Source: Candidatus Spongiisociaceae bacterium
Lineage (GTDB): Bacteria; Actinomycetota; Acidimicrobiia; Spongiisociales; Spongiisociaceae
Reading direction: 5' to 3'
Assembly (NCBI GenBank): GCA_965219685.1
Contig: CBDCOH010000002.1
Location: 3,584,001-3,648,000 of the forward strand
DNA length: 64,000 nt
Positions 1 through 64,000 of the stretch are shown piece by piece. The notes beneath the pieces were generated by a model. The model searched no databases and had not been told where the DNA came from. It saw only the letters and a list, made by a program, of their open reading frames with translations. Made by a program: the position numbers and the translations under genes. How positions within the stretch are numbered: the stretch's first letter is position 1; every line of letters begins with the position of its first letter.

Positions 1-245
1 TTTTGGAGACCGCCGATGTCCTCTCGAATGCTGGCGACCTCGGTTTTGACGCCGGCGACGTCGTTGCGGATGGTGGCCACGTCCTGTTGGAGGTCGGTGA
101 TGTCCTTGCGGATGGTTTGCTGCCCGGTCTCGATGTTGTCCAGCCGGTCGAGGATCTGTGTGAGAATGCCAGCTAGCGCCTCGAAGGCCGCGTCTGTCCT
201 GGCATTGCCCGTTGTGGGGAACCGAACGACTGCGGATTGGGCCAT
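1..245 (-). CDS. Coiled-coil protein, runs off the window edge
   Basis: Translated by hand: ATG at 245 after purine-rich AAGGGGGAAC, then MAQSAVVRFPTTGNARTDAAFEALAGILTQILDRLDNIETGQQTIRKDITDLQQDVATIRNDVAGVKTEVASIREDIGGLQ with heptad periodicity. No stop before position 1. Confidence 0.6.
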   Translation of the reverse strand, partial: MAQSAVVRFPTTGNARTDAAFEALAGILTQILDRLDNIETGQQTIRKDITDLQQDVATIRNDVAGVKTEVASIREDIGGLQ

Positions 246-585
246 GAACGTTCCCCCTTACCTGTGATCGCTTATAGGGTAACTATACCACCCGACCGTT
301 AGATACCGTCAACAAGGTTGGACATCTAACTGGTTCAAGTTTTTCGACTCCAACGAAAAGTGGAAATACCAGGCGCTTTGCGTGGGGCGGATCAATACGG
401 ATGGGACGAGGATGATCGCCGTGTCCGGACCGGCGGCGATGTTTGTGCTCGCGGCACCCTTGACTATGCACGATGGGTGTGACAGCGGCAACCCCTACTC
501 GCACTCGAACGGGACTAACCGGTGGGCACACAGGATCCGCCGCTCGAGACCCCGCCTAGGTGCCGGCGGGGCTGCCAGTGGGTCC

Positions 586-1701
586 CTACTCCAGCCTGTC
601 GACCAATCTCTGGAACTTGCCGGCGGAGAAGGACACGGGAGTGTCCTCCACCCGGTTGCCGGTCTTGTCGATCAGCAGGGCCCGGGATGTGTACGGGCCG
701 CCGTAATGTCTCCACACCGCGTTGGAGCCGTCCCAGAGGTTGGTGAAGGTCAGCCCGTAACGTCGAACGAAGCCCTCGCCGGAACTCCGGGGATTCCAAT
801 GATCCGGGTTGATACCCACCACTGTGACCTTGTCTGTGTTCTTGCGAGCGAACTGCTCGACCTCCGGAGCATGCCTCCGGCAAGTCGGTCACCATTCCGC
901 CCAGAACCAGAACAGCACCCCCTTGTCGCCCGTGAACAGCGAGCGGAGGTTGACGGTCTCGCCGCTGGAGAGGTCGGTCAGGTCGACATCGGGGACGTCG
1001 TCGGAGATGGTGACCGGTTCGGGCTCGGTCGTCTGGTCGTCCTGTTTGAGCAGCGCCCGGTGCAGGAAGGTGGCCATCTCGGCTCGGGTGACCGAATCGT
1101 GGGGGCAGTAGCGGAGCGGGCCGGTCGCGCATCCGGTGGTGATCCCGGCTGTGGCCAGGGCGTCGATGTTCGGCGCGTGGGTGTTGCCTGCGGTGTCCGT
1201 GAAGCCGGCCGGGCCGGCGGGTTCGAGAGCGAAGGCACGGGTGAGGAAGGTGGCCATCTCGGCTCGGGTGACGGCCTGGTCGGGGCAGTAGCGGAGCGGG
1301 CCGGTGGCGCATCCTTTGGTGATCTCACGGTCGGCGAGTTCCTCCGCGTAGCGCGACCACCACTCTGAGGCGTCCACGTCGTCGAAGCGGGAGGTCCCTC
1401 CGGCGGTGACGTCGCCGCCGAGGACCCGGATCAGCCATACGGCCATGACCCATCGCTCGATCTTCTCCTGCGGGCAGAATTCGCCTTCCCCGCACTCGGT
1501 GCCCTCGAACACGCCCGACTCGGCCAGGGCATTGATCGCCGGCTCGTGGAAGTCGCCCGCACCGACATCGGAGAACCCGTCCGCGCCCCCGGCCGGCGGG
1601 GAGGCCAGAAGCGACGCCAGCAGTACCACGACCAGCGCCAACGGGGCGGCCCGACGGCGCCCGGGCGATGCTGTGTGCTCACGGGTTGTCACGGCTGCCA
1701 C
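586..1701 (-). CDS. Exported SLH-domain + TlpA/redoxin-fold protein, probable selenoprotein (UxxC, Sec TGA at 889-891)
   Basis: Signal peptide and three SLH repeats (..VTRAEMATFL..). Reads FWFWAEW-TGA-PTCRRHAPEVEQFARKNTDKVTVVGIN... and stays open into ORF 586..822 (same frame, no other stop). Confidence 0.85.
845..859 (-). promoter_or_regulatory. Candidate bacterial SECIS hairpin CGAGC-AGTTC-GCTCG
   Basis: 5-bp stem with AGUUC loop, 29 nt 3' of the TGA at 889-891. Identical in all three paralogs. Confidence 0.7.
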
Positions 1702-1868
1702 CCCCCTGTCGGGTCGGGCCTCATGATAGTTCTCCGGATGGGTCCGGTGTCGGATACCACCCGGCGCCCGTGGACGGGATGCCGGCCAGCCGTGTCGACG
1801 AGGCCGGAGGATTCAGGACCGGGTCCGGGGCGATCCCCCACGTGCGCAGTCGGTCGTCACGAACCGGA

Positions 1869-2978
1869 CTACTCCAACGCCGCCAGCAACCTGTCGATCA
1901 GGTCCGGGTCGAAGTACGAGTATTGAGGCGAGGGCACCGGGTTGCCCTCCCGGTCGACGAAGCGGAACCTCACCCGGTCGCCCTGCTTGCGCAGCAGCCG
2001 GAACTCGGACCAGGACCCGATCCCGTAGTGCGCTGTCGTTGCCCAGGGCTGATCGTCGCGAAGGATCGGAAAGGTCAAGCCGTGGGTGGCCACGAAGTTC
2101 GTGATCGCGTTAGGAGAATCCTCGGAGTTGATCCCTATGACCTTGACCCTATGGGTGTTGTCACGAGCGAACTGCTCGACCGCGGCCGCTTCCCGCCGGC
2201 ATCTCGGTCAGCCAGGCGAGAAGAACCAGAGCAGGAGGGGCTTGTCGCCGGTGACGAACGAGCGGAGGCTCACGGTGTCTCCCGTGGAGACGTCGGTCAG
2301 GTCTGTGTCGGGGACATCGTCGGAGATGGCGACCGGTTCGGGTCCGGTCATCCGGTCGTTCTGTTTGAGCAGGGCCTGGTGGAGAAAGGTGGCCATCTGG
2401 GCTCGGGTGACCGCCTCGTTAGGGCAGTAGCGGAGGGGGTCGGTCGCGCATTCGCGGGTGATCCCGGCTGCGGCTAGGGCGTCGATGTCCGGCGCGTGGT
2501 GGTCGCCTTCGGTGTCCGTGAAGCCAGCCGGGCTGGCGGCTTCGAGGGCGAAGGCCCGGGTGAGGAAGCTGCCCATCTGGGCTCGGGTGACGTCCTGGTC
2601 GGGGCAGTAGCGGAGGGGGCCGGTGTCGCATCCTTTGGTGATCTCGCGGTCGGCGAGTTCCTCCGCGTGGCGCGACCACCATTCGGAGGCGTCCACGTCG
2701 GCGAAGCGGGAGGTCCCTCCGGCGGTGACGTCGCCGCCGAGGACTCGGATCAGCCATACGGCCATGACCCATCGCTCGATCGGGTCCTGGGGGCAGAATT
2801 CGCCTTCCCCGCACTCGGTGCCCTCGAACACGCCCGACTCGGCCAGGGCGTTAATCGCCGGTTCATGGATGCCGCCCGCACCGACGTCGGAGAACCCGTC
2901 CGCGGCCCCGGCGGGGAGCGGACCCAGCACCGAGGCCACCAACACCACGGCTACCAGGACGGTCGGCCAACCCGTCAT
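1869..2978 (-). CDS. Exported SLH-domain + TlpA/redoxin-fold protein, probable selenoprotein (UxxC, Sec TGA at 2208-2210)
   Basis: Signal peptide and three SLH repeats. Reads LWFFSPG-TGA-PRCRREAAAVEQFARDNTHRVKVIGINSED... in frame with ORF 1869..2093. Confidence 0.85.
2164..2178 (-). promoter_or_regulatory. Candidate bacterial SECIS hairpin CGAGC-AGTTC-GCTCG
   Basis: Same hairpin, 29 nt 3' of the TGA at 2208-2210. Confidence 0.7.
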
Positions 2979-3055
2979 GCGGCGGAGGCGTCAACCTATT
3001 GGGGCGGCGAATACCGGACCAGGTCCGATAGACCTGGTCGGCAGTGGACGCGGCG

Positions 3056-4090
3056 TCATACCAACTCGTCCAATAGGTTCTCGACGCGGGTCCGGTCGTA
3101 GGGTTCGGTCCTCTCCATCAGCCGGTTGCCGAACGGATCCAGGAGCAGGAAGTCGGACGTGGCGTCCATCTCGTAGTGTTCCCATGCCTCACGGGAGTCG
3201 CTCCAGAGCACAGTGAAGGTGGTGCCCTTGTCAGCTACGAACTCCTGGGCTATCTCCAGGGTTCCTATGCCGCCGACGCCTATGACGATGAGGCGGTGGG
3301 AGTTGTCCCGAGCGAACTGCTCGATGGCCGGAGCCTCTTCGTTGCACGTCTCTCAGAACGGCGACCAGAACCAGAACATGAGCGGCTTCTCGCCCTTGAC
3401 CACCGACCGCAGGCTCACCAACTCGCCGGTAGCCGTGTCGAACATCCGGACGTCGGGCACGTCGTCGGAGATCTCGATCGTGAGCGGCGCCTCGGTGGTG
3501 GTCGGCGTGGGTGCCTGGGTGGTGGTAGGCGCCTGGGTGGTGGTGGTCGGTGGCTCGGTGGTGGTGGTCGGCGCTTGGGTGGTCGTGGTGGGCGCGTCGG
3601 TCGTGCTGGTCGTCGGCGCCTGGGTGGTGGATGTCGCCGGTGGTTCCTCGACGGTCGTGGAAGTCACGCCGGTCCCGGCCGTGTCGACGGTGGTGGAGGT
3701 GACTGCGGCGACCGTCGTGGCTGCGGCGGCCGTGGTGGTGGTGCTGTCCGGGACGGCCGATGTCGTCGTGGCGGCCCGGGCCGCGGTGGTGCTGGTTTCC
3801 GGCGCCGTCCCGTCCTCGGAGGGGTCGCGGTCAGCCACGCTGGTCCCGGGGTCGGGCATGGTGGTCCCGGTCGTGGTGGAGGCGCCGGCATCCACGGCGT
3901 CGGCTGCCACCGTGGTGGTGGTTCCGCTCCCGCAGGCGGCGACCATCAGGGCCGCTGCCACCACCCCGGCGTACCAGCCGGGCAACGGACGGGTCGGCCG
4001 TCGCTCCCGTGGCCGACGAGACCGCCTCGGACCCGCGCCCCGGTCCGGATCGACCGTGGCGCTCCCGCCTTCGTCGGCGTGCTGGCCCAT
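3056..4090 (-). CDS. Lipoprotein with Thr-rich stalk + TlpA/redoxin fold, probable selenoprotein (UxxC, Sec TGA at 3353-3355)
   Basis: Lipobox VAAC and TTTTQAP repeats. Reads FWFWSPF-TGA-ETCNEEAPAIEQFARDNSHRLIVIGVGGIGTLEIAQEFVADKGTTFTVLWSDSREAWEHYEMDATSDFLLLDPFGNR...DELV-TGA(3056). The downstream half is missing from the ORF track. Start codon uncertain. Confidence 0.85.
3309..3323 (-). promoter_or_regulatory. Candidate bacterial SECIS hairpin CGAGC-AGTTC-GCTCG
   Basis: Same hairpin, 29 nt 3' of the TGA at 3353-3355. Confidence 0.7.
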
Positions 4091-4340
4091 GGAACAACGG
4101 CTCGGGCTGCGACGAACCGCGCGGGTGTCGCCTGTCACCCACCTTCTCGCTGTCACCGGCTAAGCATAGAGGCTGGTGAGAGTTGCCGATCGGGCAGTGC
4201 AGGGCCACCCGAGGGCCGCAGACGCCGGCTGCGCCGCCGCCGCCGAGGCTCGACCGCCCGCGGAGGGGTCGCGCAAGGGCAACCCGGCCGGATGGCGGTC
4301 GTATCCTCCCGCTACGATCCGGTTGGCCGATCAGGTACCG

Positions 4341-6869
4341 GTGTTGAGAGAAATCCTCAGAAGGGAGGGCGGCGCCCTCCGAGCCTCGTGGCTTGTCCTC
4401 GCGGGCGTCTCCGCAGCGCTGCTGCTGCTTGCCACGCCCGCGCGGGCGGAGTCGCCCTGCGGCTCCCCGACGGTGATTCCCGACGGCTCGGAAGCTCTGC
4501 GGTCCGACTGCGAGGTGCTGTGGGAGTTCTACACCGGTCTCGAAGACCCGGGCGTACTGGACGATGCCGACAACCCCAACGCCTGGCTACCTACCATCCC
4601 GTTCGTCGAGTGGCAGGGACTCGAGGTCCGGAACGACCGGGTCGTAATCCTCTCCCTGTCCGGAGCCGAGTTGAAGGGACCCGTCTCCCCCGGCCTCGGT
4701 GGCCTGGCCGGCCTGCGGGCCCTCTACCTGAACTCCAACCAACTGACCGGTCCGATCCCCCCCGAACTGGGTGACCTCTCGGAGCTCGTCCTGCTGCAAC
4801 TGGACGACAACGGGTTCACGGGACCGATACCCCCGGAGATAGGGCAACTGGCGGAGCTGGTCTACCTTCTCCTGAACAGCAATGACCTCACGGGACCGAT
4901 CCCGCCACAGTTAGGCGACCCCACCAAGCTGAAGTGGCTGTACCTGTTCGGCAACGAGCTGAGCGGGCCGATACCCGAGGAGCTGTCGCGCCTGGACGAC
5001 CTCGAGAAACTCGCCCTGGGCGACAACCAGCTCACCGGGTCCATCCCGCCGGAGCTGGGGAGGCTCGTGAACCTGACCCTGCTGGCGCTCAACGACAACC
5101 AACTCAGCGGGTCCATCCCGCCGGAACTGGAGTCCCTGACCAAGCTGGAACAGCTGTATCTCCGCGGCAACCGGCTGACCGGTCCCATCCCTCCCGGCCT
5201 CGATCAGGTGCTCGAGCCCGCCGACAAGGACGAGATCGATCCCTTCTGGGCGGATCCGCTGGGTCTCATCGCCCACGCGGCCTACTACCGCCAGTACAGC
5301 CTCGGCTCGACTGTCTGGCACGTGTGGTTCTGCGATGTGCCGCTGGGCGACGCGCCCGTCGTGGCGAACGAGGTGGTGAGGCGCCTGAACCGGGAGGTGG
5401 TCTCCTACTTCGAGTGGGTGTCGGGCGACCGGTACCGGCCGAGCTTCCAAGCGGAGGGTTGGCTGGCCGGTGACAGCCGGTCGGACTGTGAGGCCGCGCT
5501 GGAGGCCGAGGACCCCGAGATGCCCATGCTCCTGGTCGAGAACAGCCCCGCCAACGACGGCTACGCGGCGGGCCGGGGACTGGTGGTGCTAGGAGGCGGC
5601 ACGGTCGTCCCGACACCGGGGTTCCGCCAGGCGCGCCTGTCGACCGTGGTCCACGAGATGGGCCATGCGTTGGGCTTCCCGCACTCCTTCGGCGGCAGGA
5701 TCAGATGGTCGCCCGAGGGCCAGCTCAGCGGGGTCTACGAGTACGACAACCCGATGGACATGATGAGCGGCGACCTCGCCCTGGGGCTCGACACCGGGAC
5801 GATCGCCGCCAACCGGTACGCGGCGGGCTGGATCGAACCGGACGAGGTGGCGGTCCACGGGGCGGGAACGACAGCCGTCTACGAGCTCCGCCCGCCTGGT
5901 GCGGGCGGCACCCAGATGCTGGTCCTGCCGGGGAGGAGGCAGGGCGTGTTCACGGTGCTGGGAGCCAGGGTCGCCCTGGGTCATGATGTGGCCATCCCGC
6001 GAGCGGGGGTCGAGGCCTACCGCATCGACCAGAGGGAAGCGGCGTGCACCTACCCCTGGCGGGGCGCTTGCTCGGGAACCGAGCGGCGTACCCAGCCCTA
6101 CCCGCCCGCCGAGCCGGGAGCAGGTTACGGCGACGATCTGGGCAGCCGCGGCCGGCGCCGCCTGGTCGATCACGTGTACCGCCCGGGCGACGTGTTCGAG
6201 ATCGGCACGACCACGATCGAGGTGGTCGAGAAGGTCGGCAACAACTACCGGGTGCGGGTGGCGGACTCCTCTGCGCCGCCGCCCCCGCCGGAGCCCGCCC
6301 CCGGTCCGTCGTTCGACGGGCGCTTCTCCGACGACGACGGCAGCGTCCACGAAGCCGACATCGAAACGATCGCCGCGCTGGGCATCACCGTCGGCTGCAA
6401 CCCGCCCGACAACAACCGTTACTGCCCCGGCGACGTCGTGACCCGGGCGCAGATGATGGCCTTCCTGGCCCGCGCCCTCGGCGAGGAGGGCGACCCCGAG
6501 GTGACTACCGGCCGGTTCTCCGACGTGCCCGACAACGCCTGGTACCTGCCGTACCTGGAGCGGCTGGCCGACCTCGGGGTGGTCGAACCCTACGAGGACG
6601 GCACCTTCCGCCCTGACGAGCCCATCACCCGGATCGACATGGCCGTGCTCCTAATGCGAGCATTCCCGGGCATCGACGAGGTGACCGAACCCGAGGGAGT
6701 CTTCGTCGATGTGCCCGCAGACGCTCCGCACGCGGGGGCGGTCGAGGGCATCCTGGCGGCGGGGGTCACCAAAGGATGCTCCGAGGACCCACTCTCCTAC
6801 TGTCCCGGCGGGGCCGTGCCCCGCGACCAGATGGCGTCCTTCCTGGCGCGAGCCCTGAAAGCCGGCTAG
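4341..6869 (+). CDS. Secreted LRR + zinc metallopeptidase (metzincin-like) + C-terminal SLH protein
   Basis: Signal peptide ending PARA; about 8 24-aa repeats LxxLxLxxNxLTGPIPPELG; HEMGHALGFPH and a YDNPMDMMS Met-turn-like motif; Pro linker; three SLH repeats. Start uncertain (ORF open from 4176). Confidence 0.8.
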   Translation: MLREILRREGGALRASWLVLAGVSAALLLLATPARAESPCGSPTVIPDGSEALRSDCEVLWEFYTGLEDPGVLDDADNPNAWLPTIPFVEWQGLEVRNDRVVILSLSGAELKGPVSPGLGGLAGLRALYLNSNQLTGPIPPELGDLSELVLLQLDDNGFTGPIPPEIGQLAELVYLLLNSNDLTGPIPPQLGDPTKLKWLYLFGNELSGPIPEELSRLDDLEKLALGDNQLTGSIPPELGRLVNLTLLALNDNQLSGSIPPELESLTKLEQLYLRGNRLTGPIPPGLDQVLEPADKDEIDPFWADPLGLIAHAAYYRQYSLGSTVWHVWFCDVPLGDAPVVANEVVRRLNREVVSYFEWVSGDRYRPSFQAEGWLAGDSRSDCEAALEAEDPEMPMLLVENSPANDGYAAGRGLVVLGGGTVVPTPGFRQARLSTVVHEMGHALGFPHSFGGRIRWSPEGQLSGVYEYDNPMDMMSGDLALGLDTGTIAANRYAAGWIEPDEVAVHGAGTTAVYELRPPGAGGTQMLVLPGRRQGVFTVLGARVALGHDVAIPRAGVEAYRIDQREAACTYPWRGACSGTERRTQPYPPAEPGAGYGDDLGSRGRRRLVDHVYRPGDVFEIGTTTIEVVEKVGNNYRVRVADSSAPPPPPEPAPGPSFDGRFSDDDGSVHEADIETIAALGITVGCNPPDNNRYCPGDVVTRAQMMAFLARALGEEGDPEVTTGRFSDVPDNAWYLPYLERLADLGVVEPYEDGTFRPDEPITRIDMAVLLMRAFPGIDEVTEPEGVFVDVPADAPHAGAVEGILAAGVTKGCSEDPLSYCPGGAVPRDQMASFLARALKAG

Positions 6870-6917
6870 ACGAGTGGCTGGTGCTTGGTGGACAGTATTG
6901 CTGTTTTAATGCACCGG

Positions 6918-6956
6918 ACCATTCACCATTCACCACTCACCATTCACCATTCACCA
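6918..6956. repeat. Heptamer tandem repeat (ACCATTC) x5.5
   Basis: Read directly. Lies between convergent genes. Confidence 0.9.
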
Positions 6957-7063
6957 CCTGGCTGGGTGCGGTCGCTTCCGGTCAGATCCTTTGGAACCAC
7001 TCGGCTAGGACCCGGAGCACCGGCGAGACGTTGCGGCAGCGCCTCAGCGGTTGGGCGATCCTG

Positions 7064-8620
7064 TCAGCAGAAGGGGAGGTCCATCAAGCTGAAGTCGTTG
7101 CTGGTGTCCATCAGTCCCTGCGGTATGCATCCCTGAAACTGGTTCCCGCCGTAGAACCGCACGTAGTTGATCTCGGGAAGGTCACCCAGGGAGGCGGGGA
7201 TGCGACCCTGCAACCTGTTGTTGGCCACATCCAGGAGGCGAAGTTTGGTGAGATTCCCCAGCTCGTCGGGAATCTCACCCGTGAGTCGGTTTTCGTTTAG
7301 CCACAGGTTGGCGAGGCGCGACAGTCTTCCAAGCTCCGGGGGGATGGGGCCTGTCAGTTGGTTCCTGGAAAGGATCAGCACCTCGAATTCCTCCAGGTCG
7401 CCCAACTCCGAAGGTATGGGACCGCTCAATCGGTTCCCCCCAAGGGACATCCACCAGAGCGACTTCACCGTCCCGAGTTCGGCCGGGATGGCCCCTGTCA
7501 GCACGTTGTCGCGCAGGGACAGGACACCCAGGTTGGCGAACTCGCCGAATTCAGGTGGGATGCCTCCACTCAGCGCGTTGCCTCCCAGGGACAGCTGTTC
7601 CAGGCGGGTGAGTCCGGTCAACTCAACCGGGATGGGTCCGTCGAGCAGGTTGTCGGCGAGGATGAGGGTCCTGAGTTGCTGGAGAGAGCCCAATTCGGAG
7701 GGCACCGACCCGGTGAGCCCATTCTCGCTCAGGTCAAGGGTCTCGAGCGCGGAGAGATCGGCCAGGATCGGCGGGAAGGGTCCCTCCAGCCCGTTGCCCT
7801 TCAGTTCCAGCTTCTTGACACGGTCGTCATCGTCGGTGGTGACACCGCCCCAAGCTTCCAGTTGGCCCCCTGTCAACCAGTTCTTCCTGCTGGTCCAGTT
7901 GTTGCCACTCGTCGTGTTGTAGAGGACCGCGAGGATGGCCCGGTCCGAGGTGCGGATGGCTCGGTGCAGGAACGTCGCCATCTCGGCGCGGGCCACGGGT
8001 CTGTCCGGGCAGTACTTCAGAGGGTCGGTGCTGCAGCCCGCGGTGATCCCGGCCGCGGCCAGCGCGTCGATGGCGGCTTCGTGGGTGTCGCCTCCGGTGT
8101 CGACGAACCCGGCGGAGGGCGCTTCTTCTATCTTCAGGGTGCGCACTAGGAACGTCGCCATCTCTCCCCTCGTCACCGCCCGATCGGGGCAGTAGCTCGG
8201 AGGGTCCGTCTTGCATCCGATCGTGATCTCGAGCCGGGCGATGCGCTCGGCGTAGGGTGACCACCACTCATCGGCGGAGACATCGGCGAATCGGGAGGTG
8301 TCGGTGTTGTAAGGCTTGTAGCCGAACGCCCGCACCAGCCAGACCGCCATCACCCAGCGGTCGACCGGATCCCAGGGGCAGAACATGTCCGTGTCGCACT
8401 CGGTGTCCTCGAAGTAGCCCCACTCGGCGAGGGTGTCGACCGCGGCCTGGAGTCCACCCGCCTCGGCCGAATCCGTGAAGAAGCCTTCCTCCTCGGTCGC
8501 CGCCGCGTCCGGGGCGAGCACCGTGCCGACCAGCGCCGCGACCAGGAGGAGGATCGTGCCGACGAGGAGGCGGTGCGGGACTGATGAAGACTGCCGGAGA
8601 TCGGTCTGCGGGATGCTCAT
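7064..8620 (-). CDS. Secreted SLH + LRR protein
   Basis: Hydrophobic signal, three SLH repeats, cap DRAILAVLYNTTSGNNW, about 10 plant-type LRRs, C-cap GNQFQGCIP. Start uncertain. Confidence 0.85.
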   Translation of the reverse strand: MSIPQTDLRQSSSVPHRLLVGTILLLVAALVGTVLAPDAAATEEEGFFTDSAEAGGLQAAVDTLAEWGYFEDTECDTDMFCPWDPVDRWVMAVWLVRAFGYKPYNTDTSRFADVSADEWWSPYAERIARLEITIGCKTDPPSYCPDRAVTRGEMATFLVRTLKIEEAPSAGFVDTGGDTHEAAIDALAAAGITAGCSTDPLKYCPDRPVARAEMATFLHRAIRTSDRAILAVLYNTTSGNNWTSRKNWLTGGQLEAWGGVTTDDDDRVKKLELKGNGLEGPFPPILADLSALETLDLSENGLTGSVPSELGSLQQLRTLILADNLLDGPIPVELTGLTRLEQLSLGGNALSGGIPPEFGEFANLGVLSLRDNVLTGAIPAELGTVKSLWWMSLGGNRLSGPIPSELGDLEEFEVLILSRNQLTGPIPPELGRLSRLANLWLNENRLTGEIPDELGNLTKLRLLDVANNRLQGRIPASLGDLPEINYVRFYGGNQFQGCIPQGLMDTSNDFSLMDLPFC

Positions 8621-8746
8621 GGAAGGCCTCAACTGTGGTGCTCGGGTGCTTCCGGACGCTACCACTTGTCTCCAGGATCGGGCATTCCCGCAATGGTGGG
8701 GATGGCTTGCTCGGGACGCCGACGTACGTTCGGACCCGGACGGGTA

Positions 8747-8759
8747 TAGGGTTCCCATC
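8747..8759 (+). promoter_or_regulatory. Putative leaderless promoter -10 (TAGGGT-N7-ATG)
   Basis: TANNNT 7 nt before the nnr ATG, with no Shine-Dalgarno. Confidence 0.5.
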
Positions 8760-10163
8760 ATGCGACCGGTACTCACCTCCGAGCAGTCCCGCCGCCAGGA
8801 CGCTCTCGCCGATGTGGACCCGCGGACGCTGCTGGACCGGGCCGGGCTGGCGGTGGCCCTGCAGGCGGCTGCACTCGGGGCCGGCTACGGATGCCGGGTG
8901 GCGGTGCTCGCCGGTCCCGGTAACAACGGCGGGGACGGATACGTGGCCGCCCGTCACCTCTACGGGCGGGGAGCGGCCGTCGACATCTATCCGCTGACCG
9001 CGCCGAGGAGCGGTCCGGCACGATGGGCACACCGGCTGGCCTCTAGGGAAGGAGTGGCCGTCCGGGACTGGGACGACCCTCGACCGGCGGATCTGGTGAT
9101 CGACGCCCTGTTCGGGGCTGGGTTCCGGGGAACGTTGCCCGACCTCTCCCCGTGGCGGGAGGCCCCGGCATGCATGGCCGTGGACGTCCCGTCGGGACTG
9201 GACGCCTCTACCGGCGAGGCCGTGGACGGCGCCCTGGTAGCCGACGCGACCGTGACCTTCCACGGGTACCGGGTGGGCCACCTCGTGGGTCAGGGTCCGG
9301 ACCTCTGCGGGGAGGTGGTGGTGGCGGACATCTGGCTGCCCGACGTGGAGCCCGAGATGTGGCTGTGCGAGGAGGCGGACGCCCCCCTCCCGGCGCGGAG
9401 CCGCACCGGCCACAAGTGGTCGGCCGGGTCGGTCCTGGTGATCGGCGGCTCCGACGGCCTGGACGGGGCGGCCACCCTCACCGCCCGGGCGGCGCTGCGG
9501 GCCGGGGCGGGGGCGGTGATGATCGCCTGCCCGCCCACCGTCGAGGAGAAGGTGCGGGCGCCCGAGATCATGACCAGGGCGATCGGCGAGAGCCGCTCGT
9601 TCTCGGCCGCCGACCTTCCCCAGGTGCTGGCCCTGGCGGACCGTTTCGACCTGGTGATCATCGGGCCCGGCCTCGGATCGGCCGCCGACCTGGGAGGCTT
9701 CGTCAGCGGGTTCTTGGAGGGCTGCGGCGGTCCGGTGGTGGCCGACGCCGACGCCCTCAACGCCTTGGACGGGCCTCGGGACCTGGTCAGGGAAGGGGAG
9801 ACCGTGATCACCCCCCACACCGGAGAGTTCTCCCGCCTGACCGGCCGGGCCGCCTCCTACCAGGAAGCCGCCTCGCTCTCGGCCTCCACGGGGGTGACCG
9901 TCCTGCTGAAGGGCGCTCCCACCTTCGTCATGGGAGCGGCGCGCTGGGTGGTGAACTCCGGAGGTCCCGAACTCTCGACCATCGGGACCGGGGACGTGCT
10001 GGCGGGGATGATCGGCGCCTTCTGGGCCTCGGGGCTGGACGGTCCGGCGGCGGCCCGGTCAGGGGCGTACTGGCACGGCCGGGCCGGGGCCGACCTGCAA
10101 CAGACCCGCACGGTCACCGCGGACGTGCTCGCCGATCACATCGCCGAGACCACTCGCCGGTGA
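8760..10163 (+). CDS. nnr: Bifunctional NAD(P)H-hydrate epimerase/dehydratase
   Basis: GPGNNGGDG, IDALFGAG, AVDVPSG, GPGLG, DADALN, ITPHTGEF, GTGDVLAG motifs. Confidence 0.92.
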   Translation: MRPVLTSEQSRRQDALADVDPRTLLDRAGLAVALQAAALGAGYGCRVAVLAGPGNNGGDGYVAARHLYGRGAAVDIYPLTAPRSGPARWAHRLASREGVAVRDWDDPRPADLVIDALFGAGFRGTLPDLSPWREAPACMAVDVPSGLDASTGEAVDGALVADATVTFHGYRVGHLVGQGPDLCGEVVVADIWLPDVEPEMWLCEEADAPLPARSRTGHKWSAGSVLVIGGSDGLDGAATLTARAALRAGAGAVMIACPPTVEEKVRAPEIMTRAIGESRSFSAADLPQVLALADRFDLVIIGPGLGSAADLGGFVSGFLEGCGGPVVADADALNALDGPRDLVREGETVITPHTGEFSRLTGRAASYQEAASLSASTGVTVLLKGAPTFVMGAARWVVNSGGPELSTIGTGDVLAGMIGAFWASGLDGPAAARSGAYWHGRAGADLQQTRTVTADVLADHIAETTRR

Positions 10164-10206
10164 CCCGCCTGGCGCGAGTCCGACAAGCGCCGATTAACCA
10201 TTCGTT

Positions 10207-10254
10207 CGCAACTAACTAGGTTGCGTATCGGTTGCACATGCGTACAATGCTTGC
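10207..10254 (+). promoter_or_regulatory. Leaderless sigma70-type promoter with operator-like inverted repeat
   Basis: TTGCGT(10221)-N16-TACAAT(10243)-N6-ATG. The inverted repeat CGCAAC..GTTGCG overlaps the -35 box. Confidence 0.55.
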
Positions 10255-11016
10255 ATGACCTCGATTGACCACCTTCTGGAAAGCGATCTCGACACAGCTT
10301 CTGCCATCGCCGCTGGCATCCTTCCCGATGTGGTCGTTTCGCTGGATCTCCTCATGCCCCTGTTGGCGGCCGGGGCGGACCGTGCCGCATTGCGCCGCTA
10401 CTACCTAGCTGTCGATGCCGCGGCACAGACTCTGGCATCGCTGCCTGCCGGCAATACGAAGGCCCACGTTCCTCCCGCCGTGGTGTACCGGCTGCTGCGG
10501 AGAGACATTGCTGAGTTGGCGTGGGTCGCCCCGTCGGCTGACGGAACCGGTGTTCTTACCGCGTTGGTCGACCGGATCCGGGGGCTGGTCGGTGGCGTGC
10601 CCCGGCAGTGCGTCAAAGCGCGGCCCGACATCGACGAGCACCGCTTCGGATGGTTCCTCGAGTCAATAGTCGACCTGGAGTTCGAGCAACGGTGCGGTTC
10701 GCCGCTGCGGCGCGCTATGAGGACTCTGGAACTGTCGAGCACTGAGATGGCTGGCTTGATGGGGGTGACCCGCCAAGCGGTGGACAAGTGGTTAGCCGGC
10801 GCGCCACCGATCGAGCGGATGGCGAAAATCGGAGCGATAGCCGAGATCTCCGACATGCTGCGACACCGGCTGCGCGACGGCATGCCCCCCGTGGTGGCGC
10901 GGCGTCCCGCAGAGGCATACGGAGGACGCTGCATGCTTGAGGTGATTGCTGACGACGACCACGAGTGGCTGCGCCGTTCCGTCAGGGACAGCTTCGACTT
11001 CGCAGCCGTCGCGTGA
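10255..11016 (+). CDS. Probable Xre/MbcA/ParS-type antitoxin with N-terminal extension
   Basis: HTH (LSSTEMAGLMGVTRQAVDKW) plus a C-terminal RRPAEAYGGRCMLEVI segment. Directly upstream of a RES gene. Confidence 0.65.
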   Translation: MTSIDHLLESDLDTASAIAAGILPDVVVSLDLLMPLLAAGADRAALRRYYLAVDAAAQTLASLPAGNTKAHVPPAVVYRLLRRDIAELAWVAPSADGTGVLTALVDRIRGLVGGVPRQCVKARPDIDEHRFGWFLESIVDLEFEQRCGSPLRRAMRTLELSSTEMAGLMGVTRQAVDKWLAGAPPIERMAKIGAIAEISDMLRHRLRDGMPPVVARRPAEAYGGRCMLEVIADDDHEWLRRSVRDSFDFAAVA

Positions 11017-11018
11017 GA

Positions 11019-11528
11019 ATGCTGACCGTACCGATCGGCGGCCTGTACTACCGGGTCGCTGACCCGGACTGGGCCGACCCGCTCGACACGTCCTTCGCCG
11101 CGGCACCGCCAGGCCAGCGATGGAACCCCACCGGGCTGGCATGTCTGTACCTGAACCACGACAAGACAACAGCCCGAGCCAATGTCATGAAACGATTCGT
11201 AGGCCTCCCCTACGGCCCCGAGGACCTCAACCCCGCAACAGCCCCCCTGCTGCTCGGCGTCGACGTTCCCGAAGGAGCCGCAGCCGACGCCTACACCGAA
11301 GCCGGCCTCTCCGCCATGGGACTACCCGGCACCTACCCCCACGACACAGCCGGTGACGTGATCCCACACCAGACATGCCAGCCAATCGGTCGGGCAGCGC
11401 ACGACGCAGGACTGGACGGTACCGACTGCCGATCCGCCGCCGGCGACAGCTGCCGCGAGCTCGCATGGTTCCCCGGACCCAGAACAGCATCCGAGAAATC
11501 ACGGCTGGCCTTCGACCACTGGTGGTGA
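11019..11528 (+). CDS. RES-domain protein (probable toxin)
   Basis: YYRV, GQRWNP, CLYL, CQPIGRAAHDAGLDGTDCRSAA, ELAWF motifs typical of RES domains. Confidence 0.75.
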   Translation: MLTVPIGGLYYRVADPDWADPLDTSFAAAPPGQRWNPTGLACLYLNHDKTTARANVMKRFVGLPYGPEDLNPATAPLLLGVDVPEGAAADAYTEAGLSAMGLPGTYPHDTAGDVIPHQTCQPIGRAAHDAGLDGTDCRSAAGDSCRELAWFPGPRTASEKSRLAFDHWW

Positions 11529-11656
11529 TCAGGCACCATTCGACCCCACGGAGTTCGCGCTCGACAAGACGAGTAGTTCCAAGGGATCTGGCTGGACGCG
11601 CCTGGACTCGACGATGTAAGCACAACGATCCAATCTAACGTTAATCACTAGTGCCA

Positions 11657-11690
11657 ACTAACAACTATAGACTAACGACTAGATACTAGT
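11657..11690. repeat. Degenerate heptamer repeat (ACTANNN) x5
   Basis: actaaca actatag actaacg actagat actagt, between convergent genes. Confidence 0.6.
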
Positions 11691-11700
11691 CATCCAGATG

Positions 11701-11994
11701 TCAGGCGATGCGGGTCATCCGGCTGATGACGATTCCCTCGATGTGGTCGGCAATGGCGGCCAGCCCGTCGGCGATGTGAGGTTCGTCCAGGTGGAGGTCG
11801 AGGTCGGCTTCGCTCCGCCACAGGGCGACGAAGTAGAAGAGGCCCGGGTCGTCGTCGACCACGTGCAACCGGTAGTCGAGGCATCCCTCCTCCTCACGGG
11901 TGGGAGCGACCATGGCGACGAGAGCCCTCCGGACCGTGTCCTCCGATCCGGCCACGGCCCGTACACGGGCCACGGCTGTGAGGGTTTCTGCCAT
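11701..11994 (-). CDS. ABM-family (putative quinol) monooxygenase, copy 1
   Basis: PTREEEGCLDYRLH...W.SEADLDLHL; 97 aa; TACAGT-N7-ATG upstream. Confidence 0.85.
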   Translation of the reverse strand: MAETLTAVARVRAVAGSEDTVRRALVAMVAPTREEEGCLDYRLHVVDDDPGLFYFVALWRSEADLDLHLDEPHIADGLAAIADHIEGIVISRMTRIA

Positions 11995-12072
11995 GGAGGC
12001 CACTGTACCGGCTCCTTCCACCGCCAGGAGTGCGGTAAGGGGCCGGTCGGGGGGCCGTTCTACGGATCCCCG

Positions 12073-12366
12073 TCAGGCGATGCGGGTCATCCGCTTGATG
12101 TCGATCTGCTCGATCTTGCCCTCCACGGCATCGATGGACTCCCGCACGTGGGCGGAGGCCAGGTGGATGTCCAGGTCCTCCCCGCTCCGCCACTGCTCGA
12201 CGAAGTAGAAGAGCCCCGGGTCGTCGTCGACGGCGTGCAGGTTGTACTCGATGCAGCCCTCCTCCTCGCGAGTGGGGGGGACGATGGACAGGAGGGCCTC
12301 ACGGACAGCGTCCTCCGAGCCGGACGCGGCCCGGACCCAGGCAACAACAGTCAGTACGTCGGTCAT
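12073..12366 (-). CDS. ABM-family (putative quinol) monooxygenase, copy 2
   Basis: PTREEEGCIEYNLH...EQW...HLASAH; 97 aa tandem paralog; TACAGT-N7-ATG upstream. Confidence 0.88.
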   Translation of the reverse strand: MTDVLTVVAWVRAASGSEDAVREALLSIVPPTREEEGCIEYNLHAVDDDPGLFYFVEQWRSGEDLDIHLASAHVRESIDAVEGKIEQIDIKRMTRIA

Positions 12367-12500
12367 GGACACGACTGTAGTAGCCGCAGCCGGTCAGTGT
12401 CCGCCCAGGGCAGGGCGTAGGCGGACCCGCGCTCTCCGTATCCCCGTGTTGGGTCGGCAGAGCCGCCTTGGTAGGTTGGTCCGGTCGGAGAGGGAGGTCG

Positions 12501-13487
12501 ATGGCACGGGCCAGGTACGGGCTCACGCTGTCCAACCGCAGCGTGCTGCTCGGGATGTCCACGGTGGGCGAGATGCTCGACCTGGCGGTGGAGGCCGACC
12601 GGGCCGGGGTATGGGATTCGGTGTGGGTGGGGGATTCGATCTTCGCCAAGCCCCGCCTTGACGCCATGGTGGCGCTCGGGGCGCTGGCGGCCTGCACGGA
12701 GCGGGTCGGCCTCGGGGTCGGGTGCATGGCGAGCATGCCGTTGCGCGACGCCCTGCTGCTCGCCTACCAGTGGCTCAGCTTCGACGCCCTGTCGGGCGGC
12801 CGGTCCATCTTCGTGGCGTGCCAGGGTCAGCGGGAGGCGGGGGGCGGGAAGTTCGCGGAGGAGTTCGCCGCATTCGGGGTCGACCCGGGGACCAGGAGCC
12901 GGCGGATGGAGGAGGCGATCGAGGTCATGCGCCTCGTCTCCGAGACCGAGAACGCTTCGTACGAGGGCCTCTACAACCGGTTCGAGGACGTGACGGTACT
13001 GCCCCGGCCTGTCCAGCAGCCGCTGCCGATCTGGGTGACCGCCAACCCGAACCCGGCGTTCCCGAAGCTGTCGGAGAGGGCCCTGCGGCGGGTGGCCCGG
13101 ATGGGTGACGGCTGGATGACCACCGCCAACACGCCGCAGACCTTCGCCACCAACCTGGCGGCGATCCGGACGTACGCGGACGAGGAGGGGCGTCCCCTCG
13201 ACGAGCGCTTCGAGGCCTGCCTCTACTACAACATCCATGTGAGCGCCGACCGGGAGCGGGGGATGGAGGAGGTGGCCTCCTACCTGAAGGACTACTACGG
13301 GGTGGACTACGACCGTGCCTTCCTGGACCGGTGGGTGGCCGTCGGCGACCCGCAGCGCTGCGCCGACCTGATCGGGGAGTTCGTCGACGCCGGGGCGACC
13401 ACCGTCACCCTGCGGCTGGTGGGCCACGACGAGGCCGGCCAGTTCCGGCGGGTCACCGAAGAGGTGCTGCCCGCCCTGGTGGGATGA
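12501..13487 (+). CDS. LLM-class flavin-dependent oxidoreductase
   Basis: DSVWVGDS, LAACTERVGLG, LSGGR, PRPVQQPLPIW, RRVARMGDGW; RBS GGAGG. Confidence 0.88.
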   Translation: MARARYGLTLSNRSVLLGMSTVGEMLDLAVEADRAGVWDSVWVGDSIFAKPRLDAMVALGALAACTERVGLGVGCMASMPLRDALLLAYQWLSFDALSGGRSIFVACQGQREAGGGKFAEEFAAFGVDPGTRSRRMEEAIEVMRLVSETENASYEGLYNRFEDVTVLPRPVQQPLPIWVTANPNPAFPKLSERALRRVARMGDGWMTTANTPQTFATNLAAIRTYADEEGRPLDERFEACLYYNIHVSADRERGMEEVASYLKDYYGVDYDRAFLDRWVAVGDPQRCADLIGEFVDAGATTVTLRLVGHDEAGQFRRVTEEVLPALVG

Positions 13488-13494
13488 GCGCGCC

Positions 13495-14358
13495 GTGATC
13501 GAGAGGTTCGACCATGCGGTCATCGGCGTCCCCGACCTCGACGCCGGGATGGACGCCTTCCGCAGGCTGGGATTCGAGGTGGCGGTGGGGGGAAGGCACC
13601 CGTCGCTGGGAACGCGCAACGCCATAGTCCGGTTCGGTCTCGACTACCTGGAGTTGCTCACGGTCGAGTTTCCGGACACGGCCCGGGCGAGGGGCACATT
13701 CGGGACCGACTTGATGTCCTTCCTGGCGGACCATTCCGGCCTGGTGGGCTACGTGCTGGCCGGGACCGGCCTCGAAGACGAGGTGGACGCCTTGCAGGAC
13801 TTCGGTCTCGCCGTCGAGGGGCCGTTCGAGATGGACCGGGTCCACCCGAAGGGCGGCCGGCTGGAGTGGAAGCTGGTGCTCCCAGGGGGATCCCCCTGGC
13901 GCAAGCCGTGGCCCTACCTGATCGACTGGATCACCGACGAGGACGAGTTGCTGGCCTGGGACCCTCCCGGCGACCACGCCAACCGGGTGAGCGGCGTGGC
14001 CGGGATCGACCTGGTGGTCGAGAACCTGGAGGAGGCCGGCGGCCTCTATGAACGGGCGCTCGGACTCCGGGCTGCGGACGGCGGGCAACAGTCGCCTGGA
14101 GCATCGAGCCGCGACTACCGGCTGGGCTCGTTCCGGCTCGCACTCCACCGGCCCGATGGGGCGGGACCCGTCGCCGGCGAACTGGATCGGAGGGGACCGG
14201 GCCCCTACCGCCTGGTGCTGGCCTCCGCCGACCTCGGTGCCACCGGGGCGGTCCTATCCCGCAACGGCGTCCGCTACGACGAGTCGGCCTCCGGCATCAA
14301 CATCGATCCGGCAGATGCGGCCGGTACCCGCCTGAGAGTGGTGAGTGGTGAGTGGTGA
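13495..14358 (+). CDS. VOC/glyoxalase-like protein
   Basis: FDHAVIGVPDL, GGRHPSLGTRNAIVRFG..YLEL, PYLIDW, HANRVSG. Confidence 0.85.
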   Translation: MIERFDHAVIGVPDLDAGMDAFRRLGFEVAVGGRHPSLGTRNAIVRFGLDYLELLTVEFPDTARARGTFGTDLMSFLADHSGLVGYVLAGTGLEDEVDALQDFGLAVEGPFEMDRVHPKGGRLEWKLVLPGGSPWRKPWPYLIDWITDEDELLAWDPPGDHANRVSGVAGIDLVVENLEEAGGLYERALGLRAADGGQQSPGASSRDYRLGSFRLALHRPDGAGPVAGELDRRGPGPYRLVLASADLGATGAVLSRNGVRYDESASGINIDPADAAGTRLRVVSGEW

Positions 14359-14398
14359 GTCGATCCACTATTCACTATTCACTATTCACCATTCACCA
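14336..14398. repeat. Opposed heptamer arrays (GAGTGGT) x3.5 and (CACYATT) x4.7
   Basis: Read directly. Overlaps the stop codons of both convergent genes. Confidence 0.85.
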
Positions 14399-15710
14399 AC
14401 TGCCCGCCCTTGTACACGGCGGAGATCCGCTGCGTGTTGTTGATGTCGTCCAGAGGGTCGCCGTCGAGCACCACCAGGTCGGCCAGCTTACGCTTCTCGA
14501 CGCTGCCCAGCTCGTCGGCCTGCCCGAGCAACTGGGCGGCCCGGCTGGTGCCCGCGACGATCGCCTCCATCGGCGTGAAACCGCACCCGTCGACCAGCAG
14601 CCGCAGCTCCTCGTGCATGCTGTGGCCGGGGACCACGAACGGGTTGGTCAGGTCGGTTCCCGCCGTGACGTTGACGCCGCCCCGCTGGGCACGCCCGATG
14701 AACGCCATCTGGTTGCGCAGCTCCGTCGGGGCCGCCTCCCAGTCGGAGTCGCTGTAGTCGAACGGGTAGGCGTACTGGCTCCACTGCTCGGCTACCGCCG
14801 CGGGCATCTCGTCGAGTCCGGCCGGGCAGGTCGCCGCTTCGGTGTTGCCGGCCAGGATGCTCTGCGAGAGGGTGAGGGTGGGCGTGATGAACGTGCCCCG
14901 CTCGGCCATCAGGGCGATCAGCCCGTCGGCGAGGTCCGACTCCGGATCGATGTAGCGCCACGCCTGGAAGCCGACCAGGGGATCCAGGATCCGGCCGGTC
15001 AGGGAGGCCAGTTCGTCCGCCAGGTCGTCGGGGACCAGCTCGCGGCCTATCCGCACGTGCTCGAGGGCGTCCACGCCGACGTTTACCGCCTCCTCGACGG
15101 TGACCATGTGCCCGACGTGGGCGGCGACCCGCACGCCTCGCCGGTGGGCTTCCGACACCACCGCCCGGAGCACCGGGAGCCGGGCCCACACGTATACCTT
15201 GATGAAGTCCATCCCGGCCTCGACCAGCCGCGCCGTCTCCTCGCGTGCGGAGGCCTCGTCGTCGATGATGGCCAGCCACCGCCACGGGGCGGGAGGATCG
15301 GCCGGTCCGTCCAGGATCGTTCCGGCGCCGAAGAAGCGGGGCCAGTCGTCCCGGCCCTCCTTGAAGGTACGGAAAATCTCGTCGGGATTGAAGTTGCCGG
15401 TGTCCCTGACGGTGGTCACGCCGTGGCCCAGCAGGGTGGTCATGAACAGGTCGGCCAGCGAGGTCGGGTCCTCCACCTGCAGGAAGGAGTTGTCCGCCAG
15501 CACGCCCACGTGGACGTGGCAGTCGATCAGGCCCGGGATCACGGTCGACCCGGAGATGTCCACCACCTCGGCGCCTTCGGGTATCTCCATGTCGCCCCGG
15601 CGGAAGACCGAATCGATCCGCTCGCCGTCGACGAGAACCACCGCGTCGTTGATCGGGTCCCTTCCGGTACCGTCGATCACCCTTGCTCCAACCAGGGCAG
15701 TAACAGCCAT
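14382..15710 (-). CDS. Metal-dependent amidohydrolase
   Basis: IPGLIDCHVH, GVTTVRDTG, DFIK, AAH, LEH, AGTD, GSVE..KLADLVVLDGDPL; RBS GGAGGAG. Confidence 0.9.
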   Translation of the reverse strand: MAVTALVGARVIDGTGRDPINDAVVLVDGERIDSVFRRGDMEIPEGAEVVDISGSTVIPGLIDCHVHVGVLADNSFLQVEDPTSLADLFMTTLLGHGVTTVRDTGNFNPDEIFRTFKEGRDDWPRFFGAGTILDGPADPPAPWRWLAIIDDEASAREETARLVEAGMDFIKVYVWARLPVLRAVVSEAHRRGVRVAAHVGHMVTVEEAVNVGVDALEHVRIGRELVPDDLADELASLTGRILDPLVGFQAWRYIDPESDLADGLIALMAERGTFITPTLTLSQSILAGNTEAATCPAGLDEMPAAVAEQWSQYAYPFDYSDSDWEAAPTELRNQMAFIGRAQRGGVNVTAGTDLTNPFVVPGHSMHEELRLLVDGCGFTPMEAIVAGTSRAAQLLGQADELGSVEKRKLADLVVLDGDPLDDINNTQRISAVYKGGQLVNGE

Positions 15711-16109
15711 CTCCTCCGCTCCTTCTCCGTGTGCGGTTGCGCGATCCAATCTAGTGAGGGAACCGCCCGGTGGCCCTCCGATGGCGTGCCGTGGTAGCCC
15801 GCCGAGGGGTCCGCACCCGCAGCTTGCACGAGGGTTCCGGCTGGTTGGAAGCACCGATCCCCGGAGCCCTGGCAGCGCGTTCGCAACGGAGTTCTGTATT
15901 CGCCCGAACTCCGTTGGCTGTGAGGGATGACGCAAGTTGCATCGCCGATAGGGAGACATCGGCAATAGCCCACTGTCAGATGTTGCCGAGGTCCGGTACA
16001 GTAGCTTCATAACATCGCCGTGGATGGGAGGTTCTCCCATTCACGAATGAAATCGCCGGTGGCACACCAAGTGCTACCGCAATTCGTCGCCGGGGGCCCG
16101 CATCGCGGG

Positions 16110-16331
16110 CTCCCGCATTTTGTTGCCCACGGATGGCAAGGCAGCATGGACGTCGCCTTGGTGTTATCGAGCGATGCCGACCTGGTGCCGGCAGTCCGGG
16201 CGTTGCGCGACCACGGACTTCGCACGGTAAACGCATCATGGCGTGGTCACGGCCACGAGTTGGCCAAGGCATGCTGGGGATCATTTGACCTCGACGACAT
16301 CGCAGGGAAGGTCATCCGCCCCGGTTCGTAA
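16110..16331 (+). pseudogene. NYN-domain C-terminal fragment
   Basis: MDVALVLSSDADLVPAVRALRDHG...ELAKAC matches the NYN/LabA SxDxD region. No N-terminal half is visible. Confidence 0.55.
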
Positions 16332-16512
16332 CTAGCCGAGCCTTGATCAGAAGGACCGGGGAGGTGCCTGTCGCACCGCGTCCCGGCGACGGAACGGCGG
16401 CGGGTGCGGGAGGGAGACCCTATCGGGCACCGGCGAATGACGGTCGTCCGGCGACCTGGCACTGGGGGACCGTTGCCGGATTGGCGCAGGCGCCGCTAGC
16501 TTCGCCGGAGGG

Positions 16513-17595
16513 ATGCATGAACGTGACGTAGCGCCGGAGCCGACTCGGAGCGGTAGCCGGTGGCGCCCCCGTGACCGGGCGGCAGCTGCTACGGGCTCGG
16601 CCTGGGTGGCGGTCCTGGCCATGTCGGTCGTGCCGGTGTGGGTGCATCTGACGGTCGCCGGCCGCGGCGGGAACCCGTTCTGGTGGGTCGCGGCCATGAA
16701 CGTGGGGCAGGGCTGCGTCCTCGTGCCATTCCTGGTTGCCACCCGGCGGGCGGCCGGGCTGAGGGGGGCGAGGGGCCTGTCAGCCGCCGAGGTGATGGGT
16801 GCATCGCCAGGGGCGGGCGGTCGGGTCTGGACGTACGTCACGGCGGTCGGTTTCTGGATGGTGCCTGCCCGGATGAGCTTCGCGTTTATGGTGTGGGCGA
16901 CCGAGTGGGTGGGGACGGCCGCGGCTGCCGTCGTCGGCCAGTACCTGGTTCCCCTGGCCGTTGCGGCGCTCCTGGCGGCATCGGGTCGGTCCGTTCTACC
17001 CCGCCACTGGCCGCTGATGGGATCCGTCGCAGTGGTGGGGGTGTGGCTCGTGGCTGCGGGGGAGTCCGGCGGTGTTGCCCCTCTGCTCGCGTACCGGACG
17101 GGATGGCCGGTGCTGATCGGTCTCTCCCTGGCGATGGTGTCCACACTCGGTGCGGCGGCTTCGGTGGCACTCAACCTGGTTTACGGCGACCGGCTGTCGG
17201 TGGCGGCGGCCGGACGCGGTGGGGGCGATCCTCCGGCCGCCGGCGTGTGGTGGGCGATGGCGGCGATGGCGGGATCGTGCTTCGCCGTGGCCCCGCTGAA
17301 CCTCGCGGTCGGGTGGTGGCTGTTCGGCCCGGCGCCGCTCAGCGACATGTGGTCCGGGCTGGTGTTCGGCGCCACGGCGGTGGCTGTAGGGGGTACCGCC
17401 CTGCGGTTGGCCAACGCGCTGAGCCGCTCGGCGGCTGTCAACGCCCCGATGCTCCTGGCGATGCCCCTCGCGGTGCTATGGCTCCTCCTCGCCGGGGCCG
17501 CTCCACCGAGGCTCGACCTCTACCTGGCGGGAGTAGCCCTCCTGCTGCTGGTCGTCTGGCACACGTCGGGCAAGACCCACAGACGAGGCGGGTAG
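16513..17595 (+). CDS. Multi-pass membrane protein (DMT/EamA-like)
   Basis: About 10 hydrophobic segments in two halves. Family assignment is tentative. Confidence 0.5.
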   Translation: MHERDVAPEPTRSGSRWRPRDRAAAATGSAWVAVLAMSVVPVWVHLTVAGRGGNPFWWVAAMNVGQGCVLVPFLVATRRAAGLRGARGLSAAEVMGASPGAGGRVWTYVTAVGFWMVPARMSFAFMVWATEWVGTAAAAVVGQYLVPLAVAALLAASGRSVLPRHWPLMGSVAVVGVWLVAAGESGGVAPLLAYRTGWPVLIGLSLAMVSTLGAAASVALNLVYGDRLSVAAAGRGGGDPPAAGVWWAMAAMAGSCFAVAPLNLAVGWWLFGPAPLSDMWSGLVFGATAVAVGGTALRLANALSRSAAVNAPMLLAMPLAVLWLLLAGAAPPRLDLYLAGVALLLLVVWHTSGKTHRRGG

Positions 17596-17750
17596 ACGGT
17601 CCTGTCATGTGTTGGGGACGGAACCAACACGGCCAACTGGACGCACCGTCGCGTTCGTTCACGGCGGTTGCCGCTGGTGCTGGCCATTCGTGTGGGCTGC
17701 GGGCCGATGGTTCGATCGTTTGCCGGGGTGGCCGCCTACCTAGACCCTGA
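17586..17750 (+). pseudogene. Single RCC1-like repeat remnant
   Basis: DGPVMCWGRNQHGQLDAPSRSFTAVAAGAGHSCGLRADGSIVC is one RCC1/BLIP-II blade, followed by a stop. Confidence 0.65.
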
Positions 17751-18067
17751 CGCTGGGCGAACCGCCGACTTGTATGCGGGGTGCCGCTCGCTGTGGTCGT
17801 GAAGGTCGTAGCGTCTGGTAGGTCATCGGCTGGGTTGGCTCGTGAACCGTCTGCCACTTCCTTGGGCTGGCTCTCCTGAGGTTGACCGGCTGTGGTGGGA
17901 CGCCTCAGGTGATTCCCCGGTTTTCGGGAGTGGACCGCCCCGGGTTCACCCGCCAACCCATGACGAACAGGGCACCACCCAGTATGAGTGAATCAGGGCT
18001 AGCACCCAACCGCTGGCACCCGCCCGGTACTATCGGCCTCCGTCGTAGAAGAGACACGGGGGCGGGC

Positions 18068-19621
18068 ATGCTCGATTGGTTGCTGACCGGCGGCACGGTG
18101 GTCGACGGGACCGGGAGTCCCGGCTTCCGGGCCGATGTGGGCCTGGAGGGGGACCGGATCGCAGCCGTCGGGTCGCTGGACGGTTGCGAGGCGCGCCGGA
18201 CTCTGGACGTGGCCGGCTCCGTGGTCTGCCCCGGGTTCATCGACGTCCATTCCCATTCCGAGTTCTCCCTGCTGAGAGGGGCTGATGTCGATGCGCGCCT
18301 CCGCCAGGGGATCACTACCGACCTGCTGTCGCCGGACGGTTTCGCCTACGCGCCCCTGTCACCGGACCGCCTCGGCGAGATGAAGGCCTACCTCGAGGTG
18401 TTCAACGGGGCACCCGAGGAAGGCTGGGAATGGTCGGGCAACGAGGAGTACCTGGCGATGTTCGACGGTCAGGCCGGCATCAACGTCGTGCCCCAGGTGG
18501 GGTTCAACGCGGTGCGGGCCGAAGCGGTCGGCTGGGATCCCCGCCCGGCCGAACCATCCGAGATCGACCGCATGCGGGAACTCACCCGCCAGGGCATGGA
18601 GGAGGGCGCCCCCGGCATCCAGGTGGGCCTCGACTACTTCCCGTCCGGCCATGCCACCACCGAGGAGTTGATCGCCGTCGCGAGGGTGGTCGCCGAGTAC
18701 GGGGGCGTGTACACATCCCACGTCAGGGGCATCCGGGGCGACACCGAGGGCGGGGTCAAGGAGGCCCTCGTGGTCGGGCGGGAGAGCGGCGTGGCGGTCC
18801 ACATCTCCCATCTGTTCGGCTCGGACGACCTCTACCAACTGCTCACCGACGCCCGCGACGAGGGCTTCGACGTGACCTTCGACGCCTACCCCTACATGGC
18901 TGCCAGCAGCCACCTGGCCTTCTGCCTGCCCAAGTGGGTCGACCGCGGCCCCCCTGCCACCGTCGTGGAGATGCTGGGCGATGCGAATGTCCGATCCCGG
19001 CTGGCTGCCCACATCGACGAGTTCTTCGAGGCCTACGTGGCCCGACCCGAGAACGCCTTCTTCTCGTCCCTCCCGCCCGGTCCCTACCAGTTCCTGGAGG
19101 GTCGCCCGCTCACCGATGCGGTGGGCACGGTGGGCCCCACCCTGGCCGAAGCGGTCTGCACCCTGCTGGCCGAGTGCCGGATGCGGGTGCTGATGGTGTA
19201 CCGGTGGTACGACGAGGCCAAGCTGCGCCGGGCCATGACCCACCCTCGCGGGATGGTCGGCTCCGACGGGCTGTTCCGCGGCAGCTACCCCCACCCTCGG
19301 GGGTTCGGAGCCCACGCCCGGGTGCTCGCGCATCTGGTGCGGGAGAAGGGTTGGCTGGAGCTACCCGACGCCATCCGCCGGATGACCTCCATGCCCGCCG
19401 CCCGCTACAGCCTGGCCGACCGGGGAGTGATCCGCGCAGGAGCCGCCGCCGACGTGGCCGTGTTCGACCCGGACCGCATCCAGGACCGGGCCACCTTCGA
19501 GAACCCCCGCCGAAGGGCCGTCGGGATGGACTACGTCTTCGTCAACGGCCGCCCGGCCATCGAAGCCGGGCACATTGCAGAAACCGTCGCCGGCCGGGTC
19601 CTGCGAAGATCCACGGCCTGA
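18068..19621 (+). CDS. N-acyl-D-amino-acid deacylase (D-aminoacylase family)
   Basis: CPGFIDVHSHS, QGITT, YTSHVR, HISH, DAYPYMA, GSDG, HPRGFG. Confidence 0.9.
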   Translation: MLDWLLTGGTVVDGTGSPGFRADVGLEGDRIAAVGSLDGCEARRTLDVAGSVVCPGFIDVHSHSEFSLLRGADVDARLRQGITTDLLSPDGFAYAPLSPDRLGEMKAYLEVFNGAPEEGWEWSGNEEYLAMFDGQAGINVVPQVGFNAVRAEAVGWDPRPAEPSEIDRMRELTRQGMEEGAPGIQVGLDYFPSGHATTEELIAVARVVAEYGGVYTSHVRGIRGDTEGGVKEALVVGRESGVAVHISHLFGSDDLYQLLTDARDEGFDVTFDAYPYMAASSHLAFCLPKWVDRGPPATVVEMLGDANVRSRLAAHIDEFFEAYVARPENAFFSSLPPGPYQFLEGRPLTDAVGTVGPTLAEAVCTLLAECRMRVLMVYRWYDEAKLRRAMTHPRGMVGSDGLFRGSYPHPRGFGAHARVLAHLVREKGWLELPDAIRRMTSMPAARYSLADRGVIRAGAAADVAVFDPDRIQDRATFENPRRRAVGMDYVFVNGRPAIEAGHIAETVAGRVLRRSTA

Positions 19622-19770
19622 CCTGAGCCTCTCTGCCTGTATAAGGGTCCTACCTCTGGTCACCGTGGCGACCGGCTGTTATCCCAATCTTTTTTTGTAT
19701 CTCGTAGGTACTCGCCAATCTCCCGAAACTAGTCTGGTCGGGACATGCCGGGTAGAGAGGGAGGTCACTT

Positions 19771-21102
19771 GTGAGCAGTATGCGTGTTTTGACCGGCCGT
19801 CCGATGAGCCGTCGGGCTTTCGTACAAAAGGCCGCGGCAGCCGGGGTAGGGCTCAGCGCCCTAGGTGCGCTCATGGCCTCCTGCGCCGACGACGACGGAC
19901 CCGACCGACCCCTCACACCTGCCTTCTACGACTGGATCCTGTCCCTGTTCCCGACCCAGGCGGTTAGCGACAGTTGGGACCAGGAAGTCAACGTGCAGAC
20001 CGCTCCCGTGGAGGGCTTCGGCATCGAGCGTTTCGTGGCGGAGGGCGAGGAAGGCGAGAGCACCTGGGACATCTACGTCGGGATGACCCCCTTCGTGGAG
20101 ATGGCCGCCCTGATCGATGCAGGCGTCATCGAGCCCTGGGATCCCTACCTGGCCGACGGCGTCGCAGACACATGGGTTCCGTCGGTCAGGGCGGAAGCCA
20201 CCTACGACGGCCAGATATACAGCCATCCATTCGACAGCAGCATCGTGGCGGCCGGGTGGCACGGCGGTCTGGTGGCGGCGGCGGGCCTCGATCCCGACTA
20301 CGCCCCGCCCACCTGGGACGACTGGCTCGCTTCGGCGCGCCAGGTGATGGACAGCGGGGCGGCTCCGTTCGGCGCCACGTTCGACGCCAACGGATGGCGC
20401 TCTCTGGCGCCGATCGCCCACTCCATCGACATCAACGTCTACACCGACGAGGGCCGCTTCGACTTCACCCACGACGCGGTGATCGAGGCTCTCGAGATCA
20501 TGAGGCGGCTCATGGAGGTGTCGAACCCGGACGTGCTCGGCCAGGGAGCCACCGACGCCGGGGCCAACGTCACCCCCGACGAGGGCGCCTTCGCGGGCGA
20601 GAAGGCCGCCTACTACTTCAAGCACGCCTTCGGGCCGATCAACATGTCGTCCAAGTGGACGGACCCCAGCCAGCTGCGGCTAGGGGCCATCCCGACCGTG
20701 CCGGGCGGGTCCGGCGGAACGGTGTTCTGGTCGACCGGCGCCGGTCTGTTCACCTACGGCGGCAACAAGGAGCAGGCGGCCGAGTACATGCACTACCTCA
20801 CCTCCCACGAGGACATCCACCGGGCGGATGTCGGCAACCAGGGCGGGGTGGTAGGCCAGCTCCAGCCCTACCAGACGATCTGGAACGAGTGGCGGGCGAA
20901 TCCGCCGTCCTGGCTGGCGAGCTGGGCGTTCGCGCTGCAGGACCAGTTGGGAAGGGCGAGCGCGATCCACACTCATACGGCCGGAGTCACCCAGTTCCAG
21001 ATCGGTCGGCCCCACTGGGAGACCTACCTCACGGGCGAGGTGTCGACCGCCCGCGAGGCCCTGCAGGCCGCCAAGGACGCGGTGCTCGCCGAAACGGCCT
21101 AG
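19771..21102 (+). CDS. Carbohydrate-type ABC substrate-binding lipoprotein (Tat)
   Basis: SRRAFV Tat motif, lipobox LMASC, PPTWDDW; followed by two CUT1 permeases. Confidence 0.85.
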   Translation: MSSMRVLTGRPMSRRAFVQKAAAAGVGLSALGALMASCADDDGPDRPLTPAFYDWILSLFPTQAVSDSWDQEVNVQTAPVEGFGIERFVAEGEEGESTWDIYVGMTPFVEMAALIDAGVIEPWDPYLADGVADTWVPSVRAEATYDGQIYSHPFDSSIVAAGWHGGLVAAAGLDPDYAPPTWDDWLASARQVMDSGAAPFGATFDANGWRSLAPIAHSIDINVYTDEGRFDFTHDAVIEALEIMRRLMEVSNPDVLGQGATDAGANVTPDEGAFAGEKAAYYFKHAFGPINMSSKWTDPSQLRLGAIPTVPGGSGGTVFWSTGAGLFTYGGNKEQAAEYMHYLTSHEDIHRADVGNQGGVVGQLQPYQTIWNEWRANPPSWLASWAFALQDQLGRASAIHTHTAGVTQFQIGRPHWETYLTGEVSTAREALQAAKDAVLAETA

Positions 21103-21139
21103 TCGTGGTCCGTCTGCTCACAGACGGACCACCGTCGAG

Positions 21140-22087
21140 TTGATTGTCACCGGTCGGGACAGCCTGAAGAGGTTGTCCCGACCCAGGACGAGACAGAGCG
21201 GCAGGCGGTCCGAGGTCATCCCGTTCTTGGTGCCGGCGCTGATCCTGTTCGGCATCTGGCAGCTGTACCCGATGCTGCGGGTGGTGGCGCTGGCCTTCAC
21301 GGACTACGTAGTGATCGGCTCCGCCCCCACCTCGTTCGTGGGGTTCGGCAACTTCATCGAAGCGTTCGGCGATCCGTTGGTGCGGAGCGGGCTGGCCCGC
21401 TCGCTGGTATTCACGCTGATCTTCCTGCCGGGGGCGATCATCCTCCCCCTGCTGGCGGCGGTGGCGCTGACCCGGGTCCGCTCTACCCGCCTGGCCGGTT
21501 TCTACCGGGTGGTCCTCCTAGTCCCGGCGCTGCTGCCCGGCCCGCTGATCTTCATCATGTGGCGGTGGTTGTACAGCCCGGCCATCGGACCCATCAACTA
21601 CCTGCTGGTCGACGTGCTGGGGTGGTTCACCATCCATACGGTTCCCAACTGGGCCGGGGATCCGACCCTGGTACTCCCCTCGATCGTGGTGATGGAATGG
21701 TGGTGGGGGATCGGGTACCACACCATCTTCTTCCTGGCCGGCCTGGCCGCCATACCGATGAGCACGCTGGAGTCGGCAAGGGTCGACGGCGCCCACGAGG
21801 GGAGGGTGTTCTGGCACATCCTGCTACCCGGCCTGAGGCCGATCATCGCCGTGCTGGTGATCCTGCGGCTCGGATCGGCCTTCGCCGTAATCGAGGAGTT
21901 CCTCATCTACGGCGGTGTCAACCGGGCACTGCCGACCTATACATGGACCGTCTACATGTGGGACACCGCGTTCAAGGTCGGCAGATGGGAGCAGGGCTAC
22001 GCCTCGGCGGTGGGCCTGATTGGCACGCTGGCGGTGCTGGCCCTGATCCTGCTGATGCTGCGGTTGGGAAGGCTGACACGCTCATGA
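21140..22087 (+). CDS. Carbohydrate ABC permease
   Basis: FVGFGNF, EAA loop ESARVDGA. Confidence 0.9.
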   Translation: MIVTGRDSLKRLSRPRTRQSGRRSEVIPFLVPALILFGIWQLYPMLRVVALAFTDYVVIGSAPTSFVGFGNFIEAFGDPLVRSGLARSLVFTLIFLPGAIILPLLAAVALTRVRSTRLAGFYRVVLLVPALLPGPLIFIMWRWLYSPAIGPINYLLVDVLGWFTIHTVPNWAGDPTLVLPSIVVMEWWWGIGYHTIFFLAGLAAIPMSTLESARVDGAHEGRVFWHILLPGLRPIIAVLVILRLGSAFAVIEEFLIYGGVNRALPTYTWTVYMWDTAFKVGRWEQGYASAVGLIGTLAVLALILLMLRLGRLTRS

Positions 22088-22956
22088 CGACGGCCGGCAT
22101 GCGGGAGGTGGGGCTCCGGGACCTGCGCGCACTGCTCGGTCGGGTGGCGACGCACGCGTACCTGGTCCTGCTGGTGCTGTTCGTGGCGCTCCCGCTGCTC
22201 TGGGTGCTGCTGCTGTCCGTCAAGACCCTCCCGGACGCCTACACCAACCAGATCATTCCCCGGTTCGGCCTGACGCTGGAGCACTACTGGCAGACGTGGG
22301 GAACGATCGGCTCCCTTCGGCGTAACTTCCTCAACAGCGCCGTAGTGGCGGTGGGGAGCATCACTCTTACCGTGGCGGCGGCGAGCCTGGTGGCCTACGC
22401 GGTGGTGCATCTCCGCTTCCGCGCCAAGGCGGTGGTGATCGTCACCGCCTTCGCAGCACTGCTGATCCCGGTCCGGGTCTCCGGAATCATCGGCGTGTGG
22501 GCGGTCCAGCGCCAGCTCGACCTGCTGGACTCGGTCCTCGGGCTGATCCCGCCCTATTCGACCTTCGGGCTGGCGGTGGGCTTCTTTATCATGAAGAGCA
22601 CGTTCGAGCTGATACCGAGGGAACTGATGGAAGCCGCGGAAGTGGACGGCGCGTCGCCTCTCTGGCGGTTCTGGCATGTAGCTGTCCCGCTGGCCCGCAA
22701 CGGGCTGATCGTGGCCGGCCTCACACAGTTCATCCTGTCGTGGGGCGACTACCTGCTGGCGGTGACCCTCACCACATCGTTGGAGTCCCGCACCCTGCCG
22801 GTGCTGCTCGCCACCGCCACGGGAGGGATGGGCGCTTGGAACTGGCCTTCGATCTCGGCGGTGTTCGTGATGGCCTCCCTGCCGGTGCTGATCGTGTTCA
22901 TCCTCGTGTACCGGCGGTTCATGCAAGGGGTTCTCGAAGGTGGATTGCGGGGATAG
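22084..22956 (+). CDS. Carbohydrate ABC permease
   Basis: IPRELMEAAEVDGAS; ATGA overlap with the previous gene. Confidence 0.9.
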   Translation: MTTAGMREVGLRDLRALLGRVATHAYLVLLVLFVALPLLWVLLLSVKTLPDAYTNQIIPRFGLTLEHYWQTWGTIGSLRRNFLNSAVVAVGSITLTVAAASLVAYAVVHLRFRAKAVVIVTAFAALLIPVRVSGIIGVWAVQRQLDLLDSVLGLIPPYSTFGLAVGFFIMKSTFELIPRELMEAAEVDGASPLWRFWHVAVPLARNGLIVAGLTQFILSWGDYLLAVTLTTSLESRTLPVLLATATGGMGAWNWPSISAVFVMASLPVLIVFILVYRRFMQGVLEGGLRG

Positions 22957-22973
22957 AAACGGAGGGAAGAAAC

Positions 22974-23843
22974 ATGGATGTACCGGCCGGCCCCAAAATG
23001 CTCATCGGATACGACGTCGAGTCCTGCGCGATCGGCGAAAGCCTGAGCCGCATCAAGGACCCGGCGAACCAGCTCTACGAGGCGATGGATTCGGCATCGA
23101 TCGAGGAAGGCTGCCGGCGGATCGTGTCCCTGCACCGGGATCTGGGAGTGGCGGGCACGGTGTTCGCCTGCGGGAAGACCGTGCTCCACGCCCTTCCGAC
23201 CTTCGAGGGGCTGGTCGATGAAGAACTGATCGATATCCAGCAACACACCTACAGCCACGTGCTGTTCAAGGAGGACGTTCAACTGGGGGCGACCTTCCCC
23301 GCCTCCCCTACCCCGGCCCTACGGTTCGAGGTGCGGATGGCGTCGACGGTGCTCCGGGAGTACCTGGGCATCGAATGCGTCGGGCTCCGCACTCCCCACG
23401 GCTACGCCTCCGGCCTGGCAGACCGCCCCGACTTGGTGGATGTGATCCGATCCGAAGGTATACGCTTCGTCAGTTCCTGGGCGCGGGATCCCGAGGGGAA
23501 CTCGCCGGCTCCGCTTACCAACCAGCCTCACTGGTACGACGGGGGCGGGGTACTGGAGACTCCCTTCCAGCATTGGATGGACGTGGCGTGGTTCGAGCTG
23601 AAAGGACTCGGCGCTCACGACGAGTTCACCAAGGTGCTGCGGGAGGCGGTGGACTGGATCGTCGACAACGAGGCGGTATACGGGACCTGCTTCCATGACT
23701 GGGGGTTGCTGCGCTACCAGTCGGAGGAGTCCGGCTGGCTGCGTAACCTGGTCGAATACGCGTTGGAGAGCGGGGTGGAGGTGATGAGCTACACGGACTA
23801 CTACCGGCAGGCAGAGGCTCTCGCGGGGGGTGATGGCCCATGA
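22974..23843 (+). CDS. Polysaccharide deacetylase (CE4/NodB) family protein
   Basis: GYDVE, QHTYSH, GLRTPHG, CFHDW motifs. Confidence 0.8.
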   Translation: MDVPAGPKMLIGYDVESCAIGESLSRIKDPANQLYEAMDSASIEEGCRRIVSLHRDLGVAGTVFACGKTVLHALPTFEGLVDEELIDIQQHTYSHVLFKEDVQLGATFPASPTPALRFEVRMASTVLREYLGIECVGLRTPHGYASGLADRPDLVDVIRSEGIRFVSSWARDPEGNSPAPLTNQPHWYDGGGVLETPFQHWMDVAWFELKGLGAHDEFTKVLREAVDWIVDNEAVYGTCFHDWGLLRYQSEESGWLRNLVEYALESGVEVMSYTDYYRQAEALAGGDGP

Positions 23844-24763
23844 CGATGCTGATGGAAGGGATCATCACGCCGGTGATCACCCCGTTCCACGCCGACGGGA
23901 GCATCGACCGGCCCTCCTTCGGCGAGATGCTGGAACACCTCATCAGCGCCGGCGTGCACAGCGTCATCGTCGGGGGCAGCACCGGCGAGTTCTACGCCCA
24001 GACCCTCGCCGAGCGGATCGAGATGATGGAGTTCGGGGTCGACGTGGTCCGGCGGCGGATACCGGTCATGGCGGGTGTATCCGCCAGCCGCACCGAGGAC
24101 TCCATCACCCTCGCCGCGGCCGCCCGGGAGCTCGGATGCGACGGCCTGCTGGTGGGGTCGCCCCCGTACGCGGCGCCCACCGAGAAGGAGAACGCCCTCC
24201 ATGCCCTGCGGATCGACCGGGCGGCCCGCCTCCCGATCATGCTCTACAACTATCCGGCCCGGACCGGCTCGGACATGGGACCGGAGTACCTGAGCAGGGT
24301 TAGCCGATCCCCCCGGTTCCGGGCCATGAAGGAGAGTTCCGGCGACATAGACCGCCTCCACCTGCTGGCCCGCGAGTTCCCGCACCTCTCGATCGCCTGC
24401 GGGGCCGACGACCAAGCGCTGGAGTTCTTCGTGTGGGGCGCCCGGTCGTGGGTGTGCGCCGGGTCCAACTTCCTGCCGGCGGAGCACATCGCCCTCTACG
24501 AGACGTGCGCCGTCAAGGGCGACTACGAGCTGGGACGGCGGGTCATGAAAGCCATGCTCCCCCTGATGTCCACCCTCGAGAGGGGTGGCAAGTTCGTCCA
24601 AGGCGTCAAGTTCGGCGCCCGGCTGGCGGGTTTGCCCGCCGGGGTGCCCCGCCAGCCGCTCCGGTCGCTGACCAAGGAGGAGAAGCGGGAACTTGAGCGG
24701 GTCATCCGCACGCTGAAGACCTCGGTGCGCAGCGCCCTGGACGCGGGGTCCGCCCATGCTTGA
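23840..24763 (+). CDS. Dihydrodipicolinate synthase-family lyase/aldolase
   Basis: GSTGEF, MLYNYP, AMKESSGD (Schiff-base Lys). Confidence 0.88.
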   Translation: MTMLMEGIITPVITPFHADGSIDRPSFGEMLEHLISAGVHSVIVGGSTGEFYAQTLAERIEMMEFGVDVVRRRIPVMAGVSASRTEDSITLAAAARELGCDGLLVGSPPYAAPTEKENALHALRIDRAARLPIMLYNYPARTGSDMGPEYLSRVSRSPRFRAMKESSGDIDRLHLLAREFPHLSIACGADDQALEFFVWGARSWVCAGSNFLPAEHIALYETCAVKGDYELGRRVMKAMLPLMSTLERGGKFVQGVKFGARLAGLPAGVPRQPLRSLTKEEKRELERVIRTLKTSVRSALDAGSAHA

Positions 24764-26273
24764 TCTGCTGACCAGGGACGAGTACGCGGCGCTGTCGTCG
24801 GCGATGATCCTGCCCGCCAACGCGTTCGTCGACGGCAAGTTCCGCCCCGCCCTCTCCGGCGCGACCTTCATGTCCGCCAACCCGGCGACGGGAGAGCCCC
24901 TTGCCGAGGTCGCCGCCTGCGGAGCCGAGGATGTCGACTTGGCGGTCCGCAAGGCGCGGGAGGCCTTCGACGACGGTCGTTGGGCCAAGCGGGCGCCGGC
25001 CGACCGCAAGGAGGTCCTCATCCGGCTGGTGAAGCTGATGACCCGCAACCGACGGGAACTGGCCGTGATGGAGAGCATCGAATCCGGGAAGCCGATCCGG
25101 GACTGCGACGCGATCGATGTCCCGGAGGCCATCGACACCATCAAATGGCACGCCGAGCTCATCGACAAGGTCTACGACAAATCGGCTCCGGTGGGCGACG
25201 ATGCCATGGCGATCATCGTGCGAGAGCCCGTCGGGGTGGTGGGTGCGGTCCTCCCCTGGAACTTCCCGCTGCTGATAGCCGCCTGGAAGATCGGCCCGGC
25301 CCTGGCCGCCGGGAACTCCGTCGTGCTGAAGCCCTCCAAGCAGACCTCGCTCACCGCCCTGCGCCTGGCCGAACTGGCGATGGAGGCAGGCCTCCCGGAC
25401 GGTGTCCTCAACGTGGTCACCGGCACCGGGACCGGGGTCGGGGAGCCGATCGGGCTGCACATGGACATCGACATGGTGACCTTCACCGGGTCGACCGGGA
25501 CCGGTCGCAGGTTTCTGCGTTACTCGGCGGATTCCAACCTCAAGAAGGTCACCCTCGAGTGCGGCGGCAAGAACCCCTTCGTGGTGCTGGAAGGAGCGGA
25601 GGACCTGGACATGGTGGCCGAGCACTTCGTGACCGGCGCCTTCTGGAACATGGGGGAGAACTGCTCGGCCTCGTCTCGCCTGATCGTCCACCGAGCCGTG
25701 CGTGACGAACTGCTCGACCGGGTTCTGGCCCGGGCGGCGGACTGGCGGACCGGGGATCCGCTCGATCCCGTCAACCAGCTCGGGCCGCTGGTCGACGAGG
25801 CCCACCACGACAAGGTGTGCTCCTACCTACGGGCAGGTGCTGACGATGGGGCCGACGTCCTGCTGGGAGGCGAGTCGCTGGGCGGCCTGTACGTGGCGCC
25901 GACACTATTCGACGTCCCGAACCCGACGTCGGTCCTCATAACCGAGGAAATTTTCGGCCCGGTGGCGGCGGTTAGCACAGTGAACAGCAACGAGGCCGCG
26001 GTGCGGATGGCCAACGACACGCCCTACGGCTTGGCCGCCTCGGTGTTCTCCGGGAACATGCGGGAGGCCCTGCGCGGGGCGAGGGCCATCCGGGCCGGCA
26101 CCGTCACCGTCAACTGCTATGGGGAGGGGGATATCTCCACCCCGTTCGGCGGCTACAAGCAGTCCGGCTTCGGCGGCCGGGACAACTCGGTATACGCCCA
26201 CGAGCAGTACACCGAGCTGAAGACCATCTGGATCGACCTCAGCGACCGAGACCTGGAGGAGACGATCGACTAA
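24756..26273 (+). CDS. Aldehyde dehydrogenase (PuuC-like)
   Basis: PWNFP, FTGST, LECGGKNP, GENCSA, EEIFGPV, PFGGYKQSG. Confidence 0.92.
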   Translation: MLDLLTRDEYAALSSAMILPANAFVDGKFRPALSGATFMSANPATGEPLAEVAACGAEDVDLAVRKAREAFDDGRWAKRAPADRKEVLIRLVKLMTRNRRELAVMESIESGKPIRDCDAIDVPEAIDTIKWHAELIDKVYDKSAPVGDDAMAIIVREPVGVVGAVLPWNFPLLIAAWKIGPALAAGNSVVLKPSKQTSLTALRLAELAMEAGLPDGVLNVVTGTGTGVGEPIGLHMDIDMVTFTGSTGTGRRFLRYSADSNLKKVTLECGGKNPFVVLEGAEDLDMVAEHFVTGAFWNMGENCSASSRLIVHRAVRDELLDRVLARAADWRTGDPLDPVNQLGPLVDEAHHDKVCSYLRAGADDGADVLLGGESLGGLYVAPTLFDVPNPTSVLITEEIFGPVAAVSTVNSNEAAVRMANDTPYGLAASVFSGNMREALRGARAIRAGTVTVNCYGEGDISTPFGGYKQSGFGGRDNSVYAHEQYTELKTIWIDLSDRDLEETID

Positions 26274-26318
26274 GGCTGGTGGCTGGTGGCTGGTGGCTGG
26301 TGGCTGGTGGCTGGTGGC
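26274..26318. repeat. Heptamer tandem repeat (GGCTGGT) x6.4
   Basis: Starts immediately after the ALDH stop codon. Confidence 0.9.
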
Positions 26319-26365
26319 GCCATCAATGTGACTAAGGGCGATTGCGCTGATCGGGGGCAAGTGAC

Positions 26366-26520
26366 CTAACGAAGGCCTGCGGCGAAGCGGCAAACCCACG
26401 GCCCCGCCAGGAAGGCCGCCATGGTGGCGCCGATGGTGTCGAGGAACAGGGGCAGGTTCAAGGTCTGCGTGAAGAACCTCCCGATGAGGTTGATCCCGAT
26501 TGCCACCGGAAGCCTATTTG
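26366..26520 (-). pseudogene. ECF transporter S-component N-terminal fragment
   Basis: LPVAIGINLIGRFFTQTLNLPLFLDTIG..AAFLAGPW resembles the first helices of ECF S components, then terminates. Confidence 0.55.
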
Positions 26521-26575
26521 ACGTGTTTGTCTTTTCTTCACCATCCACTTGGCCCTGAGTGACGACAAGCGGGGG

Positions 26576-26612
26576 AAAAACGCCCTGCCGCCATCGGATG
26601 GCGGCAGGGCGT
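26576..26612 (-). terminator. Intrinsic terminator
   Basis: Perfect inverted repeat ACGCCCTGCCGCCAT/ATGGCGGCAGGGCGT followed by a T-run on the minus strand, just downstream of the gene ending at 26658. Confidence 0.85.
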
Positions 26613-26657
26613 AAGACGGAAGCCGAGTCTCTGGCCGGACATCGGCGTACCGGCCGG

Positions 26658-28751
26658 TCAGGGTCGTGTCAGCCTGCTCGTCTGCCGGTAACTGCCGTCC
26701 TCTTCCAATCTGGTCAGGATCACTTCATCCGAGCCCTGATTGTCGCCGGGGCCGTAGCTGAGCGTGATGTCGCTGATCCTGATCGTCCCGGCTTGCTGGA
26801 AGACATCAACGAAGCACTCCCGGGTTAGATCGGGACAGGCCCGGAGACCCTCGATGGCCACGCGGCCTGCCAGGTAACCCTCAAGGGAGATGAACCCGGG
26901 ATCTGCGTCCGGATTGAACGCCGACAGAGCGGTCTGATACTCGCGGACCACCTGTCGGGTCGTGTCATCCGGCAAGGGCGTCACTTGGGTCACGTACACG
27001 CCGGCGCCGCTCTCGCCGAGTCTGCCGAGTTCAGCTGCCAGAGCCTCGGTGCCCACGAACGACACCGCCATGAAGACGGGATCCTGTTCCAGGCGATCTC
27101 GTAGCAGCTCGATAGCCGCCGCCGCCGGTTTGTGGGCGCCGATGATGATGACCGCTTCCGGCCGCGCTTCCGAGATTTGGAATGACGCGCGCCTTATAGC
27201 AGTGGTGTTTCTCCGGTAGAACTCCGTTGCCACCGGTTCCAAGCCGCGGCGGTCAAGAGCCTGGCGCACACCCTCCAGCCCGTCCACGCCGTAGGTGTCG
27301 TTCTGGTAGAGCACGGCGACGCGCCGGACGTTCAAGTCCTTGGTGAGGCGTTCCACCATCTGCTCGGTTTCCTGGTGGTATGAGGCTCGGAAGTTGATTG
27401 TATTGCTCAGTTCGGGATCCTCGCGCAGGAAGCGGGCACCCGTGAACGGGGCGATGAAGGGAGCGCCATCAGCCCTCGCCAGCGGAGCCGATGTCTTGGA
27501 GGTGGGCGTACCCACCGCACCGATCAGCCCGAACACGTTCCCACTCTCCAGCAGCCGCTGGGTGTTGACAAAGGCCCTTTGGGCGTCGTAGCCGTCATCC
27601 TGCGTCGGGAGGAGGGTCAAACTGCGCCCGTGGACGCCGCCGCCACGGTTGGCCTCTGCGAACGCGGCCCTGATGCCCAATTCCATCCCCTGGCCCAATA
27701 CCGCCGATGGCCCGCTCAGGGCGGCGGACTGTCCGAAGTGGATCGCCGTGTCGGTAACGCCCGGAACGCCAACGGCTTCCTCCGGGGGCATCGATCCTGT
27801 GGGCGCCGGAGTGCCCAGCACGGCGGCGGCCAGGCTATCGACTTCGAATAGGAGCCGGTGCAGGATTGCGTCGTTCTCCTCGATGAGGTCCCGTTCGCCG
27901 GCGACCAGGTTGAGCCGTTGTTCCAGCACACCGGAGAATGCTCCTTGACCTGTCTCCAGGATCCGGCGAGCTCCTGGAACTATCCGCGGATCCAATAAGC
28001 GCCCATGGTTTGCCGTCAGAAACTCAAGGTTCGACTGCAACCGATCTGAGGCTGCCACGTAATTTTCTTCGGTCAATCCGATGTATGACGGGTCCGCCCC
28101 GAGGAGCGACGAGACCAGGAACGTCCCTGCGGCGCCGATATCAGCGGCGAGTCCCTCCATGTGAGTGTATCGGAACATGTCATCCCGTAAGGACCACCTG
28201 ATTTCATCGCTGGTGAGATCGTAGAAGTGCTCATCCGCACTCTCGCTGCCGGCGACTGCCATGACACGGGCAAGACTGATGATTTCGGCAACTGTCTCGG
28301 CGTTCTGTCCCAACGCTGCCAACACTCGGGGCCTTCCTGCGGTAATTTGGCTCGTGTTCGCAACCAGGCGGTCCGCCTGAACTCTGATGCGACCAACCTG
28401 TTCGTCGTAGCCTTTCCCGGCCAGGCTGTCCAGTTGTCGGTATAGCCCAGCCCGATGAACGGCCGCCTCTCGGGCAGCCTCGGCAAGGCTCTCCCGGGTC
28501 ATGCCAAGGTGGCTGGTGGTAGATGCGACGGCAGCCAACTCGCTGGCGTGCCTGGTTATCCACAGCGTGGCCGCAAGCACCTCCGCGTCGTTGTTGGCGA
28601 CATCGCCGGTATCGACAGTGTCTTGCGCGCTCAAACTGCCCATCGATAGCCCCCCGATGGTCAGGGCCAGCGCTACGCCCAAGGCTGCAATCACGCCAAG
28701 GCGTCCTCGTCTCGCTGTACTAGTCGCGTTCACTGCGGTTCTCCTCCTCAT
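26658..28751 (-). CDS. Exported protein: helical N-terminal domain fused to a type I (Leu/Ile/Val-like) periplasmic binding domain
   Basis: Signal peptide; about 300-aa helical region; PGVTDTAIHFGQSAALSGP, GAVGTPT, NFRASY, ISLEGY. Confidence 0.8.
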   Translation of the reverse strand: MRRRTAVNATSTARRGRLGVIAALGVALALTIGGLSMGSLSAQDTVDTGDVANNDAEVLAATLWITRHASELAAVASTTSHLGMTRESLAEAAREAAVHRAGLYRQLDSLAGKGYDEQVGRIRVQADRLVANTSQITAGRPRVLAALGQNAETVAEIISLARVMAVAGSESADEHFYDLTSDEIRWSLRDDMFRYTHMEGLAADIGAAGTFLVSSLLGADPSYIGLTEENYVAASDRLQSNLEFLTANHGRLLDPRIVPGARRILETGQGAFSGVLEQRLNLVAGERDLIEENDAILHRLLFEVDSLAAAVLGTPAPTGSMPPEEAVGVPGVTDTAIHFGQSAALSGPSAVLGQGMELGIRAAFAEANRGGGVHGRSLTLLPTQDDGYDAQRAFVNTQRLLESGNVFGLIGAVGTPTSKTSAPLARADGAPFIAPFTGARFLREDPELSNTINFRASYHQETEQMVERLTKDLNVRRVAVLYQNDTYGVDGLEGVRQALDRRGLEPVATEFYRRNTTAIRRASFQISEARPEAVIIIGAHKPAAAAIELLRDRLEQDPVFMAVSFVGTEALAAELGRLGESGAGVYVTQVTPLPDDTTRQVVREYQTALSAFNPDADPGFISLEGYLAGRVAIEGLRACPDLTRECFVDVFQQAGTIRISDITLSYGPGDNQGSDEVILTRLEEDGSYRQTSRLTRP

Positions 28752-28988
28752 GTCTGGGAAGGCTCTCACACCAGGATTCTGGTCCTCGAGTTCTATTGGG
28801 TCGAGCCTAGCCCGCAGCTGTCGGCGCTGTAGTGGCCGTGGCGGTACTGATCGCATCGTCAGTGGCCGGTTGGCAGGCCCTCGGGGACCTGAATGATCAG
28901 TGCGACGTTGAGTGACGAAACTCCATTCCGGCTCCGGCTGATCTCATCGAGCAAACAGGTTCTAGTAGTTCTTGAGGCGGAGATTGCA

Positions 28989-29300
28989 GGCTCATCGCGT
29001 ATTAGTGGGGAGTGACGGCCGTTAGCAGGGTCCAGTTCGGTTTCCCCGCGTACAGGAGGGCCCGGATTCGGTAGTTCGCGAAGTTGCGGAACCCGAATGC
29101 TGCTCGCTTGATTCTCTTGATGAGGTTGTTGAGGGCTTCGGTTGGTCCGTTGGTCACCTTGGAAATGTGCCAGTTGGTGATCTGGGGGGTCCAGCGGGCG
29201 ATCGTTCGGCCCAGCTTGTGGATCTCCGGTGGGCAGGATTCGTCTTGGAGGTCGTCGGCGAGTTGGAGGATGTGGTTCGGAGGGCAACGGCTGGGCTGTC
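28989..29300 (-). mobile_element. Truncated ISL3-family element (transposase C-terminus + probable right end)
   Basis: TNGPTEALNNLIKRIKRAAFGFRNFANYRIR is the ISL3 C-terminal signature. GGCTCATCG at 28989 resembles ISL3 termini. The 5' part is missing. Confidence 0.8.
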
Positions 29301-29360
29301 GATCCCATAGCGTTGGCCATCGACGAGTTCCCTCCTCGGCCTGACACGCCATCGTACCAT

Positions 29361-29485
29361 GTGGTGAGTGGTGAGTGGTGAGTGGTGAGTGGTGAGTGGT
29401 GAGTGGTGAGTGGTGAGTGGTGAATGGTGAGTGGTGAATGGTGAATGGTGAATGGTGAATGGTGAATGGTGAATGGTGAATGGTG
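29361..29485. repeat. Heptamer tandem repeat (RTGGTGA) x~18
   Basis: A block of GTGGTGA units grading into a block of ATGGTGA units. Confidence 0.95.
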
Positions 29486-29575
29486 TAACTCTGGACGTTA
29501 CTCGACTACCGGGCCAGGACCGACCACGATGAGCTAGCTAGGTGTGGTAGCCGTTCACGGTTAACGGGCAACGGG

Positions 29576-30883
29576 TCAAAAGATCGTTGTCGCGGCGCCT
29601 ACGACGTTGTAGTCGTCGTCAATGATGAGCAGGACCCGCCACTTGTCGAGGGTGGTGCAGGGATGGGAAATCCCGACCCGGACCGGGGTGCCTACGGGGA
29701 GGAACGTGGGATCGTCGGGGCGCACGAATGCGTGCTGGTCGTTGAGTTCGACTATGGGAAGCGGACCGCCTCCCTCGGTGGGGAGTGGGTCGATCACCGA
29801 GGGGGAGCCCTCGTCGAAGCCGATGTCCCGGCGCCCGACGTTGAGCAGGGACAGGTCGGTCTGCGGTCTCGACACGACGGTGGCGCCCACCTCGAGTGCT
29901 CCCCGGAAGGGCGTGTAGGCCCAGCCGGGCTGGACGCTGGGTCCGACCGCGGCGTAGTGCCCGTGGTCGTGGACCAGGTAGCAGCCCGACCGGATGACCA
30001 GGCGGTAGGAGTCGATGGCGGCGAGTTCGCCGTGTATGTACTCGCTGACGATCTCGAAGATCTCCGAGCCTCCGATGCTCAGGACCGGCGGGTGGTCGGT
30101 GGCGAAGACTCCCATTCGGTGGAAGTCGCGGAAGGTGCTGGTGACCGTGCCGAGGTATGAGTTGACCGACGCCAGGCTCTCCGATGAGCGGTCCTCGCCG
30201 GCGGGTCCCTCGTATGCTCCTATGCCGCCGACGACCCCGGTTCCTGTCCTGCCGATCTCGCGTGCCACGGCCTCGGCCTCGGCCCGGCTGCGGCAGCCGG
30301 TGCGCCCGTTCGGCACGCCGATGTCGATCAGGAACCGGAGACCGGTGGGGTCCACCCCGGTAGCGTCGATGGCTGCCCGGTAGGCCCTCACCACTGCCAC
30401 CGAGTCGACGAAGCTGTAGATCACCGTGCCGGGCTCCGCCGCTAGGCGGACCAGGGTCTCCAGCGCCACGGGGTCGGCGGCTTCGTTGGCCAGGAGGATC
30501 CGGCGTATCCCGAAGCGGTGGGCGGTGACCGCCTGGTGCGGCAGGGCCACCGTCATGGCCCACGTCCCGTTCTCGAACTGGAGATTCCACAGGGCCGGGG
30601 CCATGGTCGTCTTGCCGTGGGGGGCGAGGAGGACAGCGTTGTCGGCGCACCACCGGCCCATCACCTCGGCGTTGTGATGCAGGGCCCTCTGCCGGAGCAT
30701 GGCGAAGGGGGTGGGGAGGTCCCGGAGAGCGTTCAGGCCCGCCGAGGATAGCCGTGCCGGGGTCCAGGGCCTGCCGCCGGCTTCGGGAGGTAGGCCCTTC
30801 AATCCGGGTGGCAGGGGGATGCGGTCCAGTGATCGGAGCGCCTCCTGCATCACGTCGTAGTCGATTCCGGCTGGTTGTGCCAT
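29576..30883 (-). CDS. PLP fold-type III enzyme, D-serine dehydratase/amino acid deaminase-like
   Basis: LAPHGKTTM (PLP Lys), GRTGCR, GAYEG, RSGCY..HD, LNDQH, ISHPCTTLDKW. Confidence 0.85.
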   Translation of the reverse strand: MAQPAGIDYDVMQEALRSLDRIPLPPGLKGLPPEAGGRPWTPARLSSAGLNALRDLPTPFAMLRQRALHHNAEVMGRWCADNAVLLAPHGKTTMAPALWNLQFENGTWAMTVALPHQAVTAHRFGIRRILLANEAADPVALETLVRLAAEPGTVIYSFVDSVAVVRAYRAAIDATGVDPTGLRFLIDIGVPNGRTGCRSRAEAEAVAREIGRTGTGVVGGIGAYEGPAGEDRSSESLASVNSYLGTVTSTFRDFHRMGVFATDHPPVLSIGGSEIFEIVSEYIHGELAAIDSYRLVIRSGCYLVHDHGHYAAVGPSVQPGWAYTPFRGALEVGATVVSRPQTDLSLLNVGRRDIGFDEGSPSVIDPLPTEGGGPLPIVELNDQHAFVRPDDPTFLPVGTPVRVGISHPCTTLDKWRVLLIIDDDYNVVGAATTIF

Positions 30884-31010
30884 CTTTGCTCCACGGCGAT
30901 GGTCCGGGTGCCCGTGCTACGGTCATGCTACATCGTCGACGCGACGGGTCCTCGACGCAGCGGCTGACGGGACATGGTTCTGGCCACCGACACGCAGGGA
31001 CTCGATCGAA

Positions 31011-31949
31011 ATGCTCACCATCCAACCGGACGACCTCAAGTTCGACTACAGCCCGCACCACAAGCCGGTGGCGACCATCCGTCCCGGCGAGCGGGCCCTG
31101 GTCCGCACCGTTGACTGCTTCACGGGAAGATTCCAGACCCCCGAAGGGTTCACCGAGGAGAACGTGCGCTGGACGCACGAGTACCTCGACGGTGTGACCG
31201 GCCCGATCGCCGTGGAGGGTGTCCAGGCCGGCGACACGGTCGCGGTCACTCTCCACTCGGTCAAACCGAACAGTGTCGGCTCCGTGGTGCTCAGCCGCTG
31301 CGAGGCGCATTCGGTATACGACTGGTGGGAGGAGGAGTTCGCCTGCGACGGGCTGGTGATCGAAGGCGACACCATCGACGTCTTCGGGATCAGCCTGCCG
31401 ATCGACCCGGTGGTGGGTTGCATCGCCGTGGCCCCGGCACGGGAGTCGGTGCTCAGCATCAAGCAGGGCCGCTACGGGGGCAACCTCGACTGCGATCTCA
31501 TCAGGGAAGGAGCGACCGTCCTACTCGGCGCGGAGGTGGACGGCGCCAACCTGTACCTCGGTGACAGCAAGGCCGTGCTGGGGCGGGGCGAGGTGTGCCA
31601 GCCGCCGGAGATCGGCACCGACGTCGAGATCAGCGTCGAGGTCGTGGAAGGAATGGTCGGTGCCGACCTGGTCGGCCCCCGGCTGGTGTCGGAAGACACC
31701 ATCGCATCGGTCGTCTCGCATCCCAGCCTGGTGGAAGCGGGCCGGATGGCCTTCAAGGACCTCCTCAACTGGCTGGACGGAGCCACCGAGATGTCCCGCC
31801 CCGAGTTGGGCGTCTTCATGGCCTCCGTCGCCGACGTCGGGGTTTGCCAGGTTTCCAACAGCCTGCCCACGGCCCTCTGCGAGATCCCGCGCAAGTACGT
31901 GGAGTTGCTGGATCCGGCGTCCGGGCATGCTCTGACCGACGCGGGGTAG
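31011..31949 (+). CDS. Acetamidase/formamidase family protein
   Basis: PVATIRPGE, TGPIAVEG, YGGNLD, LYLGD...G.GEV. Confidence 0.82.
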   Translation: MLTIQPDDLKFDYSPHHKPVATIRPGERALVRTVDCFTGRFQTPEGFTEENVRWTHEYLDGVTGPIAVEGVQAGDTVAVTLHSVKPNSVGSVVLSRCEAHSVYDWWEEEFACDGLVIEGDTIDVFGISLPIDPVVGCIAVAPARESVLSIKQGRYGGNLDCDLIREGATVLLGAEVDGANLYLGDSKAVLGRGEVCQPPEIGTDVEISVEVVEGMVGADLVGPRLVSEDTIASVVSHPSLVEAGRMAFKDLLNWLDGATEMSRPELGVFMASVADVGVCQVSNSLPTALCEIPRKYVELLDPASGHALTDAG

Positions 31950-31972
31950 CCTCCGCCGGTACGCTCCGGGGC

Positions 31973-33034
31973 ATGATGGAGGCGCAGACGGTTCTGGGGC
32001 CGGTGCCGGCGGATCAACTAGGACCCACCCTGATGCACGAGCACGTCCTCGTCGACCTCACCTGCTACTGGAGCGAGCCCGAGGATCCCGCCGACCGCCA
32101 ATTGGCCCGGGTCAAAGTGGCCGAGGTGAGCCGTTACACGATCCTCGGTACGCCGGTGGGGCGCTCCACGATGATGATCCTCGACAACCTGGTGTGCGAC
32201 GATGTGCGGATGGCCGCCGAAGAACTCCGGCACTTCGGGAATGCCGGAGGGGGGACCATCGTCGACCTGACCATGGACGGGATCGGCACCGGCCCGGAGC
32301 GCCGGCGCGATGTCCTGGGGGTTCGGGAGGTGTCTTCCCGCTCCGGTGTCCACATAGTGGCGGGGACTGGCTACTACGTACACCTGTCCCATCCGGATCA
32401 TGTGGCCTCGTCGAGCGTTGCCGAACTCGCCGGCGGGATGGTGACCGAGCTGGAGGAGGGCATCGCGGGTACCGGGGTGAAGGCGGGGATCATCGGGGAG
32501 ATCGGCCTTTCGGCTGAGCCGCACCCCGACGAACTCAAGGTCCTTGACGCGGCCGCGGTGGCGTCGCTGGAGACCGGGTTCACGATCAACCTGCACATCG
32601 AGCCGGGTTCTCCCACCGGGCATCACGCCGCCCGGCGGCTGCTCGATCGATCCGTCCCGCCCGGGCGTATCGTGGTCGGCCACGTGGACGGTTTCATCGA
32701 CAGGGACTACCTGTACACCCTCCTGTCGCTGGGAGTCACGATCGAGTTCGAGGGTTTCCATCTGGACGGATGGCAGGGAGGCCGGTTCGGTTTCGACAGC
32801 GCCACCGACGCGGAGCGGATCGACATGATCGCCCGCCTTGTCGAAGAGGGCTACGCAACGCAGATCGTCCTGGCCCAGGACCTGTGTACCAAGCAGATGT
32901 ACCGCCGCTACGGCGGTGTGGGCTACGACTTCGTACCCGCCGGGGTGGTGCCCCGCCTGCAAGACGCGGGCGTTCCCCCCTCCGCCATCGACACGATGCT
33001 GATCCACAACCCCGCCAGACTCCTGAGCCGCTGA
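31973..33034 (+). CDS. Phosphotriesterase-family (PHP/PTER-like) hydrolase
   Basis: TLMHEH, GGTIVDLT, GIIGEIG, NLH, GHVD, AQD; TACGCT-N7-ATG leaderless signature. Confidence 0.9.
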   Translation: MMEAQTVLGPVPADQLGPTLMHEHVLVDLTCYWSEPEDPADRQLARVKVAEVSRYTILGTPVGRSTMMILDNLVCDDVRMAAEELRHFGNAGGGTIVDLTMDGIGTGPERRRDVLGVREVSSRSGVHIVAGTGYYVHLSHPDHVASSSVAELAGGMVTELEEGIAGTGVKAGIIGEIGLSAEPHPDELKVLDAAAVASLETGFTINLHIEPGSPTGHHAARRLLDRSVPPGRIVVGHVDGFIDRDYLYTLLSLGVTIEFEGFHLDGWQGGRFGFDSATDAERIDMIARLVEEGYATQIVLAQDLCTKQMYRRYGGVGYDFVPAGVVPRLQDAGVPPSAIDTMLIHNPARLLSR

Positions 33035-33414
33035 CGGGTCACGGTCACAACGCCTATACCTGCTGTCGTAATCGCTTCTACAGCTGCTAAACGCCCACCC
33101 CGTGAGATGCATGGTCCTTGATGGAGGCGCCTCCGAACTGATGCAAATGAAACATTCCACCGGGTACGTAACAGCTGCCAAAGCGGCCTGTGCTAACCGT
33201 GAAGGGTGGAGATGGAGTGAAAGTTCCTCCACGGCTTCATCCACCCTTGTTTGGGAACGCCTCCAAAGTTAGATGCTGTCAATATCGCGTCACCGGTGAC
33301 GACATAACCGAGAGTTATGCACAAGTTTTTTTGGGCATTCCGGGACCCGCCAGCAAGGGCGACCGTATACTCGATTTCGTGTCCCTAGAGGCGTCACGAC
33401 GATTGGAGGATGCC

Positions 33415-35406
33415 ATGGCAGACCACCGGAACCGACGATCTACACAGCGCGGACGGGGACGATTCTCCGGCCCGGTCTCCATTCTGGCCCTGCTACTGGC
33501 GCTAGCGCTGGTGGCGGCGGCCTGCGGCGAGGACGCGTCGGTGGACGAGGTGGCCGACGCGCAGGCACAGGCTGCGGCCGCCCAGTCTGAAGCGGCGACG
33601 GCTCAGGCGGAAGCGGAAGCGGCGGCGGCGGCGCTGGCCCAGGCTCAAGCCGACCTGGAAGCAGCCGAGGCTGCGGCCTCCGCAGCCATGGAGGGGGACG
33701 AGGCCTCCCAGTCGGAGTTGGCCGCCGCGCAGGCTGCCCTTGAGGAAGCCGAGCAAAGGGCCGCGGAGGCGGTTGAAGCTTCCGAGGCGGCGCTGGCCGC
33801 CGCGGAGTCCGCTCTCGAAGAGGCCGAGCAGATGCTCGACGAGGCGATGGAGGAAGAGGAGGCGGCGCCTGCCACCACCGAGGCGATGATGGAGGAGGAG
33901 ATGGGGACGGTCACCATCGCGGTGCCCACCGACATCGCCACCTTCGACCCCAACGGTGTGACCGGGGTCCGCGACCTCGACATGTACATCAACCTGTACT
34001 CCGGCCTGACCCGCCACAGTGTGATACCTTCGGCGCTCGCCGAGGGCCACTACGAGTGGGACCGGGTGGAGGTCGATCCCAACCTGGCCGAGTCGATCGA
34101 CATATCCGACGATGGCACCGTCTACACCTTCAAGATCCGGGAAGGTTTGAGCTTCCCGAGCGGGAACCCCTTGACAGCCAAGGACTTCCACTACTCGTGG
34201 GAGCGCGGCCTGGCCCACACCGGCAGCATCACGGACTTCGAACTCGGCGTGATCGAAGTATCCGACATGAACCAGGTGGAGGTGCTCGACGACTACACGC
34301 TGCAGGTGACCCTGCCGCGGCCCAACCCCAGGGTTCTGCGGGTGCTGTCCCTGTCGGTCATGTCGGCCGTCGACTCCGAACTGCTCAAGTCGGAGGCCAC
34401 CGACGACGACCCCTGGGCGGATGAGTACGCCCGGAACAACCCGGCCGGGTACGGCCCGTACGTGCTGGTGGAGCGGGAAGTAGGCACCCGGATGGTGTTC
34501 GAACCCAACCCCGACTGGTGGGATTCCGAATCGGCAGGCCAGTCGAGGATCGTCTACCAGGTGGTTCCGGAGGAGGCCCAGCGGCTGCTGCTGGTCCAGC
34601 AGGGCGCCATCGATCTGGCCTACGCCATGTCGGCCCGGACCGCCCAGCGAGCCGGAGACGACGTGCAGGTCCTCGACTTCCCGACCTTCGCCCAGCGGTA
34701 CCTGGGCCTGAACCAGACCAAGGCGCCGTACAACATCCTGGAGGTCCGCCAGGCGATCGCCTACGCGATCGACTACGAACGGATCATCGCCGAGGTCTAC
34801 TTCGGTAGCTCCCAGCGCCTGCTCTCGCCTTTCCCGACCGGCCATCAAGGCTGGAGGGATTCGTGGCCGTACAGCCCGGACATCGAAAGGGCCAAGGCCC
34901 TGCTGGCCGAGGCCGGCTATCCGGACGGGTTCGACGCCGAGATGCTCGTTTACGGCGACCTGCCCGAGATCGAGGCGTCCACGGTGCTGATCCAGAGTGA
35001 CTTGGAGAAGATCGGGATCAACCTCGGGGCCCGCAGCGTCACCGGAGCGGAGTTCTTCGGGCTGGTGACTCCGGGGACCGACGACTTCGACATGGCGATC
35101 ATCCCGTGCACGCCCTGGCTGCCCGAGGTCTGGTACACGTCGAACCTGCTGCTCCATTCGGGCACGACCTGTTCGATCACCTACAACAATCCCGTGGTGG
35201 ACGCGCTGGTCCAGGACATGAAGGCGGCGGCCACGACCGAGGAAGCCATCCCTCCGGCCCAACGAGCCCAGGAACTGTGGGAGCAGGACGTCGGGTTCAT
35301 CCCGATCGCCCAGCCCAACCAGGTCCAGATCCTGAGCAAGGACCTCAAGGGCTTCCTGCTGACCAACGAGGACGAGTCGGTGTACTTCGCCTATCTCCAT
35401 AAGTGA
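33415..35406 (+). CDS. Peptide/nickel-type (family 5) ABC substrate-binding lipoprotein with Ala/Glu-rich spacer
   Basis: Lipobox AAAC; PNLAES, YTFKIREG, GYGPY, VRQAIAYAID, AKALLAEAGYPDGF; RBS GGAGG. Confidence 0.9.
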   Translation: MADHRNRRSTQRGRGRFSGPVSILALLLALALVAAACGEDASVDEVADAQAQAAAAQSEAATAQAEAEAAAAALAQAQADLEAAEAAASAAMEGDEASQSELAAAQAALEEAEQRAAEAVEASEAALAAAESALEEAEQMLDEAMEEEEAAPATTEAMMEEEMGTVTIAVPTDIATFDPNGVTGVRDLDMYINLYSGLTRHSVIPSALAEGHYEWDRVEVDPNLAESIDISDDGTVYTFKIREGLSFPSGNPLTAKDFHYSWERGLAHTGSITDFELGVIEVSDMNQVEVLDDYTLQVTLPRPNPRVLRVLSLSVMSAVDSELLKSEATDDDPWADEYARNNPAGYGPYVLVEREVGTRMVFEPNPDWWDSESAGQSRIVYQVVPEEAQRLLLVQQGAIDLAYAMSARTAQRAGDDVQVLDFPTFAQRYLGLNQTKAPYNILEVRQAIAYAIDYERIIAEVYFGSSQRLLSPFPTGHQGWRDSWPYSPDIERAKALLAEAGYPDGFDAEMLVYGDLPEIEASTVLIQSDLEKIGINLGARSVTGAEFFGLVTPGTDDFDMAIIPCTPWLPEVWYTSNLLLHSGTTCSITYNNPVVDALVQDMKAAATTEEAIPPAQRAQELWEQDVGFIPIAQPNQVQILSKDLKGFLLTNEDESVYFAYLHK

Positions 35407-35424
35407 TAGGACGCATGCATGAAC

Positions 35425-35458
35425 GGAATGGGTTCGGGCTGTTGCCCGGGCCCATTCC
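35425..35458 (+). other. Intergenic stem-loop after the SBP gene
   Basis: GGAATGGGTTCGGGC-TGTT-GCCCGGGCCCATTCC. Typical position for an mRNA-stabilising or attenuating hairpin. Confidence 0.6.
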
Positions 35459-35578
35459 TCCATTGCGTGAGAGTTGATCTGTCCGCCGAAAGCCGGCGCG
35501 CCTGGCTCCGGAGCGCGGATTCACATCGCAGGCGGGATGGGCCGCGGGTCGCGCATGCGGACCGCTAGCTTCTAGCCG

Positions 35579-36598
35579 ATGAGGAACCTGGGTGTCTTCA
35601 TAGCGAGACGATTGCTGATCGTCATCCCGATGCTGTTCATCGTCAGCATCCTCACCTTCGTGATCCTGCGGGTGATCCCGGCCGATCCCGTGGCTCTGAT
35701 CGTCGGCATAAACCGCACTCCCGAGCGGGTCGAGTTCGTCACCCGCCAGTTGGGTCTGGACAAGCCGATGCCGGAGCAGTTCGTGATCTGGATGGGCGAT
35801 GTCCTGCGGGGCGACCTGGGGACCGCCTGGCACACCGGCCAAGCGGTCACCACCGATCTCGCCGACCGCATACCCGCATCGGTCGAACTTGCCTTCCTGG
35901 CTCTGCTCATCGCGGTGCCGGGCGGCCTCGCCACCGGGGTCATAGCGGCCCGGTACCGGGACCGCTTCGCCGACTTCGGGCTGCGTTTCTCGTCGCTGCT
36001 GGCCATCGCCACACCGGAGTTCCTGTTCGGGATCTTCGCCATCTGGCTGTTCTTCGCCGTGCTGAACTGGGCGCCCGCCCCCCTGGGGAGGATCGAGTTC
36101 GGGATCTCGGCGCCCGAGGCCATCACCGGGCTATACATCGTCGACAGCATCCTGACCCGCAATACCGAGGCGCTGGTCTCCTCGCTCCGCTCGATCGCGT
36201 TACCCGCCATCAGTCTGGGGGTCATCCTCTCGGGAGGCTTCCAACGGTTCACCAGGGCGACGATGGTCGAATCCCTGAGTTCGGATGCGGTGCTCTCGGC
36301 GCGAGGTCACGGCTTGCCCAACCGGCTCGTGTTCTACAAGTACGCGCTGAAGCAAGCCCTGTTGGTGGTCGTACCGGTTTTCGGCATCGTGGTGGCTTAC
36401 GCCATCGGTGGCCTCGTGGCGATCGAGAGGATCTTCTCGTGGCCGGGGGTGGGCCGCTACGCCCTGGAGGCGGCCGGCAAGGCGGATCTGAATGCCGTCC
36501 AGGGTTTCGTGCTCTTCTCGGTGGTGCTCTACGTCGCCCTGAACCTCCTCGTGGACATAGTCCAGGCGATCATCGATCCGAGGATCGAGTACCGATGA
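35579..36598 (+). CDS. Dipeptide/oligopeptide ABC permease (DppB-like)
   Basis: PADP, GLDKP, GDLG, ERIFSWPGVG, IDPRI. Confidence 0.92.
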   Translation: MRNLGVFIARRLLIVIPMLFIVSILTFVILRVIPADPVALIVGINRTPERVEFVTRQLGLDKPMPEQFVIWMGDVLRGDLGTAWHTGQAVTTDLADRIPASVELAFLALLIAVPGGLATGVIAARYRDRFADFGLRFSSLLAIATPEFLFGIFAIWLFFAVLNWAPAPLGRIEFGISAPEAITGLYIVDSILTRNTEALVSSLRSIALPAISLGVILSGGFQRFTRATMVESLSSDAVLSARGHGLPNRLVFYKYALKQALLVVVPVFGIVVAYAIGGLVAIERIFSWPGVGRYALEAAGKADLNAVQGFVLFSVVLYVALNLLVDIVQAIIDPRIEYR

Positions 36599-37464
36599 CA
36601 GCCGTCGGCGCGACCCGGGAGAGGACCGGTCTGACCGTTCGCCTCAAACGGATCTGGCGGTACCCGTCGCTGGTCGTCGGGCTCGTCATGTTCTCCCCGA
36701 TCCTGCTGGGTTCGATCATCGTGCCCTTCATCAGTCCCCACGGTCCGACCGAGTCGGTGGCGGGCCGCCAATTGCTCCCGCCCAGTTCCGAACATCTCTT
36801 CGGCACCGACCTGTTCGGCATGGACATCATGACCCGCATCTTCGCCGGCGGGCGCTACGACCTGGGCGTGGCCATGGTTGCCGCGGCGATCGGCATGAGC
36901 GTGGGGGTGATCATCGGGGGCTTCTCCGGATACATCGGAGGGCGCTTCGACGAGTTGGTCAGCCGGGTGATCGAAGCCCTCCAGTCGTTCCCCCCCTTCA
37001 TCATCGCCCTGGCGGTCGTGTCGGTGCTGGGCAATTCGCTAGCGGTCCTGACCGGTGTCATCGCCCTCATACAGCTCACCTACTACGTGCGGACCATGCG
37101 GGCCCAGGCCTTCTCGATTCGCGAGCGGGCCTTCGTGGAGAGTGCCCGTGCTATAGGGCTGCGCACTCCCGCCATCGTGTTCCGCCACATCATTCCCAAT
37201 GGGGTCCGCCCTCTGATCATCCAGCTGATGATCAATGTGGGAGGCGCCATCCTGATCATCTCCCTGCTGGGTTTCCTCGGACTCGGAGCCCAGGTGCCCA
37301 CCCCCGAGTGGGGCTCGATGATCTCGATCGGCCTGGAGACGGCCATCACCGGTGAGTGGTGGGTCTGGGCCTTCCCCGGCTCGGCGATCATCATCACGGT
37401 TATCTCTCTCAACCTGATCGGCGACGGCCTCCGCGACGTTCTCGATCCACGGCAGGGCGGCTAG
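36595..37464 (+). CDS. Dipeptide/oligopeptide ABC permease (DppC-like)
   Basis: HLFGTDLFGMDI, FVESARAIG, PTPEWG, NLIGDGLRDVLDPR. Confidence 0.92.
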   Translation: MTAVGATRERTGLTVRLKRIWRYPSLVVGLVMFSPILLGSIIVPFISPHGPTESVAGRQLLPPSSEHLFGTDLFGMDIMTRIFAGGRYDLGVAMVAAAIGMSVGVIIGGFSGYIGGRFDELVSRVIEALQSFPPFIIALAVVSVLGNSLAVLTGVIALIQLTYYVRTMRAQAFSIRERAFVESARAIGLRTPAIVFRHIIPNGVRPLIIQLMINVGGAILIISLLGFLGLGAQVPTPEWGSMISIGLETAITGEWWVWAFPGSAIIITVISLNLIGDGLRDVLDPRQGG

Positions 37465-37468
37465 CGCG

Positions 37469-38422
37469 ATGCCCCTTCTCTCCATCCGCGATCTCGACAT
37501 CGAACTGCGGCACCAGGAGCGGTTCGGATACGCAGTGCGCCGGCTGAGCCTCGACATCGAGGCCGGCGAGATCGTGGGCCTGGTGGGCGAGTCGGGTTCC
37601 GGCAAGAGCCTGACCGCCCGGGCCGTGATGGGGCTGCTCCCGAGCGCGGCCTCGGCGGCCAGGGGCCAGATCATCTTCGACGGTGTGGACCTGCTGACCC
37701 TCGACGAGGAGGGGATGGAACAGGTACGCGGGCACCGGATCGGCGTCATGTTCCAGAACCCCCGGGAGAGTCTCAACCCCGTGTTCACCGTGGGGGACCA
37801 GCTGAGGACCATCTTCCGCAGGATCCGCGGTCAGGACAGGCGCAAGGCCCGGGAGGAGGCGCGCCGGATGTTGCTCTCGCTGGGCCTGCGCGAGGTGGAC
37901 CGCGTGCTGGCCAGTTATCCGCACCAACTCAGCGGCGGCATGGCCCAGCGGGCCCTCCTCGCTCTGACCTTGGCATGCGACCCGGAACTGCTCATCGCCG
38001 ACGAGCCGGCCACCGGTCTCGACGCCGCTACCCAGACCCGACTGTTCGTCGAGATCGGCCGGGTCATCAAGGAGACCGGGAAGACGGCCATCGTGATCAC
38101 CCACGACATCAGCCTCGTGAGCGGCATCTGCGACTCGGTGGCGGTCATGTACAGCGGCCAGGTGGTCGAGCGGGGGACGGTCACCGACGTGGGCGCCCGA
38201 CCCCTCCATCCATACTCGAACGGCCTGTTGAAAGCGGCCGATTTCGCCGACGAAGGGGGGAGGGCCAGCTTCATCCCCGGCGCGCCGCCGGACCCGTTCA
38301 CGCCCGCCGGCGGGTGTCCCTTCCATCCCCGCTGCCCGCAAGCGTTCGAGCCCTGCCCCGACGTGGTACCCGTGGGAACCACGACCGATGGTCGCCAGGT
38401 GAGATGTCACCTGTATGAGTGA
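37469..38422 (+). CDS. Oligopeptide ABC ATPase (DppD-like)
   Basis: GESGSGKS, YPHQLSGGMAQR, ADEP, GCPFHPRCP. Confidence 0.93.
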   Translation: MPLLSIRDLDIELRHQERFGYAVRRLSLDIEAGEIVGLVGESGSGKSLTARAVMGLLPSAASAARGQIIFDGVDLLTLDEEGMEQVRGHRIGVMFQNPRESLNPVFTVGDQLRTIFRRIRGQDRRKAREEARRMLLSLGLREVDRVLASYPHQLSGGMAQRALLALTLACDPELLIADEPATGLDAATQTRLFVEIGRVIKETGKTAIVITHDISLVSGICDSVAVMYSGQVVERGTVTDVGARPLHPYSNGLLKAADFADEGGRASFIPGAPPDPFTPAGGCPFHPRCPQAFEPCPDVVPVGTTTDGRQVRCHLYE

Positions 38423-39431
38423 CCTGCTCGAGGTCCAGGGTCTGACCAAGGTCTTCGCCGGGGCCGGTACCTTCTGGTCGCGCCGTTCCCCGACGATTGC
38501 GGTGGAGGACGTGTCGATCCGCCTCGCCAAGGGCGAGACCCTGGCCGTGGTGGGTGAGTCCGGCAGCGGGAAGACGACGTTGGGCCGTTGCATCCTGCGC
38601 CTCGTGGAGCCCACCGCCGGAGTGGTCGTCTTCGAGGGAACCGACATCCTCCCCCTGCGGACCAAGGAGCTGAAAGGGTTCCGTCGCAAGGCGCAGATGG
38701 TGTTCCAGAACCCGCAGGGTTCGCTTGATCCCCGGATGCGGGTCGCCTCCATAGTGGCCCAGCCGATCAAGCACCATGAGGGGCTCTCCGGTTCCGAGTT
38801 GGAGGGCCGGGTGCTCGAGGCGCTCCGGGCGGTGGGTCTGGGCGAGTCGGAACTGCCCAAATACCCCCACGAGATGAGCGGCGGCCAGCAGCAGCGGGTG
38901 GCGATCGCCCGGGCCGTCGGCACCCGTCCCGACCTCTTGGTGCTCGACGAGCCGACCTCGGCTCTGGACGCCTCCATCCAGGGCCAGATAATCGCCCTGC
39001 TCGACGATCTCCGGGATGCGTACGAGATGAGCTACCTGTTCATCTCCCACGACCTGCGGCTCGTGCGGGCCCATTCTGACCGGACCGCGGTCATGTATAA
39101 GGGGAGGCTGGTCGAGTTGGGGGCCACGGCCGACGTGTTCGCCAACCCGAGACACCCCTACATGCGGCTCTTGGAGGAACTTATCCCCACCGTGCCGGCC
39201 AATCCCGTCGCCCCCGCGGCCGCGAGCTTCCTGATGGACGACACCTCGGACCGCCCCGACGTGGGCTGCGTGTTCAGGAACCGCTGCCCGGCCGCCACCA
39301 TCGAGTGCGAATCCCCCCAGGAACTGGTTCCGTCCGGTGCCGACCACCGGGCTGCCTGCTGGCGCCACACCGACCCGGCCTTCGACCAGGAGTGGGAACA
39401 CCTCATAGGAGACGCCCTGAAGGATCTCTGA
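38415..39431 (+). CDS. Oligopeptide ABC ATPase (DppF-like)
   Basis: GESGSGKTT, YPHEMSGGQQQR, LDEPTSALD, GCVFRNRCP. Confidence 0.93.
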   Translation: MSDLLEVQGLTKVFAGAGTFWSRRSPTIAVEDVSIRLAKGETLAVVGESGSGKTTLGRCILRLVEPTAGVVVFEGTDILPLRTKELKGFRRKAQMVFQNPQGSLDPRMRVASIVAQPIKHHEGLSGSELEGRVLEALRAVGLGESELPKYPHEMSGGQQQRVAIARAVGTRPDLLVLDEPTSALDASIQGQIIALLDDLRDAYEMSYLFISHDLRLVRAHSDRTAVMYKGRLVELGATADVFANPRHPYMRLLEELIPTVPANPVAPAAASFLMDDTSDRPDVGCVFRNRCPAATIECESPQELVPSGADHRAACWRHTDPAFDQEWEHLIGDALKDL

Positions 39432-39497
39432 TCCGTCTTTGGGCTGGCGCTCGCGGGCGACCAACTGGGCTCTACACCGTGTTCTGAGAATTTGTCC

Positions 39498-40199
39498 CTA
39501 GCCCTCGGCCAAGCAGTCTGCGAGATACAGGGTTATCCAGAAGACACCAAGACCGAGATCATCCGGGGCCTGGACAGCGCCAACTCCAACAAACCGGAAG
39601 TGAGGGTCAGCGATGTAGGGGACTCCGAGTTCTTGCCTCTTCTCAACAATGTATCCAACAACTCCATCCGCTGCTTCCCCTGCGGTCTTGTCGTAGTCGG
39701 TCGGAGTCACGTCGCTGGGTGCCGCCAAGAGACCGCGGTAGCTGAATTGCCTCACCTGGGGAGATTCGACGACGTGAGCAGCCGTAGCCCCACATGCGGT
39801 GTCAAGTGATGGTGCTACAGCCAGCACTTGACTCTGCGCCATCGAGCGGCTGTGCTGAGTCGCCGGATCGTCCAGGCTCGGAGCGCGAACGAGCCTCTCG
39901 AGGCCGCCTGCCGATCGCGCCTGATTGATGTGCGCCACTATCTCGTCTTCCAGTACTCCGGCGTCGATCAACGGGAGAGCCTTCCCGTGTTTCGTGATGT
40001 AATGCGAAGCCGAGGTGGAGGTCGGCGTAGGAGCGGGATCCTCAGCCGGCGGGACAGTAGGACGAGCGAAGGGGAGGGTAGACGTAGGAAGGGGCTGGGC
40101 CTGCGACGAGGGCTGCAAGCCAGAGATGATCGGGGCAACTTTGTCCCGCGCCGACTAGACGCCCCATCCCAGCGCTACCAGCAGGATGAGTACCCCCAT
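39498..40199 (-). pseudogene. CAP (SCP-like) domain membrane protein with in-frame TAG at 40155-40157
   Basis: MGVLILLVALGWGV-TAG-SARDKVAP..., P/T linker, then EIVAHINQAR...HSRSMA...FVGVG CAP motifs. Confidence 0.6.
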
Positions 40200-40465
40200 C
40201 CGCCCCCATCCGCCCCTGGCCGGGGGAGTCCCGCCTGACCCATCCCTCTGGCACTTCACGCAGGTACAGGCAGGCGGATGGTCGTAGTACCAGTGAGCTC
40301 GGTTCGCCATCTGCTAGTCCTGATTTCTCCATGTTTGCCGTCATATCCACCGGCAAAGAGCCACGTTAAAGACTCGTTCCGCGTCAACCTTGCCGGTGAA
40401 GGTGCCTGTACCAGGTAAACACGCCGAGAAGCTCTCTCCCGGCCTATTAACCCCGTACCAGCCTC

Positions 40466-40859
40466 CTGATTCGGTCTGGTCCAGCCGAGCCTGCTCGCGT
40501 GGCCGCTGGAGTCTGCACCAATCCAGGCATCGTTCCACCGTCCGGCCTCCTCGAGGACGACCTGGCTCGGTACTTCGGTAGCGAGCCGGTGTTGGCGGCT
40601 TCGACCATCTCGTTGGCGTCGGCCAGGGTGAGAATGTCCGGTGAGGCTGCCTAGACCTCCATGTGGTTGGGCAGTGCGGCCCGCATGGTCCTAACCTGCT
40701 CCACCGTTTGCAAAGAGGTCGTTGGCGGTCTTGCCGGAGTCGGCACCCGACCCAACCACCACCCGCCAGGCATCCTCCAGCGTCCCCGGACTGTGCCCTA
40801 TCTCGGGGACTCGATTGATTGTCTTGGGTTCATCACATCAGGGTTCTCGCACTTGGCCC
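40466..40859 (-). pseudogene. Decayed 3' copy of the deoC-like gene
   Basis: Colinear nucleotide similarity to about 44325-44729, e.g. EV*AASPDILTLADANEMVEA vs EVKAASPDILTLADAIEMVEA, with stops and indels. Confidence 0.85.
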
Positions 40860-40860
40860 A

Positions 40861-42489
40861 ATGACGTGGAATCCGAAAACGCTCGACTTCAAATCGGATC
40901 GTGGCGGATCCACCAAGACTCTCCGGCGACTCGCCAGGGCAGCAGCTTGCCTGGCGAACGGTCGAGGCGGAACCTTGGTTCTCGGCGTCGAGGATGACCG
41001 GGGAGGGACCGAGGCCTTCTCGGGTACGGATGTCGATGTGCTCAGTGCCCGTCGGTACATCTTCGAGACCGTGGATCCACCTCTCACCGTTTCGGTCGAT
41101 GAGCACTCGTATCGCGATACGAGGCTCCTGATCATTGGGGTTCCGGTCGGGGCGGATGTCCATGGCGTCGCCGGGCGGGTCACCCGACGCGTCGGACGTA
41201 GTTGTCTTCCGCTCGCCCCCGATCAGATAGCTGCACTCCACTCGGAGCGGGAGGGTCGTGACCCTTCGGAGCAGGTATCCGGGCGATCGGTTGACGAGTT
41301 GGACCGGTCGGCGGTGGATCTTGCGCCTCGACACCTGGGCCGGCTCACCGATGAGCGCCCGCATTGGGTGAATCTGTCGGATGCCGAGCTTGCACGAGCT
41401 CTCGGTGTGGCAACTCCGGACGGTGAGTTGCTGATCGCCGGCGAGCAACTCTTCTGCGTGCCTCCGGTCGAGTGCGTCAGCTACCAGCACAGGGTCAGCG
41501 CCGGAAGTCCGCCCGACGCCAGCGAGCGTTTGGCCGTGCCCCTGGTAGTGGCCTTCGACCGTACTCTCGCACTCATCGCAGTCCGTAACCGTTGGGAGCC
41601 CCTTTTGCTGCCGGATGGCCAACAGCTCCAACTGCAGCAGTATCCCGATGATGTGGTGCGGGAGGCCCTGGCCAACGCCCTCGTACACCGCAGGCTCGAC
41701 CTCTCTGATCCGGTACAGGTGGAACACTTCGATGACTCGTTGGCCATCACCTCGATGGGGCCCCTGGTTGGCGGTGTGACAGTTGACAACATCTTGACTA
41801 CTGCTTCACGGCCTCGGAACCGGCTGCTGGCACGGGCGTTTCGCCACCTCGGACTGATCGAGGAACTCGGTACCGGGATCGCTCGGATGTACCGGTCGAT
41901 GTTACGACTCGGCAAGCCGCCGCCCGAGTTTCTGGAGTCGGCGAATTCGGTCCGCGCCTCGGTATCCGGTGGTCCGGGCGGCCAGGCCTTCGCCCGCTTC
42001 GTCGCCTTGCTGGACGCGCCCGAACGGGACGACGTGGAGGTTCTGTTGGTTCTCCGACACCTTTGCATGAACAGCAGCGCCGGGGTCGCCGACATCGCGC
42101 CTCTACTGCAGCGTGGGCAGACCGGCGCCGCTCCCGCCTTGGCGCGGATGGCGGATGGCTCCTCCCCACTCATCGAGCCGGTCAACGCGTCGGCGAGTGG
42201 GCGCCGGATCCGCTACCGCCTTTCGAAGGCCGCCTCCGCCGGGCTCGGGTCAGCAGTCGAGCATCGACGCAACACCGTTCGTGATGTCGAGAGATCGGTG
42301 GAGGCGTATGTAAAGGAGCACGGTCGCATCACCAACCGGGTGGTCCGGAGCTTGTTCGGAGTCGGCACCCCGAGAGCCTCGGTGATCCTCCGGAACCTCG
42401 TCGCACGGCAGATACTGGAGCGGACCAGCGACGCAACTCGAGGGCCCACCGTCGAGTATGGACCCGGGCCGCTCATGATCGACTCATGA
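40861..42489 (+). CDS. Schlafen/AlbA_2 domain + HATPase_c_4-like + wHTH protein, possibly 5'-damaged
   Basis: TLDFK, CLANGRGGTLVLGVED, VREALANALVHR, RPRNRLLA..F..LGLIEELGTG, C-terminal GRITNR wHTH. Confidence 0.8.
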   Translation: MTWNPKTLDFKSDRGGSTKTLRRLARAAACLANGRGGTLVLGVEDDRGGTEAFSGTDVDVLSARRYIFETVDPPLTVSVDEHSYRDTRLLIIGVPVGADVHGVAGRVTRRVGRSCLPLAPDQIAALHSEREGRDPSEQVSGRSVDELDRSAVDLAPRHLGRLTDERPHWVNLSDAELARALGVATPDGELLIAGEQLFCVPPVECVSYQHRVSAGSPPDASERLAVPLVVAFDRTLALIAVRNRWEPLLLPDGQQLQLQQYPDDVVREALANALVHRRLDLSDPVQVEHFDDSLAITSMGPLVGGVTVDNILTTASRPRNRLLARAFRHLGLIEELGTGIARMYRSMLRLGKPPPEFLESANSVRASVSGGPGGQAFARFVALLDAPERDDVEVLLVLRHLCMNSSAGVADIAPLLQRGQTGAAPALARMADGSSPLIEPVNASASGRRIRYRLSKAASAGLGSAVEHRRNTVRDVERSVEAYVKEHGRITNRVVRSLFGVGTPRASVILRNLVARQILERTSDATRGPTVEYGPGPLMIDS

Positions 42490-42677
42490 CGGTTAGTCGT
42501 GCGACGTCCGGCCAAGGCCGGGGGGTTCTCGGGCCCGGTGCTCGAAGTTTTAGTCCTCCGCGGGAAGTACGAAAGGCTAAAACTAGTCTTGTATTCGATG
42601 AAACGTCTTGAGGTTGATACGGGGTTGGATTCTTGGGCACGGCGTTCGAAGGCTCGTCGAGTTGGGACCGACCGCCG

Positions 42678-42739
42678 AACGGGCAACGGTCAACTGGCAA
42701 CGGATTACGGGCAACGGGCACCGGATTACGCGCAACGGG
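42678..42739. repeat. Degenerate heptamer repeat (AACGGGC-like) x~9
   Basis: aacgggc aacggtc aactggc aacggat tacgggc aacgggc accggat tacgcgc aacggg, between convergent genes. Confidence 0.75.
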
Positions 42740-42748
42740 GATGAAGGG

Positions 42749-44248
42749 TCAACCACCCGGCGTGAGGTGCATGAACTTCCGAAGCGCCATTGCCAGCGAT
42801 TGATCGAGCCAGTCGCACAGTTCCTCGAAGCGATCTTCGGCGTCGTCGGTGTGGCAGAACATGAAGGGTTCCCACGAGGTCTCGACGAAGATGCCGTCGC
42901 GTCCCGAGAATTCCTGGCCGCGGATGCGGATTCTCCCGAACGACGTGATGGCCATCACCCCGGTGTAGGCGCTGGCCACGTGGTGGATCGAAGTCACGAA
43001 CCGGAGATCCACTCCGTTCACCGACATTCCCAGCAGCGACCACCACGTATTGGGTTTGAAGCAGGCGTAGTGCTCGGCTGCCTTCGCCGTCCTGATTATG
43101 TCGCGGCGCCACCACCTATCCCGGCGGTCGAGGAACGTCGGCCGGTCCGTCCACACGCGGGCCTGCTGTCCGGCCTCGGCGAACTCCCGGTCGATGTCGA
43201 AGCAGGCGTCTTGTAGCCAGTGCCATACGTGGTCGTGGAACCGGTCGGCGCGCATCTGGGCCTCGGTCCTTTTTTCCATCGCTTGGTCGATCAGATCCAG
43301 TTGCTCGGGATCTGCCGCCTCGCCGAGTAGCCACTGGTCCTCCATGGCGATGTCCGCGAGATGGTCGAGAGTCGAGTCCGCGAGTTCACGACGCACAGAC
43401 CGCAGCGCCAGTCCGGCGAACAGCCTGGCGAGCGGTGCCAGGTCTCCGTTGTTTGCCTCGTCCAAGGCCAGGAGATAGGCATCCCGCCGGCTCCCATCCA
43501 CCACGATCGGTGGATACTGTGCCCTCTCGAGAGGGAGGGCGGCCAGCGCTCTCCCCACCCGGCCGTTGCCGTCCTGGAAGGGATGGATCTGCTCGAACCG
43601 GTGGTGCAACCACGCGGCCACGACAACCGGATGCACGTCGTTCATCGACTCGTACAGATCGATCAGGCGCCGGATCTCGCCGTCCACCTGCTCCGGCGGA
43701 GCAAAGCTCAGCATGGTCCCGTCGGCGCGTCTCGCCCGGTTGGGAAACTTCTTGAAACTCCCGTGGTCCATCATGACCTGGGCGAAACGCCCCGTCGGGT
43801 CCGTGAGGAAGCAGAAGGGCTGAGCCCGGGTGATCAGGGCATGGAGTTCCCGGATGAAGGAGGAGGTCAGGGGACGACCCGCTCGGGCCAACTCGACGAC
43901 CATCTCGAGCCCTTCCTTGTGGGCGCTCAGCATCTGGAGGACCCCTGGAGGGACCTCCTCGTCGGCTGTGTCCGCCCCTCTGGTAATCCCCTTGATCACC
44001 ATCACCTCGGTGGTGGGCCGCTCCAGTTCGTACAGTCCCTCGATGATGCCGGTTTCGATGGCGTGCTTCCGGTAGGTCCGATGCAACGGGTAGGTGTGTT
44101 CGGCCCGACCGAACTCGGTCCGGTGCTCCTGCCACGAACGATGCACGGCGTCCAGCGTGGTCAGGTCGCGCCCCAACGCCGTCTCCACCGCCCGGTCGAG
44201 CGGCTCGATCGGACGCCAGCCCGTATTGCTCATCGCTGAGGTCGACAT
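42749..44248 (-). CDS. Fic-domain protein (class II-type)
   Basis: Canonical HPFQDGNGRVGR motif; N-terminal inhibitory-type motif TGIIEG. Confidence 0.9.
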   Translation of the reverse strand: MSTSAMSNTGWRPIEPLDRAVETALGRDLTTLDAVHRSWQEHRTEFGRAEHTYPLHRTYRKHAIETGIIEGLYELERPTTEVMVIKGITRGADTADEEVPPGVLQMLSAHKEGLEMVVELARAGRPLTSSFIRELHALITRAQPFCFLTDPTGRFAQVMMDHGSFKKFPNRARRADGTMLSFAPPEQVDGEIRRLIDLYESMNDVHPVVVAAWLHHRFEQIHPFQDGNGRVGRALAALPLERAQYPPIVVDGSRRDAYLLALDEANNGDLAPLARLFAGLALRSVRRELADSTLDHLADIAMEDQWLLGEAADPEQLDLIDQAMEKRTEAQMRADRFHDHVWHWLQDACFDIDREFAEAGQQARVWTDRPTFLDRRDRWWRRDIIRTAKAAEHYACFKPNTWWSLLGMSVNGVDLRFVTSIHHVASAYTGVMAITSFGRIRIRGQEFSGRDGIFVETSWEPFMFCHTDDAEDRFEELCDWLDQSLAMALRKFMHLTPGG

Positions 44249-44326
44249 AAGGTGTGTCCTACCGCGGGCCGGCCGATACCGCGTCCAATCGACCGGCTAC
44301 GCGATCCGCACACCAGTCACCAGCCC

Positions 44327-45076
44327 CTACTCGGGCTTGGTCCAGCCGAACTCCCTCACGTAGCCGCTGGAACCCGCTCCGATCCGGGCGTCTTCCAGCC
44401 GTCCGGCCTCCTCTAGGGCTATCTGGATCGGTACCGGGGTTCCGAGCCTGGTGCTGCCGGCTTCGACCATCTCGATGGCGTCGGCCAGGGTCAGGATGTC
44501 AGGTGAGGCTGCCTTCACCTCCACGTGATCGGGTAGCGCGGCCCGCATCGCCCGCACCTGCGCCACCGTACCGCCCCCGTACACCGACAGGCCCGTGGAG
44601 GTCTTGCCGAAGTCTGCGCCCGACTCGGTCACAACTCGGCAGGCGTCCTCCAGCTTCCCGGGGACCTGCTCCATCTCCGGGGATTCGATGATGGCCTTGG
44701 TGATCACATCCGGGTTCTCCGACTTGGCCGCCTCGACCACCGCCGCCGCGTCGCGGATGGCCGCATCGAGATCGCCGTACAGGATGGCCGACCATGCGGC
44801 CAGGAAGTCGATCTCGGTCGCTCCAGAGGCCACGCAGTCCTTGGTGGCCGCCACCTTGGCTGCCGTTCCCTCCAGCCCGATCGGCATGCTGACAATGCCT
44901 GACGTGGCGACCCGGTCGCCCATCCGCTTCGCCACACGTCCGACCCACCAGGGGTACACGCAGAAGGCGGCGACTCCCAACTCCACGCATTCGTCTGCCA
45001 TCCGGTCGAGCGTGTCGGGCCCGGCCCTCGGATCGATGCACACCTGGTCCAACATTTCCGTGATTTGTCTGGTCAT
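44327..45076 (-). CDS. deoC: Deoxyribose-phosphate aldolase-like class I aldolase
   Basis: FCVYP, GATEID, KAIIE, GADFGKTSTG, VKAAS, AGSTRLGT; RBS AGGAGG. Confidence 0.75.
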   Translation of the reverse strand: MTRQITEMLDQVCIDPRAGPDTLDRMADECVELGVAAFCVYPWWVGRVAKRMGDRVATSGIVSMPIGLEGTAAKVAATKDCVASGATEIDFLAAWSAILYGDLDAAIRDAAAVVEAAKSENPDVITKAIIESPEMEQVPGKLEDACRVVTESGADFGKTSTGLSVYGGGTVAQVRAMRAALPDHVEVKAASPDILTLADAIEMVEAGSTRLGTPVPIQIALEEAGRLEDARIGAGSSGYVREFGWTKPE

Positions 45077-45516
45077 AAGGCTCTTACCTCCTGGGAACAG
45101 CCTACTTCGTTGGAGTTACGCGACCTCCCTCGAGAGGTGATCTAGGACTTGAGTCCGGGGCGCTGTACTCCGCGACCTCCCCAATGTTGCCCCGCTCCCT
45201 CAAGGCCACGTCGAACAGTACCCGCTAGGCGTTCTGCTGTGACAGGTTGGAGGCGGGGTAATCGTGGTGGCTCCAGTGGGCCGTTCCAGCGTGGTTGGGC
45301 CTTGTCCAAGCTGCGCCAAGAGCCGGGTATGGAATGAGGGGGCTTGACGGCCCGGTTACGGGCCGAGGAGACCGTAGACCGAGTCCAAATCGCTTGACGC
45401 ACTGTTCCGACGTAGTTAGCGTTATCAGTGCCCGAGAAAATGCGTATCCGTGCCTCGGATGCACACGAAGCGACTCATATCCATTGTGGTCACAACGTGG
45501 CTCGGCACGAGAAGGA

Positions 45517-46737
45517 GTGGGGAAATCGACTGACCGACAGGCCGCCGATAGAGCAAGGTCCGATTCCGGCAACACCGCATCGAATTCTCCCGCGGTCAGT
45601 CTCGAAAACGTCTCGAGGCGCTTCGGTGAATACGTTGCCGTTGACGGTGTCACGTTTGACGTGCAGCAAGGTGAGTTTTTCTCGATTATCGGTCCTAGTG
45701 GCTCCGGGAAGACCACCACCATCAGAATGATCGCCGGCCTTGAGGCCTTGTCGGAAGGGAAGATCAGCTTCTTCGGAGAGTCGGTGGTGGGCATACCCCC
45801 CTATCGGAGGGATTGTCCAATGGTGTTTCAACATTTCGCGCTCTTCCCTCATCTCAACGTGATCGAAAACGTGGCATTCCCGCTCAGGATGCGGGGAGAG
45901 AAGCGATCGGAGCGTTCCGAAGCAGCCAGGAAGGCGCTGGAGACCGTTGGTCTCGCCGGTCTCGGTGGCAGGCAACCGAATCAACTCAGTGGTGGACAGC
46001 AGCAGCGCGTCGCTCTGGCGCGAGCGATCGTTGCCAGACCCCGTGTTCTCCTGCTCGACGAGGCCCTGGGTTCGCTTGATGCAGCTCTACGCATCGAAAT
46101 GCAGGCTGAGTTGCGGCGTCTCCAGCGAGTTCTGGGATGCGCTGTGATCCATGTCACACACGATCAAAGCGAAGCACTAGCGATGGCGGACCGGATTCTC
46201 GTCCTGAACGCGGGGCGCATCGAACAGTTGGCCAGCCCGCAGGACATCTTCAGCCGACCGGCGACCCGGTTCGTAGCCAGGTTCGTCGGCAACAACAATC
46301 TGATCGATGGTCGTGTAGCCAGCATGTCGAAGGATGAAATGGGAATCGAGACGCCTCTCGGGACCTTTGTGTGCCTCGGACCTAGTAGGGATATGAAGGG
46401 ACGGCAAGTGACGTTGGTTATCCGTCCGGACGCTTTGAGACTTGTTGATGCGAGATCGCGCGAGAGTGGAACTCCCAAGCCTGACAGGCCTGGCTTGCAG
46501 TTTCCTGCCAGAGTGGTCGGAGCCAAGTACGAGGGAGCCAGTGTCACCTACAGTGTCACCAGCGAGACAGAGCCAACTCTTTCCCTCTCAATAGAAGAGA
46601 ACGCCTTCGTTAGGGCTATGAACCCACACCATCCTGGGGACGAGGTCATTGTCGAATGGCAGGGTGGTTCACCCCACCTGCTCCCCGGCGACCGGTCTAC
46701 AGATCTGGAAGTCCGCCAAACTCATGAAGGGGGTTAA
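45517..46737 (+). CDS. Polyamine-type ABC ATPase (PotA-like)
   Basis: GPSGSGKTT, VFQHFALFPH, LSGGQQQR, VTHDQSEA. Start uncertain. Confidence 0.9.
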   Translation: MGKSTDRQAADRARSDSGNTASNSPAVSLENVSRRFGEYVAVDGVTFDVQQGEFFSIIGPSGSGKTTTIRMIAGLEALSEGKISFFGESVVGIPPYRRDCPMVFQHFALFPHLNVIENVAFPLRMRGEKRSERSEAARKALETVGLAGLGGRQPNQLSGGQQQRVALARAIVARPRVLLLDEALGSLDAALRIEMQAELRRLQRVLGCAVIHVTHDQSEALAMADRILVLNAGRIEQLASPQDIFSRPATRFVARFVGNNNLIDGRVASMSKDEMGIETPLGTFVCLGPSRDMKGRQVTLVIRPDALRLVDARSRESGTPKPDRPGLQFPARVVGAKYEGASVTYSVTSETEPTLSLSIEENAFVRAMNPHHPGDEVIVEWQGGSPHLLPGDRSTDLEVRQTHEGG

Positions 46738-46807
46738 CCGAGAGCTACTTGTACAACACACATGACCGATCTATCGGGCCTCAACACCGATTAGGAGGAG
46801 GAAGCGA

Positions 46808-48103
46808 ATGAAGGACCAATACCGAACCGATGTACCCCGTCATCTGAGTCGACGGGAGTTCCTACGGAGTGCAGGCTTGGGTGCTGTTGGCTTAGCCAGC
46901 CTTACCATCGTCGGCTGCGGCACCGGAGAGCAGGATGCTGAGGAAACAACCGATACAGCTCCTACTACAACACAGGCACCGACCACGACCATCCAGGCCC
47001 TGACTTTGCACCATGCTGAGCATAGCGCTTTCAACCCTGAGATCAACGCCCAAGAGTTCCAGCGGGTGTCGGGCATACCAACCGAGAGTACGGTTATAAC
47101 TTTCGAAGGCCTCGTCCCGGAATGGGTGCAAGGCGGGTATACACGTTGGGATACGATCGCACCGCAGGGAGCGCAGATGGCTCCCCTGATCGAGGCAGGC
47201 ACCCTACAGGTAGTAAGAGCGTCAGAACTCGAGCACTGGGACAAGGCACTGCCGGTATTCCGGGAGCCGGGAGCGGCCGGGCAAGATGCTGAGATGCACC
47301 CGTATTCACAGATCTATACAGAGGAGGCTATGGACTCGGGGCTCAATGACGAGCTTTGGGTTGTGCCCACGGTTTGGAATGGCGACACGATTGGCTACCG
47401 GACGGATCTGATCGACGAGGACCTCAACTCCTATGGTGCGTTGTGGGATCCGAAGTACCGGGGGCAGGTGGGTATCTTCAACTCTTCGCTGCGTGCTCCG
47501 ATGGAAGTCCTCTCGACCGTATCGTATGACGGGTCGTACCAGTTGGAAGGCACCATCGGCAACCCGAGTCAAGCTGATATCGACTATGCGATCGATTTCT
47601 TGATCGAGCGCAAGCGAGAGGGCCAATTCAGGGTTCTCTGGGACGACTACGGACAAGCTGTTGAGCTTCTCGCCAACGGTGAGATCTCCCTTCTGAATGC
47701 TTGGGAGACCATCGTAACCGAGGTCAGGTCTCGAGGTCTTCCAGCGATCTACGCTCCCGTACGCGAGGGCTACAACATGTGGTTCCACGGGATCTCGGTC
47801 TCTTCCGATACACCGAACCGCGAGGCAGCCATCCAGTTCATCAACTTCTGGCACAGCGGCTTTCCGGCATCGAAGGTCGTCAACTCGGGGTACATGACTC
47901 CGATCCCGGACACCGCTGAGGACCTCCTGAGGGAGACCGAGTCCCCCGACGAAGGTGTCAACGCGTGGGAGTACTGGTATAACGGTGGGGGCCGAGATAG
48001 AGGATCGGCCGCCGATATCGCCTCCAATGGAGGCTGGTGGTGGCAGTTCCCCGATGAGTCCGAGTACCTTGCCAATCGCTGGGAAGAGTTCGTCTCCGCC
48101 TAG
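46808..48103 (+). CDS. Polyamine-type ABC substrate-binding lipoprotein (Tat)
   Basis: SRREFL, lipobox IVGC, LWDPKYRG, PNREAAIQFINFW; RBS AGGAGG. Confidence 0.85.
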   Translation: MKDQYRTDVPRHLSRREFLRSAGLGAVGLASLTIVGCGTGEQDAEETTDTAPTTTQAPTTTIQALTLHHAEHSAFNPEINAQEFQRVSGIPTESTVITFEGLVPEWVQGGYTRWDTIAPQGAQMAPLIEAGTLQVVRASELEHWDKALPVFREPGAAGQDAEMHPYSQIYTEEAMDSGLNDELWVVPTVWNGDTIGYRTDLIDEDLNSYGALWDPKYRGQVGIFNSSLRAPMEVLSTVSYDGSYQLEGTIGNPSQADIDYAIDFLIERKREGQFRVLWDDYGQAVELLANGEISLLNAWETIVTEVRSRGLPAIYAPVREGYNMWFHGISVSSDTPNREAAIQFINFWHSGFPASKVVNSGYMTPIPDTAEDLLRETESPDEGVNAWEYWYNGGGRDRGSAADIASNGGWWWQFPDESEYLANRWEEFVSA

Positions 48104-48209
48104 CCGTCCCGGGAACCCCCCTTCACATCATGAGAGGGTCATCACCTCGGCCGCTGTTGCGGAAGTGGGCCAACAGCGGCCGAGGTGCACAACGCCGATA
48201 GGGGATGAA

Positions 48210-49166
48210 GTGACGGGTTCAACACCTGATACGAACGGATCCGGTCGTCGACAGGACCATGTTGTCGAGGAACCGCCGAGGCCTTCGATCGCGGAGGTCG
48301 GTCCACCCCTGGAGGTCGGCCTCGAAACCGGGCAGAAGTGGTTGGCGCTGCCGGCGATACTCTGGCTGGCGGTCGGCCTGGGCGGGCCATTGTCGGCGGT
48401 CTTGCTCTTCAGCTTCTGGACGGGGACGTCGTTTGCGATGACCCCGGATCTGACCTTCGGCAACTACCAGTCGATCCTCGGATCCGGCGAGTTCTGGGGG
48501 TTGGTCCTCTGGACGTTGATAGTGCTACTCATCGTTCTAGCATTTGTAACACTACTCGGTATCCCAGTGGCCTACTTCTTGGCCTGTGCCGTTACCAATG
48601 ATGGCCTTAGAGCTGCCTTGCTGTTCGGGCTGTTCATTCCGTTCGTAGTTAGCTACGTCATTCGCTTGATAACCTGGCTACCGATGTTCGGCCGGGCGGG
48701 TCTCATCAATAGATTCGCCGTCAACCTGGGGATACTCGGCGAACCCAGCGATCAGCTGCTTTTCTCGCCGACAGCCATCGTCATAGCGCTGGTGTTCCTG
48801 TCGATAGCCTTCTTTGTCGGGCCGCTCTGCTTCAAGTTGCTACAGATCGACAAAGACTTGATTGCCGCCGCACAAAACTTGTCCGCGACCCCGACCCAGA
48901 TATTCCGGACAGTACAACTGCCGCTAGCCCGGCAAGCCATCTTCGCCGGATGGCTGTTCGTATCGGTCATCGTTCTCACCGACTTCGCAGTCGAGCGCCT
49001 CATCGGGGGAGGTCTGTCTCCGATGCTCGCAGGGACTGTATGGAGAAGGGCGGAGCTACTTCTCTGGCCACAGGCCAGCGCCTATGCCGTTGTCCTGATC
49101 GTGGTGACCTTTGCAATCATCGGTCTGTTCGTGAAGTTCGGGAAGCTCAGCGATGAGATACGGTAA
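48210..49166 (+). CDS. Polyamine-type ABC permease (PotB-like)
   Basis: IDKDLIAAAQNLSATP, FRTVQLPL. Start uncertain. Confidence 0.88.
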   Translation: MTGSTPDTNGSGRRQDHVVEEPPRPSIAEVGPPLEVGLETGQKWLALPAILWLAVGLGGPLSAVLLFSFWTGTSFAMTPDLTFGNYQSILGSGEFWGLVLWTLIVLLIVLAFVTLLGIPVAYFLACAVTNDGLRAALLFGLFIPFVVSYVIRLITWLPMFGRAGLINRFAVNLGILGEPSDQLLFSPTAIVIALVFLSIAFFVGPLCFKLLQIDKDLIAAAQNLSATPTQIFRTVQLPLARQAIFAGWLFVSVIVLTDFAVERLIGGGLSPMLAGTVWRRAELLLWPQASAYAVVLIVVTFAIIGLFVKFGKLSDEIR

Positions 49167-49184
49167 AGCAGCAGGGGCGGCTGT

Positions 49185-50054
49185 GTGAGTAGTTCCCCTC
49201 TCCGGTTGAGCAAGCGAGCCCGCCTCCTTCTGGGAGTCCCGGCGGTCCTTGTCTTTGTGGGCGTGTATGCACCTATCCTACTTTCGATCGTGCTGTCCTT
49301 TCAAGGTCCCCTTGGTGGAGTCACCCTCCCAATCACCGAGCCGACGGTCATGTGGTATCAATCGTTGGTCGACCTGAACGTTATCACCGAGCATCCCGAC
49401 TATCGGGGCCAGCCTCTTACTGACTTCCGCCCGTCGATTATACGATCTCTGCTACTCGCGGTAACGACGGCGTTGGTATCCACATTTTTGGCGTTGATGG
49501 CTGCGCAAGCCTATCGAACAAGATTCCGTGGCCATTCGATCATTGCATACACTATGATCATCGCCCTAGTCATGCCTGGTCTGGCGTTGAGCGTTGGCAT
49601 GGTGTCACTGGCGGGTGAATTAGGTGTCGAGCCGGGACTGTTCGTAACCGGGCTGCCGATCCATGTGACTTGGACCCTGCCGTTTTGCTTCATATTCCTC
49701 GTCGTGATGTTCAGAAGGTTCGACCGGAGGCTGGAAGAGTCAGCGTATACGCTGGGGGCCACCCGTCTGAAGACATGGCTTCATGTAACGGTTCCCGTCA
49801 TGCGCCCAGCTATCGCGGGGTCTATGCTCTTCGCCTTCATGCTTAGTTTGGACGAATTCGCACGATCCATCTTCATAATGGCGAGCGACCGGACACTCCC
49901 ACTTGTTCTGGTATCTGCTGCTCGTATCAGGGTTACTCCCTCACTGTTCGCTCTTGGAATCGTATTCTTCCTGACGGCCGCGGCACTGGTTGCTATATAT
50001 GTTGTGATGACTGTCCGTTCACTACGACGGAATCTACCAACCGCTGGCCCATAA
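49185..50054 (+). CDS. Polyamine-type ABC permease (PotC-like)
   Basis: LEESAYTLGA, AFMLSLDEF, RTLP. Confidence 0.88.
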   Translation: MSSSPLRLSKRARLLLGVPAVLVFVGVYAPILLSIVLSFQGPLGGVTLPITEPTVMWYQSLVDLNVITEHPDYRGQPLTDFRPSIIRSLLLAVTTALVSTFLALMAAQAYRTRFRGHSIIAYTMIIALVMPGLALSVGMVSLAGELGVEPGLFVTGLPIHVTWTLPFCFIFLVVMFRRFDRRLEESAYTLGATRLKTWLHVTVPVMRPAIAGSMLFAFMLSLDEFARSIFIMASDRTLPLVLVSAARIRVTPSLFALGIVFFLTAAALVAIYVVMTVRSLRRNLPTAGP

Positions 50055-50236
50055 CCCCCGGTTGTTCATGCGCGAGGTCTGTCGAAATGGACACATTGCG
50101 AGAAAAGCCCGCTGAACCTGGGAATATGGCATCAGGGAGCCCTATTCATGCGGGTCGCTCCGATCGACTGATGCTGTGTTCTACTTGTGATATCAGGCTG
50201 AGGAGGAGATCAGGGCGCTGAGCCGTTGCACCATTC

Positions 50237-51547
50237 TTACGTTCTGGTGGCAAGGGCGATGCTCTGGTCGAGTAGACCGACAGCCTCGTCGATTTCGTCT
50301 CCGGTCACGTTCAGAGGTGGTGAGAGCTCCAGAACGTTCCCATAGACCCCGGCTGTTGTAACGATCAGACCTGCCTCGAAGGCAGCTTCAACGACACGTC
50401 GCGCTATGTGAGGCGCGGGAGCCTTGTCGTTGTGGTCGATCACCAGTTCGATTCCAACCTCAAGGCCAAGACCGCGGCAGTCGCCAACGACAGGGTGGGT
50501 GGCCTCGAGTTCCTTCAGGCCATCCAACAGGCGGGTCCCGGCAGTAGCTGCTCGATCCACGAGTGAGTCCTCAGCGATGATGGAGAGCAAGGTCGTCGAT
50601 GTGGCGCATGCTGCAGGATGCCCTCCCATCGTCGAGTTGATCATCGTGTTGAGATCGAGAATCTCAGATCGTCCGACGACCGCGGACAGTGGCAGACCTC
50701 CCCCTAGCGCCTTTCCGAGGACGACGGCATCCGGCTGGATTCCCGCATGCTCGTAGGCGAACATACGTCCGGTACGGCCGAGGCCGACCTTGACTTCATC
50801 TAGAACGAGCCAGATGCCGTATCGATCGCAGAGTTCTCTCAGGCCATGCAAGAAGTAGTCGTGCGGTCGAACGGCTCCGTTGTCCGCCTGGACAGCCTCC
50901 ACGAAGATTGCACCAGTCTCCTCTGCAGGGCACACGGCCGTCAGCAGGTGATCTTCCAAGAACTGAAGACACAGTTTCGCGCTTTCGAGGTCCGAGCTCG
51001 AGCCCATGGGACACCGATATCCGTTAGGGAACGGGGCCTTCGTGACGAAAGGGCTGTTCATCCCTGAGGCGTGGGTCGGAAAACCGGAGATCATGGATGA
51101 ACCTGTCGTAGTTCCGGCAAAACCGCCGACGAAGGCTATTGCTCGCTGCCTCCCGGATGCCAAGGGGATAGCCTTGAGGAGAAAGTCCATGGCCTCGCTT
51201 CCGGACACTCCGAACCAGACCCGTGATTCGAAAGTCATGGAGAGGAGGCCGCGCAGTGCCTGGGCCAGGGCAAGCACAGGCTTCGACGTTGCCAACGGGC
51301 TCACATGGAACCAATGGGTCGACATGGCCTCAGCTAGCGCTCTGTCGAGTCGCGGATCGTGGTAGCCGGCGAGGGCCACCGCTGCCGCGCCCGTGAAGTC
51401 GAGATACGCATTCCCGTCCTCGTCCCAGACCCGCCTACCCTCGGATCGGGCAATGGAGAGCGGAAACTGAGGGTTCTTGAAAGACGCGGCGAGGAGTCCG
51501 CTCTCAAGCGCGATGAGCTTTTCGGAGGCCGCCCTTGGAGATGCCAT
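50237..51547 (-). CDS. Class III aminotransferase (GABA-AT-like)
   Basis: WDEDGNAYLDF, SGSEA, LDEVKVGLGRTG, GKALGGGLP; RBS GGAGG. Confidence 0.9.
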   Translation of the reverse strand: MASPRAASEKLIALESGLLAASFKNPQFPLSIARSEGRRVWDEDGNAYLDFTGAAAVALAGYHDPRLDRALAEAMSTHWFHVSPLATSKPVLALAQALRGLLSMTFESRVWFGVSGSEAMDFLLKAIPLASGRQRAIAFVGGFAGTTTGSSMISGFPTHASGMNSPFVTKAPFPNGYRCPMGSSSDLESAKLCLQFLEDHLLTAVCPAEETGAIFVEAVQADNGAVRPHDYFLHGLRELCDRYGIWLVLDEVKVGLGRTGRMFAYEHAGIQPDAVVLGKALGGGLPLSAVVGRSEILDLNTMINSTMGGHPAACATSTTLLSIIAEDSLVDRAATAGTRLLDGLKELEATHPVVGDCRGLGLEVGIELVIDHNDKAPAPHIARRVVEAAFEAGLIVTTAGVYGNVLELSPPLNVTGDEIDEAVGLLDQSIALATRT

Positions 51548-52011
51548 GTTCACCCTCCGACCTTGGAGTAAGGCCGCTGACAACTATACAGCAGATCGGT
51601 TCTGGCCCCGGACGAGAACGAGGTCGACACCCTGCTCCTGACCCGGGTGGTCATTCACCGACCCGCCCTCGAACGTCGACAACGCAAGCCCGGAACCAAT
51701 CCCCGGGTTCCTGTTCGATGAACGATCTCGCATCACACTCGGCATCCGGGCACGTCCGGCGCCGCTTCCGCCACCGCACCGGCGGCCCGGACCCCATCGA
51801 GTCCATCGACGCGACCAACTATGGAGACCCTCATCACTTCTGGCACACTCCGCCTCCCCCTCCCAGATCCGCTACCCCCCTTCCGAATCCGAAGAACCCT
51901 TTGATTGCATGGGGATAACCACCTAGTTAGCATTGCAATAGATGATGACTAGTGCACCACTCTGCAGCACTCGGTGAAATCCACTAATCCACTCTGTGCC
52001 TTGACGAGTCG

Positions 52012-54132
52012 ATGAGGTATCGAATTGCTGTCGACACCGGCGGGACCTTCACCGATGTCGTAGTTGCTGATAGACATGGATCCCTTACGGTGGCCAAGGC
52101 ACCGACCAACAATGCGGATATATACCAAGGCATCAGTTCGGCATTGACCCGTGCTGCCTCGGATCGTGGCATAACGATCGAAAGACTGCTCGAGTCCTCC
52201 GATCTTGTCAACTACACCACTACTCATCCTGTGAACGCTGTGATCCAGAAGAAGGTAGCCAGAACCGCTCTTCTTGTCACCGAGGGGTTCCCCGATATTC
52301 TCACCCTGCGCGGAGGAGGGAAGCTGGGTACCTTCAACCTACACGTTGATTATCCCGAGCCGTATATTCCTCGCAGCTTGACATATGAGATTCCGGAGCG
52401 GATCGATTCAGTGGGGCGAGTAGTCAGGGTCCTAGACGAAGCTGAAGCCCGTAGGACGATAAGGCAACTGAGTACCGAGGCCATCGGTGTCTGCTTCTTG
52501 TGGTCTGTAGTCAATCCCAGGCATGAGCTCATGGTAGGCAAGATCATCGAAGAGGAACTGGGTGACATACCTTACAGTCTCTCCCACAGAGTGAACCCAG
52601 TGGTCCGTGAGTATCCTCGTGCTTCAACGACAGCGATCGACGCCTCGCTAAAGCCAGAAATGGTCGCTCATCTAGTGAACGTGGAGAGTGGTTTGCGGGA
52701 ATCGGGCTTCGGAGGTGAGTTGCTGTTGGGGACATCCTATGGAGGGGTCGGTCATATGAAAGACCTCACCGAGCGACCGGTCTATACGCTGGGAGCCGGG
52801 CCGGCGCTTGCGCCGGTCGCAGGTAGGGCGTATTCCCGGGCAGAATCAGGACGGCCGAATGCGGACATCATTGTCTGTGACGCAGGAGGAACGAGTTTCG
52901 ACGTGAGTCTTGTCCGTGGTGGCTCGATTCTGACGACGAGGGAGAATTGGATTGGCGACCGGTTTAGCGGACACTTGTTCGGGGTGTCATCTGTAAAGAC
53001 GCACAGTATTGGAGCCGGGGGAGGCTCGATAGCTTGGGTCGACGATGGCGGTCTGTTGAGGGTCGGACCCCACAGCGCGGGCGCTTCACCTGGTCCGGCA
53101 TGCTACGGGAACGGCGGGACCATGGCGACCGTAACGGATGCGGCTGTTGTCTTGGGTTTCCTCGATCCCGCATACTTCCTCGGTGGGAGGATGCGGTTGG
53201 ATGTGGAAGCCGCACGTGCGGTCGTGGCCGACGTAGGCTCATTGTTGAGCGAACCGGTGGAGAAGGCCGCTTGGGCGATTCTCACGATCGCCAACCAACA
53301 CATGATCCGGGCTATACAATCGATCACGGTAGCGGAGGGTGTGGATCCCCGTGACTGTTTGCTGGTGGCTGGAGGAGGGGCGGCGGGTCTCAACATCCTG
53401 TCAATCGCCCGCGAGCTCGGTTGTCGGTATGTGTTGGTGCCTCGGACCGCCGGGGCCCTGACTGCATGTGGTGGGCAATTCACTGACCTGGTAGCAGAGT
53501 TCTCGACGAGTCATTTCACATCCTCTGCAGACTTCGACACTGACAGAATCAACGATACCCTTTCTGGCCTGACGAGAACTTTGTCCGAATTCACGTCCGA
53601 ACTGGAGGCTCGACTCGAGATCTCTGACATCGAGAACGAATTCATCGTCGATGCTCGCTACCGTCACCAGGTGTGGGAGCTGCAGATACCGATGAACGGA
53701 GAGCGCATCGATTCGGAGCGAGATGTTCTGGCACTCGTCACGGAGTTCTCGCAACTTCACAAGAGAGTCTTCGGTTTCGAGCAACCGGATGAGGTTGAGT
53801 TCGTGAGCTGGAAAGCTCGGCGGATCGCGAAACTTGGCCAACCGCCAGCTACGCAGACCTGGCCACAGACTCAAGAGAGTGACATGAGCGTGTTCCATCA
53901 CAGGTCGGCCTATTTTGGCTCAGAAGAATATGAACCCGTAGCCGTATTTCAGGGCCCCACACTACATAGAGGCTGTAAGATCGTGGGTCCTGCAATCATA
54001 CAGGAGCCGACAACAACGCTCGTAGTGTATCCGGACTACGTTGTTGATGTGACGGAACACGGGAATTACGTTGCACGTCCGAAAGGCGCGGTTGAGGAGA
54101 CCGGCAGTAGCGAAGGATACAATGTCGATTGA
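52012..54132 (+). CDS. Hydantoinase/oxoprolinase subunit A family
   Basis: VDTGGTFTD, DAGGTSFD, SIGAGGGS, PGPACYG, GGGAAG. Confidence 0.92.
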   Translation: MRYRIAVDTGGTFTDVVVADRHGSLTVAKAPTNNADIYQGISSALTRAASDRGITIERLLESSDLVNYTTTHPVNAVIQKKVARTALLVTEGFPDILTLRGGGKLGTFNLHVDYPEPYIPRSLTYEIPERIDSVGRVVRVLDEAEARRTIRQLSTEAIGVCFLWSVVNPRHELMVGKIIEEELGDIPYSLSHRVNPVVREYPRASTTAIDASLKPEMVAHLVNVESGLRESGFGGELLLGTSYGGVGHMKDLTERPVYTLGAGPALAPVAGRAYSRAESGRPNADIIVCDAGGTSFDVSLVRGGSILTTRENWIGDRFSGHLFGVSSVKTHSIGAGGGSIAWVDDGGLLRVGPHSAGASPGPACYGNGGTMATVTDAAVVLGFLDPAYFLGGRMRLDVEAARAVVADVGSLLSEPVEKAAWAILTIANQHMIRAIQSITVAEGVDPRDCLLVAGGGAAGLNILSIARELGCRYVLVPRTAGALTACGGQFTDLVAEFSTSHFTSSADFDTDRINDTLSGLTRTLSEFTSELEARLEISDIENEFIVDARYRHQVWELQIPMNGERIDSERDVLALVTEFSQLHKRVFGFEQPDEVEFVSWKARRIAKLGQPPATQTWPQTQESDMSVFHHRSAYFGSEEYEPVAVFQGPTLHRGCKIVGPAIIQEPTTTLVVYPDYVVDVTEHGNYVARPKGAVEETGSSEGYNVD

Positions 54133-55888
54133 CGCGATCACGCTAGCCGTTCTCGGGAATAGGTTTGATTCCATTGCACGGGAGATAACGGATACTCTCT
54201 TGCGCTCCGGGCGATCAGCTGTGATTACGGTCGCACGTGACTTCACATGTTCTATCATGACCGCTACCGGTGAGCTGATCGCTGCTCCCGAGGCTCTTCC
54301 GACTCATGTCATAGGCAGTCTGTTGGAAACGAGAGGACTGCATCTCTACTATGACGACGTCGCCCCAGGGGATGCCTTTCTCCACAATGATCCCTATGAC
54401 GGCGGGACACATCATGCCGACTACACGGTCATGGTGCCCGTATTCATAGGAGAGAAGCAACTCTTCACCGTGTGTGCCAAGGCACATCAAGCGGATTGTG
54501 GCAACTACCACCCTACCACTTACGACGCGGAGGCTCAGGACATCTACCGTGAAGGTTCGTTGAACTTCCCTTGTGTGCGCATTCAGAGGGACTTCAACGA
54601 TGTAGATGAGATCATTCGAATGTGCAGGCGGCGGATACGTATACCTGATCAATGGTATGGCGATTTCATGGCTCAGGTCGGTGCCTGCCGTATCGGAGAA
54701 AGGCGTCTGATCGAGTTGGTCGAGGAGTACGGTGAAGAGGCAATCCTAGAGTTTATCGAGGCTTGGTTCCAATACTCGAAGCGGCGAATGATCTCGGCGA
54801 TCCGGACCCTGCCCAGTGGCCGGATCACTGTGCACGGTTCCCACGATGCCATCCCGGCCGTGCCGGAAGGTGTCGATCTCAAAGCTGAGATCGTGGTGGA
54901 TGGTGATGAGGGAAGGATCGAAGTCGATCTGCGCGACAATCCGGATTGCATACCGGCTGGGCTCAATCAGACTGAGGCCACCTGTATGGCCAGCGTTCTG
55001 ATAGGTCTCATGAACGTGTTGGGTGGTGACGTACCCGTCAACTCAGGCAGTCTCGACCGCATCTCGCTGAAACTCCGTGAGAACTGCGTGGTTGGAATCG
55101 TCAAGCATCCATACTCCGCATCTCTTTCGACTACCAATATCGCAGACCGGCTTGTCAACATGATCCAGAGTGCCTTTGCAGAGTTGACAGATGGGATCGG
55201 GTTAGCGGAAGGTGGGCTCGGCTTGGGCGTTCACCACTGCGTCATCGGGGGAGTCGACCGGAGGCCGGGCCGGGAAGGCGACGTGTATCAGAATCAGATC
55301 CTGTTCCTGGGTAACGGAGGGCCTGCGACTAGTCGAAACGATGGTTGGCTTACCTATGGCGTGCCCGTCGCCGCAGGTCTGATCTACCGTGATTCCATCG
55401 AAATAGACGAGCAGAAGTACCCGGTCATCTACTGGGAGAACTTGGTCGAGCAGGACTCCGCCGGCCCGGGGAAGTTCCGGGGCGGTCCGGCAACCCGAAT
55501 CTCGATCGGTCCGAACGGAGGGACGCTGAGCCTCTCTTTCCCATCCGACGGTCATCAGACCCCTCCCAAGGGAGTGCGAGGGGCACCCGAAGGTACGTCA
55601 TGCCGAGCGTTCCTTGTTTCGGAAGGGGATGAATGGCTGCCGCTTCCCGCCGTCGTCTCGTCGCAGGTGGTAGCGGATGGCGAGCGTGTGGTAGGAATAG
55701 GCTCGGGCGGCGGTGGATACGGAGATCCCTATGACAGACCGCCGGATCTGGTCCTGCGCGACTTCGAGGCGGGCTGGGTATCTCGAAAAGCGGCCGAGAG
55801 GGACTACGGTGTGGTGATCGAGCGGTTGCCGGATCGAGGGTGGGCCGTCGACGCGATCGGGACGAAAGCAATGCGATCGAGCCGCTGA
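54122..55888 (+). CDS. Hydantoinase B/oxoprolinase family
   Basis: NDPYDGGTHHAD, KAHQADCG, SAGPGKFRGG, GGGGYGDP. Confidence 0.92.
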   Translation: MSIDAITLAVLGNRFDSIAREITDTLLRSGRSAVITVARDFTCSIMTATGELIAAPEALPTHVIGSLLETRGLHLYYDDVAPGDAFLHNDPYDGGTHHADYTVMVPVFIGEKQLFTVCAKAHQADCGNYHPTTYDAEAQDIYREGSLNFPCVRIQRDFNDVDEIIRMCRRRIRIPDQWYGDFMAQVGACRIGERRLIELVEEYGEEAILEFIEAWFQYSKRRMISAIRTLPSGRITVHGSHDAIPAVPEGVDLKAEIVVDGDEGRIEVDLRDNPDCIPAGLNQTEATCMASVLIGLMNVLGGDVPVNSGSLDRISLKLRENCVVGIVKHPYSASLSTTNIADRLVNMIQSAFAELTDGIGLAEGGLGLGVHHCVIGGVDRRPGREGDVYQNQILFLGNGGPATSRNDGWLTYGVPVAAGLIYRDSIEIDEQKYPVIYWENLVEQDSAGPGKFRGGPATRISIGPNGGTLSLSFPSDGHQTPPKGVRGAPEGTSCRAFLVSEGDEWLPLPAVVSSQVVADGERVVGIGSGGGGYGDPYDRPPDLVLRDFEAGWVSRKAAERDYGVVIERLPDRGWAVDAIGTKAMRSSR

Positions 55889-56070
55889 CCACGAAAGCCT
55901 TCGCCGTTGTCAGGCCGGTCATCTCCTAGGTCGGCGTCTCGCAGTTGGCGGTTGTAGCCAACTGCGCCCGGTCGGCTGCAGCAAGTGGGAAGTTCTCCTT
56001 TCTTGGTCCGGGAGTTCGCGGATGTTGGCAGAAGTGGCACGCCAGGAACAGGTCGCACGAGGAGTCTGGA

Positions 56071-57135
56071 ATGGTTGACACAGCGCGAATCGCACTCTCG
56101 ATTGGCTCACGTTCATACGGGATGGCACGGACCCTTCCTGCGTTCCGGGGATTTCTCCTAGCCATGGAAGACGCCGCCAAGCGAACAGATATACGCCCTC
56201 CAATCGACTGGGTGATGTTCGACGATCACGGCGATCCTGCTCAGGCGGCCCTACTCGCCGAAACTATCGTTGCGGACGACCGTTTCATCGCCGTCGTCGG
56301 TCCCATGAGCTCGACGGAGGCCCTTGCCAATGCCCCGATTTTCGATGACGCTGGCCTGCTCCAGGTCAGCCCGTGTGCATCCCATCCCGATCTATGTCAG
56401 CAAGGTTTCAGGACGTTTTTCCGCCTGGTGCCCAACGAAACCGTACAGGGTTCCGCGCTCGCAAGGTTGGCGCGCCGCGAACTTGTCGCGTACAGAGCCG
56501 CGATCGTGCATGATCGTGATGCCTTCGGAACCACCGTTGCTGACAATTTCGGCAGAGCATTCAGTGAATACGGCGGGATGATCGTCGCACGTGAAGGATA
56601 TGGCTACGGAGCAACGGACTTCTCCGGTCTGGCCGGGGTCGTGTCTGACTCATCCCCCGATGTAGTCTTCTTCGCCGTACACGCCACAGAGGGGCTGCTG
56701 GCCTCGTCGGCAATTCGCCAGGCTGGTGTGGATGCGCCGTTCTTGGGAACCGACGGCCTCAAGACTTCCTTCTTCCTGGGAGGAGGTGAGCCGCTGGAAG
56801 AAGCCTTTCACACGCACTCGGGAGCCGACTTCCGGCGTTTACCGTCGGCGAAAGGACTGAGAGACGCGTACGTCGCTCGGTGGCCCGAGGACAGCACCTA
56901 CAGTCCCGAGGCTTACGACAGTGTCTGTCTCATCGTTGATGCTCTTGCCGAAGCAGGAGAGGCCACGCGCTCGGCGGTGTTGAACGCGTTCCGCTCTCTC
57001 TTCCCCTACGACGGTGTAACGGGAACCATCCGGTTCGATGCCGATGGGGAACGTCTCGATGCTCCGATCAGTTGGTATGAGGTCAAGCGTCGGGGCGGTG
57101 AACGGGTGATGGAGTACCGGGGAACGGTTTCATGA
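56071..57135 (+). CDS. Branched-chain amino acid (LivJ-like) binding protein with no evident signal peptide
   Basis: DDHGDP, VVGPMSS, FFRLVPN..QG, YD, GVTGTIRFDADG. Confidence 0.85.
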   Translation: MVDTARIALSIGSRSYGMARTLPAFRGFLLAMEDAAKRTDIRPPIDWVMFDDHGDPAQAALLAETIVADDRFIAVVGPMSSTEALANAPIFDDAGLLQVSPCASHPDLCQQGFRTFFRLVPNETVQGSALARLARRELVAYRAAIVHDRDAFGTTVADNFGRAFSEYGGMIVAREGYGYGATDFSGLAGVVSDSSPDVVFFAVHATEGLLASSAIRQAGVDAPFLGTDGLKTSFFLGGGEPLEEAFHTHSGADFRRLPSAKGLRDAYVARWPEDSTYSPEAYDSVCLIVDALAEAGEATRSAVLNAFRSLFPYDGVTGTIRFDADGERLDAPISWYEVKRRGGERVMEYRGTVS

Positions 57136-57223
57136 TGTCGGTTGGCCTTCCGGGCGGCTACACAGATCGGAGTCGAGGGTCTGGCTCGCGATTGGGCTAC
57201 AGTCGGCATCGATGGGTGCGGTG

Positions 57224-57251
57224 ACTGGCAACTGACCACTGATCATTAGTT
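57224..57251. repeat. Degenerate heptamer repeat (ACTGNNN)
   Basis: actggca actgacc actgatc attagtt, at a convergent junction. Confidence 0.4.
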
Positions 57252-59598
57252 AGATGTTCCCATTTGCCGCAAGGGCCACCAGCGCGCTGTTGACCACCTG
57301 GTCGGCCTGCAATCCGAAGCGTTCGTACAACTCCGGGATGGTTCCAGACTCGCCGAAGTCGTCGACTCCTACCGGGACCACCCGCTGCCCGTACACGGAG
57401 CCCAGCCAGGCGAGGGTGTGCGAGGCCGCGTCATGCGCGGTGACGATCGGCGCTCTCCGCAGTGGTGGCGGGATGAGGGTGGCGAGGTGATGCTCGTCCG
57501 CCGGAGGGATGAGCCGCGACTGCGATCGGCGGAGGGTGCGGATCCAGCCGCTGTAGAGGCGGTCCGGGCTGGTGATCGACAGCACCGTGGCGCCGACTCC
57601 CTCCTCCTCCAGTTCCTCGGCCGCGGCCACGAGTTCCGGCATCACCGAGCCGCTCCCGGCGAGGACGATTGGGACTAGGCCGGCGTCCGACGGACCGCGC
57701 AGCCGGTAACCGCCCGCCACTGCGTCGCCCCGCAGGCGGTCCTCTCCAACCGATTCCAAGACGTCCCGGAACGGCTTCTGGTCGATTGGCCTGGTGCTCA
57801 GGCGGAGGTAGGAGATGGCGCCGTCGGGATCCGACAGCCGATGGAGGGCGTCGATCAGCAACCACTCCAGGCTCTGGGCGTAGGCGGGTTCGACGAACTC
57901 GACGCCCGGAAGTTCCATCCCGACGGATGGGGTGATGGTGGACTGGTGGGCGCCTCCCTCGGGGGCGAGGCTGATCCCGGAGGGAGTGCCGACCACCACG
58001 AACCGACTGCCGTTGTACGTGCCGTAGACGAAGGCGTCGAGACCCCGGAGGACGAACGGGTCGTACACGGTGCCGATCGGCAGCAACATCTCGCCGTGGT
58101 GGTCGTGGGAGAGTCCCAACTGGCCGAGCAGCATGAAGAGGTTCATCTCCGAGATCCCCAACTCGATGTGTTGGCCTTCGGGTCCCGGCTTCCAGCGGAG
58201 GAGGGTCTCGGTGGCCGAATAGTCGGGCCGGTGGTCGGGCGAGAAGACCCCGGCCTTGTTGATCCACCCTCCGAGATTCGTCGATATGGCGACGTCCGGC
58301 GAGGTGGTCACCAGTCGCTCTGCCACGCCTTCGATCTCGGCGAGGCGCACCAACGTCCTCCCGAAGGCATCCTGGGTGGAGACCGGTCTGGCGGACGCTG
58401 CCGGACGAGCGAAGGTGCCGACTGTCGCCGGCAGAGGCAAAGCGGGTCGGGGTGGGATCGGAAGGTTGTTGATCTCGCTGCCCACGCCCTCGCACACCCG
58501 ACCGGCAGGGCTGTCCGGATCGAAGCGGTCCCACTCGGTCTCGGGGGTCAGCCCCACCCTGGATCTGAGATCGTCTATCTGGGCGGGGCCGAGGAGGGCC
58601 GCATGGTTGAGCGGGTCACCGGCGAAGGGAAGGCTGTAGCCCTTGACCGTGAAGGCGAACACGATGCTCGGACGGTCCCGTTCTGCGTCGCACTCCCGGA
58701 AGCACCTGACCAATTCCACGAGGTCGTGGCCCCCCAGATCGTGCACGACCGAGGGGAGGTCGTCGTCGCTGACATCCGCGATCGATTCCGGCACACCTCG
58801 GGCGGCTCCCTCGAGGAACTGCTCACGGAGTTCGGAGCCGCGCAGCCGGAACAGGCTCTGGTAGTGCTCGTTGGACATCCCGTCTATGTGGCGCCGCAGG
58901 GCCGTGCCGCCTGGCCGGTCGAAGAGTCCCTGGAGTCGCCGGCCGTATTTGGCCTGGGTGACGTGCCATCCGGCCGCGGCGAAAGCGTTGGCCATCCGCC
59001 CCACCGCGATGTCTGGCACCACCCGGTCGAGGCTCTGGCGGTTGGCGTCCACCACTAGCATGGCGTTGCCCAGGCCGGCCAGGGCCGGCTCGGCTATCGC
59101 CTCCCAGACGTTGCCCTCGTCGAGTTCGGCGTCGCCGACCAGCGCTATGAAACGGGCCGCGCCGCGAGGACCGAACTTGGTGTCCACGTACCGCCGGGTG
59201 GCCGCCGAGAACAGCGGCGCCACCGCGCCCAGGCCGACCGAGCCGGTGGAGAAGTCGGCCACGTCGGGGTCCTTGGTGCGGGACGGGTAGGCCTGGAGGC
59301 CGCCCAGGCGACGCAACCGGGTCAGGTAGGAGCGGTCCAACTCGCCGGTCAGGTACTTGATGGCGTGGTAGACGGGCGAGGCGTGGGGCTTGACGGCCAC
59401 CTTGTCTTCGCCGCCGATGTGGCTGAACCACAGGGCGGTCATGACGGACACCAGCGAGGCTGACGATGCCTGGTGACCCCCCACCTTGATCTCGGTGCTG
59501 CGGTCCCGGTTGACGTAGTCGACCATCCGCACGGCCAGCCACAGCACCCGCTGTTCTATCTCTTTGAGCGTCTTCTCGACGGCGGCAGGAACCATCAT
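57250..59598 (-). CDS. Pyruvate dehydrogenase E1-like (AceE/transketolase-like TPP enzyme)
   Basis: KVGGHQASSAS, FSTGSVGLG, GDAELDEG..N (TPP motif), ELGISE, EGGAHQS. Confidence 0.88.
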   Translation of the reverse strand: MMVPAAVEKTLKEIEQRVLWLAVRMVDYVNRDRSTEIKVGGHQASSASLVSVMTALWFSHIGGEDKVAVKPHASPVYHAIKYLTGELDRSYLTRLRRLGGLQAYPSRTKDPDVADFSTGSVGLGAVAPLFSAATRRYVDTKFGPRGAARFIALVGDAELDEGNVWEAIAEPALAGLGNAMLVVDANRQSLDRVVPDIAVGRMANAFAAAGWHVTQAKYGRRLQGLFDRPGGTALRRHIDGMSNEHYQSLFRLRGSELREQFLEGAARGVPESIADVSDDDLPSVVHDLGGHDLVELVRCFRECDAERDRPSIVFAFTVKGYSLPFAGDPLNHAALLGPAQIDDLRSRVGLTPETEWDRFDPDSPAGRVCEGVGSEINNLPIPPRPALPLPATVGTFARPAASARPVSTQDAFGRTLVRLAEIEGVAERLVTTSPDVAISTNLGGWINKAGVFSPDHRPDYSATETLLRWKPGPEGQHIELGISEMNLFMLLGQLGLSHDHHGEMLLPIGTVYDPFVLRGLDAFVYGTYNGSRFVVVGTPSGISLAPEGGAHQSTITPSVGMELPGVEFVEPAYAQSLEWLLIDALHRLSDPDGAISYLRLSTRPIDQKPFRDVLESVGEDRLRGDAVAGGYRLRGPSDAGLVPIVLAGSGSVMPELVAAAEELEEEGVGATVLSITSPDRLYSGWIRTLRRSQSRLIPPADEHHLATLIPPPLRRAPIVTAHDAASHTLAWLGSVYGQRVVPVGVDDFGESGTIPELYERFGLQADQVVNSALVALAANGNI

Positions 59599-60284
59599 TG
59601 TTGATCGGCGATGTAGGAGACGTAGATCCGCTTGATGTCTCGGGCGGAGACAACTACTCGCGGAAGGTAGCCGTCGGCCGGACTCTGGAAGGTATTGCCA
59701 TCAGGGTATCTGATCAAGAAGGGTGTTGCGAGGACGATGTCACGGTCTGCGCCTTCCTCAGGATCTGTGTTGAACCAGGCGAGATCGCCAGAGATGTAGC
59801 TACCGTCGTCTAGCTCACAGATAACAAAACTGACGGATGAATCCTTGGGTACACCAGCTACGAAGACTTGGTACCACCCCGAAGTCTCTGTAAGTGTGGG
59901 GGTGAGAACTCGTGATACGTGTTTGAGCGGTCCCAACTCGAGAGCGAAGGCTGCTGAGAGGCTGGAGGTACATAGGACGAGGCCGATCAACCAGGCAGCA
60001 ACGTATAGAAGCCGCGAGTCGTCCAGAAGGATGTACGCGGCTGGCTCACGCATCAACCGAGAAAGATCGAGAGAGTGCTCGCCGATAGGCGGTAACAACC
60101 GGGCTAGGCCGTACAACACCAGCACGGTGGTGTTGGTAACGGCTGCGACGACTATGAACCCTGCAGCTTCTACTGTCCGCGAGAGCTGCCGCGTCGGGAA
60201 GAGCCGTCTCCTCAGGCTGTAGTGGACATAGCCGGGGAGAAGGACGAAGACCGCGATCAACAACCCGGCCAACGAACCGGGCAA
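59595..60284 (-). CDS. DUF6338-like membrane protein
   Basis: LLPGY in TM1, three TMs, then W..F, ELDDGSYISG, DIVL, VVVSARDIKRI soluble domain. Stop overlaps the E1 start (ATGA). Confidence 0.6.
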   Translation of the reverse strand: MPGSLAGLLIAVFVLLPGYVHYSLRRRLFPTRQLSRTVEAAGFIVVAAVTNTTVLVLYGLARLLPPIGEHSLDLSRLMREPAAYILLDDSRLLYVAAWLIGLVLCTSSLSAAFALELGPLKHVSRVLTPTLTETSGWYQVFVAGVPKDSSVSFVICELDDGSYISGDLAWFNTDPEEGADRDIVLATPFLIRYPDGNTFQSPADGYLPRVVVSARDIKRIYVSYIADQQ

Positions 60285-60287
60285 GTG

Positions 60288-60431
60288 CTAGTCCTTTCTG
60301 ACCTTTCGCGGGAAGTTCGGTCGTTCGGAGACTACCTTAGGCGGCGGTGGCGGGTTCTTCGGGGCCATGCCACCTGTCTCGATTACTTCGTAGCGTTCCC
60401 GGACCCGTTCGAGAAACTTCTTGCGAGGCAT
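60288..60431 (-). CDS. Small basic Pro-rich peptide (47 aa), absent from the ORF track
   Basis: MPRKKFLERVRERYEVIETGGMAPKNPPPPPKVVSERPNFPRKVRKD*. TAGACT-N6-ATG upstream; ends 3 nt before the next gene. Confidence 0.55.
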   Translation of the reverse strand: MPRKKFLERVRERYEVIETGGMAPKNPPPPPKVVSERPNFPRKVRKD

Positions 60432-60559
60432 CCACCAAGTCTAGCAGGCAGCAGATTCCACGACTCGTCGGGTGGGCGGGCGATCATGGTCGCGTCGTGA
60501 GCTTGCGTACCTGGTGAACCTGCCGACCTGAGTGCCTGGCGGGTTCTACACTTGTCGCG

Positions 60560-61582
60560 ATGGCTCAGGTGACAACGGTTCGGGGTCCGGTTGAGGGATC
60601 GGAACTCGGCGTGACGCTGTCTCACGAGCATGTCCTCATCTCGATGGCCTACGCGTTCCCGGCAGCCGGCCCGGAGGCGACCAGGCCCATCACGATGGAC
60701 CAGTTGGGCGTGTTGCGCAACGACATGATGCGTAACGTGAACACCATCACCCTGGACGAGTCCTGCGACCCGGTGGGCGAGTTGACCAGGGCCCGGGAGG
60801 CAGGGGTGGACACCATCGTCGACCTGACGCCTCCCGAGTTGAGCCGCAATCCGGCGGGGCTGGCCCGCATCTCCGAGGCATCCGGGGTCAACATCATCTG
60901 CGGGACGGGCCACTACCTGCGGCTCCAGCAGCGCCGGGAGACCAAGCGATTCATCGACGAGTCCCCCCCGGAGGCGATCGCCGAGCCGATGATCCGGGAT
61001 CTCACCGAGGGCATCGGCGATACGGGGATACGGGCGGGTGTGATAGGCGAGATCGGGCTCTTCTCACCGGTCCATCCGGGCGAACTGAAGACCCTGCAAG
61101 CGGCGGTGCTGGCCCACCGGGCGACCGGCGCGCCGCTGTTCGTGCACCTGATGGAGGTGCCGATCGCCGAGTACGCCCTTGAGGTGTTGGACCGGGTGGA
61201 GCCGGTCTGGGAGCGGGTGGTGTTCTGCCACATGGACTTCGATATCCGGGATCTCACCTGGCACCGCCGGGCCCTGGAGCGGGGTGTCAACGTGGAGTTC
61301 GACTTCTTTGGTTCCACCTGGTGGCCTCACGAGTGGTACCTGCACTTCCCCACCGACCCGCAACGTCTGACCGCCCTCAGCCGGTTGGCCGACGAGGGGT
61401 ACGGCGGCCAGCTGCTCGTCAGCCACGACGTCTGTACGCGCCTCCAATTGACGGCGTACGGGGGATTCGGCTATGGGTACCTGCGCTCGGTGGTTCCCGG
61501 GATGATCGACGCCCTGGGCCTCGACCCCGCACTCCTGGACCAGTTCATGGTGGAGAACACACGCCGGATACTCACGGGATAG
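60560..61582 (+). CDS. Phosphotriesterase-family (PHP/PTER-like) hydrolase
   Basis: TLSHEH, TIVDLT, GVIGEIG, FVH, CHMD, SHD; TACACT-N7-ATG. Confidence 0.9.
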   Translation: MAQVTTVRGPVEGSELGVTLSHEHVLISMAYAFPAAGPEATRPITMDQLGVLRNDMMRNVNTITLDESCDPVGELTRAREAGVDTIVDLTPPELSRNPAGLARISEASGVNIICGTGHYLRLQQRRETKRFIDESPPEAIAEPMIRDLTEGIGDTGIRAGVIGEIGLFSPVHPGELKTLQAAVLAHRATGAPLFVHLMEVPIAEYALEVLDRVEPVWERVVFCHMDFDIRDLTWHRRALERGVNVEFDFFGSTWWPHEWYLHFPTDPQRLTALSRLADEGYGGQLLVSHDVCTRLQLTAYGGFGYGYLRSVVPGMIDALGLDPALLDQFMVENTRRILTG

Positions 61583-61692
61583 TGGCTGGTGGCTGGTGAC
61601 TGGTCGTCAGTTGTCCGTTGTCCGAGGAGCGTTAGCCGCCTCACCATTCACCATTCACCATTCACCATTCACCATTCACCATTCACCACTCA
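61582..61692. repeat. Heptamer repeats: short GTGGCTG units and (TCACCAT) x7
   Basis: Convergent junction. The last TCA of the array is the aminotransferase stop codon. Confidence 0.85.
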
Positions 61693-62955
61693 GGCGAATC
61701 CCCGAGCGGTCGAAACCTCGGCGATCGCCTCCGACAGCCCGTCGAGCATGATGTCGATTTCGGACTCGGTGATGACGAACGGGGGGGATATCTGCAGGAC
61801 GCCGTAGGCGCCCCGCAGGCCGATGGTGATGATTCCCCGCCTCAGAGCGGCGCGGACCACTGCGTCCAGCAGGCCCGGATCCTCTTGGAGGGCGTCCTCG
61901 GATAGGACTACTGCAGCGAGTAGGCCCGCGGACCGTGTTCCGTCCACTACCGGGTGGGAGACCAGCCTGCCGACCCCGTCAGCCAGGACCGGGTCGAGCT
62001 CCGCGACCCGCGATGCGAGGCCCTCCCGCTCGATGATCGACAGATTGGCGAGGGCGGCCGAACAGGAGGCGGCGTGGCCCGAATAGGTGTAACCGTGGCG
62101 GAAGGCGGCCTCGCCCTTCCAGAACGGTTCGCGTATGCGGGGGGAGATGAGGATCCCGCCCAGAGGTGCGTACCCGGAGGTCACCCCCTTGGCGAAGGCG
62201 ATCACGTCGGGCGTGAAACCGTAGTGCTGGCATCCGAAGTCCCGGCCGACCCTTCCGAACCCGGTGATCACCTCGTCGGTGAACAGCAGCACGTCGTGAG
62301 CCCGGCATAGGCGTTCGATCTCCGGCCAGTACCCGTCCTCGGGCGGGACGACACCACCCGACCCGATGACCGGTTCCCCGACGAAGGCGGCTATCCGGTC
62401 GGCCTCCCGTTCGAACAAGTCGGCCACCGCTCCCGTGTCGTGGGTGGGTACATGCACGACATGGGGTACCAGCGGCCCTCCGTACCCCTCGTTGTTGGAG
62501 GGGAGGCCCCCCAGTTCGGTGCCCCAGGCGTTCATGCCGTGATAGCTCAACTCGCGGGCCACGATTGTCCGCTTCTCCGGCCTCCCCACCGCGTTCCAGT
62601 ACCGGCGAATCAGCTTGGCGCCGGTCTCGATCGCGTCGCTGCCTCCGGTGGTCATGAACACAACCGCGTCGTCGATCGGTGCCATGTCCGTCAGCCGGTC
62701 GGCCAGCTCCGCGGTGGGAGGTGTGGTGGTGAAGCCCATGGTGGAGTAGGCCGCCAACTGTGCCATCTGCTTGGCCACCGCGTCGGCTATCTCCCTGCGA
62801 CCATGTCCGACGTTGCAGTACCAGAGCGCAGCGGTGGCGTCGAGGTACCGGCGTCCCTCCGTGTCGTAGATCCATACCCCCTCGCCCCGGTTGATCACGA
62901 GCTCGTTGCCGGGGACCAGGCTCATGTCGGCATAGCCGTGCCAGAAGTTGGTCAT
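61690..62955 (-). CDS. Class III (omega-amino acid:pyruvate-type) aminotransferase
   Basis: YLDATAALW, GGSDA, SYHG, DEVITGFGR, FAKGVTSGY, HGYTYSGH. Confidence 0.92.
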   Translation of the reverse strand: MTNFWHGYADMSLVPGNELVINRGEGVWIYDTEGRRYLDATAALWYCNVGHGRREIADAVAKQMAQLAAYSTMGFTTTPPTAELADRLTDMAPIDDAVVFMTTGGSDAIETGAKLIRRYWNAVGRPEKRTIVARELSYHGMNAWGTELGGLPSNNEGYGGPLVPHVVHVPTHDTGAVADLFEREADRIAAFVGEPVIGSGGVVPPEDGYWPEIERLCRAHDVLLFTDEVITGFGRVGRDFGCQHYGFTPDVIAFAKGVTSGYAPLGGILISPRIREPFWKGEAAFRHGYTYSGHAASCSAALANLSIIEREGLASRVAELDPVLADGVGRLVSHPVVDGTRSAGLLAAVVLSEDALQEDPGLLDAVVRAALRRGIITIGLRGAYGVLQISPPFVITESEIDIMLDGLSEAIAEVSTARGFA

Positions 62956-63998
62956 GTCACCTCCATGGTGAGAAGCCGTTTCGTATTCTCGACGAGGATC
63001 CTGTCGAGCGCGGCATCGGGGATCCCCGCCTTGCGCATCCGGGGCACCACCGTGTCGAGGATGTGCCCGAAGCCGTGACCCCCGTAGGCCCTTAGCTGGA
63101 ACTTCATGCACATGTCGGTGGAGATCAACACCTGATCCGCCCATCCCCTATCGACCAGGGAGGCAACGCCGGCTATGCGGTCACGGTCGGCGGGGAAGTC
63201 CCACCCGCCGTAGGCGTCGGTGGTCATCTCCAGGCCGAAGCAGTCCATCTCGAGCGTGACGCCCCGGCTCAGCAGCCGATCCTGGTATTCGTGATCGAGG
63301 TAGCTCAGGTCCTGGTGGCTGAGGATCACGCGGCTCAATTCGGCACCGGTCTCGTGGAGGATGTCGGCGGCTCGCCAGCAGAGGTCCTCGCGGCCGGGTC
63401 CGTACGGAACATGGACGTTGAGGGGCGCTCCGGTGGCCTGCTGGGCCAGCGCGGCGCCCCTCAACGACTTCTCCTCGGCGGATGTGCCGTTCTGGAACCC
63501 GATCTCGCCGATTATCCCCGCCCGGATGCCGGTCTCGCCGAAGCCCTCTGTGACATGGGTGACGATCTCGCCGGCGATGTCCTCTTCGGACAGATCGGCC
63601 ATCTCCGGCGGATGGCTCTCGTCGATGTAGTACCCGGCGCCGAGGACCACGTTGAGCCTGCTCTCCCGGGCTATCCGGGCCACGGTCTCGGGCCGCGGGT
63701 CGAGACCACGGCTGGTGAGATCGACCAGCGTGCGCCCGCCGGCGGCCGTGAAGGGGCGGAGTTCGTCCAATATCAGGCTCGGGTCGTCCAGCAGGAGGTT
63801 GTCCCGGTTGGTGTTGCAGTTGGAGATGACCCTCCAGCGGTTGTCGACGGTGAAGGTCCGGGCGGCCCACTCCTCGGCCTCCGGATCGGAGGGTTCCTCC
63901 ATGTAGAGGGTCAGATCGCAGAGCAGGTGCTCATGCGGAAGCGTCGTCCCGGCCTCTTGGGGCGGGATCGGTCCGAGCACCGTCTGTATGGCCGGCAT
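62952..63998 (-). CDS. Phosphotriesterase-family (PHP/PTER-like) hydrolase
   Basis: TLPHEH, GGRTLVDLT, GIIGEIG, NVH, SHQD, STD. Stop overlaps the aminotransferase start. Confidence 0.9.
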   Translation of the reverse strand: MPAIQTVLGPIPPQEAGTTLPHEHLLCDLTLYMEEPSDPEAEEWAARTFTVDNRWRVISNCNTNRDNLLLDDPSLILDELRPFTAAGGRTLVDLTSRGLDPRPETVARIARESRLNVVLGAGYYIDESHPPEMADLSEEDIAGEIVTHVTEGFGETGIRAGIIGEIGFQNGTSAEEKSLRGAALAQQATGAPLNVHVPYGPGREDLCWRAADILHETGAELSRVILSHQDLSYLDHEYQDRLLSRGVTLEMDCFGLEMTTDAYGGWDFPADRDRIAGVASLVDRGWADQVLISTDMCMKFQLRAYGGHGFGHILDTVVPRMRKAGIPDAALDRILVENTKRLLTMEVT

Positions 63999-64000
63999 CG

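Follow-up and report, generated by a model that had tools for sequence, protein, structure and literature searches.

Do three neighbouring genes that each break off at a TGA, in the middle of the active site of a thioredoxin-like domain, record three damaged genes, or three intact ones in which UGA is read as selenocysteine (Sec)? The question is raised by one end of a 64,000-nt stretch of the genome of a Candidatus Spongiisociaceae bacterium (contig CBDCOH010000002.1 of assembly GCA_965219685.1, positions 3,584,001 to 3,648,000), referred to below as the window. Under translation table 11, three minus-strand ORFs end there in ...FWFWAEW (889..1701), ...LLLWFFSPG (2208..2978) and ...FWFWSPF (3353..4156). 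With the TGA read through, the frames of genes 1, 2 and 3 continue for 100, 112 and 98 more codons without a second stop, to 586, 1869 and 3056, and yield the motifs UPTC, UPRC and UETC, with (V/I)EQFAR after each. Each gene of the array has exactly one internal TGA, which always stands where a redoxin CxxC motif has its first Cys. A sequence-only reading of this DNA had described the three truncated ends, the TGA at the first-Cys position and the open continuation with EQFAR, and translation reproduces all of them; it had placed the array at 586-4090, but the frame of gene 3 remains open to 4156, past that end. The features are collected in Table 1.

Table 1. Features of the three-gene array in the window (positions in the window; nt, nucleotides; aa, amino acids)
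Feature	Position	Strand	Evidence or remark
Gene 1: putative signal peptide, three SLH repeats and DsbE/ResA-like redoxin with predicted Sec	586..1701	-	371 aa read through; stop 586-588
Gene 1 predicted Sec codon TGA, motif WAEW-U-PTC	889..891	-	TGA column 25/25
Gene 1 SECIS core hairpin CGAGC-AGUUC-GCUCG	845..859	-	nt 33-47 from U of UGA
Gene 1 three SLH repeats, Cys pair in each	1036..1581	-	single-repeat scans and mutual alignment
Gene 1 redoxin (Trx-fold) domain	655..1002	-	Redoxin 58 bits, residues 234-349; model; Foldseek
Gene 2: putative signal peptide, three SLH repeats and redoxin domain with predicted Sec	1869..2978	-	369 aa
Gene 2 predicted Sec codon TGA, motif SPG-U-PRC	2208..2210	-	TGA column
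Gene 2 SECIS core hairpin	2164..2178	-	
Gene 3: putative lipoprotein signal, Thr/Pro-rich linker and redoxin with predicted Sec	3056..4156	-	≤366 aa, start not fixed; stop TGA 3056-3058
Gene 3 predicted Sec codon TGA, motif SPF-U-ETC	3353..3355	-	TGA column
Gene 3 SECIS core hairpin	3309..3323	-	
Gene 3 lipobox Cys75 (numbering of longest frame), V-A-A-C	3932..3934	-	by-eye reading of translation
Gene 3 low-complexity linker, Thr/Pro/Ala-rich	3482..3931	-	translation; same kind of linker in orthologs, length varies
Divergent neighbour outside the array (context only): 897-aa LRR, HExxH and SLH surface protein	4176..6869	+	

The sequence-only reading had also proposed a search of the genome for selA, selB, selC and selD, a search for homologs with Cys opposite the TGA, and a measurement of dN/dS on the post-TGA halves. 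All four sel genes are present in the genome searched (4.4 Mb, 96.7% complete). The tRNA-Sec (selC) scores 77 bits and is called SeC with anticodon tca by ARAGORN, selA reaches 370 bits, and the selB wing domain lies within a 633-aa frame adjoining selA. selD (367 bits) is of the Sec type, with an in-frame TGA of its own in the motif GAGU, and has a hairpin comparable to those of the array, with GU at +37/38 where the array genes have it at +39/40.

The array hairpin, CGAGC-AGUUC-GCUCG, is formed by the codons of EQFAR; it has a 5-bp stem and a loop that starts 34 nt past the UGA. In an alignment of 46 sequences, every one of the 230 cells of helix 33-37/43-47 is paired, against 9-41% of cells in slid controls; the alignment leaves out L062, a distant Sec form without the canonical hairpin, so that the true count is 46/47. 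Compensatory changes are seen from C-G to U-A in four sequences and from A-U to C-G in one, a covariation that rests on two of the five stem pairs and on five sequences, the other three pairs being invariant. The apical loop reads AGUUC/U, and the Ala at +14 is encoded by GCT in all 25 rows of the family although the genome is GC-rich. In all 4.4 Mb of the genome, a 16-nt motif from this region has only four occurrences, and every one of them lies exactly 32 nt downstream of a TGA of the family. Scanned across the phylum, the pattern gives 13 sites in 8 of 401 genomes and none in the reversed control, and the hairpin is absent from four of five class-level Cys forms.

The bacterial SECIS model as given in PMC13188914 specifies an upper stem of 5 bp, an apical loop of 5 nt that has G among its first two positions, a spacing of 16-37 nt and a limit of -7.5 kcal/mol. 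The array hairpin agrees with it in its 5-bp stem, in its 34-nt spacing and in a loop of 5 nt whose second position is G and whose third is U, whereas the folding energy of the minimal 19-nt hairpin (-6.8 to -7.7 kcal/mol) straddles that limit and is borderline. It also differs from the SECIS consensus in that its sequence is almost invariant across the whole class and fixes the peptide motif EQFAR. No match to the hairpin was found in Rfam. Where Q replaces R in the protein, the codon GUC has changed synonymously to GUU, which preserves the hairpin pair.

TGA occupies one alignment column in all 25 rows of the family (the window and 15 relatives from two genera), without any further stop or frameshift. 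All seven other genomes of the same genus and all eight of genus g7 give a best match at E ≤2.9e-46 with exactly one TGA; gene 1 has orthologs in the 15 relatives and gene 2 has one in G002, and a pair of genes 1 and 3 within ~2 kb of each other is found in eight relatives from two genera. In a class-wide scan of 301 genomes, TGA is present in 43 of the 51 matches listed, and the clade to which the array belongs comprises 48 rows, 46 of them Sec forms. Cys stands at the TGA position in L031, L032, L045, L049, L053, L058 and L061, and one homolog from the same genus (L070) has TGC at this codon within a single 386-aa frame, open from stop to stop, that keeps the layout of signal, three SLH repeats and redoxin. 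After the TGA, dN/dS is 0.32 in the SLH group (119 pairs) and 0.30 in the lipoprotein group (21 pairs), and before it 0.34 and 0.28, respectively; these values are rough because dS is ~1, near saturation, and they indicate the same purifying selection on both halves. Cys counterparts and selection thus both came out as the sequence-only reading had anticipated. Its proposal of an expanded family of exported, tethered selenoenzymes is likewise supported, with four paralogs in this genome, but the family is wider than one locus and extends class-wide in Acidimicrobiia.

These data bear directly on the question of damage. If the genes were pseudogenes, three nonsense mutations would have left SLH stubs in front of decaying redoxins, a picture that fits the behaviour of gene callers, which stop at the TGA, and of the database entries, all 47 of which end there. 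Against this stand the TGA at the same catalytic codon in every one of the 25 homologs, the equal dN/dS on either side of it, a state common to the whole clade, and the presence of the Sec machinery; conservation and selection refute decay for practical purposes, and we give it a negligible probability. Three independent nonsense mutations had been judged very unlikely from the outset, and the pattern is indeed far beyond chance given the shared column and a 16-nt motif found only with the TGAs of the family. It is also very improbable that the UGA is decoded as ordinary Cys or Trp, by near-cognate decoding or a reassigned code. The TGC in the same-genus homolog does indicate that Cys works at the site, but TGA also acts in these genes as a genuine terminator (gene 3 ends in one, and so does paralog 4), the single internal TGA always falls at the catalytic site, and a conserved hairpin with compensatory changes together with a complete Sec system would be left without a role. 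A further possibility, compatible with Sec recoding and no replacement for it, is a dual output. In bacteria, release factor 2 competes with the insertion of Sec, and a truncated product would keep a complete signal peptide and three SLH repeats; if termination at the UGA were frequent or selenium-dependent, the genes would make mostly dead SLH wall proteins, with the full-length selenoenzyme as a minor or conditional product. Judged from the model of the fold, however, truncation would fall in the middle of the active site and leave a stub ending in half a domain, gene 3 would give only a linker, and genes 1 and 2 both have a C directly behind the UGA, a weak termination context. We consider a predominance of truncated products improbable.

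What kind of enzyme do the read-through frames encode? Pfam matches that span the TGA identify Redoxin (PF08534) at 58, 46.5 and 37.1 bits in genes 1, 2 and 3 (cut-off 26.6) and AhpC-TSA (PF00578) at 55.9, 51.8 and 36.2 bits (cut-off 26). The AF2 model of the gene 1 redoxin domain has a pLDDT of 95.5 and places U47 just ahead of helix 48-63. The best Foldseek matches are 1lu4 (TM 0.78/0.85), 3ios (TM 0.81/0.88) and ResA, with TM 0.77-0.88 overall, and the best sequence matches are M. tuberculosis DsbE (E 1.5e-13) and DsbF (E 1.5e-12). These two proteins, DsbE (MPT53, Rv2878c, 1lu4) and DsbF (Rv1677, 3ios), share the WFW-x-x-W-CPxC context with the array redoxins, and work by Chim in 2010 is said to have described them as disulfide-forming enzymes; DsbF is a lipoprotein, as the product of gene 3 is predicted to be. 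They differ from the array proteins in having CxxC, in keeping the cis-Pro and in lacking SLH repeats and a long linker. DsbE and DsbF are actinobacterial and extracytoplasmic, and both are listed with a signal peptide in PMC3792642.

Bacillus subtilis ResA, Bradyrhizobium TlpA and E. coli CcmG/DsbE have the same fold as the array redoxins (Foldseek ranks 3-17). They are membrane-anchored reductases fed by CcdA or DsbD, whereas the array proteins are predicted to be anchored to the wall; the array genome has one CcdA/DsbD_TM homolog, and nothing that points to cytochrome c maturation was seen next to the array. Scores for the NCBIfam ResA subfamily NF002854 (48 bits vs a cut-off of 170) and for DsbE TIGR00385 (29.1 vs 123) place the array proteins outside both. 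NF041054, a curated selenoprotein family named 'ResA-like WAxxUGC motif-containing protein', is ResA-like and has Sec after W-A-x-x, similar to the WAEW-U of gene 1; membership was rejected at 21 bits vs a cut-off of 300, with UPTC instead of U-G-C. In the alignment, the cis-Pro column, which corresponds to the QP of 1lu4, is split evenly over its 54 rows: 27 have Pro and 27 have Ser, the latter including every one of the 25 rows of the window's clade. By this alignment, the conserved cis-proline loop that faces the active site in TlpA/ResA/DsbE-like redoxins has lost its proline here. With Ser at this canonical position, the chemistry of the clade may differ from that of DsbE or ResA.

The cis-Pro positions protein substrates in thioredoxin-like enzymes, and its clade-wide change to Ser is one point in favour of surface peroxidases, or scavengers of oxidants or electrophiles, which would use the selenol in the manner of GPx or Prx and would not be protein disulfide oxidoreductases. 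AhpC-TSA and Redoxin being the best Pfam families is another, and a third is the kinetic advantage of Sec with peroxides, as put forward in PMC13188914. UxxC, however, is the arrangement of thiol-disulfide exchangers and not the PxxxTxxU of peroxiredoxins as listed in that source, and it is DsbE, DsbF and ResA, rather than peroxiredoxins, that come nearest in structure; a peroxidase or scavenger function is rather unlikely on these grounds.

The architecture of the proteins points to the cell surface. The whole-protein Pfam scores for SLH are 56.6 bits in gene 1 and 53.2 bits in gene 2. Scanned singly, the repeats of gene 1 give 19.6, 32.6 and 20.7 bits vs a cut-off of 20.8, and they align with one another at 36-38% identity; genes 1 and 2 both have the three tandem SLH repeats that mark an SLH-anchored cell-wall protein. 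Read by eye, their N-termini are hydrophobic and end in A-x-A ahead of the first SLH repeat, and gene 3 of the window and four full-length orthologs carry a lipobox (LIAGC, VTAC, VAAC, GAAC), in agreement with the earlier description of two SLH proteins with a signal peptide and a third that is a lipoprotein. The fourth paralog, elsewhere in the genome, combines the redoxin domain with RCC1 repeats (a propeller) and SLH. The whole genome contains 45 SLH matches and two PS_pyruv_trans homologs (CsaB-like pyruvyl transferases, 99.2 and 83.8 bits), which may make the wall-polymer ligand bound by SLH.

The answer that we hold to be highly probable is that the array consists of three intact selenoprotein genes which, through SECIS-directed Sec recoding, encode extracytoplasmic thiol-disulfide oxidoreductases of the DsbE/DsbF/ResA type, tethered to the wall or the membrane. 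Each UGA would be recoded to selenocysteine by the genome's own SelA/SelB/tRNA-Sec/SelD, under the direction of a short SECIS hairpin that doubles as the coding sequence of the conserved peptide (V/I)EQFAR. In the model, the U-x-x-C redox centre lies at the N-terminus of helix 1. There the selenolate would attack the disulfide of a substrate, or else an oxidant, and resolution of the intermediate by the nearby Cys would give a selenenylsulfide. For the products of genes 1 and 2, the signal peptide would bring about export and the three SLH repeats would attach them to the cell wall; gene 3 would give a lipoprotein in which a flexible tether of ~150 residues, rich in Thr and Pro, carries this domain. 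Electrons might flow as in an oxidase, a reductase or an isomerase, and plausible substrates are the genome's many surface proteins that bear Cys pairs.

How an enzyme bound to the wall would reach a redox partner in the membrane is not obvious. One could imagine the array as an envelope-spanning selenium redox relay, in which the lipoprotein of gene 3 would use its tether to shuttle redox equivalents. At the membrane its partner would be the only CcdA/DsbD_TM homolog, or else an oxidase; at the wall it would serve the selenoenzymes bound through SLH, namely genes 1 and 2 and the RCC1 fusion, which would maintain the disulfides of the Cys-rich surface proteome; the clade-wide change from cis-Pro to Ser would then be an adaptation to selenenylsulfide chemistry. 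The proximity of genes 1 and 3 in eight relatives is compatible with such a relay, an idea that we regard as decidedly speculative and doubtful.

The kind of protein is not new, because Table 1 of PMC13188914 already includes predicted families of UxxC redoxin, TlpA-like and Prx-like selenoproteins, and selenoprotein families are defined, as worded in PMC9312934 and PMC13188914, by a shared conserved domain and the same Sec motif. Matched by domain and motif, the array is like the catalogued UxxC redoxin selenoproteins, with a Trx-fold domain (PF00578, PF08534, PF13905) and Sec first in UxxC, and both are predicted by the logic of Sec/Cys pairs and SECIS. The domain here differs from them in what it is fused to, which is a signal peptide with three SLH repeats in genes 1 and 2, a lipoprotein tether in gene 3, and an RCC1 propeller with SLH in the fourth paralog. 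It also differs in its expansion to four paralogs in one genome, and its clade has Ser at the cis-Pro position. The new variants lie in the architectures with predicted surface anchoring, in the number of paralogs and in the exchange of cis-Pro for Ser. No report linking selenoproteins with SLH anchoring was found in the literature searched, in line with the remark in the sequence-only reading that no characterised SLH-anchored selenoprotein was known.

That standard annotation would truncate such genes was also foreseen. All 47 database matches cover ≤36% of the queried region and stop at the TGA; the named entries among them are called 'S-layer homology domain-containing protein', and one truncated homolog is named after 'Candidatus Spongiisocius'. 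With all 47 entries cut at the UGA, a whole family of surface enzymes is mis-annotated as plain SLH proteins. This extends throughout Acidimicrobiia, so that both the selenoproteome of the class and its redox capacity at the cell surface are underestimated. According to the analysis of bins in PMC5649159, selA and selB co-occur in most sponge-symbiont bins and are missing in most close relatives; taken together with the homolog named after 'Candidatus Spongiisocius', this pattern makes the array genes concrete candidate targets of that Sec machinery. The SECIS/EQFAR module offers a clean example of an RNA signal fixing a peptide motif, and its invariance makes it a cheap and specific search probe. 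For the organism itself, the array is predicted to place Sec outside the cell, in small cofactor-free thiol oxidoreductases tethered to the wall or the membrane.

Three consecutive genes occupy 586-4156 on the minus strand; gene 3 lies first in the direction of transcription, followed by gene 2 and gene 1 (see the table of features). Their open reading frames under translation table 11 end at a TGA directly after FWFWAEW, WFFSPG and FWFWSPF for genes 1, 2 and 3, respectively. When this TGA is read through, the frames continue for 100, 112 and 98 codons up to an ordinary stop, with UPTC, UPRC and UETC followed by (V/I)EQFAR, and the Pfam Redoxin and AhpC-TSA domains span the TGA in all three genes. 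The ORFs, the read-through and the domains thus bear out the sequence-only reading of three ORFs cut at TGA and continuing as UxxC redoxins (UxxC being the Sec version of CxxC). That reading had placed the array at 586-4090; the array stands, with the upper end moved, the frame of gene 3 being open to 4156 (its coordinates are those of the longest open frame, the start codon not being fixed). Logan contigs from four runs of one sample cover the three TGAs without alternative letters; if, as is possible, this is the source sample, the agreement is not independent. The runs listed for the sequence include no RNA run. Short-read contigs end inside the near-identical SLH stretches of genes 1 and 2 (1412-1501, 2731-2820), and one 148-nt contig carries T>C at 2745. 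A scan of 1-4600 for promoters and terminators gave no signal above shuffled controls.

Features of the redoxin array, its surroundings and related loci
Feature	Location	Strand	Description
Gene 1	1701 to 586	-	
Gene 2	2978 to 1869	-	
Gene 3	4156 to 3056	-	
SLH modules, genes 1 and 2	1036-1581, 2337-2900	-	
Spans in domain alignment A2	655-1002, 1872-2327, 3128-3466	-	cis-proline column is residue S116 of the gene-1 domain
Divergent neighbour	4176-6869	+	897 aa; leucine-rich repeats, HExxH metalloprotease-like motif (VVHEMGHALGF), C-terminal SLH repeats
SLH-domain gene cluster, dense	G000:C2:3562238-3580260 (host genome)		just upstream of the window; frames of 713-793 aa
selD (L012)	G000:C2:2564589-2565512	-	in-frame TGA
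Paralog 4 (L063:1240-4261)	G000:C2, ~237.2-240.3 kb	-	12 RCC1 repeats, SLH, Sec redoxin domain, SECIS
Fifth, more distant redoxin (L064)	G000:C2:638439-638699	+	TGA, motif FWAEW-U-PACRRE
Same-genus Cys form (L070)	G006:C1:1769500-1772800	-	TGC at the Sec codon

Conservation of the TGA was assessed by searching 41 related genomes for homologs. Every other genome of the genus (7) and every genome of a second genus, g7 (8), has a best match (E 2.9e-46 or better) that contains exactly one TGA. In an alignment of the three window genes with 22 sequences from 15 relatives, the TGA falls in a single column (25/25 rows), and the Cys homologs L031 and L032 have the leading Cys of their CxxC in that column. 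The pairing of Cys with TGA among homologs, which the sequence-only reading had named as a check, thus occurs there and, as TGC, within the genus at L070. This gene is one uninterrupted 386-aa open frame with the layout of genes 1 and 2 (signal, three SLH repeats, redoxin) and retains an intact hairpin, ATCGAGCAGTTCGCTCGA, downstream of the TGC; it has the appearance of a gene recently converted from Sec to Cys, its SECIS left as a fossil. Across a class sample, 37 of 301 genomes gave a match at E <= 1e-12, and among the 51 matches listed from the class 43 carry the TGA (one also a TAG) and 8 do not. Selection also acts beyond the TGA, by the dN/dS check that the sequence-only reading had proposed: dN/dS (Nei-Gojobori; rough figures, dS being ~1) after the TGA is 0.32 in the SLH group (119 pairs) and 0.30 in the lipoprotein group (21 pairs), versus 0.34 and 0.28 before it.

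Family members share TCGAGC(A/G)GTT(C/T)GCTCG, beginning 32 nt after the T of the TGA. It folds into a predicted SECIS hairpin (SECIS being the RNA element directing Sec insertion at UGA), in which a core stem of 5 bp, CGAGC/GCUCG, closes the loop A-G-U-U-C/U. The 16-mer is found four times in the 4.4-Mb genome, each copy following a family TGA. Synonymous positions of the motif are fixed: the Ala +14 codon is GCT in 25/25 rows and the codon preceding GAG ends in C, while the third base of Arg +15, just outside the stem, is unconstrained (top-codon share 0.52). The helix is paired in 230/230 cells of 46 distinct sequences, versus 9-41% for slid controls; this count covers 46 of 47 sequences, L062 (USSC), which is without the motif and may use a different structure, being left out. 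Three stem pairs are invariant, and the other two vary by double substitution: four sequences have U-A in place of C-G (protein EQFAQ, GUC becoming the synonymous GUU), and one has C-G in place of A-U (protein LAQFAR). Of the five class-level Cys forms, L045, L049, L053 and L061 lack the hairpin; the fifth, L058 (G047:C2, CTPC), has VEQVAR with a 4-bp remnant, GAGC-AGGUC-GCUC, and may be a further gene in the course of changing from Sec to Cys. As set out in PMC13188914, the published bacterial SECIS model agrees with the hairpin in stem length, loop length and a loop G2 followed by U; the spacing of 34 nt lies inside its 16-37 range, and the core alone reaches -6.8 to -7.7 kcal/mol against its limit of -7.5 kcal/mol. 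Of 401 genomes searched across the phylum, 8 contain the pattern of TGA, second Cys codon and hairpin, at 13 sites in all; three of these lie outside the class, and the reversed control gave no site. An Rfam scan of 500-4300 gave no relevant match, the sole one (E 0.6) being by chance. A second, upstream helix (nt 12-17/23-28) was rejected as a conserved element: it looks convincing in gene 1, but only 61.6% of cells are paired, in shifting registers.

The host genome, 96.7% complete, contains all four components of the Sec machinery that the sequence-only reading had named for checking: tRNA-Sec (77 bits; ARAGORN SeC, anticodon tca), selA (370 bits), a selB wing domain in a 633-aa frame adjoining selA, and selD (367 bits). 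The last, whose active-site motif GAG-U carries the in-frame TGA, is itself a predicted selenoprotein gene; its hairpin, GCGCAG-GUC-CUGCGC, places GU at +37/38 from the UGA, close to the +39/40 of the redoxin genes.

The gene-1 domain was modelled with AlphaFold2 from 54 aligned sequences (pLDDT 95.5, pTM 0.90); in the model, U47 immediately precedes helix 48-63. Structurally, the model is closest to M. tuberculosis DsbE/MPT53 (1lu4, TM 0.78/0.85) and DsbF (3ios, TM 0.81/0.88), followed by ResA, and sequence ranks these relatives identically. Both M. tuberculosis proteins are described as extracytoplasmic, Trx-like and bearing signal peptides (PMC3792642). Because the redoxin proteins score far below the cut-offs of the curated ResA, DsbE and TlpA models, they are relatives of these enzymes and not members of the named subfamilies. 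The cis-proline is almost universal among thioredoxin-fold oxidoreductases; its canonical column is Ser in 25/25 rows of the window clade and in two other Sec forms (L041, L055), and Pro in the remaining 27.

In a maximum-likelihood tree of 54 rows (paralog 4 and L070 left out), the three window genes fall in three old paralog groups, each with both genera represented: the gene-1 group (16 rows, support 100/97), the gene-2 group (2 rows, 99/94) and the lipoprotein group of gene 3 (7 rows, 100/96). All three are nested in a larger clade whose 48 rows comprise 46 Sec forms and 2 Cys forms. Types 1 and 3 lie within ~2 kb of each other in eight relatives (G001, G002, G003, G005, G006, G007, G017, G019), and the complete triple was seen in the host genome and G002. 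Paralog 4, elsewhere in the host genome, is ~1000 aa long (RCC1 348.8 bits, two Cys per RCC1 blade), of which the database entry holds only a 350-aa piece. The more distant L064 has a lipobox-like LAAC and a Thr/Ala-rich linker before its redoxin part. Because its hairpin, CGACGGG-AGUUG-CCCGUCG, differs from the family core and begins only ~12 nt after the UGA, it suggests a second SECIS geometry within one genome. Beyond the family genes, selD and L064 are the TGA-bearing loci of the genome that were examined.

The N-terminal parts differ between the genes. In genes 1 and 2, three SLH repeats (whole-protein scores 56.6 and 53.2 bits) follow a hydrophobic N-terminus that ends with A-G-A; the repeats of gene 1 align to each other and, scanned one by one against a cut-off of 20.8 bits, score 19.6, 32.6 and 20.7. 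In gene 3, the redoxin domain is preceded by a lipobox, V-A-A-C, and a Thr/Pro/Ala-rich stretch of ~150 residues. A lipobox and a linker of this kind also occur in the four gene-3 orthologs read full length (signal peptides and lipobox were identified by eye). Genes 1 and 2 are 86% identical in their SLH parts versus 52% in their redoxin domains, a difference hinting at gene conversion or at a more tightly constrained anchor. Each of their SLH repeats contains a Cys pair (TECGEGEFC, GCxTGPLRYC; also as GC...PLRYCP).

The array is a real feature of a known kind: UxxC selenoproteins with Prx-like, TlpA-like or thiol-disulfide-isomerase-like domains are reported as predicted families since 2004-2005 (PMC13188914, PMC9312934, PMC1088965), a curated ResA-like WAxxUGC family exists that the array proteins do not match, and a 2026 preprint describes Sec use in another Acidimicrobiia order (10.64898/2026.04.03.716425). 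In the searched literature, with review supplements and BSepDB (which may list some of the array genes and their relatives) outside the search, we found no selenoprotein with SLH, lipoprotein-tether or RCC1 architecture, no four-paralog expansion, no class-wide invariant SECIS/EQFAR module and no loss of cis-Pro. Residues 215-371 of gene 1, compared with 5.8 billion proteins, gave 47 matches, each covering <=36% of the query region. As foreseen from the sequence, all 47 terminate at the TGA, and the names given to them read 'S-layer homology domain-containing protein' or 'hypothetical protein'; one is from 'Candidatus Spongiisocius sp.'. The nearest named contigs are Acidimicrobiia MAGs.

Of the 45 SLH matches in the host genome, many cluster just upstream of the window; the genome also encodes two CsaB-like pyruvyl transferases and, distant from the array, a single CcdA/DsbD_TM homolog. 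Because the dense SLH gene cluster lies just upstream, the array appears to sit at the edge of a surface-protein island. Signals, Sec machinery, fold and conservation are established by the analysis. In the mechanism we infer, SelB bound to Sec-tRNA would recognise the hairpin while the ribosome stands at the UGA, so that Sec is inserted; the protein would then be exported and either lipidated or bound to the wall via SLH. At the N-terminus of helix 1, the selenolate would attack a disulfide or an oxidant, and Cys+3 would resolve the intermediate to a selenenylsulfide, the direction of electron flow being likewise putative. Disulfide-rich surface proteins are plausible substrates, given the Cys pairs in the SLH repeats and in the RCC1 blades.

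Follow-up and report, generated by a model that had tools for sequence, protein, structure and literature searches.

A hairpin retained downstream of in-frame UGA codons in redoxin genes of Acidimicrobiia is a probable SelB-binding selenocysteine insertion element

The window analysed here, a stretch of 64,000 nucleotides, carries three redoxin genes on its minus strand, each with an in-frame TGA that we read as selenocysteine (Sec, U; Table 1). All three proteins exceeded the Pfam gathering cut-offs for Redoxin (58, 46.5 and 37.4 bits; cut-off 26.6) and AhpC-TSA (55.9, 51.8 and 36.4 bits; cut-off 26), and these domains span the active site. In gene 1, which scored 58 bits for Redoxin, 55.9 for AhpC-TSA and 56.7 for SLH, the TGA lies within the span of the redoxin matches. 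The Sec-UGA is aligned to a Cys of CxxC in distant homologs. None of the NCBIfam models scored above its cut-off on the three proteins; the best match, ResA, reached 48 bits versus 170, and NF041054, an established family of selenoproteins (ResA-like WAxxUGC), reached 21 bits versus 300. With the ResA/TlpA/DsbE-like oxidoreductases and with NF041054, the proteins have in common the thioredoxin fold, extracytoplasmic targeting and an active site of the form W-x-x-x-[U/C]-x-x-C. Unlike these, the redoxins described here carry SLH domains, a Thr/Pro-rich linker or RCC1 repeats as fusion partners. The likeness to ResA is one of fold only, with the proteins falling outside the ResA, DsbE and TlpA equivalogs. 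We predict that the three genes and a fourth paralog in the same genome encode exported ResA/TlpA-like thiol-disulfide oxidoreductases with selenocysteine as the first active-site residue.

Table 1. Genes, Sec codons and hairpins of the redoxin locus (window coordinates; +n, nucleotides after the UGA)
Feature	Position	Strand	Description
Gene 1	586..1692	(-)	Signal peptide + SLH + Redoxin/AhpC-TSA; selenoprotein motif WAEW-U-PTC; ORF read with TGA=U
Gene 1 start codon	1690-1692	(-)	GTG
Gene 1 stop codon	586-588	(-)	
Gene 1 Sec codon UGA	889..891	(-)	In-frame TGA; first position of UxxC
H1 of gene 1	864..880	(-)	CCGGAG-GCAUG-CUCCGG, +9..+25; extendable to +3..+30
H2 of gene 1	845..859	(-)	CGAGC-AGUUC-GCUCG, +30..+44; proposed SelB-binding apical hairpin
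Gene 2	1869..2978	(-)	Signal peptide + SLH + Redoxin/AhpC-TSA; selenoprotein motif FSPG-U-PRC
Gene 2 Sec codon UGA	2208..2210	(-)	In-frame TGA
H1 of gene 2	2179..2200	(-)	About +8..+29; -9.4 kcal/mol
H2 of gene 2	2164..2178	(-)	15-mer match and fold
Gene 3	3056..4090	(-)	Lipoprotein-like N-terminus + Thr/Pro-rich linker + Redoxin; selenoprotein motif WSPF-U-ETC
Gene 3 stop codon	3056-3058	(-)	True TGA
Gene 3 Sec codon UGA	3353..3355	(-)	In-frame TGA
H2 of gene 3	3309..3323	(-)	15-mer match; missing from the minimum-energy fold of this copy

The genome contains tRNA-SeC together with selA (435.7 bits), selB (322.7 bits versus a cut-off of 242.25) and selD (366.9 bits), the last with one in-frame TGA (Sec-containing selD).

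Downstream of each Sec-UGA lies the same 15-mer, CGAGCAGTTCGCTCG, which forms a distal hairpin (H2). A preliminary description of this DNA had reported an identical 15-nt hairpin 29 nt after each UGA in otherwise divergent redoxin domains, and both statements were confirmed. The window contains exactly three matches to the 15-mer even with two mismatches allowed, all on the minus strand, at the coordinates in Table 1 and exactly 29 nt from the TGA, and the redoxin domains of the locus are 40-45% identical in protein. Dinucleotide shuffles gave a mean of 0.26 matches and none of 100 shuffles reached three. Four exact copies occur in the whole genome, the fourth in the remaining paralog (G000:C2:237463-237477, minus strand), again 29 nt after an in-frame TGA.

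The third codon positions within H2 (+30, +33, +36 and +42) had an entropy of 0-0.11 bit among 65 Sec forms of the order. In the same set, the other third positions ranged from 0.66 to 1.91 bits (1.63 for Ala at +21, 1.69 for Val at +69), and the third base of the Arg codon just outside the stem had 1.61 bits. The Ala codon in H2 was GCT in 65/65 Sec forms; across 913 long ORFs of the genome, GCT accounts for 8.1% of the Ala codons. What keeps this rare GCU in place is the pairing of its U with the A of GAG; GCC, GCG or GCA in its place weakens H2 from -6.1 to between -0.7 and -1.7 kcal/mol. The retention of GCT against codon preference and the RNA-level constraint read from it, both put forward in the preliminary description, thus hold, with synonymous sites frozen in H2 while nearby third positions vary freely. 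H2 lies within the reading frame and therefore dictates both the codons and the peptide, (V/I)-E-Q-F-A-R.

In the protein-anchored set of 65 Sec forms from the order, H2 was 100% paired without a one-sided stem change. Compensatory changes were seen from C1-G15 to U1-A15 (7 genes from 6 genomes of 3 families) and from A3-U13 to C3-G13 in one genome (G413), where Glu became Ala and GCT became GCG. The other three of the five stem pairs were invariant throughout. Among seven H2-type genes of the class set, the sole one-sided change was C5-to-U in L303, which creates a TAG stop. The loop varied at positions 6 and 10 only, its G and U-U being invariant in 65/65 sequences. H2 was missing from the minimum-energy fold in 6/65 sequences. 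Covariation, for which the preliminary description had called for a test, was present at two H2 stem pairs, but a combined measure over H2 and the proximal hairpin H1 (see below) in the order-level alignment was no better than shuffles (3 pairs with two-sided changes versus a shuffled mean of 2.7; 310/500 shuffles reached 3). We conclude that H2 is under RNA-level constraint and is retained almost unchanged across a whole class of actinobacteria.

We found the pattern TGA-N6-TGY-N20-motif in at least 127 public stretches, while its TGY version was found in eight, only one of them from Acidimicrobiia. H2 is associated with UGA, not UGY. The use of the 15-mer as a probe for hidden selenoproteins, also proposed earlier, led back to the redoxin family only, which accounted for 4/4 matches in the genome and 125/128 of the collection matches listed. 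Cys orthologs had been expected to lose the hairpin. Most nested Cys forms have indeed lost it or carry it in degraded form, but one (L039) keeps the same nucleotides. Six of eight Cys forms fetched in the class search were without H2 and two had a degraded H2; among seven Cys forms grouped with Sec forms in the tree, H2 was intact only in L039, which retains the identical 15-mer and is a very recent Sec-to-Cys convert. Distant Cys homologs have ERVHQ, SRVAD, DSLAQ and similar peptides at the H2 site. Since they do without E-Q-F-A-R, we suggest that the RNA dictates this peptide rather than the peptide the RNA.

A proximal hairpin, H1, lies between the UGA and H2. The structure pointed out earlier for copy 1 is real (-13.0 kcal/mol for +4..+29) but not peculiar to that copy, being selected family-wide. 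The family-wide local-fold profile peaked at H1 (-11.1 kcal/mol) and H2 (-9.4 kcal/mol) above a background of about -3.7 kcal/mol, and H1 reached -7.5 kcal/mol or lower in 59/65 sequences. It was more stable than synonymous resamples in 177/185 sequences, which are related and not independent, under a null that applied the codon usage of this genome to every species. A fixed-register model of H1 on a 66-sequence alignment gave 71% pairing; it was replaced by per-sequence folds, a positional profile and synonymous resampling because the register differs between clades. In gene 3, H1 is weak (-5.5 kcal/mol; -5.0 kcal/mol in its ortholog) because Arg CGG is replaced by Asn AAC, and H2 is intact in both. 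H1 is conserved and selected across the redoxin family, variable in sequence and covarying.

Other selenoprotein genes of the genome carry different hairpins after their UGA, with loop starts from +18 to +33. The loops are GGUCU at +19 in both the FDH and the AhpD-like gene, GGUC at +24 in ArsC, AGUUG at +18 in the GrdB-like gene and GGUCC at +33 in SelD. The redoxin hairpin loop (RGUYN) matches all of these. Two confirmed selenoprotein genes of the genome depart from R-G-U-Y, namely GrdB (CGGGU) and an AhpC-like gene (GGACU), with loops read by eye. The R-G-U-Y rule picked up more selenoprotein genes here, ArsC and the AhpD-like gene, plus one unannotated membrane-protein candidate. A GC3-based scan for in-frame TGAs was noisy: it gave 80 candidates, of which many came from neighbouring genes or antisense frames. 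SelD escaped it, as did two redoxin paralogs out of four, namely gene 1 and the fourth. Two of its candidates (C2:1134748 and C2:3186973) were dropped for want of a Pfam match. The SelD hairpin (+27..+43) was retained in 26/26 Sec forms and absent from the 3/3 Cys forms examined. The tandem layout of SelD comprises 12 pairs, 97.3% paired and three with compensatory change; slid controls were 19-46% paired. Sec redoxin homologs without H2 were of two types, one with an AGUUG loop at +17 (L036, L085) and the other, seen in 15 genes and showing compensatory variants of the stem, with a GGUC loop at +27. Given the different hairpins of the same genome and these two further solutions in sister-clade redoxins, H2 is not a SECIS type that holds for the whole lineage.

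Could the identical 15-mer reflect only protein conservation of E-Q-F-A-R combined with codon bias, or recent duplication or gene conversion among paralogs? GAG, CAG, TTC and CGN are preferred codons of the genome, and the redoxin paralogs stand in tandem. However, the rare GCT (8.1%) persists in 65/65 Sec forms whose proteins share only 30-45% identity, synonymous sites adjacent to H2 are saturated, the stem changes are compensatory and distant Cys homologs have other peptides at the site. This explanation is already contradicted, and we regard it as scarcely credible. It is also very improbable that the palindrome CGAGC...GCTCG is a DNA-level site (operator, recombination or methylation) and not an RNA structure. 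The stem arms do form an inverted repeat in the DNA, and the compensatory changes keep the DNA palindrome as well. Yet the 15-mer occupies the coding strand in every case, with constant spacing to the UGA in the reading frame, and almost never follows UGY; its invariant loop bases G-U-U are asymmetric, and the loop is similar to those of the genome's other SECIS elements. Moreover, the pair flanking H2 alternates between U-A and U-G, which is meaningful in RNA alone.

A third explanation, unlikely though less remote than these two, reverses the roles of the hairpins: H1 would be the SelB-binding SECIS, and H2 would be kept for a different role in the RNA, for instance as a second pause site, in RNase protection or in the prevention of H1 mispairing. 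H1 could be the SelB site because of its canonical SECIS position and the many H1 loops that begin with G. It starts 8-9 nt after the UGA with its loop at +14..+18, near the E. coli geometry (11 nt) as outlined in PMC8659212. No other local structure in the gene is as stable, H1 shows covariation and exceeds synonymous resamples in stability, and in relatives of the AGUUG type the GU loop is carried by a hairpin at the position of H1. On the other hand, H1 loops are not conserved (GAG, GGC, GAA, CAU, CACG, CAUG, AAGCC, AAGAGGC and others), the H1 register varies between clades and H2 is intact in gene 3 of the window and its ortholog, where H1 is weak. The loop motif common to the other SECIS elements of the genome is that of H2, not H1, and in SelD the Sec-specific element of the lineage is the hairpin that starts at +27.

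Taking these points into account, we consider it likely that H2 is the apical SelB-binding stem-loop of the selenocysteine insertion signal in the redoxin genes. We infer recognition by SelB from the likeness of H2 to known elements. SelB with Sec-tRNA(Sec) would bind R-G-U-Y-N, the loop of H2, and bring the tRNA to the ribosome at the UGA. H1 (about +9..+28) may serve as a compact spacer, as a roadblock at the ribosomal mRNA entrance, or both, and would let the far-placed H2 act like the near hairpins of other genes, whose starts lie around +12..+17. We tentatively extend this to a two-part 'far' SECIS of the Acidimicrobiia, which we hold to be possible rather than probable. Such an element would combine a sequence-free hairpin of ~19 nt, 8-9 nt after the UGA and at the mRNA entrance, with a SelB-binding hairpin with an R-G-U-Y loop. 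By reducing the effective distance, or by stalling the ribosome, the first hairpin would allow the SelB site to lie ~30 and not ~12 nt from the UGA. The layout would have arisen independently in SelD and the redoxins, E-Q-F-A-R would thereby have been fixed through the history of the class, and sister clades would use single hairpins with loops at +17 or +27.

H2 offers a clear example from nature in which an RNA signal has prevailed over codon bias and imposed a protein motif through a very long span of evolution. The genes also document a family of predicted exported, SLH cell-wall-anchored selenoproteins whose genes are truncated at the UGA by standard gene callers. Within a single gene family there would be three SECIS solutions, their loops beginning 17, 27 and 35 nt from the UGA, a series suited to asking how SelB, SECIS and ribosome tolerate distance. 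If the two-hairpin reading is true, an accessory element would be added to the bacterial SECIS model.

An Rfam scan of window positions 1-5000 (E up to 10) returned no SECIS family and only two weak unrelated matches, from a library in which bacterial SECIS elements are poorly represented. A search of literature that included few subscription journals, on tandem or two-stem bacterial SECIS elements and Acidimicrobiia selenoproteins, gave no description of the element, which may nonetheless have been published. The bacterial SECIS consensus, as outlined in PMC13188914, has an apical loop of 3-9 nt, an upper stem of 4-16 bp, 16-37 nt between UGA and loop, a G at loop position one or two, with G or U as the usual next base, and an energy of -7.5 kcal/mol or lower. 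H2 lies in frame and 3' of the Sec-UGA in a genome with selA, selB, selC and selD. It agrees with that outline in its 5-nt loop, its 5-bp stem (6 bp with the U-A/U-G extension), the G of its loop A-G-U-U-C and its distance of 34 nt from UGA to loop in all copies, which bears out the earlier description of a SECIS-like hairpin with G-U in its loop. Its energy is -6.1 kcal/mol for the 15-mer and -8.0 kcal/mol with the flanking U-A pair. Compared with the bSECISearch consensus model as outlined there, H2 is near the upper limit of the permitted distances, the 15-mer alone is weaker than -7.5 kcal/mol, and the structure before H2 is a distinct conserved hairpin in place of a lower stem belonging to one and the same helix.

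The SECIS of E. coli fdhF is described in PMC8659212, in outline, as a 40-nt element whose upper stem-loop, of 17 nt, lies 11 nt from the UGA. It has in common with H2 a SelB-type hairpin with a G-U loop, in frame and downstream of the UGA. The fdhF-type features (11-nt spacing, bulged U and GGUC loop) are not found in H2, which has a 29-nt spacer, no bulged U and the loop AGUUC. The greater distance noted in the preliminary description is therefore real, and in the redoxins the spacer is filled by a second hairpin. Separately, the FDH-like gene of this genome has a loop, GGUCU at +19, that is near-identical to the E. coli fdhF loop.

The selenocysteine redefinition element (SRE) of SEPN1 forms a stem-loop shortly downstream of the UGA. 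H1 resembles this element, as presented in PMC3541580, in being a structure right after the Sec-UGA that is distinct from the factor-binding SECIS; unlike H1, the SRE is eukaryotic and works together with a 3'-UTR SECIS, and no homology is implied. Within the same order, the SelD SECIS resembles the redoxin layout, with a proximal hairpin at +8..+26 followed by the +27..+43 hairpin with loop GGUYC. Like H2, it is found in Sec forms and missing from Cys forms, and the loop variant GGUUC occurs in both families. It differs in gene, stem sequence and closing pair, and its stem admits G-U wobbles, in contrast to the near-invariant stem of H2. Because H2 agrees in loop, stem and distance with the bacterial SECIS consensus as outlined above, at the far end of its distance range, it is probably an element of an already known kind, the bacterial SECIS, that is specific to this redoxin family.

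The 15-nt sequence CGAGCAGTTCGCTCG, which folds into the distal hairpin H2 (+30 to +44, where +n is the nucleotide position 3' of the UGA), occurred three times in the window, and no further copy was found there even with two mismatches allowed. Shuffled sequence gave a mean of 0.26 matches and three were reached in none of 100 shuffles. Reading the minus strand with TGA as a sense codon placed the copies in three tandem genes, each exactly 29 nt downstream of an in-frame TGA. The exact 15-mer was present four times in the whole genome (4.42 Mb); the fourth copy has the same UGA-29 nt-hairpin layout in a paralog outside the window. The preliminary description had reported this fixed motif and spacing in divergent redoxin domains, and both statements proved accurate (pairwise identity of the domains: 40-45%).

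Coordinates of the redoxin genes, other TGA-bearing genes and further features (positions in the window, or on contig C2 of the source genome G000)
Feature	Location	Strand	In-frame TGA	15-mer or hairpin loop
Redoxin gene 1	window 586-1692	minus	889-891	15-mer 845-859 (minus)
Redoxin gene 2	window 1869-2978	minus	2208-2210	15-mer 2164-2178 (minus)
Redoxin gene 3	window 3056-4090	minus	3353-3355	15-mer 3309-3323 (minus)
Fourth paralog, L095	G000:C2:237168-240227			15-mer 237463-237477 (minus)
FDH-like molybdopterin enzyme	G000:C2	plus	437446	GGUCU, +19
GrdB	G000:C2	plus	1404829	CGGGU
AhpC/Redoxin (WSSW-U-GC)	G000:C2	plus	2675030	GGACU
GrdB-like	G000:C2	minus	2667460	AGUUG, +18
ArsC	G000:C2	minus	3483659	GGUC, +24
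CMD/AhpD-like	G000:C2	plus	4242156	GGUCU, +19
SelD	G000:C2	minus	2565482	GGUCC, +33
Candidate unannotated selenoprotein, L321	G000:C2:813281-814414	plus	813800	AGUUC, from +20
Divergent neighbour ORF	window 4176-6869	plus		
tRNA-like gene	G000:C2:1659740-1659823			

A Redoxin/AhpC-TSA thioredoxin-fold domain spans each TGA (Pfam); no NCBIfam model reached its cut-off. Genes 1 and 2 have signal-peptide-like N-termini and an SLH cell-wall-binding domain (Pfam), and gene 3 starts like a lipoprotein and carries a long linker rich in Thr and Pro. The fourth paralog (1019 residues) combines 11 RCC1 repeats, SLH and a Sec-containing Redoxin domain (Pfam). The TGA takes the place of the first Cys in the CxxC motif typical of ResA/TlpA/DsbE-like proteins, and the genome encodes tRNA-SeC, selB (322.7 bits) adjoining selA (435.7 bits), and a selD with its own in-frame TGA. 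We conclude from the position of the TGA and the full Sec machinery that the TGA-bearing redoxin genes are selenoprotein genes. In the ORF listing, the divergent neighbour (897 residues) appeared by eye to have leucine-rich repeats, an HExxH region like that of metalloproteases, and SLH-like repeats at its C-terminus; if this reading is true, the locus groups genes for proteins anchored to the cell wall. Elsewhere in the genome, an 84-nt tRNA-like gene has a four-base anticodon (tctc), and ARAGORN assigned it no identity.

Searching 401 genomes from the order at protein level returned 78 places, 69 with one in-frame TGA and nine with none. The fetched DNA gave 79 distinct segments. The E-[Q/R]-[F/L]-A motif was present in 66 of them, 65 Sec forms (TGA) and one TGC form, and these were aligned without gaps. 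Among the Sec forms, the third codon positions of the H2 stem and loop G were essentially invariant: C in 64 and T in one at +30, G in all 65 at +33 and +36, and T in all 65 at +42. Other third positions had entropies of 0.66-1.91 bits, also where the amino acid is conserved (Ala at +21, 1.63; Val at +69, 1.69; Arg right after the stem, 1.61). The retention of GCT against codon preference, first noted in the window, thus holds for every Sec form, although across 913 long ORFs in the source genome GCT accounts for only 8.1% of Ala codons. Its U pairs with the A of GAG, and any other Ala codon would leave the hairpin at -0.7 to -1.7 kcal/mol instead of -6.1, which explains why GCT is kept.

RNAalifold returned from this alignment H2 alone, plus a U-A/U-G extension, and the H2 pairs were formed in 100% of cells. 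Four of the five pairs are invariant at this level, with a single compensated variant within the order (TGAGCAGTTTGCTCA, in genome G004), so the order alignment by itself gave weak formal statistics for covariation. Covariation, which the preliminary description had proposed to test, was seen across the class. A pattern search of 401 genomes of the class with two mismatches allowed matched in 58 genomes, compared with 13 matches in total for the reversed control pattern. A U1-A15 variant was found in seven genes from six genomes and three families, and in the variant CGCGCAGTTCGCGCG of genome G413 the pair A3-U13 is replaced by C3-G13, changing Glu to Ala and the Ala codon from GCT to GCG. No one-sided stem change was seen among the class-search matches listed with family-like flanks. 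The protein-anchored order and class sets, which are unbiased regarding the motif, contained only one, a C5 to U change in locus L303 (G488:C79); it turns a CAG inside H2 into a TAG stop, so this gene is probably dead. Another locus, L099, has a second in-frame TGA in place of the usual Arg following the active-site Cys; both loci look broken and may be pseudogenes or sequencing errors. In the loop, only position 6 (A or G) and position 10 (all four bases) varied, and G7, U8 and U9 were invariant in Sec forms. The case for constraint on H2 as a putative RNA element rests on the frozen synonymous sites and the class-level compensations together.

We also searched one genome each for about 185,000 species with the pattern TGA-N6-TGY-N20-motif. 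At least 127 stretches matched, nearly all from Acidimicrobiia by record titles; in 125 of 128 matches (121 distinct 47-mers) the frame was open on both sides and Trp stood just before U. With TGY in place of TGA, the pattern matched only eight stretches despite covering two codons rather than one, and its lone match in Acidimicrobiia was the Cys form L039 (TGC), whose 15-mer is identical to that of Sec forms. In a quick tree L039 is sister to the Sec form L041 on short end branches (0.094 and 0.035), which identifies it as a recent Sec-to-Cys convert. L169 and L127, both genuine members of the family carrying the complete motif, lie in bins titled Jiangellaceae and Actinomycetes MAGs rather than Acidimicrobiia, which points to horizontal transfer or mis-binning.

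The class-level protein search yielded 74 places: 65 with one TGA, one with TGA and TAG, and eight with neither. H2 had been expected to disappear from Cys orthologs. This was so in six of the eight Cys forms fetched, and it was degraded in the other two, L295 (GGAGCAGGTCGCTCG; outer pair broken, one loop U changed) and L298 (CGAGCAGGTCGCGAA; Ala codon GCG), but L039 keeps it intact. The quick tree (108 rows, root not inferred) contained a 93-row group (support 93, not starred) with all 73 H2-type genes, 12 with a GGUC loop, one other Sec gene (L303) and seven Cys forms, of which L039 alone has an intact H2. Distant Cys homologs carry ERVHQ, SRVAD, DSLAQ and other peptides at this place, so the fold does not demand E-Q-F-A-R. 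The peptide is best accounted for as a side effect of the RNA.

The source genome encodes seven further selenoprotein genes, each supported by a Pfam or NCBIfam match across the TGA (table). We scanned 563 coding-like in-frame TGAs for an R-G-U-Y loop closed by a stem of 4 bp or more and obtained 13 hits, among them five of these genes and two of the redoxins (AGUUC, +35). The loops of GrdB and the AhpC-like gene, read from the sequence, did not fit the rule. The hydrophobic, membrane-like candidate L321 (motif ...YSP-U-GISF...; no Pfam match) has the hairpin GGGCC-AGUUC-GGCCC, with a loop identical to that of H2. The selD gene was present in 41 of 41 relatives searched and TGA-bearing in 38. 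Its hairpin GGCGCA-GGUYC-UGCGCC (+27 to +43) was kept in 26 of 26 Sec forms and missing from all three Cys forms (L273, L276, L284) among 29 selD genes examined. An R-G-U-Y hairpin starting 27-30 nt past the UGA is therefore a Sec-specific element in a gene of the same lineage unrelated to the redoxins. Sec redoxins lacking H2 have GGCGGG-AGUUG-CCCGCC (loop +17; L036 and L085) or, in the class-level set (15 genes, among loci L299-L314), CCUC-GGUC-GAGG (loop +27) with compensated stems CUUC/GAAG and CUGC/GCAG. One redoxin gene family thus has three putative SECIS placements, the H2-less types being in other families. The 15-mer marks a single gene family and does not serve as the general probe for hidden selenoproteins once proposed.

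A proximal hairpin, H1, occupies the stretch from the UGA to H2; its sequence and register vary, and its loops show no conservation. Its fold energy (+4 to +29) averaged -11.6 kcal/mol, and 59 of 65 sequences reached -7.5 or lower; the weakest were those of window gene 3 (-5.5) and of its ortholog (-5.0). A 24-nt sliding fold of 65 genes gave only two peaks, H1 (-11.1) and H2 (-9.4), over a background of about -3.7. H1 was more stable than peptide-keeping synonymous resamples in 177 of 185 family sequences (mean -11.8 vs -7.7), with the codon usage of the source genome applied to all species and the rows being related. Sec forms of SelD likewise have a proximal AGCUCG-N7-CGAGCU (+8 to +26) directly 5' of the GGUYC hairpin (loci L261-L290); the 12 pairs of this tandem were formed in 97.3% of cells, with compensatory change in three, vs 19-46% in slid controls. 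In the source genome, near-type hairpins start at +12 to +17 and two far-type hairpins at +27 to +30; each far-type hairpin follows another hairpin about 19 nt long. H1 may accordingly act as a compact spacer, as a roadblock where the mRNA enters the ribosome, or as both, and a two-part far SECIS common to redoxins and SelD is plausible.

In the consensus given by a 2026 review (PMC13188914), a bacterial SECIS has 3-9 nt in its loop and 4-16 bp in its upper stem, and loop position 1 or 2 is a G, mostly with G or U after it; the UGA-to-loop distance is 16-37 nt and the fold energy at most -7.5 kcal/mol. H2 agrees in loop, stem, G position and distance (34 nt), and reaches this energy only with its flanking pair. 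For Actinomarina (Acidimicrobiia), excerpts of a 2026 preprint report that Sec machinery and a SelD with Sec are present and that Rfam SECIS models fail, and do not describe the H2 element (10.64898/2026.04.03.716425); nor was it found described in literature on tandem bacterial SECIS or Acidimicrobiia selenoproteins, in a collection covering few subscription journals. The core of the preliminary interpretation, an RNA hairpin serving Sec insertion far from the UGA, is well supported by comparative evidence. H2 probably belongs with the known bacterial SECIS elements; it is family-specific and conserved across the class. Its geometry is unlike that of the E. coli element, in which 11 nt separate the UGA from an upper stem-loop of 17 nt (PMC8659212). 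For H1, a possible functional analogue is the eukaryotic SRE of SEPN1, as outlined in excerpts of PMC3541580.
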